Shown in pieces: positions 1-64,000 of a DNA stretch of 64,000 bases. Within the stretch, counting starts at the first letter, position 1. Every line of letters begins with the position of its first letter. The notes below the pieces were generated by a model that was not told the DNA's origin, searched no databases, and worked only from the letters and a program-made list of their open reading frames with translations. This stretch comes from Simkaniaceae bacterium (lineage in GTDB: Bacteria > Chlamydiota > Chlamydiia > Chlamydiales > Simkaniaceae): the NCBI GenBank assembly GCA_028281675.1, contig JANQJL010000057.1, positions 2,077 through 66,076 on the forward strand. Reading direction: 5' to 3'. A program made the position numbers and the translations under genes.

Positions 1-1
1 T

Positions 2-652
2 GGGCCAGCAGGAACGGGAAAATCAACAACGGCACGAATGCTTGCTGATGAGATTGGTTTTACCTATTTTGATACAGGCGCACTTTATCGAGCGATTAGC
101 TGGCAGATCCTTGATCAAACGATTTCCTATCAAGATCAAGAGGCCCTTTCCAGACTACTAAAGACCTTTTCGTTTCGGATCCGCTCTATAGGGGGGGAAA
201 AGCACTACTTTGTTGGAAATAAGGATGTAACAAGGGCAATTCGAACTAAAGAGGTCACAGCAATTGTTTCTGAAGTTTCCGCTCTTAAAATGGTTCGCGA
301 TGCTTTGAAACCCCTTCAAGTCAATTTCTCAAAGGAGATCGATGTGGTTTTTGAAGGGAGAGACTTGGGAACGGTGGTCTTTCCTCAAGCTCATCTGAAG
401 TTTTTTTTAACAGCACGCCCAGAAGTCTGCGCAAAGCGGCGACACCAAGAACTTGTGAAGAAGTTTCCTAACCAATCTTTTTCCTATGAGACCATTTTAA
501 AAGAGATTCAGGAAAGGGATGCTTATGATTCAAAAAGAGAGCATGCTCCCTTAAAGCAGGCTGAAGATGCGATCCTTATAGATACCTCTGATCTTACTAT
601 TCGAGAAGTCGTTGAGGAGTTAAAAAATATTTATCTAGCGAGAAGAGAATGA
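2..652 (+). CDS. cmk: cytidylate kinase, 5' end cut by window edge
   Basis: The frame of the tracked 38..652 ORF stays open back to base 2 and reads GPAGTGKSTTAR (P-loop) upstream of the tracked ATG. The rest is CMP-kinase-like (FDTGALYRAISW, REHAPLKQAEDA). Its stop overlaps the next start (ATGA at 649). Confidence 0.9.
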   Translation, partial: GPAGTGKSTTARMLADEIGFTYFDTGALYRAISWQILDQTISYQDQEALSRLLKTFSFRIRSIGGEKHYFVGNKDVTRAIRTKEVTAIVSEVSALKMVRDALKPLQVNFSKEIDVVFEGRDLGTVVFPQAHLKFFLTARPEVCAKRRHQELVKKFPNQSFSYETILKEIQERDAYDSKREHAPLKQAEDAILIDTSDLTIREVVEELKNIYLARRE

Positions 653-1296
653 AGAAGCCGACATTGCTTTATTCCTTTATTATTTTCATTGTGAAATCGT
701 TTTTCAAGCTGTTTTATCGTCACAAAGTTTATGGATTGGATCACTATCCAGCAGGAAGTGCTCTTGTTGCTCCCAATCATGTTTCCTATTTAGACCCTCC
801 GTGTGTTGCAATCTCCTGCCCTGGAGAAATTCACTTTTTGGCTAGGCAGACCCTCTTTAAATCCTATTTTGGAAAGTTGATTACCGCCCTTAATTCTCAT
901 CCCGTTGAGAAAAATGCAACTAACCTTCGAGTGATGAAAGATATTTGTATCCTTTTGTCAAAAGGGCATAAGGTTTTGATGTTTCCTGAAGGGACCCGTT
1001 CTAAGGATAACAAACTTCTCGAAATTAAACCGGGGATAGGGCTCCTTCTTTCTAAGAGTGGGTCTGCCATTGTTCCAACCTATATTCATGGAACATTTGA
1101 TATTTGGGGTCGAGGTCGTAAATTCCCTAAATTATGGGGGAAGACTGCAGTTGTTTTTGGGAGTCCTATTCGATGGGATGATTATGCCGATATGAATCGG
1201 AAAGATGCTCAAGAACTTGTGGCGCAACATCTCACTCATTCCCTAAATGCCCTGAGAAAATGGTATGATGATGGGCATAGTGGAATCCCTCCTTAA
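649..1296 (+). CDS. plsC: 1-acyl-sn-glycerol-3-phosphate acyltransferase
   Basis: Acyltransferase motifs NHVSYLDP (HxxxxD) and FPEGTRS. N-terminal hydrophobic anchor. ATGA-coupled to cmk. Confidence 0.85.
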   Translation: MKKPTLLYSFIIFIVKSFFKLFYRHKVYGLDHYPAGSALVAPNHVSYLDPPCVAISCPGEIHFLARQTLFKSYFGKLITALNSHPVEKNATNLRVMKDICILLSKGHKVLMFPEGTRSKDNKLLEIKPGIGLLLSKSGSAIVPTYIHGTFDIWGRGRKFPKLWGKTAVVFGSPIRWDDYADMNRKDAQELVAQHLTHSLNALRKWYDDGHSGIPP

Positions 1297-1527
1297 GAAC
1301 CCATCTCTAAAATCTTTCCATGTTTGCATAAATAAGTATTATTAATTGTTTACGAAAACATTTACTGATATCAATTAATGACAAAAATTTGAATTATATT
1401 TATACTCTCATAGGGAATTATCATTGGTGGTTCTTATTGCACAAAGGTGCGCAATCATTATGCAATCAATAAATACCAATATTTTTTATCTTTAATATAA
1501 TTTTTAACAAGCACTTAGATTTTAGTA

Positions 1528-1878
1528 ATGAAAGACTATCTATTTAGGAAGAACCTCTCTGTAAAACAATTGGCCGGGGATCTTAACATCTCGACCTCCT
1601 ATCTTTATCAACTTATCAGGGGAGAAAGAAAGCCCTCCATCGAGTTAGCTCAAAGAATAGAGGAGTATACAGATGGAGAAGTAACAATAGGGAAGCTTTT
1701 GGGATTGGAAGGAGAAGAGGTTTCATCATGCGCTTTAGGAAACTCATTTGCATCCCAATCTAAAGAATATGAGCAGCGCTTTTCCTCACTTGAAAATGCA
1801 AGTGAGAAATTTGGAGAGAAATTGGAAGAAATTGAAGGGCGGCTTATTAAGTTAGAGCAAGGTGACGATACTATTTAA
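1528..1878 (+). CDS. XRE-family helix-turn-helix protein with acidic/coiled C-terminal half
   Basis: N-terminal HTH_3-like segment LSVKQLAGDLNISTSYLYQLIRGERKPSIELAQRIEEYT. Preceded by a 231-bp AT-rich region. Confidence 0.7.
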   Translation: MKDYLFRKNLSVKQLAGDLNISTSYLYQLIRGERKPSIELAQRIEEYTDGEVTIGKLLGLEGEEVSSCALGNSFASQSKEYEQRFSSLENASEKFGEKLEEIEGRLIKLEQGDDTI

Positions 1879-1942
1879 AATCTCCGATAGAAAAAAATTA
1901 AACGGATAGAGTATCCTTAATAGGATAACCTAAGGAGAAATA

Positions 1943-2257
1943 ATGACCGATATAGCGATGTTAGATGATAGCAGTTTTGATGAAGTTATTAAATCAGGAG
2001 TGACCCTCGTCGATTTTTTTGCTGAATGGTGTGGTCCTTGTCGGATGCTTGCCCCAGTTTTGGCTGAGGTTTCACAGGAACTATCGGGAAAAGTTAAATT
2101 TGGAAAGCTCGATATTGATAAGAGCCATGTAATAGCGAAAACACATCAAGTTACCTCTGTTCCCACACTTATTCTTTTTAAAGATGGAGAAGAGGTGAAT
2201 CGCCTGGTAGGACTGCGTGATGCTGCTGCTGTGAAAGATTTTGCGATGTCTGCCTAA
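1943..2257 (+). CDS. trxA: thioredoxin
   Basis: WCGPC active site, 104 aa, typical thioredoxin length and fold signature (VPTLILFKDGE). Confidence 0.95.
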   Translation: MTDIAMLDDSSFDEVIKSGVTLVDFFAEWCGPCRMLAPVLAEVSQELSGKVKFGKLDIDKSHVIAKTHQVTSVPTLILFKDGEEVNRLVGLRDAAAVKDFAMSA

Positions 2258-2463
2258 TGGGACGGTTAATCATTTTAATAGGTGCCTGCTTAATCATTGT
2301 GGGGACACTCATTACCCTTAATATCCCCATGGGCTGGATTGGTCATCTCCCAGGGGATTTTTCTTTAACATGGGGAGGAACTAAAATTTATATTCCCATA
2401 ACAACGTCAATTATTTTTAGCTTTGTGTTAGCAATTCTTATCTTCATTTTTTCAAAACGCTAA
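2257..2463 (+). CDS. small membrane protein, DUF2905-like
   Basis: 68 aa with two hydrophobic helices flanking HLPGDFSLTWGGTKIYIPITTS, which matches my memory of the DUF2905 pattern. The start overlaps the trxA stop (TAATG). Confidence 0.6.
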   Translation: MGRLIILIGACLIIVGTLITLNIPMGWIGHLPGDFSLTWGGTKIYIPITTSIIFSFVLAILIFIFSKR

Positions 2464-2905
2464 AGTCATTTTGGTTTAAAGCTTCGTAAAGAACAATTGC
2501 TGCTGTGTTCGATAGATTTAAGCACCGGCTCCCTTTTCTCATCGGGAGCAAAAAAAACTTTTCTGGCCACCGAATGTGAAATTTTTCTGGGAGTCCTGCA
2601 ACCTCTGAGCCAAAGATTAGAGTCGCATCCTCTTGAAAAGAAATTTTCGTATAAGGAGTTGTAGCTTTGCTAGAAAAGAAATAAAAGGGGCGAGTTTCAC
2701 CCTCAAGATAGCTCATTAAATCATCAATCAAAGTGACATTGACCCCCTCCCAATAGTCAAGACCGGCTCTTTTTAAACTTTTGTTATCGGTATTGAAGCC
2801 CAAAGGACGAACCAGGATGAGGTCACTTCCTGTTGCATGACATGTTCTAACAATGTTACCGGTATTCTGTGGGATTTGTGGTTGGTATAAGATAATCGTA
2901 TGCAT
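2444..2905 (-). CDS. trmL: SpoU/TrmL-type tRNA 2'-O-methyltransferase
   Basis: 153 aa. SPOUT motifs NTGNIVRTC, LIFGSEVAGLP and LNLSNTAAIVLYEAL. Confidence 0.8.
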   Translation of the reverse strand: MHTIILYQPQIPQNTGNIVRTCHATGSDLILVRPLGFNTDNKSLKRAGLDYWEGVNVTLIDDLMSYLEGETRPFYFFSSKATTPYTKISFQEDATLIFGSEVAGLPEKFHIRWPEKFFLLPMRKGSRCLNLSNTAAIVLYEALNQNDFSVLKK

Positions 2906-2965
2906 TTGTAAAAAAACCTCTCAACTCTCCGGGAGGGAGTTGAGAGGTTAAGAATGGTAAAAAGA

Positions 2966-3781
2966 TTAGCGAGGTGTCCCTTCAATACTACTTTCAGGGA
3001 TTGCAATTTCTCGAGTTCCTTCTTTGGAAATCGAGGTGAATGAATCTTCTTGAGCTGGGGTTGCATTGGCTTTTACAACTTCAATGTCAAAGACAAGAAG
3101 AGTGTTAGGAGGAAGATACCCATTTGATCCATATCCAAGCTCTGGATGGATAAAGATAGTCCTTCTTTCTCCTTCTTTCATTCCGACAATTCCTTTCGCG
3201 AATCCGGGAATTGTTTCATCGAGTGAGATGAGTTCATCCTCTTGGGAAGCACCAAAGACTTTTCCATCAAGAAATTTTCCTGAATAACGAATCATTGGAG
3301 AGAAATGATCTTCAACTACCATCCCTTCTCCTTTCTTTTCAACCCTGTATTGCAGTTTATCTTTCTCAAGAACAACAATCCCTTCATTTTTGACGTTTTC
3401 TGCCATAAAGATATTAGCTTCATTAAGATTTTTATCTGCAAGCTTTTGAAAAGCTTCTTCTTGCACAAGAGAAATGGCTTGCACACATTCAGTCTCGTTC
3501 ATGGGGGACTCTTTTCCAGCTACAGAATCTTCCATTCCCTTGATCACTTCGGCCATGTCAAATTCAAAACCGAGAGAATCTAAGTTCTTTCCTATAAGGT
3601 GCCCAAAGGCTTGGGAAATTTTTTGGAGATCGACCTTCCCATTTTCTTCCTTTGACTCTTCTTTAGCGATATTTTGTACTTCTTTTTCCGCAGCAGGTTT
3701 TGCATAGGCAACTGATAAGGTCATCGAAGCTATAAGTATAGTAAGAGATAAAAATTTGTTTTTAACAAACATTAGAAACAC
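2966..3781 (-). CDS. mip: Mip-type FKBP peptidyl-prolyl cis-trans isomerase (secreted/lipoprotein-like)
   Basis: Signal peptide, then a helical N-domain and a C-terminal FKBP domain (YSGKFLDGKVFGAS, GFAKGIVGMKEGERRTIFIHPELGYG, LLVFDIEVV). Confidence 0.85.
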   Translation of the reverse strand: MFLMFVKNKFLSLTILIASMTLSVAYAKPAAEKEVQNIAKEESKEENGKVDLQKISQAFGHLIGKNLDSLGFEFDMAEVIKGMEDSVAGKESPMNETECVQAISLVQEEAFQKLADKNLNEANIFMAENVKNEGIVVLEKDKLQYRVEKKGEGMVVEDHFSPMIRYSGKFLDGKVFGASQEDELISLDETIPGFAKGIVGMKEGERRTIFIHPELGYGSNGYLPPNTLLVFDIEVVKANATPAQEDSFTSISKEGTREIAIPESSIEGTPR

Positions 3782-3827
3782 TCCTCTAGAGTACTCTTGA
3801 AAACTTCAAATGTATTCGGTCGTGGAT

Positions 3828-5612
3828 TTATATCCAAGTGATTTCTTTTGGGCTTGCTTTTATTTCAAGATCATCGAGTTGTTTTGGATTGACACTGGAG
3901 GGACACTGCGTTAGTAAATCGCTTGCTTTTTGTGTTTTAGGAAAAGCGATGACATCTCGAATATTTTCTGTTTTTGAAAGGAGCATGATCAAACGGTCAA
4001 ATCCTAGAGCTATCCCTAGGTGGGGAGGGGTTCCATATTGAAGAGCATTGATGAAAAATCCAAATTTTTGTGTAGCCTCTTGAGGATCAATCTTTAGCGC
4101 TTCAAAGACCTTTTTTTGCACTTCGAAGTCATGGATTCTTTGCGAGCCACCACCAAGCTCATATCCATTAATGATAATGTCATAGGCATTGGAGCGGACT
4201 TTAAGAGGGTCACTTTTTAAAAGATCAAGGTCGTCAGGATGGGGCATTGTAAAGGGGTGGTGTGTGCTCTGAGGACGCCCTTCTTCTTCATCCCACTCAA
4301 AGAGGGGGAAATCGGTGACCCATAAAAATTCATAAGTATCAGGCTTTACAAGGCTCCGTTCCTTTGCAATGAGGCGACGCAGATGATCAAGCGATTGGTT
4401 GACAAGGGGTTCACTTGCTGCACCAAAAAGGAGAAGGTCCCCAGTTTCAGCGCCGAGTTTTTCTTCTAAGGCTTTTAGTTGCTCCTTAGAAAAGAATTTC
4501 ACGATGCTGGAAGTGAGGCCATCTTCCTGTCTTTTCATCCATCCAAGACCGCGGAGGCCAAATTTTTGGGCAAACTCCGTATAACGGTCGATTTCTTTGC
4601 GGGAAATGTCGGCGCCACCTTTAACACACAGGGCTTTGACACACCCTCCCACTTCCAGCTCCTGTTTAAAGACAGAAAACTCTGATTCTTGAGCAATTTC
4701 GTCCAAACGAACAAGAGGCATTCCATAGCGGAGATCGGGGCGGTCAGTTCCATAATGTTCCATGCAGTCGTGATAAGTCATTGTTGGGATGTTGTCGGGA
4801 ACATCGTAGTTAAGGCACGTTTTGAATACATATCTTAAGTAGTCATGAAGGAGGGTATTAATATCTTCAGGATATTCAAAACTCATTTCGATATCAATTT
4901 GAGTGAATTCAGGTTGGCGATCTGAGCGGAGGTCTTCATCACGGAAGCAAGGGGCGATTTGAAAGTAGCGATCTATTCCTCCAATCATGAGGAGTTGCTT
5001 ATAAATTTGTGGGGATTGGGGTAGGGCATAGAAATTGCCCGGATAGATTCGTGAGGGGACTAAATAGTCGCGAGCTCCTTCAGGGGTAGAACGTCCGAGG
5101 ATTGGGGTGTTAACCTCTAAGAAGCCTTGGCTATCTAAAAAGGTTCGGGTTGCCATCATCGCCTTGTGTCGCATGACCAGTTTTTCAGTAACATTGCCAC
5201 GACGTATATCTAGGTACCGATATTTTAAACGGATATCTTCAGATGTTTCGGTTGAATCATCACAAATGGAGAAGGGAGGTGTTTCTGCTTTGGATAAGAT
5301 TTCAAACTCAATCACCTCAATTTCTATTTCACCTGTCTCTAGCTTAGAATTAGCGAGACCTTCTCCTCGAGCGCGCACATTTCCTTTTATTGTGATGACC
5401 CATTCTGCACGAAGCTTGGAGGCCTCTGTATGTGCTTTTTTTGAAATTTCGGGATCGAAAATAAGTTGAGTAAGGCCAAATCGATCGCGGAGGTCGATAA
5501 AGATGAGCCCTCCATGGTCACGTCTCCTGTGGACCCAGCCAGAAAGGGTAACAGTTGTTCCAATATCGCCTTTTCTTAATGCATTGCAAAGGTGTGTTCT
5601 TCTATAGTCCAT
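3828..5612 (-). CDS. aspS: aspartate--tRNA ligase
   Basis: Class II AspRS motifs FRDEDLRSDRQPEFTQIDIEMSF, GGGSQRIH and GIALGFDRL. I moved the start to ATG 5612 (MDYRRTHLCNAL), because the tracked start at 5636 is TTG and lies deeper inside hisS. Confidence 0.95.
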   Translation of the reverse strand: MDYRRTHLCNALRKGDIGTTVTLSGWVHRRRDHGGLIFIDLRDRFGLTQLIFDPEISKKAHTEASKLRAEWVITIKGNVRARGEGLANSKLETGEIEIEVIEFEILSKAETPPFSICDDSTETSEDIRLKYRYLDIRRGNVTEKLVMRHKAMMATRTFLDSQGFLEVNTPILGRSTPEGARDYLVPSRIYPGNFYALPQSPQIYKQLLMIGGIDRYFQIAPCFRDEDLRSDRQPEFTQIDIEMSFEYPEDINTLLHDYLRYVFKTCLNYDVPDNIPTMTYHDCMEHYGTDRPDLRYGMPLVRLDEIAQESEFSVFKQELEVGGCVKALCVKGGADISRKEIDRYTEFAQKFGLRGLGWMKRQEDGLTSSIVKFFSKEQLKALEEKLGAETGDLLLFGAASEPLVNQSLDHLRRLIAKERSLVKPDTYEFLWVTDFPLFEWDEEEGRPQSTHHPFTMPHPDDLDLLKSDPLKVRSNAYDIIINGYELGGGSQRIHDFEVQKKVFEALKIDPQEATQKFGFFINALQYGTPPHLGIALGFDRLIMLLSKTENIRDVIAFPKTQKASDLLTQCPSSVNPKQLDDLEIKASPKEITWI

Positions 5613-6891
5613 TCTTTTTCCTAAAAAATTCGACAAGGGAATCGAGTGGGAGTTCTTGTGTCTCCCGTGTTTTCATTGTTTTAACCTGTCCCTTATTTGT
5701 CTTGAGTTCGTCCTCTCCAATAATGATCGCATAAGAGGTGTTTGTTTGCTCCGCTTGCTGGAGTGCTTTTTGGATTTTTTTTGCATTGATGAGAACGGTT
5801 GAAATTTTACTATGCCTGAGCTCATAAAGTAAGGTTTGGGCACGTTTTTTTGCATCGGGGCTCAAGGGAATTAAGGAGATCAGCGGCCCTGGTTTTGCAG
5901 GAAATGAAATTTTTTGTCCTTCCATAGTCTGCAAGATTCTTTCGATCCCTGTTGAAAATCCAATGCAAGGAAGGTCGGGACCCCCTAATGTAGGGAGAAG
6001 GCCATCATATCGTCCTCCAGCACCAATCGTGTTTTGTGCACCCAAAACATCGGAGGTGATTTCGAAAACGGTATGGTTATAATAATCGAGGCCGCGCACT
6101 AAATGGGGACTAACTTTGAAAGGAATGCTTTGACTTTTTAGAAGTTCGCAAAGGGTGTTAAAGTGCTTTTGGCTCTTATCATTTAAAAAATCGAGAATGG
6201 AGGGAGCTTTTTCGAGAAGGGCCCGTTCTTTTTCATCTTTCGAGTCGAGGATACGCAAGGGGTTTTTTGTAAAGCGGGCCTGACTTTCTGGTGAAAGGAC
6301 ATTGAAATGAGGTTTGAGAAAATGGAGGAGTGCTTCCTGATATTTTTCTCTACAGGTGTTATCTCCAAGGGTATTGACCAGGACACTTAGATTTTTTAGC
6401 TCTAGACGACGATAAAGCTCATAGAGGAGTTCTATCGCTTCGAAGTCTTGTTCTGGCTCCCCATTTCCAATGGCTTCAATTCCAAATTGATGAAATTGGC
6501 GGAAGCGCCCTGCTTGGGGACGATCATATCGGAAGAAGGGACCAATGTAGAAAAACTTATGGTGAGAACCAAGTTGCTGAAGGCCATTTTGGGAAAAGGC
6601 CCGCATGATAGAAGCTGTCCCTTCAGGGCGGAGGGCCATCGATCGCTCTCCTTTATCTAAAAAGGTATACATTTCTTTGGATACAATGTCAGAAGTTTCC
6701 CCAACACCACGAATAAAAAGTTCTGTCTTTTCAAAGATGGGAGTCCTGATCTCCTGGTATCCGTAATTATGAGCAAGTTCTCGCATAACCGATTCCAGGT
6801 AATGCCAAAGATGGGATTCCTTCCAGATATCTTGAGCTTTGGGTTCATTGGGAAGGATGTCAAATGTTCCCTTAGGAAGTGAATATTTCAT
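5602..6891 (-). CDS. hisS: histidine--tRNA ligase
   Basis: Class II HisRS motifs FRYDRPQAGRFRQFHQFGIE and GGGRYDGL. 429 aa. Overlaps the aspS start by 11 nt. Confidence 0.95.
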   Translation of the reverse strand: MKYSLPKGTFDILPNEPKAQDIWKESHLWHYLESVMRELAHNYGYQEIRTPIFEKTELFIRGVGETSDIVSKEMYTFLDKGERSMALRPEGTASIMRAFSQNGLQQLGSHHKFFYIGPFFRYDRPQAGRFRQFHQFGIEAIGNGEPEQDFEAIELLYELYRRLELKNLSVLVNTLGDNTCREKYQEALLHFLKPHFNVLSPESQARFTKNPLRILDSKDEKERALLEKAPSILDFLNDKSQKHFNTLCELLKSQSIPFKVSPHLVRGLDYYNHTVFEITSDVLGAQNTIGAGGRYDGLLPTLGGPDLPCIGFSTGIERILQTMEGQKISFPAKPGPLISLIPLSPDAKKRAQTLLYELRHSKISTVLINAKKIQKALQQAEQTNTSYAIIIGEDELKTNKGQVKTMKTRETQELPLDSLVEFFRKKNGL

Positions 6892-6918
6892 AGTGAATTG
6901 AGTATAAGGCGTTCCAAA

Positions 6919-7530
6919 TTAACTTTGCAAGATATCTTCGATGAGCTCGATCCATTTGCTTAAGATACTATTTTGCTGATTCACCGCTTGATCAGCATAG
7001 AGTCTTTTCAGAATATCTCTAAAAGGAAGGGGGAGCCAACGCTCTCCAGCATATTCTGATAAATAGTAGCCTAACTTATGTTCTTCATTGGGGGGATAAT
7101 GGTCAATGTCGGTCATGAGAATAGAGAGTTTTTTAGAGTCAATACTTCCTTTTCGTTTTGTATGAGAGAGAACTTGAACACCTTGAAGAAGACGGATCCA
7201 AGCTTCTGAAAATTGCCTATAAAAATTTCTACTTTCACTTTGATCGGCATCTCTAAGAATTTCTAAAAGATTTTTGAATCTTTTAACATTACCAGTGAGC
7301 TCATCTTCGGTCATTGCTCTGACGCTCCCATCAGCTTCTGTATCAAACCGATCGATGAGGTTATTAAAAAAAACAAGGAAAGCACCATAGAGTGTAACTC
7401 TTTTTTTTCTTTCCTCCTGCTCGATGGCATAACTTTCCTTTCCCTGTTTATCGGCTTCAATGGGATTGACCCGGTACTCATCCTCTTGCCTTCCTTCCGA
7501 GGGTCTAATTGGCTCTGGAAAAAATGTCAT
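6919..7530 (-). CDS. hypothetical protein
   Basis: Clean 203-aa ORF with an ATG start and protein-like composition. I recognise no motif. Confidence 0.55.
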   Translation of the reverse strand: MTFFPEPIRPSEGRQEDEYRVNPIEADKQGKESYAIEQEERKKRVTLYGAFLVFFNNLIDRFDTEADGSVRAMTEDELTGNVKRFKNLLEILRDADQSESRNFYRQFSEAWIRLLQGVQVLSHTKRKGSIDSKKLSILMTDIDHYPPNEEHKLGYYLSEYAGERWLPLPFRDILKRLYADQAVNQQNSILSKWIELIEDILQS

Positions 7531-7582
7531 AATACATCCTGTTTTCTAACATTTATTATATAGGAATAGGGTGATAGTTAGC

Positions 7583-7843
7583 AAAGGGTGTAAATAAAAC
7601 CTATGAAATAAACCTCGACCAGCTTTACGGAGCTGCTCTTCGTTTTGTTTCAAGAAATCTTACTCACTTATGCAGCGCTAAAGGGAAAAATAAGTGGCAC
7701 TTCTGGTTAAAAATGTTAGGGTGAAAGAAAGGGCGAGGGAATTTAGATGCAAGTCCCCCTTGCGGGTTGTCGAAGCAGAATGAGCGGAGTAGATGGCTGC
7801 CCGCATCCTCTGCTGCGCCCTAACACTTTTGTTTACACCCTTT
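7583..7843 (+). repeat. structured intergenic repeat, copy A (composite; inner unit about 7708..7830)
   Basis: 12-bp perfect terminal inverted repeat: AAAGGGTGTAAA at 7583-7594 and TTTACACCCTTT at 7832-7843. The inner arms TGTTAGGGTG (7714-7723) and CGCCCTAACA (7816-7825) enclose the core CCCCCTTGCGGGTTGTCGAAGCAG, which is shared with copies B and C. Confidence 0.65.
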
Positions 7844-7953
7844 TAGTAAACAAGGGATTGACTTTCATTGAAAAAGTAGATACTCTTCATTAGATTATGA
7901 ACGATCAAAACGATGGTAAAAAGTTTTAATTTTAACCTAGGAATTGGATTGCT

Positions 7954-9303
7954 GTGAGCGTTCTAGATAGTGCAGAGCCGGAGACCAATAAAGACCCAAC
8001 CGAAAGCGATGAAGAACTCAAAGCGAAGTATCGTTATTGGCGCATTCGAATTTTCTATAGTATTTACGTCGGCTATGCGATGTTTTACTTCACTAGAAAG
8101 TGCTTCACATTCTCGATGCCTGCACTCATGGTTGATCTTAACTTCACTAAGGCCGACCTAGGTTTCTTAGGTACTCTCCTCGCTGTGACCTACGCGATCA
8201 GCAAATTTCTTAGTGGAATGATCGCTGACAAGTCAAGCCTCCGGGTATTGATGGGAGCAGGGTTGATCTTGACGGGAATATTCAATATTTGTGTCGGTTT
8301 TTCTTCTTCGATTCTTCTTTTTGCTATATTTTTGGGGCTTAATGGGCTTTTTCAAGGTTTTGGCTCTCCCCCTTGTGCCAAACTCCTAACTTATTGGTAT
8401 TCACAAACCGAAAGAGGAAGGTGGTGGGGGGTTTGGAATACTTCCCATAATATTGGTGGAGCAGTGATCCCTGTCATATGTGCCTTTGCAATTCAAGCGT
8501 TTGGATGGAGATATGCGATGTATCTTCCTGGCTTTACGGCGATAATCATCGGGCTTTTTCTGATTAACCGGATTCGAAGTACGCCAAAGGAGGTTGGTCT
8601 GCCAACCATTGAGAAATACCGGAATGACTACCCTGAAGATAAAAAGAAGGAATCTATTGAAAAAGAGAAAAACTACTCTCCTCGTGAAATTCTAATCGAC
8701 CATATCTTAAAGAATAAATTTATCTGGGTATTAGCGATTTCATATTTCTTTGTTTATATTGTCCGGATTGCCATCTATGATTGGGTGCAACTTTATTTGA
8801 TGGAGGAGAAAGGGTACAGCCTAATGGTTGCTGGTTCCTGTGTCTTTTGGTTTGAAATCGGAGGGATTTTTGGAAGCTTGTCTGCAGGTTCTCTCTCAGA
8901 TACACTCTTTCGTGGTCGAAGAGGACCTGTTAATATTCTATTTACCACTGGAGTCTTAGGAGTTCTTCTTTTCATGTGGTTTATTCCTATGGTCAGTTTA
9001 GTCATGATTTCTATTGCAACATTTGTCTTTGGCTTCCTGATCTTTGGTCCTCAAATGCTCATTGGAATGGCAGCAGCAGAGCTCGTCGATAAGGAAGCTG
9101 CTGGAACGGCGACAGGGTTTGCGGGGCTTTTTGCCTATGCAGGTGCCGCGTGTGCCGGATGGCCAGTAGGCTGGATTATCGACAAATTTGGATGGGGATC
9201 ATTTTTCCTCCTTCTGTCGGTTTGTGCAGGGTTAGCGGTTCTATTACTCCTTCCGCTATGGGCGAAGGGAGCACGTCCCAAGTTTGCGACGCAGACAAAT
9301 TAA
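7954..9303 (+). CDS. uhpC: MFS organophosphate:phosphate antiporter (hexose-phosphate transporter UhpC-like)
   Basis: 449 aa and about 12 TM segments. GlpT/UhpC-like segments YWRIRIFYSIYVGYAMFYFTRK and GRWWGVWNTSHNIGG. GTG start. Its position between hisS and dnaE matches Chlamydia. Confidence 0.8.
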   Translation: MSVLDSAEPETNKDPTESDEELKAKYRYWRIRIFYSIYVGYAMFYFTRKCFTFSMPALMVDLNFTKADLGFLGTLLAVTYAISKFLSGMIADKSSLRVLMGAGLILTGIFNICVGFSSSILLFAIFLGLNGLFQGFGSPPCAKLLTYWYSQTERGRWWGVWNTSHNIGGAVIPVICAFAIQAFGWRYAMYLPGFTAIIIGLFLINRIRSTPKEVGLPTIEKYRNDYPEDKKKESIEKEKNYSPREILIDHILKNKFIWVLAISYFFVYIVRIAIYDWVQLYLMEEKGYSLMVAGSCVFWFEIGGIFGSLSAGSLSDTLFRGRRGPVNILFTTGVLGVLLFMWFIPMVSLVMISIATFVFGFLIFGPQMLIGMAAAELVDKEAAGTATGFAGLFAYAGAACAGWPVGWIIDKFGWGSFFLLLSVCAGLAVLLLLPLWAKGARPKFATQTN

Positions 9304-9312
9304 GGAAACATC

Positions 9313-12300
9313 ATGGGTTGGACACACCTCCATGTTCATTCTCAATATTCAATTTTGGATTCGACCTGTTCGGTCCAACTCCTTGCTGAAAAAGGAGCAA
9401 GCTTTGGAATGGAAGCCTTAGCTCTCACCGATTTCTGTAACATGTTTGGCATTGTGGATTTTTTTAAGGCGTGCAAAAGTGTAAAAATTAAACCTATTAT
9501 CGGTTGTGAAGTGGTCGTTGCTCCCCTTTCACGAACAGATAAAATGAGAATATCGGGATACTCTGTTGGGTATCCTTTAATCCTTTTGGCAAAGAATCAA
9601 AAAGGGTATCAAAATCTCTGCAAGATTTCTTCGATTGGTTACTTAGAGGGGTTTTATTATACCCCTCGTGTTGATAAAGAGATTTTGGAAAAATATTCTG
9701 AGGGACTTATTTGTCTTTCCGGTCCTATTCAGGGAAGGTTAGCACAATTTATTATTCAGGACCGGGCTGAAGAGGTCGAAGGGGAACTGAGGTGGGCGGA
9801 GAAAGTTTATGGTGAGAACTTCTATTTCGAACTTCAGCGTCACCAAATGGGCGATGCTCATATCCAGTCGGAAGGGATAGATCAAGAGTCTTGGCTTTAC
9901 CAGTATTACCTGGATCGAGTCAAAAATCAGAACAAGGTAAATGATCAACTTATTACGCTATCCAAAGAGAGAGGAATTCCCCTTGTTGCGACAAATGGAG
10001 TTCATTATATCAATCGGGAGGATTGGCGGGCTCATGAAGTTTTGATGAATGTACAATCGGGTGAACCGGTAGAAGTTATTCAGCGGGATTCCTTTGGAAA
10101 TCCAATAGGACGAGAGTTAAATCCCAAGCGAAAAGTCATCCCAACTCATGAACTCTACTTTAAATCTCCAGAGGAGATGGAAGCTCTTTTCGTAGATATT
10201 CCCGAAGCGGTTGGAAACACCGAGAAAATTGCAAATGAGTGCACTGTCGAGATTGATTTTAAAGCAAGATTTTATCCCGTTTTTGTCCCTCCCTATCTTG
10301 AAGGGAAAAGCTTTGATGAAAAAACGCGGCTTAAAGAGGGTGCGGAATTTTTACGGAAACTTTGCAAAGAGGGGATTCCAAAAAGATATACTCCTGAGCG
10401 CCTTGAAAAAGTGAAGGAAAAATATCCTGACGAAGACCCAATGGTAGTGGTGAAAGAAAGGCTTGAAAGAGAGCTTGAGATTATCATCTCAAAAGGAATG
10501 TGCGATTACCTTTTGATTGTTTATGATTTTATTTCCTGGGCCAAAAATCAAGGGATTCCTGTAGGACCTGGTAGGGGATCAGGGGCTGGGTCTATTATTC
10601 TCTATCTCATTGGAATTACCGATATTGAACCTCTCCGCTTTAACCTCTTCTTTGAGCGTTTTATCAATCCTGAACGGATGTCCTATCCCGATATTGACGT
10701 TGACATCTGTATGGATCGTCGCTCTGAAGTGATCGAGTATACCCTAAAAAAGTATGGAAAAGACAAAGTTGCTCAAATCATTACTTTTGGAACGATGAAA
10801 GCAAAGATGGCGATAAAAGATGTTGGAAGGGTTTTAAGTGTTCCCTTAACAAAGGTTAATGAAATTGCAAAGCTTGTCCCTGAAGATCCCACGATGACTC
10901 TTAAGAAAGCTTTTGCATTGGATCCTGAGCTCAAGAGAATGGCCGAAAACGATGAAGATGGAAAACGGGTTTTAGAATATGCTCAAAGGCTTGAAGGGTC
11001 GATCCGTAACACTGGAATTCATGCTGCAGGACTTATCATTTGTGGAGATCCACTCACCGATCATATTCCTATTTGCAATGCCAAAGATTCTGAGATGGCT
11101 GTTACCCAGTACTCGATGAAACCTGTGGAAGCCGTTGGAATGCTTAAAATTGACTTCTTGGGACTTAAAACACTCACATCGATTCAGAAAACTGTAGAAG
11201 CGATTAAGGTCCACGGAGGAGAACAGATTGACTGGGTGAATCTCCCCCTTGAAGATCAAACCACTTTTAACCTCCTTAACCAAGGGAAAACGCAAGGTGT
11301 TTTCCAGTTGGAATCAACAGGGATGCAAGAACTTGCAAAACACCTTCATATCGACAAATTCGAAGAGATCATTGCAGTGGGCGCCCTTTATCGCCCTGGG
11401 CCGATGGAGATGATCCCCTCCTTTATTAACCGGAAACATGGAAGAGAAAAAATTGAAGTTGACCATCCATTGATGGAGGATGTCATCCGTGAGACCTATG
11501 GGATTATGGTTTATCAAGAGCAGGTGATGCAGATTGCTTCTCTCCTTGCTAATTACTCTTTGGGAGAAGGTGATGTGCTTCGCCGCGCTATGGGGAAAAA
11601 AGATCGGAAAGAGATGACAAAACAGCGGGAAAAATTTCGCACGGGTGCCCTTGAAAAAGGGATTGATGAAGAGAAGGCAATGGAAGTTTTCGATAAAATC
11701 GAAAAATTTGCCTCTTACGGTTTTAACAAATCTCATGCGGCTGCTTATGGATACTTAAGCTATGTTACCGCCTATCTTAAAGCAAACTATCCGAAGGAGT
11801 GGCTTGCAGCGCTCATGACTTCCGATAGTGATGACCTCACAAAAGTTTCGAAACATATCCGTGAGTGTGAGGCTATGGAGATTAAGATTCTCCCTCCTGA
11901 CGTGAATGAATCGGGAACTGAATTTGCTGCTGCTCCCTCAGGGATTCGTTTTGCCATGTCAGGAATTAAAGGGGTGGGACGAGGCGTTGTTGAAACGATT
12001 ATTGAGGAGCGAAAAGAAAACGGCCTTTATAAATCACTCTACGACTTTTTTAAGAGAATCGATCTGACAAAAGTAGGGAAAAAAGTTGTTGAAAATTTGA
12101 TCGATGCAGGGTGTTTTGATTTTACAAAGTGGACACGGCAAGAGCTACTAGAAAGCGTTGAGCCGATGTTTGAACAGACGTTCAGGGAGCAAAAAGAACA
12201 AGCAAAAGGGGTGATGGATTTTTTCTCTATCTTTGAAGAGGAAGAAAAAGCTCCTTTTAATTTCCCTCCAAAAGTTGAAAAACAACAAGAGAAAAAAGAA

Positions 12301-13035
12301 CTTCTTGCAAAGGAAAAAGAATTTTTAGGGTTTTATCTGACAGGGCATCCTATGGATGAATACCGCCCCCTTATCGATAAACTAGGATGTGTCCCTTTTC
12401 ATGAGCTTGAGAAAGAAAAATCGGGAAGCGTTGTCAAAACAGCCTTTATTATCGAGAGTGTCAAAGTTAAGATCTCCCAAAAAACCCAAAAGAAATTTGC
12501 CATTTTAGTCATCAGTGATGGAATGGAAAGGTTTGAGCTCCCTGTTTGGCCCGATATGTATGAGGAAAATAGTCACCTTTTTATCGAAAACCAACTCCTT
12601 TTCTCTATACTGCAGGTCGAAAAAGAAGAGGATTCAATCCGTCTTCGGTGTCGGTCTCTTGAGGATTTATCAACAATTAATGAAGAAAATGCTCAGCAAT
12701 TAAATACCTTATATGAACAGGTCAAACAAGTGGCAAGCTCTGATACGAGGCGAAGAAAAAAGCAAAATCTGGAGAAATCTATGGAAAAAGGGATAGAAAA
12801 AAAACTTCATCTTTCCTTAGACGCAAACCTTGTCCGTCTATCGGAAATTATAAAATTAAAAAAAATCTTTCATAAGTATCCAGGAACTTCTCCCGTATAC
12901 ATTGCCTTTCATAACGGTGAAAAAAGGGTTGGAACTGTTGAAGTTGAATCAAAATGGGGGGTCGGATGGAGTCTTGAGCTTGAAAATCAGCTGAAAATTC
13001 TTTCATTTATTCAATCCTTTAGGGTAGATTCTTGA
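9313..13035 (+). CDS. dnaE: DNA polymerase III alpha subunit
   Basis: 1240 aa. PHP domain HLHVHSQYSILDS, plus GPGRGSGAGS and FNKSHAAAYG. Confidence 0.97.
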   Translation: MGWTHLHVHSQYSILDSTCSVQLLAEKGASFGMEALALTDFCNMFGIVDFFKACKSVKIKPIIGCEVVVAPLSRTDKMRISGYSVGYPLILLAKNQKGYQNLCKISSIGYLEGFYYTPRVDKEILEKYSEGLICLSGPIQGRLAQFIIQDRAEEVEGELRWAEKVYGENFYFELQRHQMGDAHIQSEGIDQESWLYQYYLDRVKNQNKVNDQLITLSKERGIPLVATNGVHYINREDWRAHEVLMNVQSGEPVEVIQRDSFGNPIGRELNPKRKVIPTHELYFKSPEEMEALFVDIPEAVGNTEKIANECTVEIDFKARFYPVFVPPYLEGKSFDEKTRLKEGAEFLRKLCKEGIPKRYTPERLEKVKEKYPDEDPMVVVKERLERELEIIISKGMCDYLLIVYDFISWAKNQGIPVGPGRGSGAGSIILYLIGITDIEPLRFNLFFERFINPERMSYPDIDVDICMDRRSEVIEYTLKKYGKDKVAQIITFGTMKAKMAIKDVGRVLSVPLTKVNEIAKLVPEDPTMTLKKAFALDPELKRMAENDEDGKRVLEYAQRLEGSIRNTGIHAAGLIICGDPLTDHIPICNAKDSEMAVTQYSMKPVEAVGMLKIDFLGLKTLTSIQKTVEAIKVHGGEQIDWVNLPLEDQTTFNLLNQGKTQGVFQLESTGMQELAKHLHIDKFEEIIAVGALYRPGPMEMIPSFINRKHGREKIEVDHPLMEDVIRETYGIMVYQEQVMQIASLLANYSLGEGDVLRRAMGKKDRKEMTKQREKFRTGALEKGIDEEKAMEVFDKIEKFASYGFNKSHAAAYGYLSYVTAYLKANYPKEWLAALMTSDSDDLTKVSKHIRECEAMEIKILPPDVNESGTEFAAAPSGIRFAMSGIKGVGRGVVETIIEERKENGLYKSLYDFFKRIDLTKVGKKVVENLIDAGCFDFTKWTRQELLESVEPMFEQTFREQKEQAKGVMDFFSIFEEEEKAPFNFPPKVEKQQEKKELLAKEKEFLGFYLTGHPMDEYRPLIDKLGCVPFHELEKEKSGSVVKTAFIIESVKVKISQKTQKKFAILVISDGMERFELPVWPDMYEENSHLFIENQLLFSILQVEKEEDSIRLRCRSLEDLSTINEENAQQLNTLYEQVKQVASSDTRRRKKQNLEKSMEKGIEKKLHLSLDANLVRLSEIIKLKKIFHKYPGTSPVYIAFHNGEKRVGTVEVESKWGVGWSLELENQLKILSFIQSFRVDS

Positions 13036-13055
13036 GTAGACGTAAATAGGTAACC

Positions 13056-14030
13056 ATGAGAATCGTAGCACTATTTTTTTTAATTTGTTTTGGCACTTTA
13101 TATGCAAATCCTCTTGACCCCCTTATTAGGAGTCAGATCAACGTTCACGTTTATTACTCCAAGATGATTGACTACTATCAAACGGAAAATTGGCAAAAAC
13201 TTGCTTGGAGTTGTGAAGATTTAATCGCTGACTTTCCAACCAGTCCTTTTGCCCGTGAAGCACTTTATTATTTAGGAGTTGCAGAATATAAGTTGGGTGA
13301 ATACGACTATGCGAACCGTGCTTTTTCCGATTACTTAAAAGAAGAGTTAACCCCAAAATTTTTCGAACAAACGATTCGCTTTAAGTTTGAAATTGCTACG
13401 GAGTTTGATGGAGGAAGTCGCGTTCACCTCTTTGGTTGGAGTAAAATGCCGAAATGGCTTCCAGCATATGAAGAGGCGATTGAGATTTATGATGAGGTTA
13501 TTACAACCATGCCCCGGGACGATCTAGCGGCTAAATCTCTTTACCGAAAGGGGAGACTTCTCCTCCGAATGGAAGAATATAAGAAAAGTATCGATGCCTT
13601 TCAAACCTTATGCCGCCGTTTTCCTAAACATCCCCTTGCTCCTGATGGATATGTAGGAATTTCAGATGTTTATTTGTCTGAATGCAAGGAAAATTTCCCT
13701 GATGCCAATAAGTTAGAACTTGCCGAAATTAATCTTCGAAAATTTCGCACACATTTCCCGGGTGAACCTCGCATTGATGAAGCAGAAAAAAGACTCCAAG
13801 GCATGAAGGAAGAACTCGCAAACGATCTTCTTGAAATTGCTGAATTTTACGAACGAACAAAGAAAGACAAAGCAGCAGCGATCTATTACGCCACGATTTT
13901 GAAAAAATATCCGGAAACTAAAGCAGCCAAGAAATCAGAAAAAAGACTTAAGGTTCTCGATGCCCCCGATATCTATTCTAAGAAAAAGTCTCTTCAAGAC
14001 GACGCTATTCTCGTTGATTCTTCTGACTAG
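13056..14030 (+). CDS. TPR-like outer-membrane assembly lipoprotein, BamD(YfiO)-like
   Basis: Signal peptide, then repeated TPR-like helices (ALYYLGVAEYKLGEYDYANRAFSDYL; SLYRKGRLLLRMEEYKKSIDAFQTLCRRFPKHPLAPDG) typical of BamD-family proteins. Confidence 0.55.
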   Translation: MRIVALFFLICFGTLYANPLDPLIRSQINVHVYYSKMIDYYQTENWQKLAWSCEDLIADFPTSPFAREALYYLGVAEYKLGEYDYANRAFSDYLKEELTPKFFEQTIRFKFEIATEFDGGSRVHLFGWSKMPKWLPAYEEAIEIYDEVITTMPRDDLAAKSLYRKGRLLLRMEEYKKSIDAFQTLCRRFPKHPLAPDGYVGISDVYLSECKENFPDANKLELAEINLRKFRTHFPGEPRIDEAEKRLQGMKEELANDLLEIAEFYERTKKDKAAAIYYATILKKYPETKAAKKSEKRLKVLDAPDIYSKKKSLQDDAILVDSSD

Positions 14031-14574
14031 TTGCGGCTATCATACTGGCAATGAAGGAGTGACTCTTTCTATTCCCTATTTTTCAGGGGATACGAATGGA
14101 ACCCTTACCGACACGGTGATCAAAGTAGTTACATCCTCTGGGGACTATCAATACACCGATCATGGAGGTGCTCTTCTCCTGGAAGGGACAATCATTTCAG
14201 ACTCGAATGAAAATATCGGCTATCAATTTGATCGTGATCCGATCTCTGGAAGGCGGATCCATCGTCTTGTTCCTAATGAGGGAAGGCGAGAGCTCACCGT
14301 TCAAATTACCCTCACTGATGCCCGTTCTCAAAAAGTTCTCTATGGGCCCACCAATATCTCTGCTTACGGCGACTATGACTTTGTAGATTCCGATTCCCTA
14401 AGAGACACATCGTTTATCAATCCTGCAGGAACGCGGGAGTCTGTCCTCTTTTTTTCTCTTGGGCAACTCGATTCAATTGATGGAGCACAAGCAACGTCTC
14501 TTAACCCTATTCATCGCAACTTAGCACTCAAAATCGTTGAGGGAATTTCTAATCTTCCCTACAATGCCGAGTAA
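13960..14574 (+). CDS. putative lipoprotein (possibly LptE-like; function uncertain)
   Basis: ATG start and a lipobox-like LLTSC after a basic/hydrophobic signal peptide. Overlaps the upstream gene by 71 nt. Its stop is coupled to the rsbW start. Confidence 0.5.
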   Translation: MPPISILRKSLFKTTLFSLILLTSCGYHTGNEGVTLSIPYFSGDTNGTLTDTVIKVVTSSGDYQYTDHGGALLLEGTIISDSNENIGYQFDRDPISGRRIHRLVPNEGRRELTVQITLTDARSQKVLYGPTNISAYGDYDFVDSDSLRDTSFINPAGTRESVLFFSLGQLDSIDGAQATSLNPIHRNLALKIVEGISNLPYNAE

Positions 14575-14993
14575 TGAATAAAATTTTTACCGCAGAGCTT
14601 GCCTCCTTGCATCCCATACTTGAATGGGTCTGTGAACACTTAGAAGAGACTAATCTCTCCGATATAGATATTCGTCGCATAGAAATTGCCCTTGAAGAAG
14701 GGATTGTCAATATCATCTCCTATGCCTATCAAGGAAAAGTAGGGAACATAGAAGTTTCCTTTGAGCACTGTGAGGGTGATCACGTTACAATCACCTTTAA
14801 AGACACCGGCCTCCCATTCAATCCTCTTAAACACAAAAAAGAGATCGACCCCTTTACCCCAGTCGAGGAGCTAGAAGAGGGGGGGCTCGGCATCCTCTTC
14901 ATGCAAAAGCTCATGGATAAAGTCGAATATATCCGTCAAAACGATACAAACATTCTCATTCTTCGAAAAAACCTACCAAAAAAATCCCGTTAA
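14574..14993 (+). CDS. rsbW: anti-sigma regulatory factor / Ser-Thr kinase (RsbW-like, HATPase_c)
   Basis: 139 aa. EEGIVNIISYAY, DTGLPFNP and GGLGILFMQKLMDKVEY match GHKL ATPase boxes of RsbW/SpoIIAB-type proteins. Confidence 0.75.
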   Translation: MNKIFTAELASLHPILEWVCEHLEETNLSDIDIRRIEIALEEGIVNIISYAYQGKVGNIEVSFEHCEGDHVTITFKDTGLPFNPLKHKKEIDPFTPVEELEEGGLGILFMQKLMDKVEYIRQNDTNILILRKNLPKKSR

Positions 14994-15005
14994 CCCTCGT
15001 GCTAC

Positions 15006-15476
15006 CTATTTTCCAATAGATGAAATCGCTTCTTCCGTATCGATCACTTCTGACAAATAATATTTTAATAGTCTTAGGACAAATTTAGGTGTGTTATAGA
15101 CCCCTTTTGTCGAAAAGACAATCTCGAGATGAGGACGCCCACTTCTAATCAAGGAGATCATCACGATCGTTGTTGGGTTATCGTCAACTATTTTAGGGAC
15201 GATCCAAATCGCAAACTGATGATTGAAAAGGGTTACCTTATCCGGTGTTTCAATCACATGAAAATAGTGAGGCAATTGCTCTTGGTTTTTATCTTCTTCA
15301 AAAGCATCATGGGCCAGAAGACCTGTCTCCTCCAAAAGTGCCATGTCCACTTCTATAATACCTTCTGGAATCCAACTCGGTAAACTCGAGATAAATTCAT
15401 TATAGGCTTGATCTAATTGTATGGGATTCATAAATGATCCGCTAGCTCCTTCATTACCACTCATATCATAAACCAA
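15006..15476 (-). CDS. hypothetical acidic protein
   Basis: 156-aa ORF. The tracked start is TTG, and ATG at 15464 is an alternative. No motif recognised. Confidence 0.5.
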   Translation of the reverse strand: MVYDMSGNEGASGSFMNPIQLDQAYNEFISSLPSWIPEGIIEVDMALLEETGLLAHDAFEEDKNQEQLPHYFHVIETPDKVTLFNHQFAIWIVPKIVDDNPTTIVMISLIRSGRPHLEIVFSTKGVYNTPKFVLRLLKYYLSEVIDTEEAISSIGK

Positions 15477-15530
15477 TGAGAAAGTCTCGACGCTTACCTT
15501 TTGTATTGGCTTACTTTTCTCTTAATATTC

Positions 15531-15568
15531 ACCCCCTCCTTTTTTTTAAAGGGGTGTTTTATTTTTTA
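15531..15568 (+). terminator. orphan terminator-like hairpin
   Basis: CACCCC (15531-36) ... GGGGTG (15552-57) followed by TTTTATTTTTT. No plus-strand gene ends just upstream, so its role is unclear. Confidence 0.3.
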
Positions 15569-15829
15569 ATTTTGATTTCATTTAAACAGCTTAATTTTTA
15601 AATCTTTAGCGGGTTAGTTTTTGTTAAACTTTCTTCTACCCCAGTGCCACTTATTTCGCTCTTTTCATACATTTGGTCATGCATCACAAATATTTTATCC
15701 TAAAGGATGTGTGAATTTGTGCCATGGAACCAACTTTGCAAAAATACTCAAAAAATCGACGAATCTGGACTTTTGCAAGTGGCTCTAAATTCTAAATTTG
15801 TTACAACAGATAAAAAGTAAGGATTGAGA

Positions 15830-17140
15830 ATGCGGACGTTATTTTTCTCTTTTTTTCTTCTAGTCTTTGTTTCTGCAAAAGGAGAGCAGCTCGATGTAAA
15901 AGTTTCTGCCAAATCAGCGATTTTGATGAATGCTGAGACGGGTGCAATTCTATACGAGAAGAATGGGGATGATCGCGCTTTTCCTGCAAGTCTTACAAAA
16001 ATTGCGACCTGCCTTTATGCAGTGAAAAAAAATAAGAAGGGTTATAGAGAGCTTGTTTCTTGTCCTCACCATTGTCTTAGAAGGATGAATAAGTCGGTAA
16101 AATTGTCCCACAATTACAAGGATCCCGCCTACCTTTTGGAACCAGATGGGACACATTTTATGATCAAAAGGGGAGAAGAACTTTCATTTAAAGATCTTTT
16201 ATATGGCTTGATGCTTGTTTCGGGAAACGATGCAGCAAATTATATAGCCTACTACTTGGGTGGGAGTATTCCTAAATTTGTGAAAGGGATGAATGTTTAT
16301 CTTAAAAGTATTGGGTGCCAAGATACCAATTTTACAAATCCTCATGGTTTGCACCATCCCAAACATTGGTCAACGGCGCGTGATATTGCTTTGATTACAA
16401 AAGAAGCTCTTAAAGAAGATCTAATCAGAACAATCGTATCAACAAAAGAGTACGAAAGGGGAGAGACAAACCTCCAAATTGCTAAGAAAATACAAAACAA
16501 AAACCAATTGATTCAACCTGGAAAGTTTTTCTATCCTCAAGCAATCGGGATGAAGACGGGATATCACTCCGATGCTGGCCATACCTACGCAGCTGTTGCA
16601 AAAAACAACGGGAGAACACTCATTGCTGTTCTCTTAGGATGTTCAGATTCTCATCAGGTCTACCGTGATGCGATCCGTCTCTTTGAAGCGGCGTTTGATG
16701 AAAATAAAGAAGAGCGGTTTCTTTTTAACAAAGATGAAAATATTTTTAGTCGAGAGGTTAAGCAAGCGAAAGATCATCTTAAGGCAGCACTTACCGAGAA
16801 TATTGCGATCTCTTATTATCCTGCCGAAGAGCCGAGCATCACGATAGAACTCAACTGGGATCATCAACTTCCCCCTATTAGAGAAGGTAGCTTTGTAGGA
16901 TCGATCAACATCCTTGACAAACAAGGGAATACTTTGAAAAGTTCTCCCTTAGTTGCCACAGAACAAGTCGATCGAGCATTTTCAGCATTCCTGGGCGATG
17001 CGATGCATGGAGATTGGGTCTGTCCTAATGAGCTCCAGAAAATTCTTACCCTTTTCTTAGCGACCGGAATAGGGCTTAGTCTATTTGGTCTCTATCGGAT
17101 TGAGGGCATAAAAAAGAGAAGAAAAGTTCGCAAGCGTTAG
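15830..17140 (+). CDS. D-alanyl-D-alanine carboxypeptidase (PBP5/6 class)
   Basis: Signal peptide. SxxK (SLTKIAT), SxN (VSGNDAA) and KTG (MKTGYH) motifs. C-terminal membrane anchor. I moved the start to ATG 15830, which sits 6 nt after AAGGA (the tracked start is TTG). Confidence 0.85.
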   Translation: MRTLFFSFFLLVFVSAKGEQLDVKVSAKSAILMNAETGAILYEKNGDDRAFPASLTKIATCLYAVKKNKKGYRELVSCPHHCLRRMNKSVKLSHNYKDPAYLLEPDGTHFMIKRGEELSFKDLLYGLMLVSGNDAANYIAYYLGGSIPKFVKGMNVYLKSIGCQDTNFTNPHGLHHPKHWSTARDIALITKEALKEDLIRTIVSTKEYERGETNLQIAKKIQNKNQLIQPGKFFYPQAIGMKTGYHSDAGHTYAAVAKNNGRTLIAVLLGCSDSHQVYRDAIRLFEAAFDENKEERFLFNKDENIFSREVKQAKDHLKAALTENIAISYYPAEEPSITIELNWDHQLPPIREGSFVGSINILDKQGNTLKSSPLVATEQVDRAFSAFLGDAMHGDWVCPNELQKILTLFLATGIGLSLFGLYRIEGIKKRRKVRKR

Positions 17141-17920
17141 CTCTTGCGGCCTAGCACTTTTCTCGAGGCCAATCTTTTCCAGAGCTTTTTCAATTTCTAC
17201 AGCTGACTTGAATTGTTTTAATGAGACTCGGAGCATTTTCCGTCGCATTTGAAAGGCGCTCCGGATCAGCTCAAAAAGCTCTTCATAAGGAGCATCGACT
17301 GGTGGTATTTTCAGCTTCAATTCTAAGACGGCAGAATCAATTTTAGGCTTAGGATAGAAGCAAGCTCTTGGAACCGTGAAGAGAAGTTTAGCATTTGCAT
17401 GGTAGTTTGTAAAAAGGGTAAAAGAGCTATAATCTTTTGTCCTTACACTTGCAGTACATCGCTCTGCAACCTCTTTTTGTACCATGAGATGAATAGATTC
17501 GATAAACTCCCGTTTTGGCAATAGTTCCTGCAGGATAAGTCCCGTGAGGTTATAGGGGATGTTTGCGATAACCTTTACTTTCTTCCTGTTCTCTTTTAAC
17601 AAACGTTTTAATCGGATATTGCGAAAATCATCAATGAATATTTTAAGTTTGCCGTTTTGGAGGCGTTCTAAGTGGTGGGCTAATTTCTCATCTTTTTCAA
17701 TAGCAATGACATTGGCACCTCGAGCCAAAAGGGCTTCCGTCAGAGCTCCTGGACCTGGACCAATTTCTAGAGCTGTATCGCCTGGCGCTATCTCAGTAGC
17801 ATCGACCATTTTATTTAGGATGTTTCCATCGATAAGAAAATTTTGAGAGAGTCCTTTTTTAGGCTGGATTCCCATTTCATTTAGGAATTGGTGGAGCTCG
17901 GATGGTTTATAGAGCCCCAT
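17081..17920 (-). CDS. rsmA: 16S rRNA (adenine1518/1519-N6)-dimethyltransferase
   Basis: LSQNFL, SAM motif LEIGPGPGALTE, and NIPYN. 279 aa. Confidence 0.9.
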   Translation of the reverse strand: MGLYKPSELHQFLNEMGIQPKKGLSQNFLIDGNILNKMVDATEIAPGDTALEIGPGPGALTEALLARGANVIAIEKDEKLAHHLERLQNGKLKIFIDDFRNIRLKRLLKENRKKVKVIANIPYNLTGLILQELLPKREFIESIHLMVQKEVAERCTASVRTKDYSSFTLFTNYHANAKLLFTVPRACFYPKPKIDSAVLELKLKIPPVDAPYEELFELIRSAFQMRRKMLRVSLKQFKSAVEIEKALEKIGLEKSARPQELTLANFSSLFYALNPIETK

Positions 17921-17923
17921 TTA

Positions 17924-18997
17924 CTAGATCATCAAAAAAGGGTGATAGTCATCTGGGAGTTCGAATTTTGGATTATGGTGATCATAACCAAAGCGTTTTT
18001 TGAGAGATTTGATATAATCATCTTTTTCATGCTCAGCGGTTTCAAAAAGGAGCTCATTTTTGAGTTTGTCATACATCTGGTCAAAGGTTTCAGGGAGATT
18101 TTTGATAACATCCTTAAGGTAGAAAATTCGAAAAACAGTACGATTATCAAAACGGCTTACTTGAGATACAGGAGGGCTATAAGAATCTGGAGAGAGTCCT
18201 TTAATCACATCAAAGTGCATTTCAGAAAGCTTTTGTGACTTCCCAGAATAATCATCTGATAGGTTCACTGTCACCCCATCTTCCACAAGCATTGAAGGAA
18301 GCTTTTCTATCGGCTGCTTCTCTTTTTCTAGGAGGTTGTGGGCTTTTTCAGCAACACCTGCGCAGGTTTTTTCATCTTTTCCGCGAATAGAAAGGACTTG
18401 GTATGTCCATTCATCCTCGGGGGGACTCTTTTTTAAGTAGTCTTCATACGCGTTTTTAATCGCTTGGGGAGTTGTTGTCTGAAAAGCCTTGGAGTGGACT
18501 TTCATTCCGATTAGTTGTTGAACAGTAAGTTCATTCCGGATCATTTCGCGTGCTTCTTCATACTCATAATTCCCTTTATGGAGGTTGGACATAATATTTG
18601 GCCCAAAACGCTCTTCGAGCTCTTCTCTCACTGCTCCATCGCTAATTTTGATTTCCTTTTGCTCAGCATCCAAAAGAACCAGTTCATCATTGATCATATC
18701 GGTGAGGGTTTGCTCCCAACGACTCATATAATATTGATATTTTTCAACAGAAGTGGGGTTAAACTCAGGGTAGTACTCAGAAAGGAAGAGGTTCATTTTT
18801 TTCACAACATCATAAAGGGAGATCACTTTTCCATTAATCTTTGCAAGAGGGCGATTATTAATCATGAGGCGTGGCTCATTGGAAACAGTACTTGAGGGAT
18901 CAATAAAAGCAGGAGTCTCGATATCTATATCGGCGAAACCCAAAGAAAAAATCGTTGTAAATAAAAAAACTAATCCGTAATACTTTCGCATCTCCAT
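17924..18997 (-). CDS. hypothetical secreted protein (SurA-N-terminal-like chaperone?)
   Basis: Signal peptide, 357 aa. The segment INGKVISLYDVVKKMN...WEQTLTDMINDELVLLDAEQKEIKISD resembles SurA N-domain proteins. The functional call is weak. Confidence 0.45.
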   Translation of the reverse strand: MEMRKYYGLVFLFTTIFSLGFADIDIETPAFIDPSSTVSNEPRLMINNRPLAKINGKVISLYDVVKKMNLFLSEYYPEFNPTSVEKYQYYMSRWEQTLTDMINDELVLLDAEQKEIKISDGAVREELEERFGPNIMSNLHKGNYEYEEAREMIRNELTVQQLIGMKVHSKAFQTTTPQAIKNAYEDYLKKSPPEDEWTYQVLSIRGKDEKTCAGVAEKAHNLLEKEKQPIEKLPSMLVEDGVTVNLSDDYSGKSQKLSEMHFDVIKGLSPDSYSPPVSQVSRFDNRTVFRIFYLKDVIKNLPETFDQMYDKLKNELLFETAEHEKDDYIKSLKKRFGYDHHNPKFELPDDYHPFLMI

Positions 18998-19009
18998 CCT
19001 TTCTTACAC

Positions 19010-20137
19010 TTAAGTATTTTGTATTCTACTAAAAACGGCACAATAAAAGCCATCCATCTCTCCATCTTTTGGAAAAGATTGAAACGGTGGAGAGGCAAGC
19101 TTGAGATGATACTTGTTGATAAAGTAAGAAACTTGCCTCTCATTTTCCTCTGGAAAAATGCTACATGTCGCATAGACAATTTTTCCATTTGGATGTAAAA
19201 ATTTCAAAGATTTATCGAAAATTTTTCGTTGCTCTTCGATCAGCCGCTCTAAAGTTTCAGGTTTAAACTTCCATTTCATATCGGGATTGCGGCGGAGTGT
19301 TCCACTTCCAGAACAGGGAACGTCGAGGAGAATCCAATCCATCCGTTTCTCCAACCCTTTTTTCTTAAGTTTTTTTTCATCAAGAAGTTGAGCGTTTTGA
19401 ATCCCTGCCCGTTTCAACCGTTTTTTTGCTTCTACTAGGGCGTGGGGGCGGATATCATAAAGGTAAATTTGTCCTTTATTGCCCATCTCAGGGGCAAAAG
19501 CGAGAGTTTTCCCTCCTGAGCCTGCACAGTAATCGAGAATATGATCATTGGGGGTGGCTCTAACGTGGCTTGCAATAAGTTGACTCCCTTCATCTTGAAT
19601 TTCGAAGAGACCTTCTTTAAATTCAGGTAGGGCAAAGAAATTAATTCTCCTCTGAAAAACAATCCCTAGCTTTGAATGCTTGCAGGGGGAAATACTGTAT
19701 TCTACGTTCCATTTCTTAAGAAGGGCTTCTCTAGTGGTTTTAAGAGGATTAATCCGAACGGTTGTAGGGGCTTGCTTATTAGAATTCATGCAAAGCTCCA
19801 ACGCTTTTTCCTCTCCATAGGCCTTTTTTAAATGGTTAAAGAAAAACTTCGGAAAGCTCACTTGTACATGGGGAGGGTAAGAGGAAACATCTTTGATAGG
19901 AAATTTTAGGTAAGCCTCCAAACGCCTTTCCCAACTGATAGGTTTCAAGCATCTCGCATCGATCAGCCCTTTCCAACGGATCATCCCATAGAGTGTTTCG
20001 CAGATTTCAGCCCGATCCTTTGATCCCACAGCCTTATGTTCACGGAAATAATTCCGCAAAAACGCATCCATAGGAAGGGTCATTTCCTCTGAATCCTTTA
20101 AAATTTTTAATAGGTGGTGCTTTCTAAATAATTTCAT
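19010..20137 (-). CDS. rsmB: rRNA cytosine-C5 methyltransferase, RsmB/Sun family
   Basis: DYCAGSGGKT (SAM), DVPCSGSGTLRRNP and YATCS catalytic Cys motifs. Confidence 0.75.
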   Translation of the reverse strand: MKLFRKHHLLKILKDSEEMTLPMDAFLRNYFREHKAVGSKDRAEICETLYGMIRWKGLIDARCLKPISWERRLEAYLKFPIKDVSSYPPHVQVSFPKFFFNHLKKAYGEEKALELCMNSNKQAPTTVRINPLKTTREALLKKWNVEYSISPCKHSKLGIVFQRRINFFALPEFKEGLFEIQDEGSQLIASHVRATPNDHILDYCAGSGGKTLAFAPEMGNKGQIYLYDIRPHALVEAKKRLKRAGIQNAQLLDEKKLKKKGLEKRMDWILLDVPCSGSGTLRRNPDMKWKFKPETLERLIEEQRKIFDKSLKFLHPNGKIVYATCSIFPEENERQVSYFINKYHLKLASPPFQSFPKDGEMDGFYCAVFSRIQNT

Positions 20138-20193
20138 GAGTCGAATGATATCATATCTGGAAAATAATCGCTTTATCTGAGATCATTAGTCTC

Positions 20194-20637
20194 ATGAACA
20201 AGATTCTACTTATTATCGCTAGAGGTTGTCTTAGCCTCCTTTTCCTTGTAGCAGGCATCGGTAAAATAATGAATTGGCAGGGAGCAGTTGATAGCCTTTC
20301 TCTCACATTTTCTAAGTGGTATATGCATCTAGAGGGGACAGCCATAAGTAGTCATGTTCATGAATTTTTATTTTCGAGTGCACCGACAGTTCTTGGGGTT
20401 GCCGTCTTTCTAGAAATTGTAGGAGCTCTTCTCATCTTCATTGGATTTAAAGTAAAAATTGGGGCCCTTTTTCTCCTCCTATTCTTAGTCCCTGTTACAT
20501 TGATCATGCACCCGTTTTGGTTTGGTGTGGGAGGAGAAATGCGTAGCGAACTTTCGATCTTCTTGAAAAACCTCTCTCTCATTGGCGCCTTCCTTTATCT
20601 ACTCATGGGGCCACAGCCTCAGCGAGTCAAACAGTGA
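20194..20637 (+). CDS. DoxX-family membrane protein
   Basis: 147 aa and 4 TM segments. HPFW and FLKNLSLIGAFLYL are typical of DoxX. Confidence 0.65.
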   Translation: MNKILLIIARGCLSLLFLVAGIGKIMNWQGAVDSLSLTFSKWYMHLEGTAISSHVHEFLFSSAPTVLGVAVFLEIVGALLIFIGFKVKIGALFLLLFLVPVTLIMHPFWFGVGGEMRSELSIFLKNLSLIGAFLYLLMGPQPQRVKQ

Positions 20638-22274
20638 TGATCACAGCAGTTCTTTTTGCCCTTAGTGGAGCGATTGTCGCTTGGGGGCAACCTCATATCA
20701 GCCCCCTCCTTTCAGCTATTGCAAGCGCTATCGGTTTTGCCCTTTTTTGGCTTTCACTTTTTCGGATAGAGGGGAAGAAAAAGCGATATTTCCATGCAGC
20801 AATTTGGTTTTTTCTGGTCCAACTTGTCCAACTCTCTTGGTTTGCTTCTCCCACCTACCAAGGGGTCTATATTTATTTTGTTTATTTCGGGCTTTCCCTA
20901 TGGCTTGGAGCTCAGTTTGGGATATTGCCCCTCTTTCTTCCGAAAAAACCTCCTATTAAGTTTCGGCGTATTTTAGGAATTGCAGCTCTATGGACTTTAA
21001 TGGAGTGGGGGCGTCTTTTTATTGTTTGTGGATTTGCTTGGAACCCCGTTGGTCTTTCGATGACAGGGCTTTCCATCTCAGCGCAGATCGCTTCGGTTGT
21101 TGGAATCTTTGGCCTCTCTTTTATTGTCATGGTGGTGAATTTTCTTGCAGTTAATTTATTTGTCACAAGGAAGAAGAAAGCCCTTTCTGCATATGGAGCT
21201 TTCCTCCTTTTCCCTTACCTTTTTGGGGTTGCACATATTCATTACCATGAGAGTCGAGAGAAGAAAAAAGAGCCCTTTCATGTAGCTCTTGTTCAAACGG
21301 GGCTCCTTCCTGACCAAAAACAACCTTATTCTGGCAAGGAAGAAAGGTGGGTCCACCCTTTTTTTCAATGGCACTTTATTTTGGCCTACATTAAGGAGCA
21401 TAGCTCTAAGAGTCTTGATTTAATTGTTTTGCCAGAATTTGCCCTCCCTTTTAGTTCTCATGCTACCGTTTATCCGTTAACTCAAATGGAGGAGATTTTA
21501 GGAGATGAATTAGGAGACTTAACCCATCTTCTTAAAGAGCCACTAGCGGAAAAGAGAAAAGGAGAGTGGTTTGTTAGCAATGCACTCCTTGTTCAAGCCC
21601 TTGCAAACCGGTATGGAGCAGAGGTGGTCATCGGTCTCGATGCAGAAGAAGGAAATAAAAGCTTCAATGCAGCATTTCACTTTATTCCGGAGGGAAAAAA
21701 GGTCATGCGGTATGAAAAAAGGGTCCTCCTTCCCTTAGCAGAATATCTCCCGTTCTCCTTTTTAAAACCTCTTGTCGCACGTTATGGGATCTCAACCTTC
21801 TTTAGTTTCGGAAAAGAGGCAAAGGTTACCGATGGAAAACATCCGATGAGCCTTTCGGTTTGTTATGAAGAATGTTTCCCTCACATCATGAGAGATGGTC
21901 GGCAGAAAGGGGCGAAACTTTTTGTGAATGTGACCAATGATGGATGGTACCCCTATTCCCGCCTTCCCGAAGAGCATTTTGTCCATGGAAGAGTGCGAGC
22001 GATTGAAAATGGTGTTCCCTTACTTCGGGCATGCAATACAGGAGTTACAGCAGGTGTTGATAGCTTAGGAAGGACGATTGCAAGATTTGAAAATGACGAA
22101 GGAAGATTTGAATTAGAGCGGGGCGCTTTATATGTTCCACTCGATCTTTATTCATTTCCGACCCTTTATACTTTTTGGGGAGATGCTCTTATCTTAATTC
22201 TATCCCTAGGGTTCTTAGGATTTTTACAAGTGAGAAAAGAGAATCCCCTTGCTGAAAAACGTTCATTGACTTAA
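20634..22274 (+). CDS. lnt: apolipoprotein N-acyltransferase
   Basis: Polytopic N-terminal half plus a CN-hydrolase domain (LIVLPEFALPF, SVCYEECFP). Confidence 0.85.
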   Translation: MMITAVLFALSGAIVAWGQPHISPLLSAIASAIGFALFWLSLFRIEGKKKRYFHAAIWFFLVQLVQLSWFASPTYQGVYIYFVYFGLSLWLGAQFGILPLFLPKKPPIKFRRILGIAALWTLMEWGRLFIVCGFAWNPVGLSMTGLSISAQIASVVGIFGLSFIVMVVNFLAVNLFVTRKKKALSAYGAFLLFPYLFGVAHIHYHESREKKKEPFHVALVQTGLLPDQKQPYSGKEERWVHPFFQWHFILAYIKEHSSKSLDLIVLPEFALPFSSHATVYPLTQMEEILGDELGDLTHLLKEPLAEKRKGEWFVSNALLVQALANRYGAEVVIGLDAEEGNKSFNAAFHFIPEGKKVMRYEKRVLLPLAEYLPFSFLKPLVARYGISTFFSFGKEAKVTDGKHPMSLSVCYEECFPHIMRDGRQKGAKLFVNVTNDGWYPYSRLPEEHFVHGRVRAIENGVPLLRACNTGVTAGVDSLGRTIARFENDEGRFELERGALYVPLDLYSFPTLYTFWGDALILILSLGFLGFLQVRKENPLAEKRSLT

Positions 22275-22328
22275 GCTGAGGGGAAACACTTTATCTCTAT
22301 ACCATCAACCATTTAAATTGGACTTTAC

Positions 22329-23216
22329 ATGTCTCCAAGCGACAAATTTTCCACATCAAGAAAACATCAGAGATCACTTAAAAAAGCAGTTTCACTATCT
22401 GGAACAGGCCTTTTTACAGGAATGAAATCAGAAATCAAACTACGACCAGCTCCAGAAGGATCAGGAATTGTTTTTCAAAGAATGGATCTTCCAGATAAGC
22501 CGAAACTTCCCGCACTTGCTGAATATGTTCAAGAAACGCCACGTTGTACCATTTTGGGATCGGGAGAAGTTCATGTTCAAACCGTTGAACATATTCTCTC
22601 TGCTATTAAGGCCTATGATATCGATAACCTTCTCATTGAAATTGAAGGGCCTGAAATCCCTAGCTGTGATGGAAGCTCGATGCCCTTTGTTGAGCTGATT
22701 GAAAGTGGAGTCGTTACAACTCAAAGTCAAACAAAGAAAATCCACCATTTAGAAGCGCCAATCTTTTGGTCTAAAGGGGATGTTCATTTAGTTGCTCTCC
22801 CATCAGAAGAGTTCAGGATTAGCTATACCCTTAACTATCCCAATAGTGATCTTTTAAAGTCACAATTTTATACCGTTCATGTTGACGAAGAAATTTATAA
22901 AAGAGAAATTGCCCCTGCCCGAACGTTCTCTCTTTATGAAGAGGTCGTCCCTCTCATTGAGAAAGGAAATATCAAAGGAGGACGCCTTGATAACGCTGTC
23001 ATTATTAAAGGAGATACGATTCTTAATCCTGAAGGGGTCCGTTACAAAGATGAGATGGTACGTCACAAAATTCTAGATTTAATTGGAGACCTTTGTCTTG
23101 TTGGACATTCTTTTATTACTCATGTGATTGCAATCCGCTCTGGACACTTCTCAAACACTTCATTTGCTAAAGAGCTTGTCAGTAACTTTACGATGGAGAC
23201 AGCCAATGTCAGCTGA
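22329..23216 (+). CDS. lpxC: UDP-3-O-acyl-N-acetylglucosamine deacetylase
   Basis: HVQTVEHILSA, HKILDLIGDL and SGHFSN motifs. Confidence 0.92.
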   Translation: MSPSDKFSTSRKHQRSLKKAVSLSGTGLFTGMKSEIKLRPAPEGSGIVFQRMDLPDKPKLPALAEYVQETPRCTILGSGEVHVQTVEHILSAIKAYDIDNLLIEIEGPEIPSCDGSSMPFVELIESGVVTTQSQTKKIHHLEAPIFWSKGDVHLVALPSEEFRISYTLNYPNSDLLKSQFYTVHVDEEIYKREIAPARTFSLYEEVVPLIEKGNIKGGRLDNAVIIKGDTILNPEGVRYKDEMVRHKILDLIGDLCLVGHSFITHVIAIRSGHFSNTSFAKELVSNFTMETANVS

Positions 23217-23673
23217 GGATTCTCCGAGGGAAACTATCCTAAATACTAAGCAGATTCGAGATATTCTTCCTCATCGTTACCCATTACTATTAGTGGACCG
23301 GGTGATCGAACTTGATTTAGAAAACAACAATATTGTTGCGACTAAATGTGTGACGATCAATGAGGAATTTTTCCAGGGCCATTTTCCACAGGCTCCTATT
23401 ATGCCTGGCGTTCTTATTTTAGAGGCGTTGGCCCAAACAGGGGGGATTTTAATCCATCAAAAAGGATTCGTTGAAAAAACCGCCGTTCTATTAAGTATAA
23501 ATAATGTGAAGTTTCGCCGTCCTGCTCTTCCTGGTGATGTCATCACCATGTACGTGCATGGAGCACATCTTAGCTCTAAAGGGGGGAAAGTCCAAGCAAA
23601 GGCAATGATTGATGGTGAGCTCGCTGCAGAAGCGCTCATCGGTTTTGCTCTTAGAGGGTTTGAACAGATTTAG
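23206..23673 (+). CDS. fabZ: 3-hydroxyacyl-ACP dehydratase
   Basis: [14 protein letters not shown] and [23 protein letters not shown]. Start set to ATG 23206; the tracked 23128 start lies inside lpxC. Confidence 0.92.
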
Positions 23674-23678
23674 GAAGA

Positions 23679-24515
23679 ATGCTGATGTCTAATATCCATC
23701 CCACAGCCATTATCGAAGAGGGGGCTAAGCTCGGAAAAGATGTTAACATTGAGCCTTATGTCATTATTAAAAAAAACGTTACACTTGGCAATAATGTCAC
23801 CATTAAATCTCACGCTTATATCGATGGTCATACCACTATTGGTGATGGGACCGTTATTTACCCTTCGGCAAGTATTGGGACAAAAACCCAAGCAAAGAAT
23901 TTTCGTGGGGAAATTACCTATGTTAAAATTGGGAAGAATTGTGAAATCCGAGAGTTTGTGACAATCAATTCATCTTGCGGCGAAGAATCAACTGTTGAAG
24001 TTGGTGATCATTGTTTGATTATGGCCTATTGTCATATCGCCCATCATTGCAAGGTAGGCAATCATGTCATTATGGCTAACGGGGCCATGCTTGCAGGTCA
24101 TGTAGAGATAGAAGACTATGCTAATATTGGAGGGATGACACCGATTCATCAATACGTTCGGGTTGGTGCCTATGCAATGGTTGGAGGGCTCAGTCGCATT
24201 ACCAACGATATCCCTCCCTATACCTTAGGCGCAGGAATTCCCTATCGGGTTGCAGGACTCAATCTAATTGGCCTTAAAAGACATAACTTTTCTCTAGACC
24301 TTCGAAAAGCTCTCACAAAAGCTTTCAAACTCACCTACCGCTCAGGGATTCAATTTAGCGATGCAGTAGAGCGAGTGGATGGAGAAATTGAAAAAAGTCC
24401 AGCGATCAATCACTGGATTGACTTTTGCAAAAAATCCAAGCGAGGACTCATTGGACTCCAACCTATTGGTGCAGCCGATGAATTTCCCGACATTAACGAC
24501 CTCCTTGAAGAATGA
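23679..24515 (+). CDS. lpxA: acyl-ACP--UDP-N-acetylglucosamine O-acyltransferase
   Basis: Left-handed beta-helix hexapeptide repeats (IHPTAIIEEGAKLG...). GGMTPIHQYVRVG. C-terminal helical domain. Confidence 0.92.
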   Translation: MLMSNIHPTAIIEEGAKLGKDVNIEPYVIIKKNVTLGNNVTIKSHAYIDGHTTIGDGTVIYPSASIGTKTQAKNFRGEITYVKIGKNCEIREFVTINSSCGEESTVEVGDHCLIMAYCHIAHHCKVGNHVIMANGAMLAGHVEIEDYANIGGMTPIHQYVRVGAYAMVGGLSRITNDIPPYTLGAGIPYRVAGLNLIGLKRHNFSLDLRKALTKAFKLTYRSGIQFSDAVERVDGEIEKSPAINHWIDFCKKSKRGLIGLQPIGAADEFPDINDLLEE

Positions 24516-24662
24516 ACCTAACCTCCACTAAAGATAATTTTTTATTTCACACTTTTTGGTATTTTGAACCCTTGTCATCTAGACAATGTGATCAAAATAA
24601 AAAGAAAAAATCTCCCCAAAAACTGAAGGAATTCAATCAATCCTTTAATGCAGGATAGGTTC

Positions 24663-25601
24663 ATGAAGATCATTTACTTTGGAACCCCCCCCTTTGCAGC
24701 TGAAGTTCTAAAAAGCTTAATCGGAAATGGGGTCGAAGTCCTTGCCATTGTCACCAAGCCTGACAGACCAAAAGGGCGGAGTGGCAAACCTGCCTTTTCT
24801 GCTGTCAAAGAATTTGCTACAAAAAACTGCCCAGATATTCCCCTTTATCAACCTGACAAAGCATCGACTCTAGCCTTTGAGGAGGAGCTCCGTCGCTATG
24901 GGGCCGACCTTTTTGTCGTTGTTGCTTATGGAGAGATCATGAAACAACGCCTCCTTGATCTTCCAAAAGAAGGATCTATCAACCTTCATGCCTCCCTCCT
25001 TCCCAAATATCGTGGGGCCGCCCCCATTCAATTTGCCCTTTTTGATGGAGCAAAAGAAACAGGGGTTACCATTATCAGAATGGTTTTAAAAATGGATGCG
25101 GGAGATATGCTCGCTCAAGAAAAGATTTCCATTCCGAAGGAGATGAACTGCGCAGAGCTCGAAGAAAAGCTATGCATCCTTGGAGGTAAAACGCTTCTTC
25201 GTGTCATTCGAAAATTTTCTCACCATGACTCCCAGAAAAAGCCTCAAGATCCGAAAGAGGCAACCTATGTTCAAAAAATTGATTCCTCCATGGCTGAAAT
25301 TGACTGGAACCAAGATGCCGAAGATATTCATAACCAAATCCGAGCCTTTAGCCCTCGTCCCGGTGCTTGGACGAAAGTGGAAGTAGGTGGCCATTTAAAA
25401 AGGTTAAAAATTTTTAAAAGTGCAGTCGTTCAAGAAAATGGCACAGCCGGATCGACCCTTTCCTTTTCCAAAAGTAATTGGATTATTGGCTGCAGAAATG
25501 GGGGACTTTCCCTTTTAAAGGTTCAGCTTGAGGGAAAGAAAAGACTTCCTATCGATGAGTTTGTATTGGCTTTTTCTAGCCCACCCAAATTAAAATATTA
25601 A
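24663..25601 (+). CDS. fmt: methionyl-tRNA formyltransferase
   Basis: MKIIYFGTPPFA and SINLHASLLPKYRGAAPIQ. An ATG at 24648 is also possible. Confidence 0.92.
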   Translation: MKIIYFGTPPFAAEVLKSLIGNGVEVLAIVTKPDRPKGRSGKPAFSAVKEFATKNCPDIPLYQPDKASTLAFEEELRRYGADLFVVVAYGEIMKQRLLDLPKEGSINLHASLLPKYRGAAPIQFALFDGAKETGVTIIRMVLKMDAGDMLAQEKISIPKEMNCAELEEKLCILGGKTLLRVIRKFSHHDSQKKPQDPKEATYVQKIDSSMAEIDWNQDAEDIHNQIRAFSPRPGAWTKVEVGGHLKRLKIFKSAVVQENGTAGSTLSFSKSNWIIGCRNGGLSLLKVQLEGKKRLPIDEFVLAFSSPPKLKY

Positions 25602-25678
25602 TTTAGCTTGTACAATTTATTCGTCTTCACCTATAATCCCTCCTCTTTGCAAATCATTTAATTGAGGGTAACAAAGTT

Positions 25679-26572
25679 ATGACCGGAAAACCGTCTCAAG
25701 TCTCTATCCCAAGAGCAACCTATCACTATTTCACAGATATGCAAAATTTTCTTCTAGCTACAGGAACTGCATGTTTCCTTGGAAAGCATTTAGTTCATTT
25801 AGCTCGGTATCTAGGAAAAGATGTCGGTGATTTCCCATCGCTACGGAAAATTAGCAACGCTACAGACAACTACTTTGCTTTTTATGACCTAGCTTCTGCA
25901 GCGAAGTCTTTCTACTCGACCTGCTCGGTCCTCTCAGGTGGAGTTCAAGTATTAAGGGGAGTTAAAACTCTTGATGGGCTTCGAGCTGACAGAAAGGGAG
26001 ATGCGCCACGAGCTGATAACTCCTATATCGGTGTAAAGACTTGGATGACGTATAAGACCATTTCATCGCTCTTTAAGGCTGTTTCATCTCTATTATTAGT
26101 TCACCAAACTCTCAAACACATTGGTTCCTTTAGTAAAAGCTATAGCCCAAAAATTCGCGCTATAGGTGGAGGGCTTGGCGCTGCTGGGGCTGCCATAAGT
26201 ATTCTTGATATTCAACGGGCTCATATGGCACATGTGAAAGATGTTGCTGCTGGTGCATGTCCTTCTGATGCGATGGTAAAAAATCCTTCTGGAGATGATT
26301 TCGAGACATATCGAACGATGACCCAAGCGGCACGAAGATATGATCAGGTATTCCTTGGGTTAGTCATTTTTGTAAAACTCACAGGAGTGGCAAGAGCACT
26401 TAACATGGTAGAAAATCGAGGGCTTATTGGACGTGCTTCTCGATTTGTTATTAATCATTCTGACAACTGGTATGGAGCCCTCTTCGCAGCAATGACTGCG
26501 ACAGGACTTATTAAGCACGCTCTTTATGGAGCGACCATCCAGCAATTAGAAAAGCGTGATGTGAATAAATAG
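25679..26572 (+). CDS. lineage-specific hypothetical (membrane-associated?) protein
   Basis: 297-aa ORF with Gly/Ala-rich hydrophobic stretches (IGGGLGAAGAAISIL; VFLGLVIFVKLTGVA). No motif recognised. Confidence 0.6.
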   Translation: MTGKPSQVSIPRATYHYFTDMQNFLLATGTACFLGKHLVHLARYLGKDVGDFPSLRKISNATDNYFAFYDLASAAKSFYSTCSVLSGGVQVLRGVKTLDGLRADRKGDAPRADNSYIGVKTWMTYKTISSLFKAVSSLLLVHQTLKHIGSFSKSYSPKIRAIGGGLGAAGAAISILDIQRAHMAHVKDVAAGACPSDAMVKNPSGDDFETYRTMTQAARRYDQVFLGLVIFVKLTGVARALNMVENRGLIGRASRFVINHSDNWYGALFAAMTATGLIKHALYGATIQQLEKRDVNK

Positions 26573-26590
26573 GGAAAGGGAGATAAAGAA

Positions 26591-27292
26591 ATGGAACGTG
26601 CAACAAACTATGTAATGACTCAATTACTCACATCTCGAGAGTGGTTTCGTCTTGTTAACGGAGTGGTTAATGTGCTTCAAGATTGTGAAGTTGAGAAACT
26701 TTTTGGAGTAGCAGTTGGTCCTATTGGACAACTAGCAAAAGGACTTGATGGGGCGTATTATGGCAAGAAAGCACTAGAAGATTGGGATGCTGTTTGTATT
26801 TCTACTAGAAACTACGTGAAAGGGGAGTCCAATGCGTCGATCACCGCCATTTTCAATGTCAGTGTAAAATGTATTGGAGATAGCCTTGCAACCCTTAATT
26901 GGGTTGGAGCTGTTGGTGGCATTATCATCCTTGCTCATCGTGCAAAGACCTTTAAGCATGTGAAAAGTGTTTGCTCGGTTTACTCCGCAGTGATTAGTAT
27001 CTATACCAATGGAAAGGCCTTCTCAACGGGGTATCATGCCGATACAAGCACAATGAATGACAATCAACGCCAAGAGCGTCGAAAACAGATGATCATTGCT
27101 ACCGCTGGGGTGATAACTGGTATTTGTTCTATGTGGCTTAATGGAATGGGTGGCTTAGACTCTTGGGTAGGTGGCGGTCCTGCATTTGCAAAAAAAGGGC
27201 TAAAACGCCTCCAGCCCTGGACCTTTCATACAGTGGGTGTTCTTGGCAGCGTAGTTCAAATTTCAAGACAAATAGCTGCACCCGCAGCTTAA
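26591..27292 (+). CDS. lineage-specific hypothetical (membrane-associated?) protein
   Basis: 233-aa ORF with hydrophobic stretches (WVGAVGGIIILA; IIATAGVITGICSMWL). Followed by a strong terminator. Confidence 0.6.
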   Translation: MERATNYVMTQLLTSREWFRLVNGVVNVLQDCEVEKLFGVAVGPIGQLAKGLDGAYYGKKALEDWDAVCISTRNYVKGESNASITAIFNVSVKCIGDSLATLNWVGAVGGIIILAHRAKTFKHVKSVCSVYSAVISIYTNGKAFSTGYHADTSTMNDNQRQERRKQMIIATAGVITGICSMWLNGMGGLDSWVGGGPAFAKKGLKRLQPWTFHTVGVLGSVVQISRQIAAPAA

Positions 27293-27298
27293 TGTTAA

Positions 27299-27332
27299 AG
27301 CCCCTTACAAAAAGTAAGGGGCTTTTTTTTTT
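27299..27332 (+). terminator. Rho-independent terminator
   Basis: AGCCCCTTA-CAAAAAG-TAAGGGGCT perfect 9-bp stem followed by a T9 run. Confidence 0.8.
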
Positions 27333-27356
27333 GACCTTTAACTCAAGAAATTTATA

Positions 27357-28016
27357 ATGCATTCATTAGTCTATCGTCCATCGCTGCGAGGGACCCTTTT
27401 TGAGCAAACATATCTCTCAACGTCTCATTATCCTGAAAAATGGGAGGCAGAAGAGGGGATCTCTCTCTCAATCCTCTTTGATACCATTATTGGCCTTATG
27501 CGCCTACCCCACCTTTATAAAGAAGGAGAGAGGATCTATCAAATGGCTCAGAGAAGAGACAATAGAGAGATGCTTCGCTACGAAACGCTCGCTCTGATAG
27601 CCAATGGAGCTGAAATTCTCATTTGGTGCGCTGAAAGAAATTTCATAGCTTTGACCCCAGGATACAGTAAAGCGCTTCAAAGAATTTGTTATATCAGCCG
27701 GATGATTCTCTACGAAGAGGTTGTTTTTAAAGAAGGAAGGGCTCTTAGTTTAATGTGGAGAGAGGGAGGAGGGCAAAAGAAAGAATGTCGTCAACTTAAG
27801 ATGGAGCTGATTTCTCACACCACCTATTTGGGTTGGGTAGCTCTTAGCCTTATTATCCACTTAACTGGAATGCCCTATCCCAGGCGGTTTATGAAGCTTT
27901 TACATCTTGTAAGTTTTTACTTTGGCCTCATTGCCTCTGGATATAATGAGTTGGACGAAGCGCGGTATAAAAAAATTATAGAGTTACTTCCAAAGGAGAG
28001 TATCTATTGCTCTTAA
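27357..28016 (+). CDS. hypothetical membrane protein
   Basis: 219-aa ORF with hydrophobic segments (TTYLGWVALSLIIHLTG; LVSFYFGLIASGY). No motif recognised. Confidence 0.55.
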   Translation: MHSLVYRPSLRGTLFEQTYLSTSHYPEKWEAEEGISLSILFDTIIGLMRLPHLYKEGERIYQMAQRRDNREMLRYETLALIANGAEILIWCAERNFIALTPGYSKALQRICYISRMILYEEVVFKEGRALSLMWREGGGQKKECRQLKMELISHTTYLGWVALSLIIHLTGMPYPRRFMKLLHLVSFYFGLIASGYNELDEARYKKIIELLPKESIYCS

Positions 28017-28138
28017 CTAGAGAGTGGGTAGCCTTGGCCCTATTTTTTTCCATCCTTGCATCTCTAGTGGCAATTGCTTGGATATCCCAGGAAAGGATCG
28101 ACCCAGAGATTGAAAGTAAAGTTTTCAGTGAGTGGTAA
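28007..28138 (+). CDS. candidate 43-aa single-TM peptide (below the ORF-track cutoff)
   Basis: AAGGAG followed 8 nt later by TTG. Reads (M)LLTREWVALALFFSILASLVAIAWISQERIDPEIESKVFSEW, giving one clear TM helix. Only a TTG start is available. Confidence 0.25.
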   Translation: MLLTREWVALALFFSILASLVAIAWISQERIDPEIESKVFSEW

Positions 28139-28290
28139 AAATCTCTTCCAGAAATTTTCATTGTACAAAATATCGCATCTTTGATAACCTTTTTGCTTTA
28201 GCCATAAATAGCGTGGTATCAATTTTGATGACTCCGCTATTGCTTAAATAGTGTTAAATAACCGAAAGCATCGTTCGAAAAGGAAAGGAT

Positions 28291-28944
28291 ATGTCACTAA
28301 AGCTGATGGGAAAGAAGAAAGGGATGACCCGCGTCTTCGACGAAACAGGAAACCTGATCGTCTGCACGGTGATTGCTGCAGAGCCTAATATCATCATCCA
28401 AGTGAAAAACAAGGAAAAAGATGGTTATCAAGCGGTTCAGCTTGGAGCAATCAAAGTTCCAGAAAGCAAGAAGAAAAAAGTATCTAAACCCCTAATCGGC
28501 CACTTTGCCAGAGCAAAAGTAGAGCCAAGGCGCCATCTACTAGAATCTCGTATTGAAAACCCCGAAGAGTTCCAGCTTGGGCAAGAGATTGGAATTGATT
28601 ACTTCGCTGATGCAGAGTTTGTTGACGTTTGTGGAACTTCCAAAGGTAAGGGGTTTCAAGGGGTCATTAAGCGCCATAACTTTTCTGGTGGACCAGGATC
28701 ACATGGATCGGGGTTTCACAGAACTGCGGGATCGACAGGGATGCGTAGTACACCGGGTCGCAGCTTGCCAGGAGTCAAAAAAGCTGGGCAGATGGGGTCT
28801 CAAAAGGTGACTGTAGAAAACCTGAAGGTAATTAGTGTTGATGCTGAAAAACAAGTTATTTTAGTCAAAGGGGCTGTTCCGGGAGCAAAGGACAGTCTTC
28901 TTTATATTCGGAAATCGGTAAAGAAAACACCTTCAAAAAAATAG
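28291..28944 (+). CDS. rplC: 50S ribosomal protein L3
   Basis: MGKKKGMTRVFDE... and FQGVIKRHNFSGGPGSHG. Confidence 0.97.
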   Translation: MSLKLMGKKKGMTRVFDETGNLIVCTVIAAEPNIIIQVKNKEKDGYQAVQLGAIKVPESKKKKVSKPLIGHFARAKVEPRRHLLESRIENPEEFQLGQEIGIDYFADAEFVDVCGTSKGKGFQGVIKRHNFSGGPGSHGSGFHRTAGSTGMRSTPGRSLPGVKKAGQMGSQKVTVENLKVISVDAEKQVILVKGAVPGAKDSLLYIRKSVKKTPSKK

Positions 28945-28956
28945 GAAATAGCCGCG

Positions 28957-29607
28957 GTGAAACTGAAAAAATATGATTTAGAAGGAAAAGAACTTGAGGA
29001 GGTTGCAGTCGATGCAAAACTTCTGAAGATTTCCTTAAACCCGCAAGTGATCAAGGACTATGTCGTTGCTGTGCGGAAGAATGCACGGCAGTGGAGCGCC
29101 AATACAAAGGGACGCTCTGAAATCGCCCTATCAAATACCAAGCCTCACCCGCAGAAGGGGACAGGACGGGCAAGGCAAGGGTGCGTTAAGACATCACAAT
29201 ACCGAAAAGGGGCCGTAGTCTTTGGGCCGAAGCCTAAATTTAACCAACACGTTAGAATTAATCGAAAAGAGAGACGGGCTGCTATCCATTACCTTTTAGC
29301 ACAAAAAGTGACAGATGGAGATATCCGTCTCTTAAAGCTGAAGTCTCTAAAAGAACCAAAGACAAAAGCTGTCTGTAAGTTTTTAAAAGAGGCAGGACTC
29401 AATGACAAGAAAGTTCTTTTTCTTTGCGATGAAGGGGAGAAGACTAAGAAGGATCGTGCAAACTTTTATCTGAGTATGCGCAATATTCCAGGTGCCAGGT
29501 TCATGCCATTTGGAAGTATTAGTGGCTACGATCTGATGCGTACGGAACAAGTCGTCATCATCGATACTGCGGAAAAAGAACTGATGCAAGCAATGGGGGG
29601 CAAATAA
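28957..29607 (+). CDS. rplD: 50S ribosomal protein L4
   Basis: GTG start. KGTGRARQG motif. Position after rplC. Confidence 0.93.
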   Translation: MKLKKYDLEGKELEEVAVDAKLLKISLNPQVIKDYVVAVRKNARQWSANTKGRSEIALSNTKPHPQKGTGRARQGCVKTSQYRKGAVVFGPKPKFNQHVRINRKERRAAIHYLLAQKVTDGDIRLLKLKSLKEPKTKAVCKFLKEAGLNDKKVLFLCDEGEKTKKDRANFYLSMRNIPGARFMPFGSISGYDLMRTEQVVIIDTAEKELMQAMGGK

Positions 29608-29945
29608 TGAAAGATAGAAATCCATTCCACGTTATTAAATCTCGCCACATCACAGAAAAGACAACCGTCCTAGAAGGGCTGCAGCACTCAAGCAGCAATA
29701 AATGCACAGCGAAATGTACAAGCCCAAAATATGTCTTTATCGTAGATAGAAATGCAAATAAGAATGAGATTGCTCGCGCTCTTGAGTCGATCTATCTAGA
29801 AAAGAAAATTAAAGTGAAAGCGGTGAATACCATCAATATGAAACCAAAGAAAAGACGGGTTCGTGGTTTCAAGGGTTTTCGTCCTGCAGTAAAAAAAGCA
29901 ATTGTGACCCTAGAGAGTGGCGATGCAATTGATGAAGCCGTTTAG
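29607..29945 (+). CDS. rplW: 50S ribosomal protein L23
   Basis: [11 protein letters not shown] and [15 protein letters not shown]. Position between rplD and rplB. Confidence 0.9.
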
Positions 29946-29953
29946 GAGAAACA

Positions 29954-30796
29954 ATGGTTAAGAAATTTCGACCGAGAACACCCGGACAGAGAAAGCTTGT
30001 ACTCCCAAGTTTTGGCCAGTTGACCCGAGTTGCTGGGAAGCGAACAACAATAAAGCCAACGAAGTCGCTCCTTGTTCCGAAAAGGCGAACAAATGGGAGA
30101 AACCACCACGGACATATTACTTGCCGTCATAGAGGTGGAGGCCATAAGCGCTTTTATCGCCTCGTTGACTTTAAAAGAGATAAAGATGGAATCGAAGCAA
30201 ATGTTGCTTCTATTGAGTATGATCCTAACCGCTCTGCTCACGTTGCATTACTAAATTATCGCGATGGGGAGAAAAGATATATTCTCGCTCCTGAAGGGCT
30301 TAAGCAAGGTGATACTTTACTTTCGGGTGAAAAGGCTCCCTTCAAGGTAGGATGTGCGATGAAACTTAAGGGGATGCCTTTAGGTTCAACGATCCATAAT
30401 ATTGAACTCTATCCTGGACGTGGAGGAAAGCTTGTCCGCAGCGCTGGACTTTCAGCACAGCTCATGGCTCGGAGTGGGGGTTATGCCACCCTTAAGATGC
30501 CATCAGGTGAAGTCCGGTTGGTGAGAGACACATGCCGTGCAACCTTTGGTGTTGTGTCTAATGCAGAAAATGCCCTTCGCGTTGAAGGAAAAGCAGGAAG
30601 AACAAGGTGGAAAGGATTTCGGCCAACAGTACGAGGAACCGCGATGAATCCCGTTGACCATCCTCATGGTGGTGGTGAAGGGCGTCATAATGGTTACATT
30701 CCTCAAACTCCATGGGGAATGCAGACTAAGGGGCTCCGTACCCGCTCGAAGAAGAAATCGAAAAAACTGATTGTGAAAGACCGAAGGAAGAAATAA
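29954..30796 (+). CDS. rplB: 50S ribosomal protein L2
   Basis: RHRGGGHKR and [14 protein letters not shown]. Confidence 0.97.
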
Positions 30797-31059
30797 TGGG
30801 TAGAAGTTTAAGGAAAGGTCCCTTTGTGGATCACCACCTATTGAAAAAGGTAGGGAAGCAAAATCAAGAAGACTCGAAAAAGCCAATTAAAACTTGGTCA
30901 AGAAGGTCAATGATTATTCCGGAAATGATTGGACACACCTTTGAAGTCCATAACGGAAAAAAATTCATCTCAGTGTTTGTATCTGAGAATATGGTTGGCC
31001 AACGCTTAGGGGAATTTTCTCCAACAAGGTTGTTTAAAGGGCACCCAGTTAAGAAATAG
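30796..31059 (+). CDS. rpsS: 30S ribosomal protein S19
   Basis: [12 protein letters not shown] and [23 protein letters not shown]. Confidence 0.97.
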
Positions 31060-31073
31060 AGGAAGATAAAGAA

Positions 31074-31412
31074 ATGCGAGAAGTGACAGCGAAAACGAAA
31101 TATATCCGCATCAGCCCAAGGAAAGCGCGCCTTGCTGCAGGGTTGATTCGAGGTAAGGGTGTTGAAGAAGCACTACTGCAGCTCCTTTATTGTAACTTAA
31201 AGGGAGGGCGGCTTTTAAAGAAGACTCTCGATAGCGCAATTGCAAATGCTGAAACACTCCATAGCGTTCAAAGACGAGACCTGAAAGTTAAAGAAGTGCG
31301 TATTGACGCAGGTCCAACAATGAAGCGGGCAAAGTCAAAGAGCCGTGGTGGAAAGGTACCAATTTTGAAACGGATGAGCCATTTTACAGTCGTCGTTGGA
31401 ACGGAAAATTAA
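31074..31412 (+). CDS. rplV: 50S ribosomal protein L22
   Basis: [23 protein letters not shown]. Confidence 0.95.
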
Positions 31413-31421
31413 AGAGGAAAC

Positions 31422-32051
31422 ATGGGACAAAAAACATCGCCAATTGGATTTAGACTCGCCCTTACAAAGAAGTGGAAATCTCTATGGTTTGCTAACAAGA
31501 AAGAATTTGGACGCCATCTCTTTGAAGACAAAATAATGCGTGATTTTTTGATGAAAAAGCCATGCTGCGTTGGAACCGCTGAGATTGTCATCAAAAGGAT
31601 GTCTGAAAAAATTGAAGTGACACTTCACACTGCTCGCCCAGGACTTGTCATTGGAAAGAAAGGAGCAGAAATTGAAACCATGAAGCAGGAGCTTAAGAAG
31701 CTAACAGGAAAGGAAATCTGGATCGAAGTTGCAGAGATCAAACGTCCTGACCTCGATGCAAAGCTTGTTGCAGAAGCGATTGCCAAGCAGCTTGAAAGAC
31801 GTGTTGCTTTTAGACGCGTTTTAAAGAAATCGATTCAAGCAACAATGGATGCAGGTGCTGCAGGAATCAAAGTACAGATATCTGGACGGATTGGCGGAGC
31901 GGAAATAGCGCGAACCGAGTGGTATAAAGAAGGGCAAATCCCTCTCCATACTCTCCGTGCAAATATCCAATATGCCACAGCGAGAGCTGAAACAACTTAT
32001 GGCTCGATTGGGGTCAAGGTTTGGATTAATAAAGGCGAACAACACGGATAA
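31422..32051 (+). CDS. rpsC: 30S ribosomal protein S3
   Basis: MGQKTSPIGFRL and a KH domain (PGLVIGKKGAEIE). Confidence 0.97.
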   Translation: MGQKTSPIGFRLALTKKWKSLWFANKKEFGRHLFEDKIMRDFLMKKPCCVGTAEIVIKRMSEKIEVTLHTARPGLVIGKKGAEIETMKQELKKLTGKEIWIEVAEIKRPDLDAKLVAEAIAKQLERRVAFRRVLKKSIQATMDAGAAGIKVQISGRIGGAEIARTEWYKEGQIPLHTLRANIQYATARAETTYGSIGVKVWINKGEQHG

Positions 32052-32071
32052 GAAATTAGGAGAATTTCAAA

Positions 32072-32491
32072 ATGGCATTGATACCCTCTCGCCCTAAGCA
32101 TCGAAAGCAAATGAAAGGCTCGATGAGCGGAAAAGCTAAAGGCGGACAATTTGTTGATTTTGGCGAATATGGAATGCAAATCCTTGACCGTGGACGAATT
32201 ACTAATCAACAAATCGAAGCATGTCGTGTAGCGATCACTCGCTACTTTAGCCGAAAAGGAAAAGTGTGGATTCGCATTTTCCCCGATAAACCGATTTCAA
32301 AGAAGCCGGCAGAAACTCGTATGGGAAAAGGAAAGGGAGGAACAGATCACTGGGTAGCAGTGGTACGTCCAGGAAGAATCCTCTTCGAAGTAGCAAACGT
32401 TTCTAAGGATGAAGCAAAAAAAGCCCTAGTAAAAGCGGCCGCGAAGCTTCCCTATCGGACACGGTTTGTGCAGCGAGTTGAAAAGGTTTAA
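32072..32491 (+). CDS. rplP: 50S ribosomal protein L16
   Basis: PKHRKQMKG and [14 protein letters not shown]. Confidence 0.97.
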
Positions 32492-32502
32492 GGAGACTGG
32501 AA

Positions 32503-32709
32503 ATGTTGAAAGCAAGCGAACTAGCAAGTCTATCGAATGAAGAACTAGAGGCTCAGTACGATGACATCTGTCGAGATATTTTTGAGCTTATTAACGAACT
32601 CAGAGTTTCGAGAAAGTTAGAAAAGCCCCACGAACTTAAAGAAAAGAAAAAAGATCGGGCGCGAATCCTTACTGTTTTGCGTCAAAAGAAAAGCAAAGGA
32701 TCAGCATAA
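32503..32709 (+). CDS. rpmC: 50S ribosomal protein L29
   Basis: 68 aa. LSNEELEAQYDD...ELRVSR. Position between rplP and rpsQ. Confidence 0.9.
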   Translation: MLKASELASLSNEELEAQYDDICRDIFELINELRVSRKLEKPHELKEKKKDRARILTVLRQKKSKGSA

Positions 32710-32715
32710 AGAGCT

Positions 32716-32964
32716 ATGGAAGCACAAGGAAGAAAAAAAGTTAGAGAAGGAGTCGTCCTCTCAGCAAAGATGGATAAAACCGTCACTGTTAATGTTGAAA
32801 GAACAACCCTTCATCCCCGTTATAAGAAAGTAGTAAAGCGGGGCAAAAAATGCTATGCGCACAATGAAAAAAGAGATCTAAAAGTAGGTCAGCGCGTTCG
32901 GATTCAAGAAACCCGCCCCCTTTCTAAGTTAAAGCGCTGGATCGTAGTGGATGTGCTTTCTTAA
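32716..32964 (+). CDS. rpsQ: 30S ribosomal protein S17
   Basis: [27 protein letters not shown]. Confidence 0.95.
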
Positions 32965-32991
32965 AAATAATATACGAATGAGTGAGAGACG

Positions 32992-33360
32992 ATGATTCAA
33001 CAAGAAACAGAACTAGAAGTAGCTGATAACAGCGGAGCCAAGCGGGTAAAGTGTTTTAAAGTTCTTCGTGGAACACGAAGACGGTATGCGCACGTTGGTG
33101 ATATCGTTATTTGTTCGGTGAAGGAAGCTGATCCAAAGGCAAGTGTGAAAAAAGGTGCTGTTATTAAGGCTGTCATCGTAAGAACAAAGAGCTATGTCCG
33201 GAGAAAAGATGGATCAATGATTAGATTCTATGACAATAGCTGTGTCCTTATTGATGATAAACAAAACCCTAGAGGAACGCGGATCTTTGGCCCTGTTGCT
33301 AGAGAAGTACGAGACCGTGGATTTATTAAAATTAGCTCACTTGCCCCCGAAGTGATTTAA
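32992..33360 (+). CDS. rplN: 50S ribosomal protein L14
   Basis: [17 protein letters not shown]. Confidence 0.97.
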
Positions 33361-33375
33361 AGAGGAAGCAAAAAA

Positions 33376-33738
33376 ATGAAGCAGAAATGGATCAAAATAG
33401 GTGATAAAGTCCTTGTTATCAGTGGAAACGATCGGGGAAGAGTTGGTGCGGTCATTGCCAAGAAAGACTCGCAAATTCTTGTCCAGGGGGTCAATATTCG
33501 CAAAAAACATATGAAAGCTAGGGAGCAAGGACAAAAGTCTGAGATTATTAGCATGGAAAAACCTATCCATATCTCAAATGTTGCTCTTTGTAATGGAGAT
33601 GGGAAGAAGCTCAAGCTAAAGGTAAAGCTTGGGAAGGATGGATCAAAAGATCTCGTTTATCTCGATAACGAAAAAGAGGTTAATTACCGAACATTAAAGA
33701 AACCGCTCAAGTCGCAAGGACAAAAGAAGAATGTCTAG
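33376..33738 (+). CDS. rplX: 50S ribosomal protein L24
   Basis: KOW motif [20 protein letters not shown]. Confidence 0.93.
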
Positions 33739-34267
33739 ATTAAAGAAGAGATACCACGAAGAAATTAAAGAAGAGCTCAAAAAGAAGTTCTCTTATTCAA
33801 ATCCGATGAAGACCCCAGAGCTAAAGAAAATTGTCATTAGCATGGGAGTTGCAGAAGCGGTTAAGGATAAGAATATCATGCAGGACTGCGTGAAAGAACT
33901 CGCATTGATCTCAGGGCAAAAGCCTCTTGTCACGCGAGCAAAAAAATCAGTAGCGAACTTTAAACTCCGAGAAGGACAAGCAGTCGGAGCCATGGTGACC
34001 CTTCGTGGGAAACGGATGTATGATTTTTTTGATCGATTTTGTAATATCGTCTGTCCCAGGATTCGTGACTTTCGTGGATTCAAGAAAAAAGGGGACAAGA
34101 GCGGAAATTATTCATTAGGATTAACTGAGCAGCAAGTCTTCCCAGAGCTCAACCTTGATGAAGTTAAAAGAGAGCAAGGGATGAATATTACATTCGTGAC
34201 TTCGGCTGAAAGTGATGAAGAAGGTCTTGAATTATTAACCTTGCTTGGACTTCCATATAAGCGCTAA
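33731..34267 (+). CDS. rplE: 50S ribosomal protein L5
   Basis: [31 protein letters not shown] and [13 protein letters not shown]. Confidence 0.96.
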
Positions 34268-34282
34268 ACTCAAGAGGATAAA

Positions 34283-34678
34283 ATGGCAACTAGCGACACA
34301 GTAGCAGATCTACTCACAAGAATTCGAAATGCGAAAGACGCAAAGCATAAATATGTTGATGTAAGATTCAGCAAACTGAATCAATCAATCATCGATGTCC
34401 TTAAGGATAAAGGTTATGTTACAAGCTTTTTGGTGAATGCAAAGAAACGGCAGATTCGCGTTTTTTTAAAGTATATCAAAAACACAAGAGACAATGTGAT
34501 TCATGGCCTTAAGAGAATGTCTAAACCAGGACTCCGAAACTATGTAGGATATCAAAATATTCCTAGAGTTTTTAGTGGGCTTGGGATTGCAATTCTCTCA
34601 ACACCCTCTGGTGTCATTGAGGGAGAAAAGGCTAGAGAGCTTAAAGTTGGCGGAGAACTTCTCTGTTTAGTTTGGTAA
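34283..34678 (+). CDS. rpsH: 30S ribosomal protein S8
   Basis: DTVADLLTRIRNA. C-terminal GGELLCLVW. Confidence 0.96.
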   Translation: MATSDTVADLLTRIRNAKDAKHKYVDVRFSKLNQSIIDVLKDKGYVTSFLVNAKKRQIRVFLKYIKNTRDNVIHGLKRMSKPGLRNYVGYQNIPRVFSGLGIAILSTPSGVIEGEKARELKVGGELLCLVW

Positions 34679-34695
34679 AGTTAGGAAAATAAAAA

Positions 34696-35238
34696 ATGTC
34701 ACGATTAGGTAAAACGCCCATTACACTCCCCAAAGGAGTTGAAGTCAAAGGATCCGAGAGGGAGATCGAAATTAAAGGCCCCAAAGGAGCGATAACAAAG
34801 CATTTTCCAGAAGGAATCTCATTAAAAATCGAAGAAGGGGAAGTCTTCGTTCAATATGATGAAAAATCAGGCCTTCCAAAACCGATGTATGGTCTTTATC
34901 GCTCTCTATTAAATAATGCGATTTTAGGTGTAAGCGAGGGTTTTAAAAAAGAGCTTAGCTTAATAGGAGTTGGATACCGTGCTGCGGTAAAAGGGAATGC
35001 CTTAGACCTTCAGCTTGGGTTTTCCCATCCCTCGCAACTGGATATCCCGAGTGACATTCAGGTGGCAGTCGAAAAAAGTACACTGATTAAGATTAGCGGA
35101 GTTGACAAGCAACTTGTAGGACAATTTGCTGCCAATGTGCGTGCGTTAAGACCTCCAGAGCCTTATAAAGGAAAAGGGATTCGTTATGTCGATGAATATG
35201 TCCGCAAGAAAGCGGGTAAATCAGCTAAAGGGAAATAA
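34696..35238 (+). CDS. rplF: 50S ribosomal protein L6
   Basis: MSRLGKTPITLPKGVEV and PEPYKGKGIRY. Confidence 0.96.
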   Translation: MSRLGKTPITLPKGVEVKGSEREIEIKGPKGAITKHFPEGISLKIEEGEVFVQYDEKSGLPKPMYGLYRSLLNNAILGVSEGFKKELSLIGVGYRAAVKGNALDLQLGFSHPSQLDIPSDIQVAVEKSTLIKISGVDKQLVGQFAANVRALRPPEPYKGKGIRYVDEYVRKKAGKSAKGK

Positions 35239-35241
35239 GAG

Positions 35242-35604
35242 ATGTCTCAGAAACTAAAAAAACTCACTAAAATTCGAAAAAATCGTGTGATGCGCATCCG
35301 GAAAAAATTGCGTGGCAATGCAGAGAAACCTCGTCTTTGTGTGACTAAATCGATCAACCATATTGGCGCTCAGCTCATTGATGATGAGAAGGGGATAACC
35401 CTCGCGAGTTTTAGTACTCTTGTAAAAGAGATGAAGGAAAAAAAGCGATCAAAGACAAGTGCAAAAGAGGTCGGTGAGAAGATTGGCGCGCTTGCTAAAG
35501 AAAAGAAAATCGAGCGTGTTGTATTCGATCGTGGTCGGTATAAATATCATGGACTCATTGCTGAAGTAGCCAATGGCGCTCGCGAAAAAGGAATTAAATT
35601 TTAG
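35242..35604 (+). CDS. rplR: 50S ribosomal protein L18
   Basis: KPRLCVTKSINHIGAQLIDD and FDRGRYKYHGLIAEVANGAREKGIKF. Confidence 0.95.
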   Translation: MSQKLKKLTKIRKNRVMRIRKKLRGNAEKPRLCVTKSINHIGAQLIDDEKGITLASFSTLVKEMKEKKRSKTSAKEVGEKIGALAKEKKIERVVFDRGRYKYHGLIAEVANGAREKGIKF

Positions 35605-35613
35605 GAATATTGC

Positions 35614-36111
35614 ATGACGAAGAAAGGGAAAAAAGAAGTAGATTTCGACACCGAATTTGAAGAGAAAGTTCTCTATATCAACCGTTGTTCTAAAGTGGTA
35701 AAGGGAGGGCGTAAGTTTAGCTTTTCTGCCTTAGTCATTGTTGGAGATGGGAATGGCCGGATCGGTGTTGGTTTTGCTAAAGCAAACGAAGTAGCTGATG
35801 CTATCCGCAAAGGGGGCGAAGCGGCACGAAAGAACGTTGTGACCTTTGAGCTAGAAGGGACCACAATTCCTCATGAAATTATTTCCGATTGGGATGGAGC
35901 AAAAGTCATGCTTAAGCCTGCTAAGGAAGGAACAGGAATTATTGCAGGATCAAAACCTCGCGCCGTTCTAGAAGTTAGTGGTATTAAAGATGTTGTTGCA
36001 AAAAGGCTTGGATCAAACAATCCACTAAACCAAGTTAGAGCAACACTTAAAGCTCTTATAAACCTAAGAAATAGACAAGCGACACTTGATGCAAGAGGAG
36101 CTTCCGTATGA
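35614..36111 (+). CDS. rpsE: 30S ribosomal protein S5
   Basis: RCSKVVKGGRKFSFSALVIVGDGNGRIGVGFAKANEV. Confidence 0.96.
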   Translation: MTKKGKKEVDFDTEFEEKVLYINRCSKVVKGGRKFSFSALVIVGDGNGRIGVGFAKANEVADAIRKGGEAARKNVVTFELEGTTIPHEIISDWDGAKVMLKPAKEGTGIIAGSKPRAVLEVSGIKDVVAKRLGSNNPLNQVRATLKALINLRNRQATLDARGASV

Positions 36112-36554
36112 AATTATCAGAGTTAAAAAATACACAGCTAAAGAAAAGAACCAAAAGGGTTGGTAGAGGCCCGGGTTCAAAAATGGGTAAAACATCTTGC
36201 CGTGGTCATAAAGGAGATAAATCTCGTTCAGGTTACAAAAGACGTGGAGGAAAAGAAGGAGGGCAGCTCCCTCTTTATCAAAAGCTTCCACACCGCGGGT
36301 TTTCAAATAGCCGTTTTAAAGTCTCCGTTTATGCAATCAATCTCGGTAGACTTAACGATTGCTTCGAAGATGGAGAAACCATCAATAAAGAGACACTCAT
36401 GCAAAAAGGATTTCCGATGCGTCGGATGAAAGGTGGGTTTAGAGTCCTTGCAGGTGGAGATATCACGAAGAAAGTCGTAATTGAAGCAAATCACTTTTCT
36501 AAAGGTGCTGTAGTCAAGTTAGAAAAGCAAGGAATAGAATTTAAACGTATCTAG
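36108..36554 (+). CDS. rplO: 50S ribosomal protein L15
   Basis: [21 protein letters not shown]. Overlaps the rpsE stop. No rpmD in between. Confidence 0.94.
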
Positions 36555-36559
36555 GTTAT

Positions 36560-37933
36560 ATGTTTCAGGCGATAAAAAGAATCTTCTCGATAGAAGAGGT
36601 GAAGGCAAAAATTCTCTTCACGTTACTCATGCTTTTGATTTGCCGAATTGGAGCATACATTCCAGTTCCTGGAATCAATGGAGATACGGTTGTTCAAGTC
36701 TTTCGTCAGATGACAGGGGGATCACAAAACCTTTTTCAACTCGTTGATATTTTTTCTGGTGGAGCCTTTGCGCAGATGACAGTCGTTGCACTTGGTGTCA
36801 TGCCCTATATTTCTGCGTCGATCATCATGCAAATCTTAGTAGCTGTTGTCCCTTCTCTTCAACGTGAGATGAAAGAAAATGGAGAAGCTGGAAAGAGGAA
36901 AATGGGAAAGGGGATCCGGATATTAACGATATTCCTCGCCCTTTTTCAATCTGCTCTCCTTGCAAAATATGCCTTAAGCTTAAACCTTTCCCATCCTGGA
37001 ATCATTATGAGTGACATTTTAAACGCTCAGTTGTTTGGACTTCCTTGGCTCTTTTACCTAGTTGTTATGACAGCAATGAGCACAGGAACCCTTTTCTTAA
37101 TGTGGATTGGGGAACAGATTACTGAACGTGGCATTGGAAATGGAATTAGTTTAATCATTTCCATAGGGATCCTTTCCTCCCTTCCTAGGACCATGGGAAC
37201 GATTCTCAGGCAGTTGAATCTCGATTCACAAGAACCTGGCCAGATGACTTTTTCATCGATAGTGATTCTATCCATTGTCTTTGTCATGATTATCCTCGGA
37301 ACAATCATGATTATTCAAGGAACGCGGAAGATTCCTCTTCAATATGCTAGACGTGTTGTTGGGCGGCGTGAAAGTCAGGGAGGAAGTTCGCATATCCCTC
37401 TTAAAATCAATTATGCAGGTGTCATTCCTGTGATTTTTGCCTCTGCTTTGCTAATGTTTCCAGCAACCATTGCACAGTTTTTAAGCAAGGGAACTTGGCT
37501 TGCTTCAGTGGTGGGATGGCTCTCTCCAGGAAGCTGGGTTTATACCGTTTTATTTGTCCTCCTTATCTTATTTTTTACCTATTTTTGGACGGCAACACAA
37601 TTTCACCCCGAGCAAATCGCTTCAGATATGAAGAAAAATGGAGCATTTATTCCTGGGGTTAGACAAGGGCGGCCTACACAAGAATTTTTAGAATCGACAA
37701 TGAACCGGATTACCCTTGTAGGAGCAATTTTTTTAGCACTGATCGCAATTTTGCCAACATTAGTAGGTAAAGTTTTAAGTGTAGATGCATCGATTAGTCA
37801 TTTTTTTGGGGGAACCTCCCTCCTTATTCTAGTGGGGGTTGTCCTGGATACAACGAAACAGATTGAATCTCACCTTCTGATGAAGCGTTATGATGGCTTC
37901 ATGAAGAAGGGGAGAATTACAGGTAGGATATAA
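36560..37933 (+). CDS. secY: preprotein translocase subunit SecY
   Basis: 457 aa, 10 TM segments. [15 protein letters not shown] and [19 protein letters not shown]. Confidence 0.97.
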
Positions 37934-38007
37934 AGAGCATTGAATTCTTTATTGGATTATGCTAATATCCTATCTACAAATAACGAATTAAAGAAGGATT
38001 TTAACCT

Positions 38008-38382
38008 ATGCCTCGTGTGATTGGAATCGACATTCCGGGTAACAAGCGCCTAGTGATCAGCCTTACCTATATTTATGGAATTGGAAACGCTGTCTCTGAT
38101 GAGATTGTTAAAAAACTAGGACTAGATCCGAATATGCGTGCTCATAACCTCACTGATGAGGATGTCTCAAAACTCAATGCGATGTTGACATCTGAATATG
38201 TTTTGGAAGGGGACCTGAGACGACAAGTACAAAATAATATTAAAAGGCTCATTAGTACGAGTGCCTATCGTGGATTGAGGCATCGAGTAGGTCTACCAAC
38301 AAGGGGACAACGGACTCGCACTAATGCCCGTACCCGTAAAGGGAAAAAGAAAACCGTTGCTGGGAAGAAAAAAGCCGTTTAA
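38008..38382 (+). CDS. rpsM: 30S ribosomal protein S13
   Basis: [14 protein letters not shown] and [26 protein letters not shown]. Confidence 0.97.
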
Positions 38383-38409
38383 TTGAGCGCATCGAAATAG
38401 GAGTAACAA

Positions 38410-38835
38410 TTGGCTAAAAAAGAAAAAGTTGCTAAAAAGACTATGGTTAAAAAGCCGCCAGTCAAAATAAAAAAGAAAGTCGCTAGAACTGTCCCTAGTG
38501 GAGTTGCACATGTTAAAGCAACATTTAATAATACCATCGTTTCTATTACCGATCCTTCTGGAAATGTCGTTTCTTGGGCAAGCGCTGGAAAAGTAAACTT
38601 TACTGGTTCAAGAAAATCATCTGCATATGCTGCCACTGTTGCAGCACAAGATGCAGGGAAAATAGCGATGAACTCTGGAATGAAAGAAGTTGAAGTTTCT
38701 TTGAAAGGACCTGGGGCAGGACGTGAGTCTGCTGTAAGAGGCCTTCAAAGTGCTGGATTGATCATCACACTTATTAAAGATAAGACTCCTATCCCCCATA
38801 ATGGATGTCGTCCTAGAAAAAGACGCCGAGTATAA
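38410..38835 (+). CDS. rpsK: 30S ribosomal protein S11
   Basis: [18 protein letters not shown] and [16 protein letters not shown] start 7 nt after AGGAG. Confidence 0.95.
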
Positions 38836-38851
38836 GTAGAGGAATAAACCT

Positions 38852-39949
38852 ATGACCGTTAAGTATGGCAAATTTGAGCTGCCGACGAATATCAAAATTG
38901 AAGAAGCAAGCAAAACAGAAACGTTTTCTCGCTTCATTGCAGAAGCTTTTGAAAGGGGTTTTGGACATACAGTTGGGAGTGCTCTCAGACGTATCATGCT
39001 AGGCTCTCTGGAAGCCCCTTCTCTCATTTCAGTAAGAATTGAGGGAGTACCACACGAGTATATCGCTGTCGATGGTGTCATTGAAGATATGACCCACATT
39101 ATCCTAAATTTCAAAGGAGCTCTTCTTAGAAAGCTCCCTCTTGAAGAAAATCGAGATACACGTGGCCCAAAACTCATCTCTAAAACGCTTGAAGTTACGC
39201 AAGAGATGTTAGATGCTGGTGGTGGACAATATGCTGTGACATTTAAAGATGTGATGGGTGAGTCTGACTTTGAAATGGTCAACCCTGATCACCACCTTTT
39301 CAATGTGACAAAGACAATGAAGAAACGGGTCGATCTTAAAGTTGCGATTGGAAGGGGATATGTTCCTTCTGAGCGCCATGAGATCGTAGATAAAGTTGTT
39401 GATGAGATCATCATTGACTCAGCATTTTCTCCCGTTCGCCGAGTGAATTACTTTGTAGAAAACACTCGTGTTGGACAAGATACTGACTATGACCGTCTGA
39501 TCCTCGAAGTGACAACCGATGGAAGAGTTACACCTCAAGAAGCATTGACCTTTGCAACCCAGATTGGAGTTCTCCATCTTGGAGTCTTTGATACACTAAA
39601 ATTCCAAGATCTATCATTTGATCATGAGGAACTAGAATCTGATACCGATCGTGATGAACTACTTAGCAAGTTAGCTCTTCGAATCAATGAAATTGAACTT
39701 TCTGTCCGCTCAACTAACTGCTTAGCGCAAGCTAATATCGATACGATTGCAGAGCTTGTTATTATGCCTGAGCCAGAAATGCTTAAGTTCAGAAACTTTG
39801 GTAAGAAATCACTCAATGAGATCAAAGCAAAGCTTGAAGATATGAACCTTCATCTTGGAATGGATCTTTCCCGCTATGGCATCACAAGGGATAATGTCCG
39901 TCAAGTGGTTGATGAATATTTAGAAGAAAAATCAGGACAGGAAACATGA
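38852..39949 (+). CDS. rpoA: DNA-directed RNA polymerase alpha subunit
   Basis: GFGHTVGSALRRIML. C-terminal domain LSVRSTNCLAQANIDTIAELV. Confidence 0.97.
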   Translation: MTVKYGKFELPTNIKIEEASKTETFSRFIAEAFERGFGHTVGSALRRIMLGSLEAPSLISVRIEGVPHEYIAVDGVIEDMTHIILNFKGALLRKLPLEENRDTRGPKLISKTLEVTQEMLDAGGGQYAVTFKDVMGESDFEMVNPDHHLFNVTKTMKKRVDLKVAIGRGYVPSERHEIVDKVVDEIIIDSAFSPVRRVNYFVENTRVGQDTDYDRLILEVTTDGRVTPQEALTFATQIGVLHLGVFDTLKFQDLSFDHEELESDTDRDELLSKLALRINEIELSVRSTNCLAQANIDTIAELVIMPEPEMLKFRNFGKKSLNEIKAKLEDMNLHLGMDLSRYGITRDNVRQVVDEYLEEKSGQET

Positions 39950-40371
39950 GACACCACAAACGGACAGTAAAACTTAATCGGAACGGGTCGCATCGCCGCG
40001 CTATGATGGCAAATATGCTAAAAGCTCTCGTAGAACATGGGCGGATTGAAACAACTGTTGCCAAGGCTAAAGCACTTAGAGGTCATGCTGATCGTTTAAT
40101 CACCCTTGCTAAGAAAAACACTCTAGCAAGTAGGCGCGCAGCGATTGCTAAAATGATGGTAAGTTATAATTCTCTTTCATCGAAGGAAACGCGCTTAGCA
40201 AAAAAAGGGGATACAGCGTCGCACAATACCGATCGCAAAGTTGTTGGTAAGCTCTTTGATGAACTATCCCAACGGTACACCACTCGAGATGGTGGATATA
40301 CCCGCATCGTTCGCAAGGAAAACCGACAAGGGGACAGTTCTTCCCTCTGTATTATAGAATATGTCCAGTAA
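39946..40371 (+). CDS. rplQ: 50S ribosomal protein L17
   Basis: MRHHKRTVKLNRNGSHRRAMMANM and GGYTRIV. Confidence 0.96.
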   Translation: MRHHKRTVKLNRNGSHRRAMMANMLKALVEHGRIETTVAKAKALRGHADRLITLAKKNTLASRRAAIAKMMVSYNSLSSKETRLAKKGDTASHNTDRKVVGKLFDELSQRYTTRDGGYTRIVRKENRQGDSSSLCIIEYVQ

Positions 40372-40615
40372 TAGTAAGTACCCTATCGGGTACTCTTCTT
40401 CTGATGTCTATAGTTCTTCTGAAAAGCGCCGCCAACTCGCTCAATATAGTATTTCTGCTTGGAAAGAAGCTCCTTGGGCAAAACACATCCGTGAAAAATC
40501 ATGGGCTAGCGAAGAAGAAATCAAAGAGTTTCAAGAAGAGCTTCTTAGGTGGGAAAAAAGAACCGGAGCATTTGTTTCTGCGACTTGGTGCGAAGCCCTA
40601 GGTTATGTTTCTTAA
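40361..40615 (+). CDS. hypothetical 84-aa protein (doubtful)
   Basis: ATG overlaps the rplQ end. Protein-like C-terminal half (EEEIKEFQEELLRWEKRTG). Its first 30 nt form the hairpin AGTACCC-TATC-GGGTACT, which could instead be a post-rplQ RNA structure. Confidence 0.3.
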   Translation: MSSNSKYPIGYSSSDVYSSSEKRRQLAQYSISAWKEAPWAKHIREKSWASEEEIKEFQEELLRWEKRTGAFVSATWCEALGYVS

Positions 40616-40684
40616 TTCGAAAACCGATTGCCCTTTACGCTCTCATCCAGTATTATCAAGAAAAATATTATTTAAGGTTAGAGA

Positions 40685-41698
40685 ATGGGAATACGTGTTG
40701 CAATCAATGGTTTTGGTCGGATTGGCCGTTCGGTTCTAAGACTTGCTTTTGAAAAATTTGATGATATTGAAATCGTTGCAATTAACGATCTTGTTCCTGC
40801 GCCTAACCTTGCCTATTTGGTAAAGCATGACTCGATTCATGGACGTTTTTCCCTTTCCATCGAATCGAATGATGAAGCTTTCATCATTGATGATAAACAT
40901 ACCATTCATGTTTTAGCGGAAAAAGATCCTAGCAAGCTGCCCTGGAAAGACCTCAATGTAGACTATGTCATTGAATCGACAGGTCTTTTTACGCAGCTTG
41001 ATAAAGCTCAGATCCATCTTACTGGAGGAGCTAAGCGGGTCATTATTTCAGCTCCAGCAAAAGGGGAGGTTCCTACCTATGTAATGGGTGTAAACCATGA
41101 AAAATATAACCCTGAAACCGATACAGTGATCTCCAATGCTTCTTGTACCACTAACTGTTTAGCGCCGATCACGAAAGTGCTGCTCGACAACTATGGAATT
41201 GAAGAAGGGCTTATGTCAACGATTCATGCCCTGACGCCAACGCAACCGATTCATGATGGTCCATCAAAAAAAGATTTACGAGGTGGCCGCTCCGCCCTTC
41301 TTAATATCATCCCAGCTTCAACAGGAGCTGCAAAAGCAGTCAGCCTTTGCCTCCCTGAAGTTAAGGGAAAGCTCACAGGGATGGCCTTTAGAGTCCCTGT
41401 TGCCGACGTCTCTGTTGTCGATTTAACAGTAAAGCTGACGAAATCGACCGATTATGATACACTATGTGCGAAGATGAAGTCGGAAGCAAATTCAAATTTA
41501 AAAGGAATACTTGGATATACCGATGAAGATGTTGTCTCCTCAGATTTTATTGGAGATACCCACTCATCGATTTTCGATGCTCATGCCGGGATTGCCCTAA
41601 ACGACAACTTTTTTAAGCTTATCTCCTGGTATGATAACGAAATTGGATATTCCTGCCGTTTGCTCGACTTGATCCGCTACATAGCGACAAAAGAATAA
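40685..41698 (+). CDS. gap: glyceraldehyde-3-phosphate dehydrogenase
   Basis: INGFGRIGR and [12 protein letters not shown] (catalytic Cys). WYDNE near the C-terminus. Confidence 0.97.
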
Positions 41699-41719
41699 CC
41701 CTTAACCTGGAACAGATTA

Positions 41720-42403
41720 GTGGATTTTACACGAGAACCTTTAATAGAAACAGTTATTACCCCAAAAGAGGGATTTAAACTCGTCATTCGTGCTTCAAGC
41801 GGAAGCGCCCAAGAAGAATACGCCGTTGGAGCCGTAGAAGTGGTCTCTTTTGGCAACTGTTATTTTTTCCGCTCCCTTGAAAAGCCTAGAGCTTTTCTCC
41901 TTCCCATGACTGAGTATGAAGTAGTCGAGTCGCGCGAGACTCGCACTGTCCTTAAAAAACCTCAAATCGAGAAATCGATTAAGATTGGTGGTGGTACCAA
42001 GACCACTTCCAAAAAAGAAGAGGACGATGCTTCAAAAGAAGGGTCGAAAAAGCGGGAGAAAAAGCGCTCTCGTAAAAGACGCCCTAAAGAAGAAAAGGCT
42101 GAAGAACCTAAAGACGAAGAAAAAGCTCCCGCTCAAACTGAAGATGAAGAAGCGCCACAACAACCAAGGCGAACCCTTCTTCCTCCTCCAACAAGTCTTA
42201 TTTCTGACCAGATCGATCGCTACAAAAGCTATCTTGTAGAACAAGGAGCCCTCCTTCCAGAAGAGAGCAAAGAGTCTGAAGAAAAGATTGAAGAGATTCC
42301 AAAGGTAGAAGACAGCTCTCCACCTTCAGAGGAAACATCTCCCGAGGATAAAGTTGTCGATATCACCGAAGAAGCTCACGTCCCTCCAGAAGATGAAGGG
42401 TAG
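41720..42403 (+). CDS. hypothetical protein with Lys/Glu-rich low-complexity centre
   Basis: 227-aa ORF with a GTG start. Structured N-terminal ~90 aa, then a KKEEDD...KKREKKRSRKRRPKEEKAEEPKDEEK tract and an acidic tail. Confidence 0.55.
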   Translation: MDFTREPLIETVITPKEGFKLVIRASSGSAQEEYAVGAVEVVSFGNCYFFRSLEKPRAFLLPMTEYEVVESRETRTVLKKPQIEKSIKIGGGTKTTSKKEEDDASKEGSKKREKKRSRKRRPKEEKAEEPKDEEKAPAQTEDEEAPQQPRRTLLPPPTSLISDQIDRYKSYLVEQGALLPEESKESEEKIEEIPKVEDSSPPSEETSPEDKVVDITEEAHVPPEDEG

Positions 42404-42406
42404 TCT

Positions 42407-43156
42407 TTATACAGGATTATACTGAGCTCCAGCATCGATTGGAATGATTGCTCCATTGATAAAATTAGAGCCTGAGCTCGCGAGGAATAAGAAAAGCGGA
42501 GAGATTTCCCCTACTTCGGCAAAGCGTCCTAAAGGGATTTTATCAATGAATTTTTGTTTCATCTCCGCATTTTTGGGGTCTTCCCAAATTCGTCTCCCTA
42601 GCTTTGTCATTATAATAGATGGACAAACTGCGTTCACTTGAATGTTAGAAGATCCCCATTCAATGGCCATAGTTTTTGTTAGCTGGATAATTCCTGCTTT
42701 TGAGACTGCATAAGGACCACTGCCTGGGGTTCCATAAAAAGTTGCATTTGAAGACATATTGATGATTTTTCCTCCTCCCTGCGCAATCATTTTTTTAGCA
42801 ACAAGGCGTGATAGAAGAAAAATAGATCGAAGATTCACCTCTTGGATCATATCCCAATCGTCAGCATTGAACTCTAAAAGGGGGCCCCGCTTAACAATTC
42901 CTGCATTATTTACTAAAATATCCCACTGTGGGTGGACGCTGTATGCCTTTTTAACAGCTTGCTCAATGGAGTGCTCTTCTCTAAGATTTGCTAAAATTGT
43001 TGTGCAATTTTTAATTTTTTTAGCAATCTTCTTAAGTCCTTCGCTGTCGCAGTCGATTAATGCCAAGTAAGCGCCAGCTTTCGCATATGTCTGAGCAATT
43101 TCGCTCCCAATATCTCCAGCAGCCCCTGTAATCATTGCATATTTTTTTGTGAGCAT
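42407..43156 (-). CDS. SDR-family oxidoreductase
   Basis: TGAAGDIGSEIA (TGxxxGxG), NNAG, and YAVSKAG (YxxxK). Confidence 0.85.
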   Translation of the reverse strand: MLTKKYAMITGAAGDIGSEIAQTYAKAGAYLALIDCDSEGLKKIAKKIKNCTTILANLREEHSIEQAVKKAYSVHPQWDILVNNAGIVKRGPLLEFNADDWDMIQEVNLRSIFLLSRLVAKKMIAQGGGKIINMSSNATFYGTPGSGPYAVSKAGIIQLTKTMAIEWGSSNIQVNAVCPSIIMTKLGRRIWEDPKNAEMKQKFIDKIPLGRFAEVGEISPLFLFLASSGSNFINGAIIPIDAGAQYNPV

Positions 43157-43170
43157 AAAGTTTTTTCATT

Positions 43171-43338
43171 CTAGTGGTCAGTCCCAAAAGTCCTTTTATA
43201 ATTTGACCCATCTTTTCCAGCCCGGCTGCGCGCTCGATCTCGACAACCCACATAGGGGTTGCCGTCGATCTCCGCGCTTTGCCGCCCAGAAAAATCTGGG
43301 CGCAAATTACCGAAAGAACTTATGGGACTAACCACTAG
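43171..43338 (-). repeat. structured intergenic repeat, copy C (core in reverse orientation)
   Basis: 21-bp terminal inverted repeat with 2 mismatches (CTAGTGGTCAGTCCCAAAAGT / ACTTATGGGACTAACCACTAG). Contains CTCGACAACCCACATAGGGGTTGCC, the reverse complement of the core seen in copies A and B. Confidence 0.7.
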
Positions 43339-43437
43339 TGTTGATATTTTTTATATCTAATAGTTTTAGTTTTCTTGCAAACATATATTGAACCTTAACC
43401 TCTGAACGAGGTAGAATGTTCCTTTGTTACCCCAAAT

Positions 43438-43521
43438 GCTCGGGTGGTGGAATTGGTAGACACAAGGGACTTAAAATCCCTTGGCCTCACGGCCGTGCGG
43501 GTTCGAGTCCCGCCTCGAGCA
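43438..43521 (+). tRNA. tRNA-Leu (anticodon UAA), class II with long variable arm
   Basis: I folded it by hand. Acceptor GCTCGGG/CTCGAGC, D-arm GTGG..AATTGGTAGA, anticodon stem AGGGA/TCCCT with loop CTTAAAA, variable arm GGCC-TCAC-GGCC, T-arm GCGGG-TTCGAGT-CCCGC, discriminator A. No encoded CCA. Confidence 0.93.
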
Positions 43522-43578
43522 GACTTAAATTTCTCAAAGTGAGTAAGGTGTGATTGGATGGGAATTTCCTCATTTGTT

Positions 43579-44262
43579 TTAACGTAAGAATTCCTTTAAT
43601 TTGCTGTTTAATGGAAGAGGGGAGGAGTAGTGTTCAGTAATTTTCCCTTCTTCGAGAAAATAAGCTTGGTCCAGGATTTTTTTTGCAAACTCCATATCTT
43701 GGGTAGAGATGATCCAGCCAACCCCGTTTTGTTTCCATTGATGGATAAGTTTAATGAGAATTTGAGTATTTTCGGGATCGAGTGCTGATGAAGGTTCATC
43801 TAAGAGGACAAAAGAAGGATTAAGGAGAAGAGCGCGAGCAATAGCAACTCGCTGCCTTTGGCCTCCAGAGAGTTGGTGGGGCATGCGCTTTGCAAGGGGC
43901 TCGATATCAAATTTCTTGAGCATGGCAGTGACCTCCTCTTTTATTTCTAGATTGCTGAGAAATTTTTGTTTGGATAGGGGTTGTGCACAGTTTTGAAATA
44001 CAGTCATATGGGGAAATAATTCATAGGATTGTGAGACGAAACCAATAAGCTGGCACCTTCTTTTGGGAGAAAGATTTTTAAGCGTTTGCTTTTGGCAGCT
44101 GACTTCCCCAGAGCATTCTTTTTCAAGCTGGGCGATACATCTAAGAAGGGACGTTTTGCCTGAGCCACTTTTCCCCAAAAGGAGGGTGACTTGACCAGGA
44201 AAAATTGTGATAGAAATGTCTTGTAATCTTTTCGGTAAGATAAGGGATTTAATACTTAACAT
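43579..44262 (-). CDS. polar amino-acid ABC transporter, ATP-binding protein
   Basis: Walker [10 protein letters not shown], signature [15 protein letters not shown], Walker [12 protein letters not shown]. Confidence 0.9.
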
Positions 44263-44920
44263 AGGAAAACCTTTTTTCTAAACGTTTTGTCAGTCTATTG
44301 AGTATTGCCGAGAGGGATCCATAGAGTAGAGCAATGGCACAGTAAATCGGAACAGGCTCCATTTCTCTGGAGACAATATTCATTCCAATTCGAGTCAGTT
44401 CGAGCATTCCTATTGAAGAAGCAATAGCCGTGCTTTTCAATAGAGATTCAAATTCATTATTAATTGAGGGGAGAGCTAAGCGGAGGGATTGTGGGAGAAT
44501 GATTGCAAATAGGGTCTCCCACTTTGAATATCCCAATACCGAGGCTGTTTCCCAATAGGAAGAGGAGAGTGCATTGATAGCTCCTCGGATAAATTGGGCA
44601 ACATATCCAGAGGAGCAGATTCCCAAGGCAGTAATAGAGGCAGCAAATGGTGGAAGGGAAAAACCAAATAAATCTGGAATGACGAAGTAGATGATTAATA
44701 ATTGAACATAAAAAGGAACAGCTCTCGAGGCAAATGTCCACCCATTGATTAGCTTTGTGATAATGGGAATTTTGAGCTTTTCACATGAGAAAACCCCAAG
44801 GAAGATCCCAACCGTTATACTCAAGGCACTTGCAAGAATAAAAAGTTCTAGAGTAATAACCATTCCTTTAAGAAAAAGAGGCAATGATTTCAAAATAAGA
44901 GAAAAAAAACTAGTTATCAT
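44249..44920 (-). CDS. polar amino-acid ABC transporter, permease
   Basis: HisM/GlnP-type permease with EAA-like loop ASVLGYSKWETLFAIILPQSLRLALPSINNEF. Start set to ATG 44920, which overlaps the binding-protein stop as ATGA. Confidence 0.88.
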   Translation of the reverse strand: MITSFFSLILKSLPLFLKGMVITLELFILASALSITVGIFLGVFSCEKLKIPIITKLINGWTFASRAVPFYVQLLIIYFVIPDLFGFSLPPFAASITALGICSSGYVAQFIRGAINALSSSYWETASVLGYSKWETLFAIILPQSLRLALPSINNEFESLLKSTAIASSIGMLELTRIGMNIVSREMEPVPIYCAIALLYGSLSAILNRLTKRLEKRFSYVKY

Positions 44921-45660
44921 TTTCTCAGTCCCCACTTCTTCTCGAGCTTAAAGATAACTCCCTCATCTCTAAGTTCTTCAATAGCTTTTTTGATTTTTAG
45001 AGCCAATTCTTGATCATCTTGATTGATGCAAATACCGTTCCCTAGAGACTGCATTTCTTCTGGCAAAGGAAGAAAAAGCACCTTTAAATTAGGATATTTA
45101 GCTTGAAAACGTGGGAGAAGTGAAGGGTCGATTGCGGAGGCTCCCGATTTGCCATATTTGAGATCTAATATGACACTATCAATACCATCAAAGTATTTAA
45201 GAGAGAGGTTTGGACAGGTTTTAAAAATACCTTCTTGATAAGAACCTGCTTCGACACAAATGGGCTTTTTAAGAGTTGCCAAGTCTGAAAGAGTTTCAGT
45301 TTTATTGGGAATATTGTCCCAAAAGATTAGAGGCACCTTATCTAACTTGTCCCCTTGATAATAGACCATCTCCATGCTCTTTTCTCTGTCTTTAGTAATC
45401 GAAATTCCCCAAATGAGAGCATCAACTTTTTTTTGCTTGAGAGCAAGCATAAGACTAGGCATGCTCCCATAGTCTCGAATAATGAGGGGACGATCTAATT
45501 TGCGGGAAACTTCCTTAGCAATATCGATATCAAAGCCCTCGTATTCGCCCTTTTCATCTAGACTAACAAAAGGGGCATAACCGCTGGTTGTGCCGATGGT
45601 AAAAGATTTTGCAAATAGGTTCATTGCCAACAATATGAATAATACAATGTATTTAAGCAT
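44917..45660 (-). CDS. amino-acid ABC transporter substrate-binding protein (family 3)
   Basis: Signal peptide, FTIGTTSGYAPF, GFDIDIAKEV. 247 aa. Ligand not inferable from sequence. Confidence 0.85.
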   Translation of the reverse strand: MLKYIVLFILLAMNLFAKSFTIGTTSGYAPFVSLDEKGEYEGFDIDIAKEVSRKLDRPLIIRDYGSMPSLMLALKQKKVDALIWGISITKDREKSMEMVYYQGDKLDKVPLIFWDNIPNKTETLSDLATLKKPICVEAGSYQEGIFKTCPNLSLKYFDGIDSVILDLKYGKSGASAIDPSLLPRFQAKYPNLKVLFLPLPEEMQSLGNGICINQDDQELALKIKKAIEELRDEGVIFKLEKKWGLRK

Positions 45661-45685
45661 AAAAAAAACTCCATAAAAATATTTT

Positions 45686-45729
45686 TAAAAAATAATAAAG
45701 CGAGAAATCAGCCTAAAAAACTGATTTTC
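45686..45729 (-). promoter_or_regulatory. weak terminator/attenuator-like hairpin between leader ORF and the binding-protein gene
   Basis: Minus strand GAAAATCAG-TTTTTTAGG-CTGATTTC (7-8 bp AT-rich stem) followed by TCGCTTTATTATTTTTT. An alternative pairing CCTAA/TTAGG is possible. Confidence 0.25.
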
Positions 45730-45740
45730 GTTAGGAAATC

Positions 45741-45803
45741 TTAGATATGATGGTGATGATGACGGTAGGAAGAAGCTAGAGAAGAAAAATAAGCCTTTTT
45801 CAT
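45741..45803 (-). CDS. 20-codon His-rich leader peptide MKKAYFSSLASSYRHHHHHI
   Basis: Minus strand GGAGG-TCATT-ATG (perfect SD, 5-nt spacer). Five consecutive His codons (CAT CAT CAC CAT CAT) before the TAA stop. The ORF ends 80 nt upstream of the binding-protein ATG. Confidence 0.5.
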   Translation of the reverse strand: MKKAYFSSLASSYRHHHHHI

Positions 45804-45967
45804 AATGACCTCCGTCGGTTTAAAGATGGTCTTATTGTTACAGATCTCCTTAAACAACGCAATAAATAAATATGCCGAAAAATTTCAGTTCTCATCTCTT
45901 TAATTAAGGTTCAAGAGGAGGGAGTCTCAAAAAAATGTCATTAGCCGTTTATAATTAAAGATATAAA

Positions 45968-46727
45968 TTGATTTTCACTAAAGTTACCATTTTGGTAACA
46001 TTTGTGTATGAATCAAAATGCAAGGGGAAAGTAGTTGAAAATGAGGGGTTTATCCAACTGTACGAAAAAATCGTACAGTTGAAGTTAGAAGCGCCTGATG
46101 GGAAAATGAGAGAGACAGACACAGCAAACACCGAAACAATTTTTCGGATCATCCAGTCGGTCCCTTCTCCCAAAGCGGAACCATTCAAGAGATGGCTTGC
46201 GAAGGTGGCTACGAGCGGATCCAAGAGATCGAAGATCCTGAAATTGCAACTCAAAGAACCCGCGCCATTTACAAAGCCAAGGGGTATAACGATGGATGGA
46301 TCGAAAAGCGGATGCGTGGCATTGCTATTCGGGAGGAACTAATCGATGAGTGGGATAAAAGAGGGATTAAACTCCAAAGAGAGTATGCCATCCTAACAGC
46401 TGAGATTTCAAAGGCAACCTTTGGGCTCACTCCTTCAGAATATAAGAAGCATAAAGGACTTGATCAGGAAAACCTTCGGGACCATATGACTGACTTAGAG
46501 CTTATTTTTTCGATGTTAGGAGAAGCCGCAACCAAAGAAATTACTGTTAATCGAGATGCCAAGGTTTCGGCCAGAACTCTTCTGCCGCCAAAATGGGTGG
46601 GAAGATTGCAGGAGATGCAAGAAAAAAACTTGAGCTTGAAAGTGGAAAAAAAGTTACTTCCAAAGAAAATTTTCTCAAATTAGAGAGGGAAACTCCTAAA
46701 GTAAAAATAGAAGATGGTCACGAATAG
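45968..46727 (+). pseudogene. decayed Bro-N/phage-antirepressor-type (DinD-like) gene
   Basis: Family-typical segments fall in three frames: FRIIQSVPSPKAEPFKRWLAKV, then GYERIQEIEDPEIATQRTRAIYKAKGYNDGWIEKRMRGIAIREELIDEWDKRG...NLRDHMTDLELIFSMLGEAATKEI, then GFGQNSSAAKMGGKIAGDARKKLELESGKKVTSKENFL. They join only if one G is restored at about 46207-46209 and another at about 46573-46574. The N-terminal ~50-80 aa of the family are missing. Confidence 0.8.
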
Positions 46728-46862
46728 ATAAATTGGCTTTTACGCACTAGACAGGAAAAAATAGGCTTAAAGCGGATGAAAGAAGCGTAAAAGCAGGCGA
46801 TTTAAGTTGTTGTCTTCTTCAGACTTGTGTTATGTAGTTTCATCTGGTTTAATGAATGGGTA

Positions 46863-46918
46863 GCGATTTAAAATCCCTTGGTCTTAGGGCCGTGCGGGTT
46901 CGAATCCCGCCTCGAGCA
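46863..46918 (+). repeat. degenerate duplicate of the 3' half of tRNA-Leu(UAA) (att-like direct repeat / tRNA pseudogene)
   Basis: GCGATTTAAAATCCCTTGGTCTTAGGGCCGTGCGGGTTCGAATCCCGCCTCGAGCA aligns with 43466-43521 of the intact tRNA with about 7 substitutions. There is no matching 5' acceptor or D-arm half, only a vestigial AATGGGTAG. Confidence 0.85.
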
Positions 46919-47153
46919 ATATTGTAAGTGAAAGAGTTATAAGAAATTCAAGGTAAAATCCATGACTTCGGTAAATGCAAATGACACGCTGGTGGCACAC
47001 TCGCAAATGACAAAACAGGAGAAATCACGATGAATGTAACGATCTCAAGGAGTTGGGTGCTGAGTAAAAGCATTGCTGGAACGGTGCATTTTGAAAATTT
47101 ATCCTTTATGTGTCTTGTCAATATTCATTCATGACCTATTTGGAGTGGCTGAT

Positions 47154-47954
47154 ATGGGTGACTATGCAAAAATTTCTTCTACTTCTTTTTTAGTGTTATA
47201 TGCTGAATATCTTGAAAGCAAAAATCCAAATGGAATTCTTCATGACTCCAAGACAATAGAGTTGGTAGAAAGTTTGGATTATGATTTTTCTCAATTTCTA
47301 CTTTCTGCTGACGATATTTTGGATGTGGCTACACGCAAGACAATAGTAAAAAATTTAATTTTGAGGTTTGTAGAGGAAAATTCTACTGGTACTATTATTA
47401 ATTTAGGTTGTGGGCTGAGTACTTATTCAGAGTGTGTTAAAGATTTGCCTATTATATGGTATGACTTAGATTTACCTGAAGTAATTGAATTGAAGAAGAA
47501 GTATTTTCCTGAATCCACAAAATATCAGCTCATTTCAAAGTCAGTTCTAGATTTTTCTTGGATAAAGAATATTCCTCAAGATAGAAAGGTCCTGGTGGTT
47601 ATGGAGGGATTGTTACCCTATTTTCAGGACAAGGAAGTCGAGTTGATTCTTAAAGAAATTACTAATGCGTTTGAAGGCTGTGACATGCTTATTCAAGCGG
47701 TTTCTCCTTGGTGCCAAAAACATAAACACCCTGAGTTGGAGAAGAACTCATTAAATTTAAATTGGGACATTGAATCTGGTAGCGACATCACTGAATGGTT
47801 TCCAGATTTAATAGTTAGAGATGAATTGTTTATTTTTGCCCATAACCGAAAAAGAATGAGTTTAAAGAGACAATTTTTTACTCTTTTCCCATTTTTTAAA
47901 AAGCAAAATATGATTATTTATTTATCTCCAAAAACAGAGAAAACCCCCCAATAG
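47154..47954 (+). CDS. class I SAM-dependent methyltransferase (TcmP / leucine-carboxyl-MT-like)
   Basis: Motif I INLGCGLSTY, LDLPEVIELKK, and VVMEGLLPYF typical of this family. Start set to ATG 47154 after GGAG (the tracked 47073 start is TTG). The gene is visibly AT-rich. Confidence 0.75.
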   Translation: MGDYAKISSTSFLVLYAEYLESKNPNGILHDSKTIELVESLDYDFSQFLLSADDILDVATRKTIVKNLILRFVEENSTGTIINLGCGLSTYSECVKDLPIIWYDLDLPEVIELKKKYFPESTKYQLISKSVLDFSWIKNIPQDRKVLVVMEGLLPYFQDKEVELILKEITNAFEGCDMLIQAVSPWCQKHKHPELEKNSLNLNWDIESGSDITEWFPDLIVRDELFIFAHNRKRMSLKRQFFTLFPFFKKQNMIIYLSPKTEKTPQ

Positions 47955-48156
47955 AAATTTCTTTATCGTGCCATTTCATGGGTTCGTTTCATAAATCGTT
48001 AAATTTAAAGAGATTATCCTATTTTATCAAGGGGTTTCATCTCCCTGGCTGTCATGGAACGTCTAGGCTAGGTAAGTTTAGTAGAGATTAAAAAGCTTAT
48101 TTGTTGTTGACTATTATAGGATTGTGTATATTGTCTTCACTTTGTACAAATAAGGG

Positions 48157-48657
48157 ATGGAAATTATGAGTTTGGCAACTAGTTCAGCGAAACTCTATAC
48201 TTTTACTAGTCAAGAATTGGAAGAAAGATTTGGAATTATAATCCCTGAATATTTACATGTGCGGGGTGTATTTGGGATGACCTATGATAGGATCACGGGA
48301 ATTTCTATTACAATTCCTGAATCGGCTCAAATCACAGTAGATAAAGTCGCTAAAGTTTGGGGTGCTTATTTGCTAGCCCAGAAACAATTCCGTAATGAGT
48401 GGCAAAAGCTTGAGAGGCATTTGGGGAATGGTAGTAAGGACCCTTGGGTGAATATATACGATCTCGATACTTTTCCTAATATGGTCGGCATGATTTATGG
48501 TGGTAAAAATGGAGAGCTCCAAATTAAAAGTTTCAAGCACTCTTTAAATGATCTTAAGGAAAAAGCTAGGGATTATAACGAAGAAGTGCTTCAAAAAGAT
48601 ATTAGGGTTTTTTTTATTGGTGCTGTTCCTAACGAGGTGCCTTCTGCTCGCTTATAG
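48157..48657 (+). CDS. hypothetical protein
   Basis: 166-aa ORF with an ATG start. No motif recognised. Confidence 0.5.
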   Translation: MEIMSLATSSAKLYTFTSQELEERFGIIIPEYLHVRGVFGMTYDRITGISITIPESAQITVDKVAKVWGAYLLAQKQFRNEWQKLERHLGNGSKDPWVNIYDLDTFPNMVGMIYGGKNGELQIKSFKHSLNDLKEKARDYNEEVLQKDIRVFFIGAVPNEVPSARL

Positions 48658-49039
48658 AAGCCAAACATTTACGCAGTGGTTTAAAAATCATCATCCCCCC
48701 ATATTTTCTTGAATCATCCATTTTTTGTTATAAGGTCCCTTAAGCTATACCGTTTCCTATGGATTCTTCTTCATTGTCAAGATGGAGGAAGCGCTTAGGA
48801 AAGAAAGGGCTAGAAAAAACTTTGTAAGCTACCCTATGAGTAACTCTGGAGTTGAAAATTGTAAAAGGGACAAAGTGTGGAAAGCACAACTTTGCAATTA
48901 AAACAGAAGTGGCAACGTGTGTTTGCAAAAGGTGGAAAAGTATTGGAGCATACCCCAGTTTAAAATCCGTAAGGGAATATTGCTTCGGGAACCCAGGGTT
49001 TAGAAGATTGGATTGCTTCCCATAAAAGAAAGGTGTGTC

Positions 49040-49900
49040 ATGATGCAAAATAAGATTCTTGAGCAGGTCATCAAATGGGTAGAGCCTCAAGCCTCGATTC
49101 GCGCTGTTATTTTGGTAGGATCCCACGCAGAACAGAAGACTACTGATGAGTTATCTGATTATGATCTATCTCTTTTTTGTACTCAGACTTCTTCCTTTAT
49201 TGAAAGTGACGATTGGCTAGAAGAGATTGCTAAAACTTGGGTGTCCATCCCAGAGAAATTCACTTTTCAAGGGAAGGCAATTCCGACTCGTCTCGCCATT
49301 TTTGAAGGTGGTGATAAAGTTGACTTTGCTTTTTATCCTGAAAACCTCCTGAGTGATTTGCAAAATGCCAAGCCCCTCCCTAGTGAATATGATATGGGAT
49401 ATAAGATACTTGTTGATAAAGATGGACATGCAAAAGGTATGCGCAGCCCTTCTTTTGAGGGGTTTAAGGAAGAGCGGCCAACAAAAGAAGAATTTCACAG
49501 CTTGGTGAAAGAGTTTTGGTTTGAAGTTTACCATGTCGCAAAATATCTGTATCGGGAAGATCTCTGGTCTGCGCAGTTTCGGTTAAATGGCATTCGTCAA
49601 AACGATATGATTCAAATGATTTGTTGGCATGAAGCGGCAAAGCATGAGTGGGATTATACAGTGCATAAACTTGGGAAAAATCTTCACAATTGGGTTAGCG
49701 GTGACATATGGAATGCTCTTCATGATATATTTCCCCATCTTGATGTTTTCGAAGGGTGGATAGCGTTAAAGAAAACAATTCAGTTATTCAAAAAACTTTC
49801 TCATGAAGTCTCCAAGGCTCTTGGCTATGATAATTTAAGTGTTCTCGAGTTGCAGATGAATCAATTTGTCGAGAAGCTTGAAAAGAGAAGGGGCAGGTAA
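49040..49900 (+). CDS. aminoglycoside 6-nucleotidyltransferase-like protein (ANT(6)/AadK family)
   Basis: N-terminal nucleotidyltransferase segment IRAVILVGSHAEQKTTDELSDYDLSLF. EFWFEVYHVAKYLYREDLWSAQFRLNG...MICWH matches the helical C-domain of streptomycin adenylyltransferases as I remember them. Start set to ATG 49040. Confidence 0.7.
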   Translation: MMQNKILEQVIKWVEPQASIRAVILVGSHAEQKTTDELSDYDLSLFCTQTSSFIESDDWLEEIAKTWVSIPEKFTFQGKAIPTRLAIFEGGDKVDFAFYPENLLSDLQNAKPLPSEYDMGYKILVDKDGHAKGMRSPSFEGFKEERPTKEEFHSLVKEFWFEVYHVAKYLYREDLWSAQFRLNGIRQNDMIQMICWHEAAKHEWDYTVHKLGKNLHNWVSGDIWNALHDIFPHLDVFEGWIALKKTIQLFKKLSHEVSKALGYDNLSVLELQMNQFVEKLEKRRGR

Positions 49901-49945
49901 GAAATGAATCTTATTAAACAACAAAACTTTGGGATTGATTTAAAT

Positions 49946-49972
49946 AAGGGTGGGTTTTTCACCCCTTTCTTG
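49946..49972 (+). terminator. terminator-like hairpin after the ANT(6)-like gene
   Basis: AAGGGTGGG-TTTTT-CACCCCTT followed by TCTT. Imperfect, with a short U tract. Confidence 0.4.
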
Positions 49973-50098
49973 CATCAATAACATAAAAGCTCCATGACTA
50001 TTCCTTTTAAGATCAATTTGACATAAGAAATTCGTTGCAAGTTTTTTTTTGATTTGCTATCAAGGATTTTTTAAAGTGAACTTGTGAGTACTTTAGCC

Positions 50099-51190
50099 AT
50101 GAATGCTACCAAAATATGTCTTTTGATATTGGCTCTATGTTTTTCAACCCTTCAAGGAGCGGTTGTACAGAGCACTGAAAATCAGTTGGTAGAGGCTCCA
50201 GAAAAAACTAAGATCGGTAGCTTTGCCGGTGTGTCTTTTATTTACTGGACTCCCCGTGTTGATGCCTTAACTTATGCGCAGACGGGGCGGAATTCTTTGG
50301 AAACGGTTGCAGCCGAAAATCTCACCGATTTTCTCAATTTGCCTCAGGGTACGGATTTAGCAGTCAATTGGCAATGGGAACCTGGGTTTAAAGCAAACTT
50401 AGGGTGGGATTTTAGGAGTCAATGGCAGATTCAGCTAGAATATACGTGGCTTTACTCAAAAGCAAAAGGTTCGAAGTCAAGTATAGGAGGGATCTTTCCT
50501 AATGTTGATATTTTTCCGTTAGATATTGTTACGGCGTTAGGAGCAATAGATCGAGCAAAGGCAACATGGTCTCTTCACTATCAGCTTCTACATTTAGAGC
50601 TTGGCCGAGAGTATCGATATACCTCCGCGTTAAAATTTAGGACCTCCTTCGGAGCAACACTTACCGATCAGACTCAACATTACTCAACTTTATATGTGAT
50701 TCCCCCATTTAATTTTACTTTCGGACAGGGTTCTATTTCTTCATCACAGGCAGTTAATTTTAATTTTTCTGGTAAGCAAGAAGTTTTTGGAACTGGACTC
50801 CGTTTAGCTTTTGCCCCTACTTGGTATCTCACTAAGTGGTTTGGTTTCTACGGAAAGATTGGGATGTCCTACTTATGGATGTACTATGATGTTAAACGTA
50901 AGGACTCAGGGGGGACAGAGTTTCCAATTAGTGGGCAACTAACTGGGGTGAAGATAAAGCTTACCAATATTGAAACAAAAGTTCGTACAATGAAGCTTTT
51001 TTTCGATGCTAATCTGGGCTTCTTTTTTGAAACCCCTACCTTTTGCACCAACTTTCGGTTTAGCTGGTTTCTCGGATGGGAAGCACATATTTGGATCAAT
51101 CAGACCTATCAAATTAATTTAGGAAGAGAACTTTCTCGCTATGATCTTACTATGCAGGGTCTTACTACAAAACTGCAGCTCGACTTCTAG
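50099..51190 (+). CDS. outer-membrane beta-barrel protein (porin/MOMP-like, family not assignable)
   Basis: Signal peptide MNATKICLLILALCFSTLQGAV. Alternating-hydrophobic strand pattern throughout. Aromatic girdle residues. C-terminal ...TKLQLDF ends in Phe. Start set to ATG 50099. Confidence 0.7.
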   Translation: MNATKICLLILALCFSTLQGAVVQSTENQLVEAPEKTKIGSFAGVSFIYWTPRVDALTYAQTGRNSLETVAAENLTDFLNLPQGTDLAVNWQWEPGFKANLGWDFRSQWQIQLEYTWLYSKAKGSKSSIGGIFPNVDIFPLDIVTALGAIDRAKATWSLHYQLLHLELGREYRYTSALKFRTSFGATLTDQTQHYSTLYVIPPFNFTFGQGSISSSQAVNFNFSGKQEVFGTGLRLAFAPTWYLTKWFGFYGKIGMSYLWMYYDVKRKDSGGTEFPISGQLTGVKIKLTNIETKVRTMKLFFDANLGFFFETPTFCTNFRFSWFLGWEAHIWINQTYQINLGRELSRYDLTMQGLTTKLQLDF

Positions 51191-51245
51191 TGGTCAGTCT
51201 ACAAAGTCCCTTAGCACAACAACTGATCTTTCCAATTGAGGCAGG
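51188..51245 (+). repeat. partial (left-end) copy of repeat C type
   Basis: CTAGTGGTCAGTCTACAAAGTCCC...ATCTTTCCA parallels CTAGTGGTCAGTCCCAAAAGTCC...ATCTTTTCCA of copy C. No core and no right-end repeat found. Its TAG is the OMP stop codon. Confidence 0.4.
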
Positions 51246-51280
51246 ATTTTTAATCTCACGAATCACCAGCGGTTAGTGTC

Positions 51281-51311
51281 GATTTTCAAACCCAGTTTCA
51301 CTTTGAAAATC
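51281..51311. other. perfect 10-bp-stem hairpin between convergent genes
   Basis: GATTTTCAAA-CCCAGTTTCAC-TTTGAAAATC. No U tract on either strand. Confidence 0.5.
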
Positions 51312-51411
51312 TCTTCCGCTAATTCTGCACTTTATCTTTGGGAAATGGTATAACTCTAAGCAAATAGACATATCTTTTTGATAGGGAAAAGCTAGGAAGA
51401 AGTCAAAATAG

Positions 51412-52287
51412 CTAATAGATATCTTTTTCGCAGTTTTGGCAGATGGGGTAATTTTCTAGGTTGTTTGTAAGATGGGCCTTTATGAAGGCATTATAAGCGG
51501 GACTTGTGAAGACCTCTTCGAGTGTATCCGTTCGGAGATTGCCAAAAGGGATAGTGGCATTGTAATCGTAGCAGCAGGGGATAACATCGAGATTCCATGT
51601 GACTTGTAGAATAGCGCGTCGCATATCCTTCACTACGGGGCAAAGACGCTCTTTAGGTTTATTATAGGTGCGGCCGTCGCCATAGTTATGGAGTCTCCTT
51701 TCGGGGGTGAAAGAAAAACCAAGGGACTCTATCCACTCTTTAAATTCGCTGCGGGGATCCTTTTGTGTACCGAGAGTGAGGAGCATCTTTTCTCCGGAGG
51801 GGATAACCTCAACTTTTAGGGGACTGTCGATAAAGGAGCGAACTTTAGAGAGGATTTCGAGATTCTTTTTCACGAGATGAAAGGCATCTCTTCCATGAAT
51901 GGCTTGATAGGTTTCGGGAGTATACCCATAGCAGCTAACGATAATGGCATCAATTCCTGCATCAACAAGATCAAAGAAGTAGCTTTCATTAAAGGGGACT
52001 CCAAGGGTGGAATAATTACCAACTAGTGCATGTGGCATTTTCTTTTTAGCAAGACGGACCTTGTCTGGAAGGTTTTTATCGAGAAGAGCTTCTCCAAATC
52101 CGTGAAGATGGAGTTCTCCTTTAAAGGGGCCTATCCGATCAAGGGCTAGCTCAAAGTCTTCAATCGGCATCATCCCTTGCTTTCTTGTATGTTTATCGCG
52201 AGGACACATCACACATTTGTAGCCACACCGATTGGTGTTTTCGATCCGAATTTGCTCAAAATGTGGGACGGAACTTTCTTGCTTCAT
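51412..52287 (-). CDS. radical SAM enzyme with C-terminal SPASM/twitch-like Cys cluster
   Basis: CGYKCVMCP (CxxxCxxC) at residues ~20-28. C-terminal cysteines CPVV...IPCCYDY...YPICQNCEK. Start set to ATG 52287, which forms ATGA with the upstream small-ORF stop (the tracked start 52314 is TTG). Confidence 0.85.
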   Translation of the reverse strand: MKQESSVPHFEQIRIENTNRCGYKCVMCPRDKHTRKQGMMPIEDFELALDRIGPFKGELHLHGFGEALLDKNLPDKVRLAKKKMPHALVGNYSTLGVPFNESYFFDLVDAGIDAIIVSCYGYTPETYQAIHGRDAFHLVKKNLEILSKVRSFIDSPLKVEVIPSGEKMLLTLGTQKDPRSEFKEWIESLGFSFTPERRLHNYGDGRTYNKPKERLCPVVKDMRRAILQVTWNLDVIPCCYDYNATIPFGNLRTDTLEEVFTSPAYNAFIKAHLTNNLENYPICQNCEKDIY

Positions 52288-52478
52288 AAGATTGTAACAA
52301 TAATAGACGAACAAAAAGAATTTTCATGATCCCTCCAGCTTGCGGGCCTAAGCGATAGGAGAGGATTGAAGGGTTTCACCAATCGTGAAATCAATCGACT
52401 CACAGCTAATTTAGAGATTATAATAGAAAGTGCTAAAGGGGCGATTGCAATCAGCCCCCGTTTAATACATTTTTTCAT
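52284..52478 (-). CDS. 64-aa basic/hydrophobic small protein, translationally coupled to the radical SAM gene
   Basis: ATG start. MKKCIKRGLIAIAPLALSIIISKLAVSRLISRLVKPFNPLLSLRPASWRDHENSFCSSIIVTIL. The stop TGA overlaps the rSAM ATG. It begins 27 nt after the VOC gene stop. No SD. Confidence 0.4.
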   Translation of the reverse strand: MKKCIKRGLIAIAPLALSIIISKLAVSRLISRLVKPFNPLLSLRPASWRDHENSFCSSIIVTIL

Positions 52479-52505
52479 AGTCTGCAGATTAGCAGAACAA
52501 AAAAC

Positions 52506-52889
52506 CTATTTCAACTTCTCTGAAAGGAAATATTGGTTTCCATCTTTGTCGGCAAACATTGCAAGTTTGACTTCTCCAGGGATTTCAACAGTTTCCCCTA
52601 AAAATTGAATCTCTTTTGATTCGAGAAAGGCTCTAGCTTCAGCAACGTTATCGACGGCAATCGAAACAATAGCGTTGGTTCCCGCTTTCATATCTTCACC
52701 CATAGGTTCGCCAAAGCCGACGCGGCCCCCTTCTTCTCCTTCTAGCTCCATCCAATTGAAACGCTCATCATACTCTTTTATTTCAAGACCAAGTAGGTCA
52801 CAGAAAATGCGCTTTGTTTCATCTAAACTAGAAACAGTCACACATGACATCGAAATGCCCTTTGCAATCTTAGTTTTAGTTGTTGTCAT
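52506..52889 (-). CDS. VOC/glyoxalase-family protein
   Basis: 127 aa. The pattern VTVSSLDETKRIFCDLLGLEI...ELEGEEG...IAVDNVAEARAFLESKEIQF...MFADKDGNQYFL is a typical paired beta-alpha-beta-beta-beta module. Confidence 0.75.
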   Translation of the reverse strand: MTTTKTKIAKGISMSCVTVSSLDETKRIFCDLLGLEIKEYDERFNWMELEGEEGGRVGFGEPMGEDMKAGTNAIVSIAVDNVAEARAFLESKEIQFLGETVEIPGEVKLAMFADKDGNQYFLSEKLK

Positions 52890-52985
52890 TATGTTCTCCT
52901 ATAGGTTGAACTTCGAAGCAAGGATACTTGAAGCCGGTCTTTTTAGACTATTCAAAAAATACTTTTACCGTCACAATCTTGTGAT

Positions 52986-53693
52986 ATGAGTCTGGTGAAA
53001 AAGGGTCTCGGTTTCTCTGTAGGGGTAGCCGTTGGAGCCATTTCGATGTTTTCCTACCATGAGCTTGAAAAAAAGCTCAATCCCACGACCTTTCCCACGA
53101 TTGAAAGGAAGGGCTACACTATTGCTTATGACACGCGGGGAAAAATTCCCTTTTGGACCCATGAGCATTTGACAGAAGAGAGCTTGGTTAAAAATGCCGA
53201 TCGGTCGGAAATGTCTTTTCAGGAAGATCCCGACCTGTATGGACCCCATCGAAGCTGTCTATCCGATTATGCAAAGTCAGGGTTTGATAGAGGGCATATT
53301 GTCCCTGCAGGAGATGAACGTTTTTCAAAAGAGGCTTTGGCCGAAACTTTCTACCTTTCAAACGTTTGTCCCCAACACCCAGAGTTTAATCGGGGACTTT
53401 GGAATAAGTTAGAAAATCATCTCCGCTCTTTGGTTAAAACTCATGGTCCCCTTGAAGTGGTCACCGGTCCCCTTTTTCTTTCCCATGAAGAAAATGGGAA
53501 AAAATTTGTAACTTACCAGGTCATTGGAAAAAATGAAGTTGCTGTTCCCACCCATTTCTTCAAAGTAGTCCTTGCTAAAGATGAGGTTTGGTCCTATGTT
53601 ATTCCGAATAAGCCCGCATCAAAGCCATTAGAAGAGTACCACTTTCCCATAGAAAAGCTAGAAAAAATCTCTGGAATCCAGTTTAATAAATAA
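52986..53693 (+). CDS. DNA/RNA non-specific endonuclease (EndoG/NucA family), N-terminally membrane-anchored or secreted
   Basis: Catalytic DRGH motif (GFDRGHIVPAGD) and NVCPQHPEFNRGLWNKLE (His-Me finger). N-terminal hydrophobic segment GLGFSVGVAVGAISMF. Confidence 0.85.
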   Translation: MSLVKKGLGFSVGVAVGAISMFSYHELEKKLNPTTFPTIERKGYTIAYDTRGKIPFWTHEHLTEESLVKNADRSEMSFQEDPDLYGPHRSCLSDYAKSGFDRGHIVPAGDERFSKEALAETFYLSNVCPQHPEFNRGLWNKLENHLRSLVKTHGPLEVVTGPLFLSHEENGKKFVTYQVIGKNEVAVPTHFFKVVLAKDEVWSYVIPNKPASKPLEEYHFPIEKLEKISGIQFNK

Positions 53694-53697
53694 GCTC

Positions 53698-54255
53698 ATG
53701 GAAGACCAGACATTTCAAGGAAAAGATTATACTAAAATTAGCTTTGCAGAAGGGACATTTTCCGATTGCTACTTTGAAGATTGTCTTTTTATAGAGAGTT
53801 GTCTAAATCGAGCTACATTTTCCTTCTGTACCTTCAAAAATTGCAACTTTACCCTTGTTAACTTTGAGAATGCTCGCCTCCATGAGGTTGCTTTCGAGAG
53901 TTGTAAAGTCGTGGGAGCTAATTTCCACCTCCTGGAAAAAAAATTATTTTCGATGAATTTTAAAGAATCGATCCTAAAAAGCTGCAATTTTTCTCACCTC
54001 AAAATGAAAAAAATGTCATTTGAGGGGAGTAAAGTAAAAGAGTGTGACTTCAAAGAGACCCTTTTACAGGAGGGAAACTTTAAAAAATGTGATTTAGAGG
54101 GATCTCTCTTTCACCAATGTGATTTAAGGGGTGCAGACTTTCGAGAGGCGATTGGGTATGCCATCGATCCCTCAACAAATCAGATTAAAAAAGCAAAATT
54201 TTCCATTCCTGAGGCGCTTTCTTTATTGAAAGGATTTGACATTACTCTCCAATAG
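53698..54255 (+). CDS. pentapeptide-repeat protein
   Basis: Five-residue periodicity over about 150 aa (e.g. CNFTLVNFENARLHEVAFESCKVVGANF; CDLEGSLFHQCDLRGADFREA). Starts 4 nt after the nuclease stop. Confidence 0.85.
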   Translation: MEDQTFQGKDYTKISFAEGTFSDCYFEDCLFIESCLNRATFSFCTFKNCNFTLVNFENARLHEVAFESCKVVGANFHLLEKKLFSMNFKESILKSCNFSHLKMKKMSFEGSKVKECDFKETLLQEGNFKKCDLEGSLFHQCDLRGADFREAIGYAIDPSTNQIKKAKFSIPEALSLLKGFDITLQ

Positions 54256-54288
54256 GAATAAAATAGGCCTGCAACTACTTCTGGATCC

Positions 54289-55071
54289 ATGAAACAACCA
54301 TTTATATGTATTAAGAAGGTTTCGAAAACCTATTTTGAAAAGCGCCGAGTTCTTAAAGAGGCGCTGAAAGGAGTCTCCCTTGATATCCATCAAGGTGAGG
54401 TTCTAGGTTTGCTCGGCGTGAACGGAGCAGGAAAGACAACTTTAGTATCTATTCTGGCAACCCTCCATCCGCCAACAGCAGGGGAAGTTTATTGGAACGG
54501 AGAGTCGATTTATAAGGCCCTTCTCCCTTATCGCAGAGTTGTAGGGTATTGCCCACAACATCCCAATATTGAAAAGGAGCTTTCCCTAGGGGAAAATTTG
54601 ATTTTTTCGGGGCGTTGCTATGGACTCAGCAAAAAAGAAGCCGAAGAGCGGCAGAATGAGATTGCTAAAGAGTTCAAGTTGGAAGAATATTTAGAAGCAA
54701 ACGTTGACCAGGTTTCTGGAGGGTATAGGCAGCGCTTTCTTATTGCACGCGCGCTCATGCACCGCCCAGAATTAGTGATCCTTGATGAGCCAACCGTGGG
54801 ACTTGACTCCCACATTCGTCGAGAACTTTGGGGAGCTATTTCAAAGCTGCGCGAGCAAAAAATCACTGTAATCTTAACCACTCATTATTTAGATGAAGCG
54901 GAACATCTCTCTGATCGAATCTGCCTTATTCATGAGGGAACTATTCGAACAGTTGATACTCCTGAGAACCTGAAGAAGCAACATCAGAAGAACAATTTAG
55001 AAGAGGTTTTCCTCAAGTTCGTTGATGACCCAGATGCTGAAATTTTTAATTCTGGAGTGGAAAATGAATAG
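54289..55071 (+). CDS. ABC transporter ATP-binding protein (ABC-2 exporter type)
   Basis: Walker A GVNGAGKTT, signature VSGGYRQR, Walker B LVILDEPTVGLD. Confidence 0.9.
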   Translation: MKQPFICIKKVSKTYFEKRRVLKEALKGVSLDIHQGEVLGLLGVNGAGKTTLVSILATLHPPTAGEVYWNGESIYKALLPYRRVVGYCPQHPNIEKELSLGENLIFSGRCYGLSKKEAEERQNEIAKEFKLEEYLEANVDQVSGGYRQRFLIARALMHRPELVILDEPTVGLDSHIRRELWGAISKLREQKITVILTTHYLDEAEHLSDRICLIHEGTIRTVDTPENLKKQHQKNNLEEVFLKFVDDPDAEIFNSGVENE

Positions 55072-55840
55072 TCTTTCCGTTTTTTGTCATTTAATAAGAC
55101 GTGATCTCATTGCTTTTAAACGGGTATTTTTGACAAAATTTTTTGATACCTTTTTACTTTTTTTTACCAACGTGATGGCCTTTGGATACTTATTGCAACA
55201 GGAAGGGGCCCATGCAGGATATGCCGCCTTTTTTGTCGTTGGGGCAATTGCGAGTTTTGGCTTTGTTGAAATTGTTGGTAAGGTAGGGATTCAGCTCGCT
55301 GATATGGGTGGGGATCAGACAATTTTTCATACCCTTGCCATGCCGATTCGCTCTAATATGGTTTTCTATTATATGGGGACCTCTTGGGCAATTACATCGA
55401 TGCTCCTTTCGGTCCTATTTTTCCCCATTGGGAAACTCCTTGTTTTCACCGAGTGGGACATCACAATGATTTCTTGGTGGAGATTGGTGATTATGTTTGT
55501 CACTGCAAACCTATTCTTCGGTTTTTTTGCCCTTTGGCTCACCAGTGTGATCAAAAATATGACAGGCCTAAACAGTTTATGGTTTCGCTATATTGCTCCA
55601 ATGTGGATGTTTGGAGGGTATGTTTACTCCTGGCAATCTGCTTATACTCTCAATCATATGGTTGGTTATATCAGTTTGATTAACCCAATGATCTATGTGA
55701 TGGAAGGGATGCGAGCAGCAGCGCTTGGGCAAGCGGGTTATCTCCCTTATTGGGTTTCAGTGACGATGCTTTGGGTCTTTATCATCGCATGTACCAAACA
55801 TGCCACAGGTAGATTAAGAAAAAAGCTCGATTGTATTTAG
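55064..55840 (+). CDS. ABC-2 type transporter permease
   Basis: 6 TM segments. Start set to ATG 55064, overlapping the ATPase stop. The stop TAG lies inside repeat copy B. Confidence 0.8.
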   Translation: MNSLSVFCHLIRRDLIAFKRVFLTKFFDTFLLFFTNVMAFGYLLQQEGAHAGYAAFFVVGAIASFGFVEIVGKVGIQLADMGGDQTIFHTLAMPIRSNMVFYYMGTSWAITSMLLSVLFFPIGKLLVFTEWDITMISWWRLVIMFVTANLFFGFFALWLTSVIKNMTGLNSLWFRYIAPMWMFGGYVYSWQSAYTLNHMVGYISLINPMIYVMEGMRAAALGQAGYLPYWVSVTMLWVFIIACTKHATGRLRKKLDCI

Positions 55841-56000
55841 GGCGTGTCATCAATTAAAGGAAGTTGAAAGAGGGCTCTCTATGAGGAAGCTTCTAGGCGT
55901 CCGATGGAGGCAACCCCTTGTGGGTTGTCGAAGCAGGACAACGAAGAAATTTTCCATAGAGATTTCTAAGACAACGCAGCGTAATTGTTGACACGCCCTA
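55838..56000 (+). repeat. structured intergenic repeat, copy B
   Basis: 19-bp terminal inverted repeat with 1 mismatch (TAGGGCGTGTCATCAATTA / TAATTGTTGACACGCCCTA). Nested stems (CTCTAT..GGAA / TTCC..ATAGAG). Core GGCAACCCCTTGTGGGTTGTCGAAGCAGGACAAC. Confidence 0.75.
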
Positions 56001-56510
56001 GTCCTTAGGAATGAGAAAGCGAATCCCTTTGGAAGATCGTGTGTGGATCCATTTCACATCTGTCATTGTTTTCATTTGTTCTAAATAGTCACGGCGGTGG
56101 CGGAAGTAAGACCCAAGAAGCCATTTGACGATCGATTTAGAGGAGAAAAGACGGGAAAAGGTCTCGCGGTTCCCATTGCAAATCTCTTTTTTATCGATTA
56201 TTCTTCTAATGCTTCGGGAAATGACCCGCCACAAAAGGACATAAAGGGGAAGATCGAGCCAGATGATGGTGTCCGCTTTTGGCCAGATAAGGTGGCGGTA
56301 TTTCGATTGATTCCCGCAGATGATCCAACAGTCGGTACTCGTCGCATCCTCAATGAGAGAGGCAAATTCTTCTGAGGGGCGAAAGGTCCAGTTGGGGAGC
56401 CAATAAAAAGTGTCAAGATCAGCAACAGGGTAGCCGAGATTTTCACTCAAGTGGTTTCCTAGAGTGGTTTTCCCCGATCCGCAGCTTCCAATGATCACAA
56501 TTCGTTTCAT
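55998..56510 (-). CDS. P-loop NTPase (adenylate-kinase-like / 'topology modulation' family)
   Basis: MKRIVIIGSCGSGKTTLG Walker A. 170 aa. The stop codon lies inside repeat copy B. Confidence 0.7.
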   Translation of the reverse strand: MKRIVIIGSCGSGKTTLGNHLSENLGYPVADLDTFYWLPNWTFRPSEEFASLIEDATSTDCWIICGNQSKYRHLIWPKADTIIWLDLPLYVLLWRVISRSIRRIIDKKEICNGNRETFSRLFSSKSIVKWLLGSYFRHRRDYLEQMKTMTDVKWIHTRSSKGIRFLIPKD

Positions 56511-56522
56511 AGGAAGGATAGT

Positions 56523-57254
56523 TTACTTTTCTTTTTCTTTGGGTTTCAAGCGTTTTTTGTGGTGGACAAGGTCTTCCGCAAGCTCGATTTGAATTTTTTG
56601 AAGCTCAATGAGCGATTCCCATTGATGTTTCATAAAAAGATCAAGCTTAGAATGAAGTTGTTGGATTTCTAGCTCTGCCTTCAGATTGGTACAGTATTCC
56701 TCATTAGCCTGGAGGCGATCTTTTTCAGCCTGTCGGTTTTGCGACATCATAATAATTGGTGCTTGAATGGCAGCAAGGCAAGAAAGGACTAAATTAAGGA
56801 GGATAAAAGGGTAGGGATCAAAAGCATCATTATAGAAGTATAGGGCGTTAAAGAGCATCCAGACAGTAATGATGAAGATAAAAGAGAGGATAAACTTCCA
56901 ACTTCCTCCAAGTTTTGCGACTTTATCTGCCATATGTTCCCCAAAAGTGAGTTTTCGTTCAAACATCTGGTTCACATTCTCAGCGAGGATATCTTGACGA
57001 GATAAACTTTCAATGACTTCCTTTTCATGTTTAGAAAGAGCTCCTCGATCTTCCGTCAATAGTTTTTCAATATGTTCTGTTCTGAGTTCTTGGAGATCGG
57101 GGTAACAAATATATCCATTTTTATTGGCGTCTGGATACTTTTTGCAAAGGGTATCCATGACAGAGTTTCTAATCAGCCGAATGGGAAAAAGCTTGGCATA
57201 GGAAAACTCACCGTGACAGATTTCACATTCCTTACATTTATGGTTCCTACTCAT
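56523..57254 (-). CDS. DUF1003-family membrane protein with N-terminal Cys-rich (zinc-ribbon-like) segment
   Basis: FDPYPFILLNLVLSCLAAIQAPIIMMSQNRQAEKDRLQA is the DUF1003 signature as I recall it. N-terminal CKECEICHG. Confidence 0.7.
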   Translation of the reverse strand: MSRNHKCKECEICHGEFSYAKLFPIRLIRNSVMDTLCKKYPDANKNGYICYPDLQELRTEHIEKLLTEDRGALSKHEKEVIESLSRQDILAENVNQMFERKLTFGEHMADKVAKLGGSWKFILSFIFIITVWMLFNALYFYNDAFDPYPFILLNLVLSCLAAIQAPIIMMSQNRQAEKDRLQANEEYCTNLKAELEIQQLHSKLDLFMKHQWESLIELQKIQIELAEDLVHHKKRLKPKEKEK

Positions 57255-57394
57255 TGCCTATACCTCAACTTTTCCTATAGTAAAAAAGAGCTTCAAACAC
57301 AACAATTTTTCTTCTCAGTAAATAAGTTTTTCCTTAAACTTTTCTACTCAAAAACTGAAGAAATTAAATAAACTCTTTAACACAGGATAGGTTC

Positions 57395-58318
57395 ATGGTG
57401 TATTCTATTATTGACCTTCATTGCGATCTTTTAGCCTACCTTAATGAGGATAGAGAAAAGAATGATCCAATGAATGACGCCTCAAGATGTTCTCTTCCCC
57501 TTTTAGAAAAAGGGGGAGTGGCTATCCAGGTACTAGCTGTTTTTTCGCAGCTTGGAGCGGGTTCTTTTAAACAAGCTGAAGGGCAAATCGCCTGCTTTAA
57601 AGAGATGCTAAAAAATTTCTCCAACGCAAAAACTGATTTTATCCTTGCTATCGAAAGCGCTTGCAGTCTTCTTGAAGAAGAGGAGCCGCTAGATCTTCTT
57701 TTTGACCGCTTTGACAGAGAAAAATGGCTCTATATCAGCCTGACTTGGAAAGAAGAAAACCGTTTCGGTGGAGGCGATCAGACAAAGGTAGGGCTAAAGC
57801 GTGATGGAGAAATTCTCTTGGAATATATGGATGGGAAAGACGTAGCCATTGACCTGAGTCACACCTCCGATCCCTTAGCAGAGGGGATTCTCAACCATAT
57901 CGATAAAAAGGGGCTTACGGTTACCCCGATTGCCAGCCACTCTAACTTTCGAGCGGTAAAAGCTCACCCCCGTAACCTTCCCGATTATTTAGCAAAAGAA
58001 ATTATTGCTCGTGGAGGGGTCATTGGGATCAATTTTGTTCGCCACTTTGTAGGGAACAACCCAGAAGACTTCCTCAGTCACATACGTCATGGTCTCTTTC
58101 TTGGAGGGGAAGAAACCCTTGCTATTGGCGCCGATTTCTTTGGGGGCATTCCTCTCCCATCCATTCAACACCTCAAGCCTTTCTATCAAGAGTCATTTTC
58201 AAATAGCAGCGCTTACCCCGACTTTATTAGTCTTCTAGAAAGGGAGCTTTCGGAAGACCAAATCAAAAAGATTACAAGTCTTAATGCGAACCGCCTGATG
58301 GTCCAAAGTGTTTCTTAA
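57395..58318 (+). CDS. membrane dipeptidase family protein (peptidase M19-like)
   Basis: IDLHCDLL, DLSHTSD and IASHSNFRAV match M19 metal-ligand regions. Confidence 0.7.
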   Translation: MVYSIIDLHCDLLAYLNEDREKNDPMNDASRCSLPLLEKGGVAIQVLAVFSQLGAGSFKQAEGQIACFKEMLKNFSNAKTDFILAIESACSLLEEEEPLDLLFDRFDREKWLYISLTWKEENRFGGGDQTKVGLKRDGEILLEYMDGKDVAIDLSHTSDPLAEGILNHIDKKGLTVTPIASHSNFRAVKAHPRNLPDYLAKEIIARGGVIGINFVRHFVGNNPEDFLSHIRHGLFLGGEETLAIGADFFGGIPLPSIQHLKPFYQESFSNSSAYPDFISLLERELSEDQIKKITSLNANRLMVQSVS

Positions 58319-59090
58319 TTGATGCAATCACTTCATCACGCCGTTCGACATGGGCCATGTGACCTACACGGGGGAAAGAACGGAAGGTAGAGGACTTTAG
58401 ATTTTTATGGAGATATTTCGCGCACCATAAAGGGCTTGATAAGTCCTCTTCACCAGCAAGGAGGAGGAAATCAGTCTCGATTTTCGCAAGAAAAGGGGAA
58501 GAGTCAAAAGCTTTAAGTGCTTCGAATTGTCCCATAAATCCTTCGGAAGTTTGGGGATGGGGGTTCTCAGCCATCTCTTTCACCTTTGCTTGGAATTTGT
58601 CAGGGTATTGAACAAAATCGCGGCTAAAAAGCCAAGGGATGACCGTTTCCACAACAAGTTTAATCGGCACTCCAGCCTTCATCAGTTTTCCCGTGGTGGC
58701 GATCTTAAGAAGGGAGGCATTGGGGAGTTTTGCGAAGGGGGCGATAAGAGCCCCTTTATTAATGCGGTCTCCATATTTATAAGCAAGCGTTGTAATAACT
58801 CCTGTTCCCATTGAAGAGCCCACCATGCTTGCTTGAGGGATTTTCAGATAGTCCATCAAACCAATCGTATCATCGGCCATAGTTTCAACTGTGTACGGAG
58901 AGGTGGGAGCACTGGTTTGTCCTGCGCCTCGGTTATCAAATACGATCATTTGGTAATCTTTTTTGAAATCCTCTACATAAGAGAGCCAGGTCATATGGTG
59001 GGTCGAAAACCCTGAAACAAAAACAATCGGTTTTCCTGTGCCATAGACTTCATAGTAGAGATTAATCCCATTAATCTTTGCAAAAGGCAT
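58281..59090 (-). CDS. alpha/beta hydrolase (paralog 2)
   Basis: HG-like region FVSGF, nucleophile elbow GSSMG, C-terminal GHMAHVE. Clearly paralogous to the next gene. Confidence 0.85.
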   Translation of the reverse strand: MPFAKINGINLYYEVYGTGKPIVFVSGFSTHHMTWLSYVEDFKKDYQMIVFDNRGAGQTSAPTSPYTVETMADDTIGLMDYLKIPQASMVGSSMGTGVITTLAYKYGDRINKGALIAPFAKLPNASLLKIATTGKLMKAGVPIKLVVETVIPWLFSRDFVQYPDKFQAKVKEMAENPHPQTSEGFMGQFEALKAFDSSPFLAKIETDFLLLAGEEDLSSPLWCAKYLHKNLKSSTFRSFPRVGHMAHVERRDEVIASIKKHFGPSGGSH

Positions 59091-59865
59091 GGATCCCCTC
59101 CGTAACTGTTTCTAGTGCTTCAATATGGGGCATATGGCCTACCTGCGGTATAGGAAGAAGTTTTCCGTTAGGAAGTCTTTCCTCCAAAACTTTAGTTGCA
59201 TAAAAAGGAGTATAAAGATCTTCTTCCCCAGCAATCATAAGAAGTTCCGTTTCAATTTCTGGGAGCCTATCAGTCAGATCAAACTTAATGATTGCATCGA
59301 GTTGTCCAGCATATCCATCAGCCTCTTGGGGGTAAGGATTGTTGACCAGGTCGGTAATTGTTTTTTCAATCCGCTTAGGATCTCCTAAAAAATCATTACT
59401 AAAAATCCAGGGAAAGATTGTTTCGATTGCAATTGCAGGGTCAACTCCGGTTTCAAAGAGTTTAGCAGTTGTCTTAGCCTGCATCACTGCAGTGCTTGGC
59501 AAACTATTAAAAGGGGCGATTAAAACCCCTTTTTGAATCCGCTCACGATGTCTGAGTCCAATCGATTGAATGATTGCTCCTCCCATGGAAAAACCGACCA
59601 TATGAGCTTTTTTTATTTTTAAGGCGTCCATCATCCCAATCACATCGTCGGCAAGAAGATCAATGGTATAAGGAGGAGGAGAAACATCTGTCCTTCCAGC
59701 TCCCCGGTTATCAAAGGCAATCACGTCAAAAGATTCTTTAAGTTGAGGAATTAATTTTTCCCACATTCCTAAATGATTTGTGAATCCACAAATCAAAATT
59801 AAAGGAACCCCTTTCCCATGTCGTTCATAGTAAAAACTTATTCCATTCGCTTGAATTTTGGGCAT
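59071..59865 (-). CDS. alpha/beta hydrolase (paralog 1)
   Basis: Nucleophile elbow GFSMGG, and GHMPHIE. Start at ATG 59865 or 59871. Confidence 0.85.
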   Translation of the reverse strand: MPKIQANGISFYYERHGKGVPLILICGFTNHLGMWEKLIPQLKESFDVIAFDNRGAGRTDVSPPPYTIDLLADDVIGMMDALKIKKAHMVGFSMGGAIIQSIGLRHRERIQKGVLIAPFNSLPSTAVMQAKTTAKLFETGVDPAIAIETIFPWIFSNDFLGDPKRIEKTITDLVNNPYPQEADGYAGQLDAIIKFDLTDRLPEIETELLMIAGEEDLYTPFYATKVLEERLPNGKLLPIPQVGHMPHIEALETVTEGIHAFCKD

Positions 59866-59953
59866 AAACATCCTGCTAAAAAAACGTTACCATAACATAC
59901 GGAAAAAAAATGTGATAGACAAAAAGTTGCGTACATGATAAACGAGTAGGTAA

Positions 59954-60066
59954 GTGAAGATTAAAAGGCGTGTCCTCTTTCTCTTCACAAGAAAACTTCC
60001 CCCTTCTTTTTCCAGACTGAGAAGTCTGGTCCCCGGCCGTTGTGTGAAAGCATGACGGCCTTTTTT
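59954..60066 (+). ncRNA. candidate small RNA ending in an intrinsic terminator (5' end unknown)
   Basis: Three successive plus-strand hairpins: GTGAAGA...TCTTCAC (59954-59988), CCAGAC-TGAGAA-GTCTGG, and GGCCGT...ACGGCC followed by TTTTTT. Both flanking genes are on the minus strand. Confidence 0.25.
60035..60066 (+). terminator. Rho-independent terminator with no plus-strand CDS upstream
   Basis: GGCCGT-(14 nt)-ACGGCC followed by T6. Confidence 0.5.
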
Positions 60067-60068
60067 GT

Positions 60069-60232
60069 GGTTTGAGGGTTGTGGGATTTATTCCTTTCTG
60101 TTCACCTATCTTCTGGGATCCTTTTGAATGTTGCTCCTAGGAAAGGGCTAGGCCTTTCCCGTTGTCACAACATTCAAAATTATCCTCAGAATTTAGGCCA
60201 CCAGAAAGGAAACATCCCACAACCCCCAAACC
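60069..60232. repeat. 164-nt long imperfect hairpin (MITE-like or structured RNA)
   Basis: The outer arm GGTTTGAGGGTTGTGGGAT..CCTTTCTG pairs with CAGAAAGG..ATCCCACAACCCCCAAACC. The middle stem is TGAATGTTG/CAACATTCA. The apical stem is GGAAAGG/CCTTTCC. Confidence 0.65.
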
Positions 60233-60263
60233 GAGCCCTGAAAAAACTTAAAATTTAGGACAT

Positions 60264-60303
60264 AAAATTCAAAACATCCCCTCACTCCATTCCTGGAGTG
60301 GGG
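60264..60303 (-). terminator. probable dnaJ terminator
   Basis: Minus strand CCCCACTCCA-GGAA-TGGAGTGAGGGG (2-nt bulge) followed by ATGTTTTGAATTTT, about 90 nt after the dnaJ stop. Confidence 0.5.
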
Positions 60304-60389
60304 ATTAAATAATTAGTTTTGAAGTTATAGAGGTGGGAGCTATTTATTGGTAAGCTTTGGAATGGTTTTTAAAATAAGCTCTAAGGGAG

Positions 60390-61541
60390 CTAAAAAAAAA
60401 TCTTTAGTTTATCGAGGAATGACTTCCTTTGTGGAGAGTTTTCTTCGCTTTCCATAGCTTGAAAGTCTTCGAGAAGGGACTTTTGTTTTGCTGAAAGATT
60501 CACAGGGGTTTCGACATGGACCTTGACCAGGAGATCACCCTTTCCATGCCCATGGACATTTTTCAGCCCTTCTCCTTTTATACGGAGAATTTTTCCCGTT
60601 TGAGTTCCCGAAGGAATAGTGAGGCGGACCGGTTTTTTAGAAAGGAGACGGGGAAGGTCCTTTTTACATCCGAGCGCTGCTTCAGATAAACTGATCGGGA
60701 ATGTGATGATCAAATCATCTCCTTCCCGTTTAAAGATGTTGTGTGGCTTAACGCGGATATAGACGTAAAGGTCCCCGGGAGGCCCTCCATTCTCACCGGC
60801 ATCACCATACCCAGCCATTTTAAGGCGCATTCCATCGTCAATACCAGGAGGAATAGGAACTTTAACCCGTTCTTTTTTCTTTACTTTTCCTACGCCATGA
60901 CACTCGCTACAAGTTGCGGTAATCATCTTACCAGAACCATGACAGTGGGGGCAGGTGCTAGACATACTAAAAAAGCCTCGTGACTGGTGAAGTTGCCCTG
61001 TCCCATGACAAGTTGTACAAGTTTTTATATCTTGAGGGGAGCGCGCTCCATTTCCTTTGCACTTGTTGCATTCAGCATGGTTAGTGATAGCGATTTCTTT
61101 TTCGATCCCTTTCGCAGCATCTTCAAAGCTGACCGAGAGCTGTGCTTTTTTGCTTACCCCTTGACGAGCATAATCTTGACTATCACCGAACCCTTGTCCA
61201 AAGAAGGAATCGAAAACGGTATCACCGCCAGGACCACCGCCGCCGCCAAAGGCACCCATGAAGGTCCGGAGGGCCTCTTCCATTGAAGAGAAACCAGCGC
61301 CTCCACCCCCCATTCCTGCACCTTTTAGTGCATCTGATCCATATTGGTCATACATCTGCCGCTTTTGGGGATCGCTAAGAATTTCATAGGACTCAGAGAC
61401 TTCCTTGAATTTTTTCTCAGCATCGGGATTGTCGGCATTTTTATCGGGATGATACTTAAGCGCAAGCTTGCGATAAGCTTTCTTGATCTCATCTTGAGTT
61501 GCGTCACGATTAACGCCTAAAACTTGGTAATAGTCTGTCAT
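60390..61541 (-). CDS. dnaJ: molecular chaperone DnaJ
   Basis: J-domain YYQVLGV...[16 protein letters not shown]. Gly-rich linker. Four CxxCxGxG repeats ([32 protein letters not shown]). Confidence 0.97.
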
Positions 61542-61583
61542 ATCCGTTTAAGTATAATAGCTAGCAGTTGATTAATTCAAGTG

Positions 61584-61769
61584 CTAGCGACTTTTTTTGA
61601 TTTTATACTTGAGAGCTGCCTTTGACTTAGCCCTTTTTTTTACAGAAGGTTTGTCATAAAAACGGTGCGCTTTCGCAGCTTTCATAATTCCTTCCTTGTC
61701 GAGCTTCTTTTTAAGAGCTCTAAGAGCTTTATCAATTGATTCGCCTGTACGAACCTTTACATTCGGCAT
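61584..61769 (-). CDS. rpsU: 30S ribosomal protein S21
   Basis: [28 protein letters not shown]...HRFYDKPS. Confidence 0.93.
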
Positions 61770-61879
61770 AAATAGATCACATCCTAGTGGTTTTAAAAAT
61801 TTCTGTTATCGCTTTATCGAATCCATCAATTCGATAGGTTAAGTCATTATATACCACATTCCCCTTATAATTCAATATT

Positions 61880-62401
61880 TTACGGGTTTTTCAGGTAACA
61901 AACTTCAATTTTTCCATGAGAATCTCCTCCAAACAGAGAATATTTCTCTTGGAGATACCTTCCTAAAAAGGGGAGGTTAAGGGTCTTGGAGAGAGGCTTC
62001 TTTCCTTCCTTTATATAAGGGGAGCCGAAGGTGACCTTTTCTCCGACTTTTTCCCCCTCTAGGACAAAGGTTTTCTCCGATTTTCCATCTCCATAGAGAG
62101 CAAAAGGGCCCTCTTCTTCAGGAGTGTAAATCTTTAAGCTACAGAAGGGGACTAAGGAGAGCCCTTTAGCGAAAGCGAGGGTTTTTGCAGTCATCACACC
62201 CACCCGAATCCCAGTAAAGGATCCTGGCCCGGTCCCGACTGCAATAAAGTCGATTGTTTCATTTTCAAGAAGTTTTTGAATAGCAGGGAGTAAGGTTTGA
62301 GATTGTTTCATTGGAGGAAGAAATTCGGTGAAAAGTTCTCCACCAACAAAAAGAGAAACAAAACTCTCCGTGGTACTGGTATCAATCATCAAAAACTTCA
62401 T
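61880..62401 (-). CDS. tsaB: tRNA threonylcarbamoyladenosine biosynthesis protein TsaB (YeaZ-like, short)
   Basis: MKFLMIDTST and AVGTGPGSFTGIRVGVMTAKTLA. Start set to ATG 62401 (the tracked start is TTG). Confidence 0.8.
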   Translation of the reverse strand: MKFLMIDTSTTESFVSLFVGGELFTEFLPPMKQSQTLLPAIQKLLENETIDFIAVGTGPGSFTGIRVGVMTAKTLAFAKGLSLVPFCSLKIYTPEEEGPFALYGDGKSEKTFVLEGEKVGEKVTFGSPYIKEGKKPLSKTLNLPFLGRYLQEKYSLFGGDSHGKIEVCYLKNP

Positions 62402-62579
62402 AACAATTTGAAACCTCAACGCTTCATATTTTTTGGCTAGCAGATCTCTAGGACTTAATGTTGGGCTCCATTATAACTGGGTTGTTTTTATTTTGCAGGG
62501 CCCAGTATACAAAAAGTAAGGGTGAATGATACACTACCTAAGAATACTTTTAGTTTAAACAGGTTAAAGAGGTTACCTT

Positions 62580-64000
62580 TTGGTTAACGATGAAAATGAT
62601 GAACATCCTGAGGATGAAGAGTTTGATCTCTCTGATTCTCTTCTAGATAGCGACTTAGAAAAGCTGATTGGAAATAAGAAGAAGCCGGTTATTGAAGAAT
62701 CCTTTCCTGAAGAGCTTTTTATTCTTCCACTCACAAGGAGGCCCTTTTTCCCTGGGATGGCAGCTCCACTTGTCATTGAGCCTGGTCCTTTTTATGAAGT
62801 TTTAAAAATCGTTGCAAAATCGCCTCATAAAACCTTAGCCCTCTTTTTAACGAAAAAAGAAGATGCAAATATCTATGAAATAGGATTTGAGGAGCTTAGC
62901 GAAGTTGGGGTTGTGGCAACAATTCTGCGAATTGTTCCCTTGGAGCAAGGAGGGGCACAAGTCGTCCTTAACATGGAAAAAAGGATCAAAATAGAAGCGC
63001 CTCTTCCGAAATCAAAATACCTTCGTGCAAAAATCTCTTACCATGATGATAAGATAACTCAAGAACAATCGAAAATCATTAAAGCTTATTCGATTAGCAT
63101 TATAACAACAATTAAAGAGCTGCTCAAGCTAAACCCCTTATTTAAAGAAGAACTCCAAATTTTCCTTGGCCATTCCGATTTTACAGAACCAGGAAAGCTC
63201 GCTGACTTTGCTGTTGCGCTCACAACTGCTGGGCGAGAAGAACTTCAAGAAATTTTGGGAACATTTGATGTTCAAGATCGGATTGATAAAACCTTAGTCC
63301 TTCTAAAGAAGGAGCTTGATCTTAGTAAGCTCCAAAGTAGCATTAACCAAAAAATCGAAGCAACGATATCCAAGACCCAAAGAGAATTTTTCCTCCGTGA
63401 GCAACTAAAAACGATTAAGAGAGAGCTTGGTCTCGAAAAAGATGATAAGACCAGCGATACGGAGAAATTTAAAGAGCGCTTAAAAGACAAAACAGTTCCA
63501 GAAGAGGTCCAAAAAGTCATCGATGAAGAGCTTGAAAAACTCGGAGTTCTGGAAGTGCAATCAGCTGAATATGCCGTCTCCCGAAACTATCTTGATTGGC
63601 TTACCATTGTTCCATGGGGAACCTTTAGCGATGAAAATCATAGCTTAGCTAAGGCAGAAAAAATTCTTGAAGAAGATCACTATGGTCTTAAGGATATTAA
63701 AGAACGAATCATTGAGTTCATCGGTGTGGGTAAACTCACAAAGGGAGTTAAAGGGAGTATTATTTGTTTAGTGGGACCTCCCGGAGTGGGAAAAACAAGT
63801 ATTGGAAAAAGTATTGCCCGCGCTCTTAATCGAGAGTTTTACCGCTTTTCTGTTGGAGGAATGAGAGACGAAGCAGAAATTAAAGGGCACCGCCGCACCT
63901 ATATTGGTGCTATGCCTGGAAAAATGATTCAAGCGTTGAAGACTGCGCAGAAAATGAATCCAGTCATCATGATTGATGAAGTGGACAAGATGGGGATGAG
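62580..64000 (+). CDS. lon: ATP-dependent Lon protease, 3' end beyond the window
   Basis: Not in the ORF track because there is no stop in the window. The frame is open from 62580 to the end. Lon N-domain LFILPLTRRPFFPGMAAPLVIE, then REQLKTIKRELG, Walker A GPPGVGKTS, and HRRTYIGAMPGK. Proposed TTG start 7 nt after GAGG, directly after an in-frame TAA. Confidence 0.9.
   Translation, partial: MVNDENDEHPEDEEFDLSDSLLDSDLEKLIGNKKKPVIEESFPEELFILPLTRRPFFPGMAAPLVIEPGPFYEVLKIVAKSPHKTLALFLTKKEDANIYEIGFEELSEVGVVATILRIVPLEQGGAQVVLNMEKRIKIEAPLPKSKYLRAKISYHDDKITQEQSKIIKAYSISIITTIKELLKLNPLFKEELQIFLGHSDFTEPGKLADFAVALTTAGREELQEILGTFDVQDRIDKTLVLLKKELDLSKLQSSINQKIEATISKTQREFFLREQLKTIKRELGLEKDDKTSDTEKFKERLKDKTVPEEVQKVIDEELEKLGVLEVQSAEYAVSRNYLDWLTIVPWGTFSDENHSLAKAEKILEEDHYGLKDIKERIIEFIGVGKLTKGVKGSIICLVGPPGVGKTSIGKSIARALNREFYRFSVGGMRDEAEIKGHRRTYIGAMPGKMIQALKTAQKMNPVIMIDEVDKMGM

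Follow-up and report, generated by a model that had tools for sequence, protein, structure and literature searches.

Among described leader peptides, one of the close counterparts to the element reported here is hisL of the enterobacteria (Rfam RF00514). His-codon attenuators were reportedly also predicted, by Vitreschak and colleagues in 2004, upstream of candidate histidine transporter genes in gamma-proteobacteria. In tnaC-tnaAB of E. coli, where tnaB encodes an amino-acid permease, and in mgtL-mgtA and corL-corA of Salmonella, the leader ribosome decides Rho-dependent termination; free tryptophan stalls the tna leader ribosome at its stop codon, and the rut site of mgtA is exposed by alternative stem-loops. 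In pyrBI of E. coli the leader ORF extends through the terminator and a close ribosome leads to read-through. Chlamydiae are obligate intracellular bacteria that rely on the host for amino acids, and most of the classical regulators of starvation are missing from them. ArgR controls glnPQ in C. pneumoniae, and to our knowledge the sensing of individual amino acids in Chlamydiae is mostly unknown beyond tryptophan. Histidine T-boxes or HisR control hisXYZ and yuiF in Firmicutes, according to PMC9413887, which lists RNA attenuators for his biosynthetic operons only. Putative trpL peptides have been proposed for Chlamydiaceae, although they are atypical and unvalidated (PMC3937554, PMC7755916), and that of C. 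trachomatis has been argued to be a poor attenuator (PMC7755916). An earlier note on this DNA knew of no leader-peptide attenuation described in Chlamydiae. The trpL proposals qualify this for tryptophan; for histidine or for a transporter, our literature search found no such leader peptide in the phylum, nor any description of the present element.

The locus lies on the minus strand of a 64,000-nucleotide stretch of Simkaniaceae DNA, hereafter the window, and its features are collected in the table. Direct reading confirms the GGAGG-5 nt-ATG start and the 20-codon ORF with a terminal five-His run that the earlier note had described: GGAGG (45813-45809) is followed by the spacer TCATT and by ATG (45803-45801), and a single ATC codon (45746-45744) separates the His run from TAA (45743-45741). 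The distance from this stop to the ATG at 45660 is exactly 80 nt (45740-45661), also as described. In a six-frame translation of the whole window the leader is the sole run of at least five His, and no further convincing His-run or similar leader was found in the window or in the flanks of the fetched loci. Pfam bears out a three-gene amino-acid importer downstream, with SBP_bac_3, BPD_transp_1 and ABC_tran in a single overlapping gene row that encodes the components of a polar amino-acid ABC importer together. Just upstream of 45803 a sigma-70-type promoter (TTGCRT-N17-TAnAAT) is predicted, conserved in 8/8 members of the clade of the window, from which transcription would be expected to start near 45827. 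The gap between the -35 box and the TAnAAT-like box is 17–18 nt across the clade, and the latter varies as (TGT)AACAAT, GACAAT, AAAAAT, TACAAT or TATAAT; a generic promoter scan made no call for the box at 45834..45839. Rfam yields no family match, and RF00514 is matched neither at its gathering threshold nor, in a search of 45600-45900, with E <= 10.

Table. Features of the leader and importer operon, in order of transcription (window coordinates).
Feature	Coordinates	Strand	Remarks
Predicted -35 box TTGCGT	45857..45862	minus	TTGC(A/G)(T/G) at the same place in 8/8 clade members
Predicted -10 box AACAAT, extended by preceding TGT	45834..45839	minus	clade conservation
Leader SD region GACGGAGG	45809..45816	minus	5' strand of helix P0; SD GGAGG 45813-45809; pairs with 45769-45761
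Leader ORF MKKAYFSSLASSYRHHHHHI, then stop	45741..45803	minus	20 sense codons, read from sequence
Anti-SD CCUACCGUC	45761..45769	minus	3' strand of helix P0; ends on first base of first His codon
Five His codons CAT CAT CAC CAT CAT	45747..45761	minus	45761-45747; proposed sensor
GAUUUCC, candidate antiterminator strand	45734..45740	minus	directly 3' of stop; pairs with GAAAAUC 45729-45723
Hairpin CGAAAAUCAGUUUUUUAGGCUGAUUUCUCG = CGAAAAUCAG UUUUUUAGG CUGAUUUCUCG	45701..45730	minus	-9.1 kcal/mol, z = -4.06
U-rich tract CUUUAUUAUUUUUUAAAAAUAUUUUUAU	45673..45700	minus	3' of hairpin, which is followed by CUUUAUUAUUUUUU
SD GGAG of binding-protein gene	45669..45672	minus	8 nt before ATG 45660
Substrate-binding protein, SBP_bac_3	44917..45660	minus	247 aa; Pfam
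Permease, BPD_transp_1	44249..44935	minus	Pfam
ATPase, ABC_tran	43579..44262	minus	Pfam

Under a fixed criterion, 59 of 76 orthologous loci have a short His-run ORF upstream of the operon against an expectation of ~0.005 per locus (450 nt), so that the leader is not a product of chance. The background of such ORFs in the related loci is 9 per 851 kb of strand, and two of these nine are true leaders positioned further upstream. Neither the ORF nor its His run is lost or frame-disrupted in close relatives that keep the operon, both being intact and in frame in 7/7 of the closest relatives, and the same is true of most of the distant relatives. No His-run ORF was found at unrelated SBP_bac_3 (family-3 binding-protein) loci, and the leader is absent at artJ in the Chlamydiaceae C. 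trachomatis and C. pneumoniae and in Chlamydiifrater. Orthologues without a leader carry no runs of other amino acids in its place, only two degenerate His-rich ORFs. Leaders of relatives contain 3–8 His encoded by both codons (CAT 272 : CAC 41), interruptions of the run remain in frame, and one codon separates the last His from the stop in 47/62. Most open with an ATG that has a GGAGG/AGGAGG-type SD 4–9 nt upstream. Together, the strong start signals, the use of both codons, the in-frame interruptions and the fixed spacing from His run to stop suggest that the leader ORFs are translated. The His codons are the sole conserved coding feature in leaders of 12–48 aa. We regard it as very probable that the leader is a cis-acting, histidine-responsive regulator of the downstream operon. 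In orthologous operons of Dependentiae a repressor gene of the YerC/YecD (HisR-family) type stands directly upstream in place of the leader (PMC9413887), which we count as circumstantial support for histidine as the signal.

The operon most probably encodes an importer of histidine or basic amino acids. Among solved structures its binding protein is closest to ArtJ of C. trachomatis and C. pneumoniae (3DEL, 4.8e-44), and that these proteins bind arginine and not histidine counts against the histidine-based explanation given below. Identity to ArtJ is ~35% and four pocket positions differ systematically (M/F, W/T, E/Q and D/E). The pocket retains the residues that bind the amino-acid backbone, Y14, S72, R77 and D161 in HisJ numbering, and HisJ position 52 is Met in the binding protein where LAO and ArtJ have Phe. 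These pocket features, the His codons of the leader and the HisR-family gene of the Dependentiae orthologues are indirect pointers to L-histidine as a candidate ligand. An assignment as the ArtJ orthologue was rejected because of these differences and because Chlamydiaceae artJ is a stand-alone, leaderless gene.

Two helices are conserved in the modelled leader transcript, namely P0, formed by the leader SD region and an anti-SD immediately next to the first His codon, and the hairpin that follows the stop. P0 is a second conserved helix that the earlier note had overlooked. Folding of the leader transcript gives -12.5 kcal/mol (z = -1.94), and the SD/anti-SD duplex by itself -12.4 kcal/mol. 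The CCGUC of the anti-SD is invariant in the 8-member clade, where 94–100% of P0 cells are paired. Family-wide, native P0 pairing reaches -10.67 kcal/mol compared with -9.05 for mismatched partners (p 5e-6) and -6.51 for shuffled sequences (p 1e-18), and at 34/63 loci the segment that pairs best with the SD region has its end at -12..+3 nt relative to the first His codon. Both the hairpin and the U-rich tract that had been noted between leader and operon are present, and 0/200 shuffles fold as stably as the hairpin. Clade members keep the hairpin in position; 89% of its cells are paired, and at one pair both bases have changed in three sequences. Across the family, spacers are more structured than their shuffled versions (mean z = -1.53, n = 51). 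The leader RNA is rich in C and poor in G (C 27%, G 8%). Its C/G ratio is 2.8, and still 2.06 after removal of the anti-SD and His run, against 0.87–0.96 for the flanking sequence, for the spacer and for the start (60 nt) of the binding-protein gene. The spacer that follows is C-poor and U-rich with one stable hairpin. The rut-like stretch measures only ~60–70 nt and is partly paired in P0.

These features can be combined in a model where the mini-ORF reports the supply of charged tRNA-His and thereby sets importer expression, an overall explanation to which we give an even chance. That the read-out is premature termination is, in our view, a similarly balanced proposition. When histidine is ample, the first ribosome would complete the leader and depart, P0 would close and keep further ribosomes off, and the bare leader transcript would end early, at the hairpin and U-rich tract or past them but still inside the 80-nt spacer. 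When histidine is scarce, a ribosome would stall at the His codons and cover the anti-SD so that P0 remains open, allowing a second ribosome to load behind it. In most sub-families the first His codon lies 14–17 codons from the leader AUG, which leaves space for one queued ribosome. Both ribosomes would then cover the entire leader, termination would be suppressed and the operon would be transcribed. As there is no conserved antiterminator, we think that the termination step depends on ribosome occupancy of the leader RNA. It might consist of Rho gaining access to the rut-like, C-rich leader unless masked by ribosomes, on the model of tna and mgtA; in the window, a weak alternative hairpin formed locally by 45740-45734 and 45729-45723 may contribute. 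A termination step based on Rho or on occupancy is a tentative proposal that we hold to be possible and no stronger. The complete antiterminator-free switch, in which a stall on the anti-SD unlocks the leader SD and a two-ribosome cover shields the C-rich leader, set ahead of a deliberately C-poor spacer, from Rho or another factor that reads bare RNA, is rather doubtful. As to feasibility, PMC7755916 cites chlamydial Rho as functional and responsive to ribosome stalling. Against a role for Rho, the C enrichment may stem from avoidance of G-containing structure or of SD-like sequence, and the hairpin with its U-rich tail in the window looks like a terminator of the intrinsic type, if a weak one, for which Rho would be unnecessary. 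With no antiterminator, however, such a terminator would give no regulation. A terminating ribosome might also clash with the hairpin base, as the hairpin starts a median of ~9 nt past the stop, and this would produce the opposite polarity.

One alternative is a canonical attenuator of the hisL/trpL type, where the hairpin and U tract would terminate transcription when a ribosome at the stop codon covers GAUUUCC, and a stall at the His codons would free GAUUUCC to pair with GAAAAUC instead. Its geometry fits, as the candidate strand begins at the first base after the stop, and in the relative L002 the two strands form a perfect hairpin of 7 bp (-6.8 kcal/mol, z = -3.4). U-rich tails follow the hairpin in the window (7 U in 10 nt) and in the three closest relatives. 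However, the window alternative reaches only -1.5 kcal/mol (z = -0.94) and is absent in L086, a relative of 84% identity, as well as in L082 and L164-L168. Across the family, the post-stop segment pairs with the hairpin's 5' arm no better than shuffles do (mean z = -0.10, n = 40), and pairing of the leader SD region, the 5' UTR, the 5' part of the ORF, the segment before the His run or the His run itself with the hairpin arms or tail does not exceed mismatched or shuffled controls. The mutually exclusive hisL-type structures anticipated by the earlier note are therefore not borne out by these values. The core stem of the hairpin contains only two G-C pairs, the U content that follows it is at spacer background family-wide (4.30 vs 4.34 of 8), and a generic scan made no terminator call at the hairpin and U tract of the window. 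We consider a canonical attenuator unlikely, and between a trp/his-type hairpin switch and occupancy-dependent termination the hairpin switch is the less likely. The lack of an antiterminator would be accommodated by a reversed, pyrBI-like polarity, in which a ribosome at the stop hinders the hairpin base and allows read-through while a stall at the His codons ends transcription, so that the operon would be switched on by ample histidine and off by a shortage of it. This matches the null pairing results and the tightly kept one-codon spacing between His run and stop, and in about half of loci the hairpin starts 2–10 nt past the stop, within or at the edge of the footprint of a terminating ribosome. 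In the other half it starts 11–20 nt or more past the stop, beyond reach, the U tail is unenriched and P0 is left without a role. It would also be physiologically senseless to switch off an importer when its likely substrate is scarce, and we judge reversed polarity to be quite improbable. Frameshifting at hungry codons through the hairpin was also considered and rejected: the shifted frames do not stay open, with 6–7/50 loci passing the hairpin and close relatives stopping early.

Control might instead be translational, akin to ermC or cat, with the RBS of the binding-protein gene sequestered through pairing with either the extreme 5' end of the transcript or the last part of the leader, and freed by a stalled ribosome together with others that load on the unlocked leader SD. 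A helix between the 5' UTR and this RBS (45827-45821 with 45673-45667) is predicted in the 8-member clade, with 80% of cells paired and with changes of both bases at four pairs. A distance of 4 nt separates it from P0, and a ribosome loading at the leader start would therefore cover it, and P0 would serve as a self-reinforcing latch on the mature mRNA. Coverage of the whole leader lowers the opening energy of the RBS in the window from 4.7 to 3.5 kcal/mol. Family-wide, however, the helix is no better than controls (-6.22 compared with -6.17 mismatched and -5.87 shuffled), and native pairing of the His run or of the segment after the stop with the downstream RBS is not better, and is slightly worse, than in controls. 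Partition functions with ribosome footprints imposed on the leader shift the mean opening energy of the binding-protein SD by only 0.2–0.7 kcal/mol, which lends little support to the fallback offered by the earlier note, namely stalling that remodels the downstream RBS. As a closed P0 would also let few ribosomes sample the leader on a mature mRNA, we see translational control as distinctly unlikely. A last alternative is that the ORF is the gene of a functional micropeptide with a His tail, such as a partner of the transporter that binds metal or is anchored in the membrane, and is not a regulatory leader. The strong SD and ATG, a hydrophobic, Ser-rich N-terminal part, a lipobox-like L-P-C or S-P-C before the His run in some sub-families and the fixed C-terminal position of the His tail are consistent with this. 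By contrast, neither sequence nor length is conserved outside the His run, the pyrimidine-rich codons and the Cys codon overlap the anti-SD strand of P0, and the window has Tyr where relatives have Cys. Sequestration of its own SD would be odd for a structural gene, and a repressor gene takes the place of the leader in Dependentiae, making a micropeptide highly improbable.

On present evidence a histidine-sensing leader peptide appears to be new both for Chlamydiae and for this transporter, and sensing by codon-run leaders would exist and be widespread in the phylum. An operon that is usually labelled an "arginine" or "polar amino acid" transporter may be better annotated as histidine-responsive and probably histidine-importing. 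In two phyla of intracellular bacteria, the same orthologous transporter would be under histidine regulators of unrelated kinds, one a leader peptide and the other a repressor of the HisR family. If the antiterminator-free two-ribosome switch is true, it would represent a class of amino-acid sensor of its own, widespread in Chlamydiae and some Dependentiae, and would reveal the system for histidine uptake that has long been sought in these auxotrophic intracellular bacteria.

Within the phylum, the trpL proposals for Chlamydiaceae share with this locus the idea of a leader peptide, but concern long or atypical peptides of trp operons only. ArtJ (PDB 3DEL, 3QAX and 3N26) is the closest solved relative of the binding protein and comes from the same phylum, but Chlamydiaceae artJ has no adjacent permease or ATPase genes and no His leader, and its product differs at the four pocket positions. 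The gamma-proteobacterial and Firmicutes systems likewise place histidine uptake genes under a histidine-specific sensor, and differ in transporter family, phylum and RNA architecture. As in pyrBI, attenuation without a classical antiterminator would make the position of the leader ribosome relative to polymerase decisive, whereas the ORF here stops ahead of the hairpin. The favoured effector model is closest to tna, mgtA and corA in that the leader ribosome is proposed to gate Rho before the first structural gene. Unlike in tna and mgtA, the stall would occur at hungry His codons and the sole conserved alternative is the leader SD in its open or closed state, with the role of Rho hypothetical. 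With hisL the locus shares a short, well-initiated upstream ORF with consecutive His codons near its end, the presumed sensing of charged tRNA-His through ribosome stalling, and a hairpin and U-rich tract before the first structural gene. It differs in having no conserved mutually exclusive hairpins and in the locking of its own SD by an anti-SD beside the His codons, and the combination of an SD latch and one hairpin with no antiterminator would constitute an architecture outside the textbook model. Whereas hisL governs biosynthesis in enterobacteria, the leader described here would govern uptake, in the Chlamydiae.

The minus strand bears out the arrangement described in the earlier note: a Shine-Dalgarno (SD) sequence and ATG open a 20-codon His-run ORF, which is followed by a hairpin and an amino-acid ABC importer operon, with exactly 80 nt between the leader stop and the binding-protein ATG. 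No second run of at least five His occurs in a six-frame translation of the whole window. A sigma-70-type promoter with a box spacing of 17-18 nt is predicted just upstream of the leader in 8/8 members of the window's clade (the window and its seven closest relatives), and given this conserved position the leader would head the transcript as its first cistron. Divergent from the predicted promoter are two overlapping ORFs that together resemble one frameshifted BRO/DinD-like gene, and a tRNA gene is convergent with the operon end.

Features of the leader, the importer operon and their surroundings in the window
Feature	Position	Strand	Remarks
ORF with Bro-N match	45968-46342	plus	apparent part of one frameshifted BRO/DinD-like gene, 45968-46683
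Overlapping ORF	46192-46683	plus	no Pfam match
Predicted -35 box	45862-45857	minus	TTGC(A/G)(T/G) in 8/8 clade members
Predicted -10 box	45839-45834	minus	TAnAAT-like; conserved in 8/8 clade members
Predicted transcript 5' end, AUCUUUA	45821-45827	minus	complementary to 45667-45673
Leader SD, GGAGG	45813-45809	minus	then TCATT spacer and ATG 45803
Helix P0, GACGGAGG x CCUACCGUC	45816-45809 x 45769-45761	minus	leader SD region x anti-SD
Leader ORF, MKKAYFSSLASSYRHHHHHI	from ATG 45803	minus	
His codons, CAT CAT CAC CAT CAT	45761-45747	minus	then ATC
Leader stop, TAA	45743-45741	minus	
Hairpin, CGAAAAUCAGUUUUUUAGGCUGAUUUCUCG	45730-45701	minus	between leader stop and binding-protein gene
Tract, CUUUAUUAUUUUUU	directly 3' of hairpin	minus	
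SD2 region (binding-protein gene), UGGAGUU	45667-45673	minus	complementary to 45821-45827
Binding protein, SBP_bac_3	start ATG 45660	minus	247 aa; Pfam
Permease, BPD_transp_1	44935-44249	minus	Pfam; overlapping gene row after binding-protein gene
ATPase, ABC_tran	44262-43579	minus	Pfam; overlaps permease
tRNA-Leu(UAA)	43437-43522	plus	56 nt to ATPase stop

Chlamydial relatives of the binding protein number in the hundreds, and from these we compared the best 80 loci among species-representative genomes, 79 metagenome loci and four close relatives found by exact look-up. Loci were taken as orthologous at a binding-protein identity of at least 44% with 200 nt or more of sequence upstream, and a leader was defined as a short same-strand ORF, at most 450 nt upstream, with HHH or at least four His in its last 13 residues. 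The conserved short His-run ORF that the earlier note suggested looking for in related genomes is present by this fixed criterion at 59 of 76 orthologous loci, against 9 matches in the remaining 851 kb of strand sequence from the same loci (about 0.005 expected per locus), two of which are themselves leaders sited further upstream. It is missing from all of about 60 loci with unrelated family-3 binding proteins (22-38% identity) and present in all seven closest relatives, whose binding proteins are 66-84% identical (MNKAFLSSLAFSCRHHHHHI, MEKMFVSYLASSCRHHHHHI, MNKQTLISFSTAVLSFRHHHCI, VNFQTFAFFALSGLSCRRHHHHI, MNKQALFSFSIVVLSFRHHHHI, MNKPAIFSFSVVILPSRHHHHI and MNLQIFLAFSSFSSRHHHHHI).

Across 62 leaders the median length is 24 codons; from one sub-family to the next the N-terminal parts show no relationship, while a cluster of 3-8 His is kept in which both synonymous codons occur (CAT 272, CAC 41) and interruptions remain in frame (HHRHHH, HHCHHH, HSHHRFHH). 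The last His stands exactly one codon from the stop in 47/62 leaders and at most three codons away, and in the majority the ATG lies 4-9 nt downstream of GGAGG, AGGAGG or AGGA. Together these are the marks of a translated ORF in which the codons count and the peptide does not: a regulatory leader. In most sub-families 14-17 codons precede the first His, a stretch that fits one queued ribosome, and no more, behind a stalled one. One sub-family of nine loci has long leaders (28-44 aa) with a common N-terminus MKQ(D/E)LN.IFC.RR.Q.SRAQ and the ending HSHHRHHHHS, lacks a recognisable SD and has longer spacers with two hairpins; start codons are uncertain in some long-leader sub-families.

The leader's own SD region pairs with a pyrimidine-rich anti-SD whose end falls on the first His codon or beside it, forming the helix P0. 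In the window this duplex reaches -12.4 kcal/mol, and the folding energy of the leader transcript is -12.5 kcal/mol (z = -1.94). Other sub-families form P0 from different sequences, such as GCAAGGAAG:CUUCCUUGC and ACAAGGAA:UUCCUUGU. Across 63 loci the mean for the native duplex is -10.67 kcal/mol, compared with -9.05 for partners from other loci (p = 5e-6) and -6.51 after shuffling (p = 1e-18). When leader and spacer are searched for the strongest partner of the SD region, it ends between -12 and +3 nt relative to the first His codon in 34/63 loci, against an expectation of about 10%. A ribosome that stalls on the first His codons would cover the 3' strand of P0. Eight loci carry a lipobox-like L-P-C or S-P-C before the His run, probably explained by the same nucleotides, CUUCCUUGC, serving as the anti-SD strand.

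Beyond the leader stop, the spacers are more stably folded than their dinucleotide-shuffled versions (mean z = -1.53, n = 51), and the window hairpin (-9.1 kcal/mol, z = -4.06) was equalled by 0/200 shuffles. With boundaries taken from minimum-free-energy folds, hairpin arms pair at -11.6 kcal/mol within their own locus and at -3.7 with arms of other loci; within the window's clade, where compensatory changes occur, pairing extends to 89% of cells. From the stop to the hairpin the median distance is about 9 nt, and a U run usually precedes the hairpin: the 8 nt before it hold 5.64 U, above the 4.30 in the 8 nt after it, a family-wide value that shows no terminator-type U tail against a spacer background of 4.34. 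Directly after the stop most sub-families have 5-8 U; the window has GAUUUCC instead. Eleven loci share an AACGCU...AG(Y)CGUU hairpin frame, in which a pyrimidine of the 3' arm is bulged and the upper stem and loop vary; this frame could be a protein-binding site or merely reflect common ancestry. Frameshifted reading through the hairpin was discarded, as the shifted frames are not kept open. The mutually exclusive hairpins of hisL type proposed in the earlier note did not emerge: the segment from the stalled-ribosome position to the hairpin pairs with the 5' arm no better than shuffles (mean z = -0.10), nor does any other segment pair with either arm or the tail better than controls, in A+U-rich RNAs that give thermodynamic tests low power against weak helices. 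The window's candidate antiterminator, GAUUUCC x GAAAAUC, reaches -1.5 kcal/mol (z = -0.94), and its equivalent is a good 7-bp hairpin in one related locus (L002) and absent in another (L086). A textbook terminator/antiterminator switch is thus not a conserved property of the family, and we consider a canonical hisL/trpL-type mechanism, which draws some support from the window and L002 alone, unlikely.

The note's fallback, remodelling of the downstream ribosome-binding site (RBS) by stalling, fared similarly. No pairing of the His run or post-stop segment with that RBS was found, and imposed ribosome footprints lower its opening energy by 0.2-0.7 kcal/mol on average and 1.2 in the window. For the window's clade the predictions include a 5'UTR:SD2 helix (80% of cells paired, four pairs altered on both sides), which is not significant family-wide. 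Simple RBS sequestration is not a conserved property of the family, and translational control of the binding-protein gene seems decidedly improbable. What the comparison does show is a conserved, well-initiated His-run ORF, the SD latch, a C-rich leader (C 27%, G 10%, C/G = 2.8, or 2.06 counting only the part before the anti-SD) and a C-poor (13%), U-rich spacer with one stable hairpin; C/G is 0.87-0.96 in the upstream DNA, the spacer and the binding-protein gene, including the hydrophobic signal-peptide region in its first 60 nt. We favour termination by a factor reading bare RNA, because a ribosome that makes no contact with an intrinsic terminator could not regulate it in the absence of an antiterminator. 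According to work cited in PMC7755916, Chlamydia has a Rho responsive to stalling. With ample histidine, the first ribosome would terminate and leave the leader, P0 would close and the bare leader would permit premature termination in the spacer, where the hairpin and U-rich tract may act as a pause or release site. When histidine is scarce, a ribosome stalled on the His codons would keep P0 open for a second to load, and the two, covering the leader from start to stop, would suppress termination so that the importer is made. Termination on bare RNA would account for the latch, the contrast between C-rich leader and C-poor spacer, the terminal His run and the leader length. Transcription, stalling and the polarity of control are what we infer from sequence; a pyrBI-like arrangement of reversed polarity appears very unlikely, and a functional His-tailed micropeptide, which the terminal His run would suit and the unrelated N-termini would not, can be given hardly any credence.

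The solved structures closest to the binding protein are those of the arginine-binding ArtJ of C. trachomatis and C. pneumoniae. Unlike the leader-bearing operons, Chlamydiaceae artJ stands alone, with neither His leader nor adjoining permease or ATPase gene (C. trachomatis, L161; C. pneumoniae, L162; Chlamydiifrater, L163; artJ region around 2200-2500); in C. trachomatis it lies 68 nt from the upstream DAHP synthase gene. Aligned to E. coli HisJ (sequence verified against 1HSL), the leader-bearing clade retains the residues binding the amino-acid backbone, and it differs from ArtJ at HisJ positions 52 (Met for Phe), 69 (Trp for Thr), 117 (Glu for Gln) and 161 (Asp for Glu). Upstream of the orthologous operons of Dependentiae/Babeliales, at a distance of 7-80 nt and in the same orientation, lies a YerC/YecD TrpR-family gene; the histidine repressor HisR belongs to this family (PMC9413887). 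Eight loci have this gene (96-122 aa, some 300-400 nt ahead of the binding-protein gene) before the operon and no leader peptide; in a few loci labelled Dependentiae (L072, L080 and L095) a His-rich leader takes its place. As two unrelated histidine-type regulators occur on one orthologous transporter, we argue that histidine is probably the relevant substrate or signal of the importer.

Sensing of charged tRNA by leader peptides is classical, and Vitreschak and colleagues reportedly predicted in 2004 His-codon leaders before some proteobacterial histidine transporter genes. In proteobacteria and some Firmicutes, leaders with His codons control the his operons (PMC9413887, PMC2965389). No Rfam family matches the leader region, and our literature search found no description of this element; the earlier note's statement that leader-peptide attenuation is undescribed in Chlamydiae holds for it and is too broad for the phylum, where atypical, unvalidated trpL candidates, and only these, have been proposed (PMC3937554, PMC7755916). 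The chlamydial His leader departs from the hisL/trpL class in showing no conserved antiterminator, the feature that defines this class, and shares its sensing principle. The principle is that of known leader peptides; the lineage and the target are new.

Follow-up and report, generated by a model that had tools for sequence, protein, structure and literature searches.

The intergenic repeats in this stretch of DNA are very probably MITEs, non-coding mobile elements of environmental chlamydiae, and one conserved core is common to elements that carry the ends of two transposase families, which is new. In the reading that we prefer, with a probability of roughly three in four, they make up a superfamily of non-autonomous MITEs in Simkaniaceae-like and other environmental chlamydiae, and the core is a portable module that persists through changes of the ends. 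MITEs are well known in bacteria. No description of MITEs in Chlamydiae was found in the literature searched.

Copies of the element in the window

The window is the entire 64,000-nucleotide stretch that was analyzed (C100:2077-66076), in an assembly of 1.88 Mb with 108 contigs and 41.8% GC. Two intact copies, B and C, are located in it. The central 55-75 nt of the elements are homologous across the types found in this genome, and a covariance model (to be referred to as R1) was built from the alignment of these segments over the subfamilies. The features of the two copies are as follows, with boundaries that count the TA duplications.

55838..56000, plus strand: copy B, an intact 163-bp MITE of clade I, subfamily 1b, with the ends TA + GGGCGTGTCATCAATTA ... 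TAATTGTTGACACGCCC + TA
55838..55839: left TA duplicate of copy B, which together with the first G of the element forms the TAG stop codon of the upstream gene (55022-55840)
55999..56000: right TA duplicate of copy B, which on the minus strand, together with the last base of the element, forms the TAG stop codon of the convergent gene (55998-56510)
55885..55957, plus strand: central module of copy B, 72.4 bits with R1
55909..55929, plus strand: core hairpin of copy B, GGCAACCC / CTTGT / GGGTTGTC
43172..43337, minus strand: copy C, an intact 166-bp MITE of clade II, subfamily 2, with the ends TA + GTGGTTAGTCCCA ... TGGGACTGACCAC + TA (minus-strand reading)
43214..43289, minus strand: central module of copy C, 86.4 bits with R1, with the hairpin GGCAACCCC..GGGTTGTC between GGAGATCGAC and GAGATCGAGCG

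Both copies are intergenic, and only the terminal TA+G overlaps stop codons. The gene flanking copy C has no ortholog in the genus. The terminal inverted repeats are 19 nt with 1 mismatch in copy B and about 19 nt with 2 mismatches in copy C, whose ends, TA included, read TA-GTGGTTAGTCCC...GGGACTGACCAC-TA. In both copies the core is the center of an imperfect palindrome that runs over the whole length of the element. The core hairpin of copy B is bordered by the conserved unpaired segments CCGATGGA and GAAGCAGGACAACG. Copy B has an RNA fold of -72.3 kcal/mol (z = -8.3), compared to -59.5 kcal/mol for the complement strand, and a DNA fold of -31.5 kcal/mol (z = -5.3); the fold of copy C is about -100 kcal/mol.

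The exact pattern CAACCC-N4-7-GGGTTGTCGA has two matches in the window (43240-43261 on the minus strand and 55911-55931 on the plus strand) and none in 100 shuffles. The proposal of the first-pass annotation that a shared core lies in the center of a long imperfect hairpin is thus borne out for copies B and C. Genome-wide, there are also matches to GGGTTGTCGA alone, without the 5′ arm. The genome-wide matches to both arms all lie inside elements of 150-180 bp, and a reading as REP/BIME-like solo hairpins was rejected on this basis.

Three full copies had been counted originally. Copies B and C are intact, but copy A is decayed, with a slip deletion in its core and a left arm that is interrupted by an unrelated repeat (family F). 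The decayed and neighboring features are as follows.

7708..7840, plus strand: main body of copy A, decayed, subfamily 1a, with the right end GTTTACACCC; the 5′ arm of the core hairpin is missing
7586..7599, plus strand: detached left terminus of copy A, GGGTGTAAATAAAA
7603..7707, plus strand: piece of family F, an unrelated palindromic repeat (end TACCCGTGAATGCCACC) that interrupts the left arm of copy A
51187..51300, minus strand: decayed clade II element, in which a C-type left end (CTAGTGGTCAGTC) precedes a degenerate, reversed core

In copy A, slippage between two GATGCA(A/G)G repeats deleted about 16 nt, the 5′ arm of the hairpin among them; the 2-nt bulge that had been noted is not present. 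The R1 score of the copy is only 16 bits (E ~0.9). Its left terminus is split from the body by the roughly 105 bp of family F, a repeat with at least 12 copies in the genome. At 51187-51300 a whole element has decayed, with both the C-type end and the reversed core, where a mere left-end fragment had been noted at 51188-51245. The segment 15546-15660, suggested as a relative of copy A, does not belong to the core family; its part 15630-15660 resembles the end of family F.

The subfamilies in this genome are elements of 150-180 bp, with the following members.

Subfamily 1a: copies on C10, C12 and C16, copy A, and a truncated copy on C67
Subfamily 1b: copy B, and copies on C6 and C108
Subfamily 2: copy C, and copies on C106, C58 and C33, with a mutual identity of 92-96%
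Subfamily 2b: two copies
Subfamily 3: at least nine copies, four of them at contig ends

Clade I is represented in this genome by at least 8 copies and type 2 by at least 5, in addition to types 2b and 3, and many copies are decayed (for example A, C108 and 51187-51300). The arms had been described as specific to each copy. They are instead specific to the subfamily, and recur in this and in related genomes.

Insertion sites and ends of the elements

Of the 81 copies, 52 show TA next to recognizable 12-nt inverted ends (no more than 2 mismatches), and most are 161-166 bp long. Copy B is a lineage-specific insertion. Its site is filled here and empty in four sister species (G011, G001, G013 and G009). 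At the empty sites, the ortholog of the upstream gene ends with ...GATTG(C/T)AT(T/C)TAA, and a convergent gene is located within 0-40 bp. The site reads ...ATT-TA-A... in these relatives, compared to ATT-TA-[159 bp]-TA-G in this genome. The features of a MITE are therefore seen together in these repeats: they are short and non-coding, have inverted repeats, duplicate TA, and are dispersed with presence/absence variation at the B site.

The end class of copy B, in clade I, is TAGnnnGTGTCrTCA, and the same ends are present on an 852-bp insertion sequence (IS) of the IS5 family (IS427 group) in sister genomes. One of these (G007) has at least 11 pairs of TAGATAGTGTCGTCA ends that are exactly 852 bp apart, and similar pairs are found in G012 and G013. 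The 852-bp elements encode DUF4096 and DDE_Tnp_1 in two overlapping ORFs, and are flanked by C-TA...TA-R; CP073762.1 carries such an IS. Members of the IS427 group measure 832-865 bp, use a programmed frameshift and have direct repeats of 2 bp (PMC3281130). The length of 852 bp, the two overlapping ORFs and the 2-bp duplication thus place the chlamydial IS in this group. It shares the size range and the ORF arrangement with IS1248 and ISPaes1 of Paracoccus (PMC3281130), as well as inverted repeats of about 16-18 bp, and its ends are carried by the clade I elements.

The relationship between this IS and the MITEs is confined to the termini. A core-bearing MITE of 163 bp (G007:592085-592247) is identical to the 852-bp IS in 16 of 16 nt at both ends and is unrelated to it beyond them. 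The end of copy B itself agrees with the IS427-type end at only 13 of 19 positions, and derivation from the IS427 group fits the end class TAGnnnGTGTCrTCA, to which copy B belongs. Only the terminal 16-22 nt are common to the two kinds of element, however, while the arms and the core are unrelated to the interior of the IS, so that the MITEs are not simple deletion derivatives. The core was also considered as a remnant of an IS interior or as the antisense of a transposase gene, and this was rejected, with no match to R1 or by blastn-short in 16 IS loci.

In this genome, type 3 has the ends TA-(A)TACCATTTC..., which are of the IS630 type. An IS630 element of 1156 bp in G007 (HTH + DDE_3) has TA followed by (A)TACCATTT at its ends, and 18 of 24 positions, among them the first ten, agree between its right end and the type 3 end (TA-ATACCATTTCGGAAAAATAAAG). 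Matches to IS630-family genes in the genus number 66 in G012, 20 in G005, 13 in G013 and 12 in G007. Judged by their terminal sequences, clade I (the class of copy B) is IS427-type and type 3 is IS630-type. The TA duplication of an IS630-derived, RUP-like element is found in copies B and C, but IS630 ends are present only in types 3 and 2b. IS630 was rejected as the driver of copies B and C, since there is no DDE_3 here and the sampled IS630 ends (ATACCATTT, TAGCTAAA, CTCAAGGC and CCAATCCT) are unlike theirs. An IS with C-type ends was not found; in the genus, these ends occur only as solo ends and on mini-elements.

The pair formed by RUP and IS630-Spn1 in Streptococcus pneumoniae is a parallel to type 3 and the chlamydial IS630, as RUP is short, non-coding, located at TA sites, equipped with IS630-like ends and thought to be mobilized in trans (PMC2229807). 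In comparison, RUP is 107 bp long and has no reported internal motif, whereas the chlamydial elements are about 163 bp and have a conserved core, and copies B and C are without IS630-type ends.

The ends thus have a clear IS ancestry (IS427 group and IS630), and derivation from a known IS without expression, which the first-pass annotation had named as counting against a selected structure, is in part what is found. The arms do differ between copies, as described there. Their interpretation as covarying stems of a selected structure is largely superseded, as the differences are mostly explained by end classes that match different transposases and selection on RNA is not needed.

A DDE_3 domain and tblastn matches to an IS427-type or IS630 transposase were not found in this assembly (94% complete, 108 contigs). 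A multi-copy IS in the assembly was sought by self-megablast and rejected, as this gave only paralogous surface-protein genes. Several contigs end inside type 3 copies, and together with the completeness of 94% this means that the absence of the transposases applies to the assembly and not necessarily to the genome. With neither transposase in the assembly, the copies in this genome would be orphans, or their driver IS would be among the unassembled DNA. In G007, on the other hand, the cognate transposase is present in the same genome as the elements.

The element is an imperfect palindrome of about 161-166 bp, with paired arms between the central module of 55-75 nt and the two terminal inverted repeats of roughly 16-22 nt. 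It inserts at TA with duplication of this TA. We envisage that it is moved by transposases that IS of the IS427 group and of IS630 supply in trans. The differing arms would represent end classes that are adapted to different transposases.

Forms without the core are found in a related genome (G008). The 19-nt end of copy B has 35 matches there, 14 of them perfect, and these bound elements of 51, 61, 87, 128 and 164 bp. There are 12 core matches, compared to about 6 short forms. Four coreless copies of 61 bp are located at different loci and have one identical internal junction, which indicates that the coreless form has itself spread. The module is therefore dispensable for mobility.

Spread of the module among chlamydiae

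The genome-wide search with a covariance model that had been called for finds further copies in this and in related genomes, with the pairing conserved. R1 matches are present in 11 of 16 sister species, with 2-41 copies each, and the other 5 have 0 copies, a patchy distribution that is the pattern of mobile DNA. Beyond these species, there are matches in 1 of 8 further genera of the family and in 2 of the 16 other families that were sampled. The sister genus to which G083 and G089 belong has 3 to at least 15 copies. In an even sample of the phylum, R1 is found in 30 of 301 Chlamydiota genomes, which represent 21 of 165 genera and 10 families, all in one order. A scan of the genomes of 185,579 species with a 24-position clade I motif gives matches only in Simkania, Simkaniaceae and Chlamydiia MAGs.

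The cores in other families (G083, G261 and G298) have scores of about 68 bits and are roughly 90% identical to those of this genome, with different arms. In one element (L094), a clade II core is located between 1b-like ends, which shows that cores and ends have been reshuffled.

These observations bear on a simpler account, in which the repeats are plain selfish MITEs with a functionless core. The core would be inherited from one palindromic ancestor and spread horizontally, its pairing would be renewed by fold-back copying, and a bias toward G·U pairs on one strand (see below) would come from a few master copies. The five sister species without copies, the near-identical cores in different families, the transposition of coreless forms and the many decayed copies all agree with this account, as does the placement of the elements relative to genes, which is without orientation bias. 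We consider it rather unlikely as a whole. In a MITE the ends are normally the conserved part, but in these elements conservation is higher in the core, and two further observations on its fold, given below, also stand against the account.

Pairing and strand bias of the central module

The statistics on the core are from 81 copies (76 distinct) aligned to R1. In this set, 93.1% of the cells are paired, compared to 67.3% in shuffles and 36-56% with the partner slid, and the covariation score is 0.689, compared to 0.214 in shuffles. Such pair counts, and the cluster tests below, overstate independence because of the relatedness of the copies; in addition, the alignment was fitted to R1.

The hairpin has 7-8 bp, and its loops vary freely. 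Over the 81 copies it is 96.4% paired, and 5 of the 7 pairs change on both sides. The stem variants include GGCAACCC/GGGTTGTC, AAGAGCCC/GGGCTCTT, GGAAGCCC/GGGCTTTC, GTGAGCCC/GGGCTCGC and CTAACCAC/GTGGTTAG. The unpaired flanks of the hairpin in clade I, CCGATGSA and GAAGSAGGRCAACG, are nearly invariant. Those of clade II, GGAGATCGAY and GAGATCGARAG, are nearly fixed, and the GATC tetramers in them pair and covary, with changes of GATC/GATC to AATC/GATT or GATT/AATC in this helix. The GAGATCGA 'direct repeats' around the clade II hairpin were considered as a duplication caused by insertion of the hairpin, and this was rejected, as the self-complementary GATC copies pair with each other. K-turn and sarcin-ricin readings of the internal loop in clade I were likewise rejected, being a poor fit by inspection. 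The internal loop is predicted to be 6x6 and rich in purines.

The two strands of the module are not equivalent. The wobble pairs are one-sided, with 104 G·U/U·G compared to 16 A·C/C·A. The sense strand of the module is more stable than its complement by 10.2 kcal/mol, and this is the case in 74 of 80 elements. The arms alone repeat this strand bias: it is present in 61 of 75 elements and, with the elements grouped by arm, in 18 of 25 clusters (Wilcoxon p = 0.0025; arm clusters may share ancestry). The arms lie outside R1 and have no part in setting the orientation.

The idea that the core is conserved while its stem varies by compensated substitutions thus holds up in the 81 copies, and the preference of the wobble pairs for one strand continues into the arms. 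Compensated pair changes and a G·U bias on one strand, as for a functional structured RNA, are both observed, in copies that are related and an alignment that is fitted to the model. The first-pass annotation had favored a selected structure rather than a MITE. The signatures of a selected core are indeed present, but the elements also have the TA duplication, the empty site and the IS ends of MITEs.

The compensated turnover of the stem, the invariant asymmetric flanks and the one-strand wobble bias, taken together, may reflect selection on a single-stranded fold. We tentatively suggest that the module is selected as the fold of one strand, either as RNA or as ssDNA, and that it aids the persistence of the element rather than catalyzing its movement, as the coreless derivatives of 61 bp have also spread. 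For a functionless core in plain selfish MITEs, renewal by fold-back copying predicts symmetry over the whole element. The asymmetric flanks are instead invariant while the stem turns over, and the strand bias recurs in the arms of the 18 unrelated clusters.

Another possibility is that the core acts on DNA in transposition. It could bend the DNA or bind a host factor, or nucleate a cruciform that joins the ends of a stiff 160-bp element, and would raise the frequency of transposition without being essential. Such a role would be consistent with the length of 161-166 bp, which is held across end classes and two transposase families, with the retention of the core next to the ends of different IS families, and with the excess of long over short forms in G008. 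There is also a precedent in the IHF site of the Correia elements (NEMIS) (PMC2229807). A protein site in duplex DNA should conserve its sequence, however, and not covary, and a cruciform needs pairing of both strands, whereas the wobble pairs favor one of them. With the spread of the short forms as a further point against it, we regard this role as improbable.

The Correia elements of Neisseria (CREE/NEMIS) resemble the chlamydial elements in their TA duplication, their potential to form a hairpin over the whole length, and the occurrence of long and short forms, with a central segment as the difference between them (PMC2229807). There is no known sequence relationship between the two. The central segment of the long Correia form has the IHF site (PMC2229807), whereas the chlamydial center has a covarying hairpin whose wobble pairs favor one strand, and the chlamydial core occurs with the ends of two transposase families.

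The strand bias and the very stable folds could also be due to use of the element by the host as a cis-acting RNA (a 3′-end stabilizer, an RNase III target, a terminator or a small RNA), for which the copies would be kept. Many copies adjoin the 3′ ends of genes, and such effects are described for Correia elements and for ERIC (PMC2229807). With respect to the genes, however, the sense strand has no preferred orientation. Between tandem genes it has the same orientation as the upstream gene in 16 cases and the opposite one in 25, and placement between divergent genes (14) is as common as between convergent genes (16). A terminator or promoter was rejected, as there is no U-tract after the hairpin and no sigma-70-like site. 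A search of Rfam with gathering and permissive thresholds finds only a tRNA that reaches gathering in the window, and nothing with E < 6 on copies B and C. The preference for a replication strand (by the C-rich strand) is weak, at 43 compared to 33 (sign test, p = 0.25). In addition, the presence of the element at the B site varies among sister species. Use by the host in this manner is the least probable of the readings considered here.

Among the repeats of other bacteria, RPE of Rickettsia and ERIC are similar in being palindromic, 100-150 bp in length and capable of forming long stem-loops, in intracellular or enteric bacteria (PMC2229807). RPEs are often located in frame inside genes, whereas the chlamydial elements are intergenic or on stop codons and have identified IS-type ends.

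The selection on a single-stranded fold that we suggest could be extended further. Selection may act on the module itself as an autonomous unit, which would be a structured RNA or ssDNA, specific to one strand, with a covarying hairpin and an invariant, purine-rich internal loop. MITEs of at least two unrelated transposase families (IS427-type and IS630-type), across ten chlamydial families, would have carried, exchanged or recaptured it, and it would have a role for the element or the host apart from the chemistry of transposition. This extension is speculative, and we consider it doubtful at present.

The superfamily of MITEs with a portable core has an inverted pattern of conservation. The ends vary by subfamily and belong to two transposase families, and the interior is conserved across the families of an order, with signatures of a selected single-strand fold. 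The elements have direct consequences for the genomes that harbor them, as they break MAG assemblies, with contigs that end inside them, and rewrite the 3′ ends of genes by landing on the TA of stop codons and regenerating TAG. Should the module have a function, selfish DNA in obligate intracellular bacteria would carry a structured cargo with it, and the module would offer a handle on the birth of new MITE families by the swapping of ends.

Stop codons as insertion sites

The palindromic elements (MITEs) carry a duplicated TA at their ends, and in those with ends that begin TA-G, a TAG stop is recreated at both ends. The target of copy B was one TA common to two overlapping convergent stop codons, in the sequence TTAG, where the plus strand gives TAG and the minus strand TAA. 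After the insertion, each of the two convergent genes has a separate TAG stop (window 55838-55840 and 55998-56000). Among the approximately 25 elements with TA-G ends, eight provide, with at least one end, the stop codon for an ORF of 100 or more amino acids (copy B and the core-bearing copies L121, L105, L070, L095, L108, L093 and L069), and four do so with both ends. The frequency of 8/~25 compares with 5.7% expected for a random choice of any tolerated TA, the null used here (binomial p ~5e-5).

Type 3 elements and insertion sequences

Identical elements of type 3, the subfamily with IS630-type ends, are located at the ends of four contigs of this assembly (G000), and the contigs stop inside them.

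Type 3 elements at contig ends in G000
C34:26408-26483
C44:1-76
C66:3404-3494
C76:1825-1915

These repeats therefore break the assembly, and as a result the actual type 3 copy number is probably above the count. Insertion sequences are expanded in the sister species G007 (CP073762.1), G012, G005 and G013, with at least 11 copies of an 852-bp IS427-group element in G007 and 66 DDE_3 (IS630) matches in G012. Neither of the two was seen in G000.

Other repeats and the exchange of cores

Family F, present in at least 12 copies, is a separate palindromic repeat of ~190 bp whose ends are TACCCGTGAATGCCACCTATTTTT.

Family F loci, among others
Window 7603-7707, ~15630-15660
G000 C106:20881-20983, C22:8654-8743, C107:639-724, C96:3-88

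Copy A contains a nested piece of this family. The identical junction of F and type 1a is found again at contig C16, pointing either to a TA hot spot or to the spread of a chimeric element.

The window holds a fourth element that is palindromic over its whole length (60069-60232, 164 bp). Absent from the copies listed in the first-pass annotation, it has a fold of -88 kcal/mol (z = -9.6). Its ends (GGTTTGAGGGTTGTGGGA) and core (GGAAAGGGCTAGGCCTTTCC) are both unlike those of copies A, B and C, and the search with R1, the covariance model of the shared core module, gave no match to it.

A 55-nt direct repeat, TCTCCCCAAAAACTGAAGGAATTCAATCAATCCTTTAATGCAGGATAGGTTCATG (window 24611-24665 and 57343-57397, 84% identity), terminates at ATG and may be a 5' leader, or a promoter region, that two genes have in common. 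Directly adjoining copy C is the 3' half of a tRNA-Leu (window 43465-43521), which recurs 3.4 kb downstream (46862-46918, 89% identity).

Three G000 elements combine copy C-like arms (GCAATTTGCGCCTAGATTTTTGG...) with a quite different central hairpin (CTCGAAAAATCGAGAACATTGTCTATGGACAAGG...).

Elements with copy C-like arms and another core
G000 C25:3466-3603
G000 C20:4471-4589
G000 C106:17672-17795

Exchange between families affects the cores as well as the ends.
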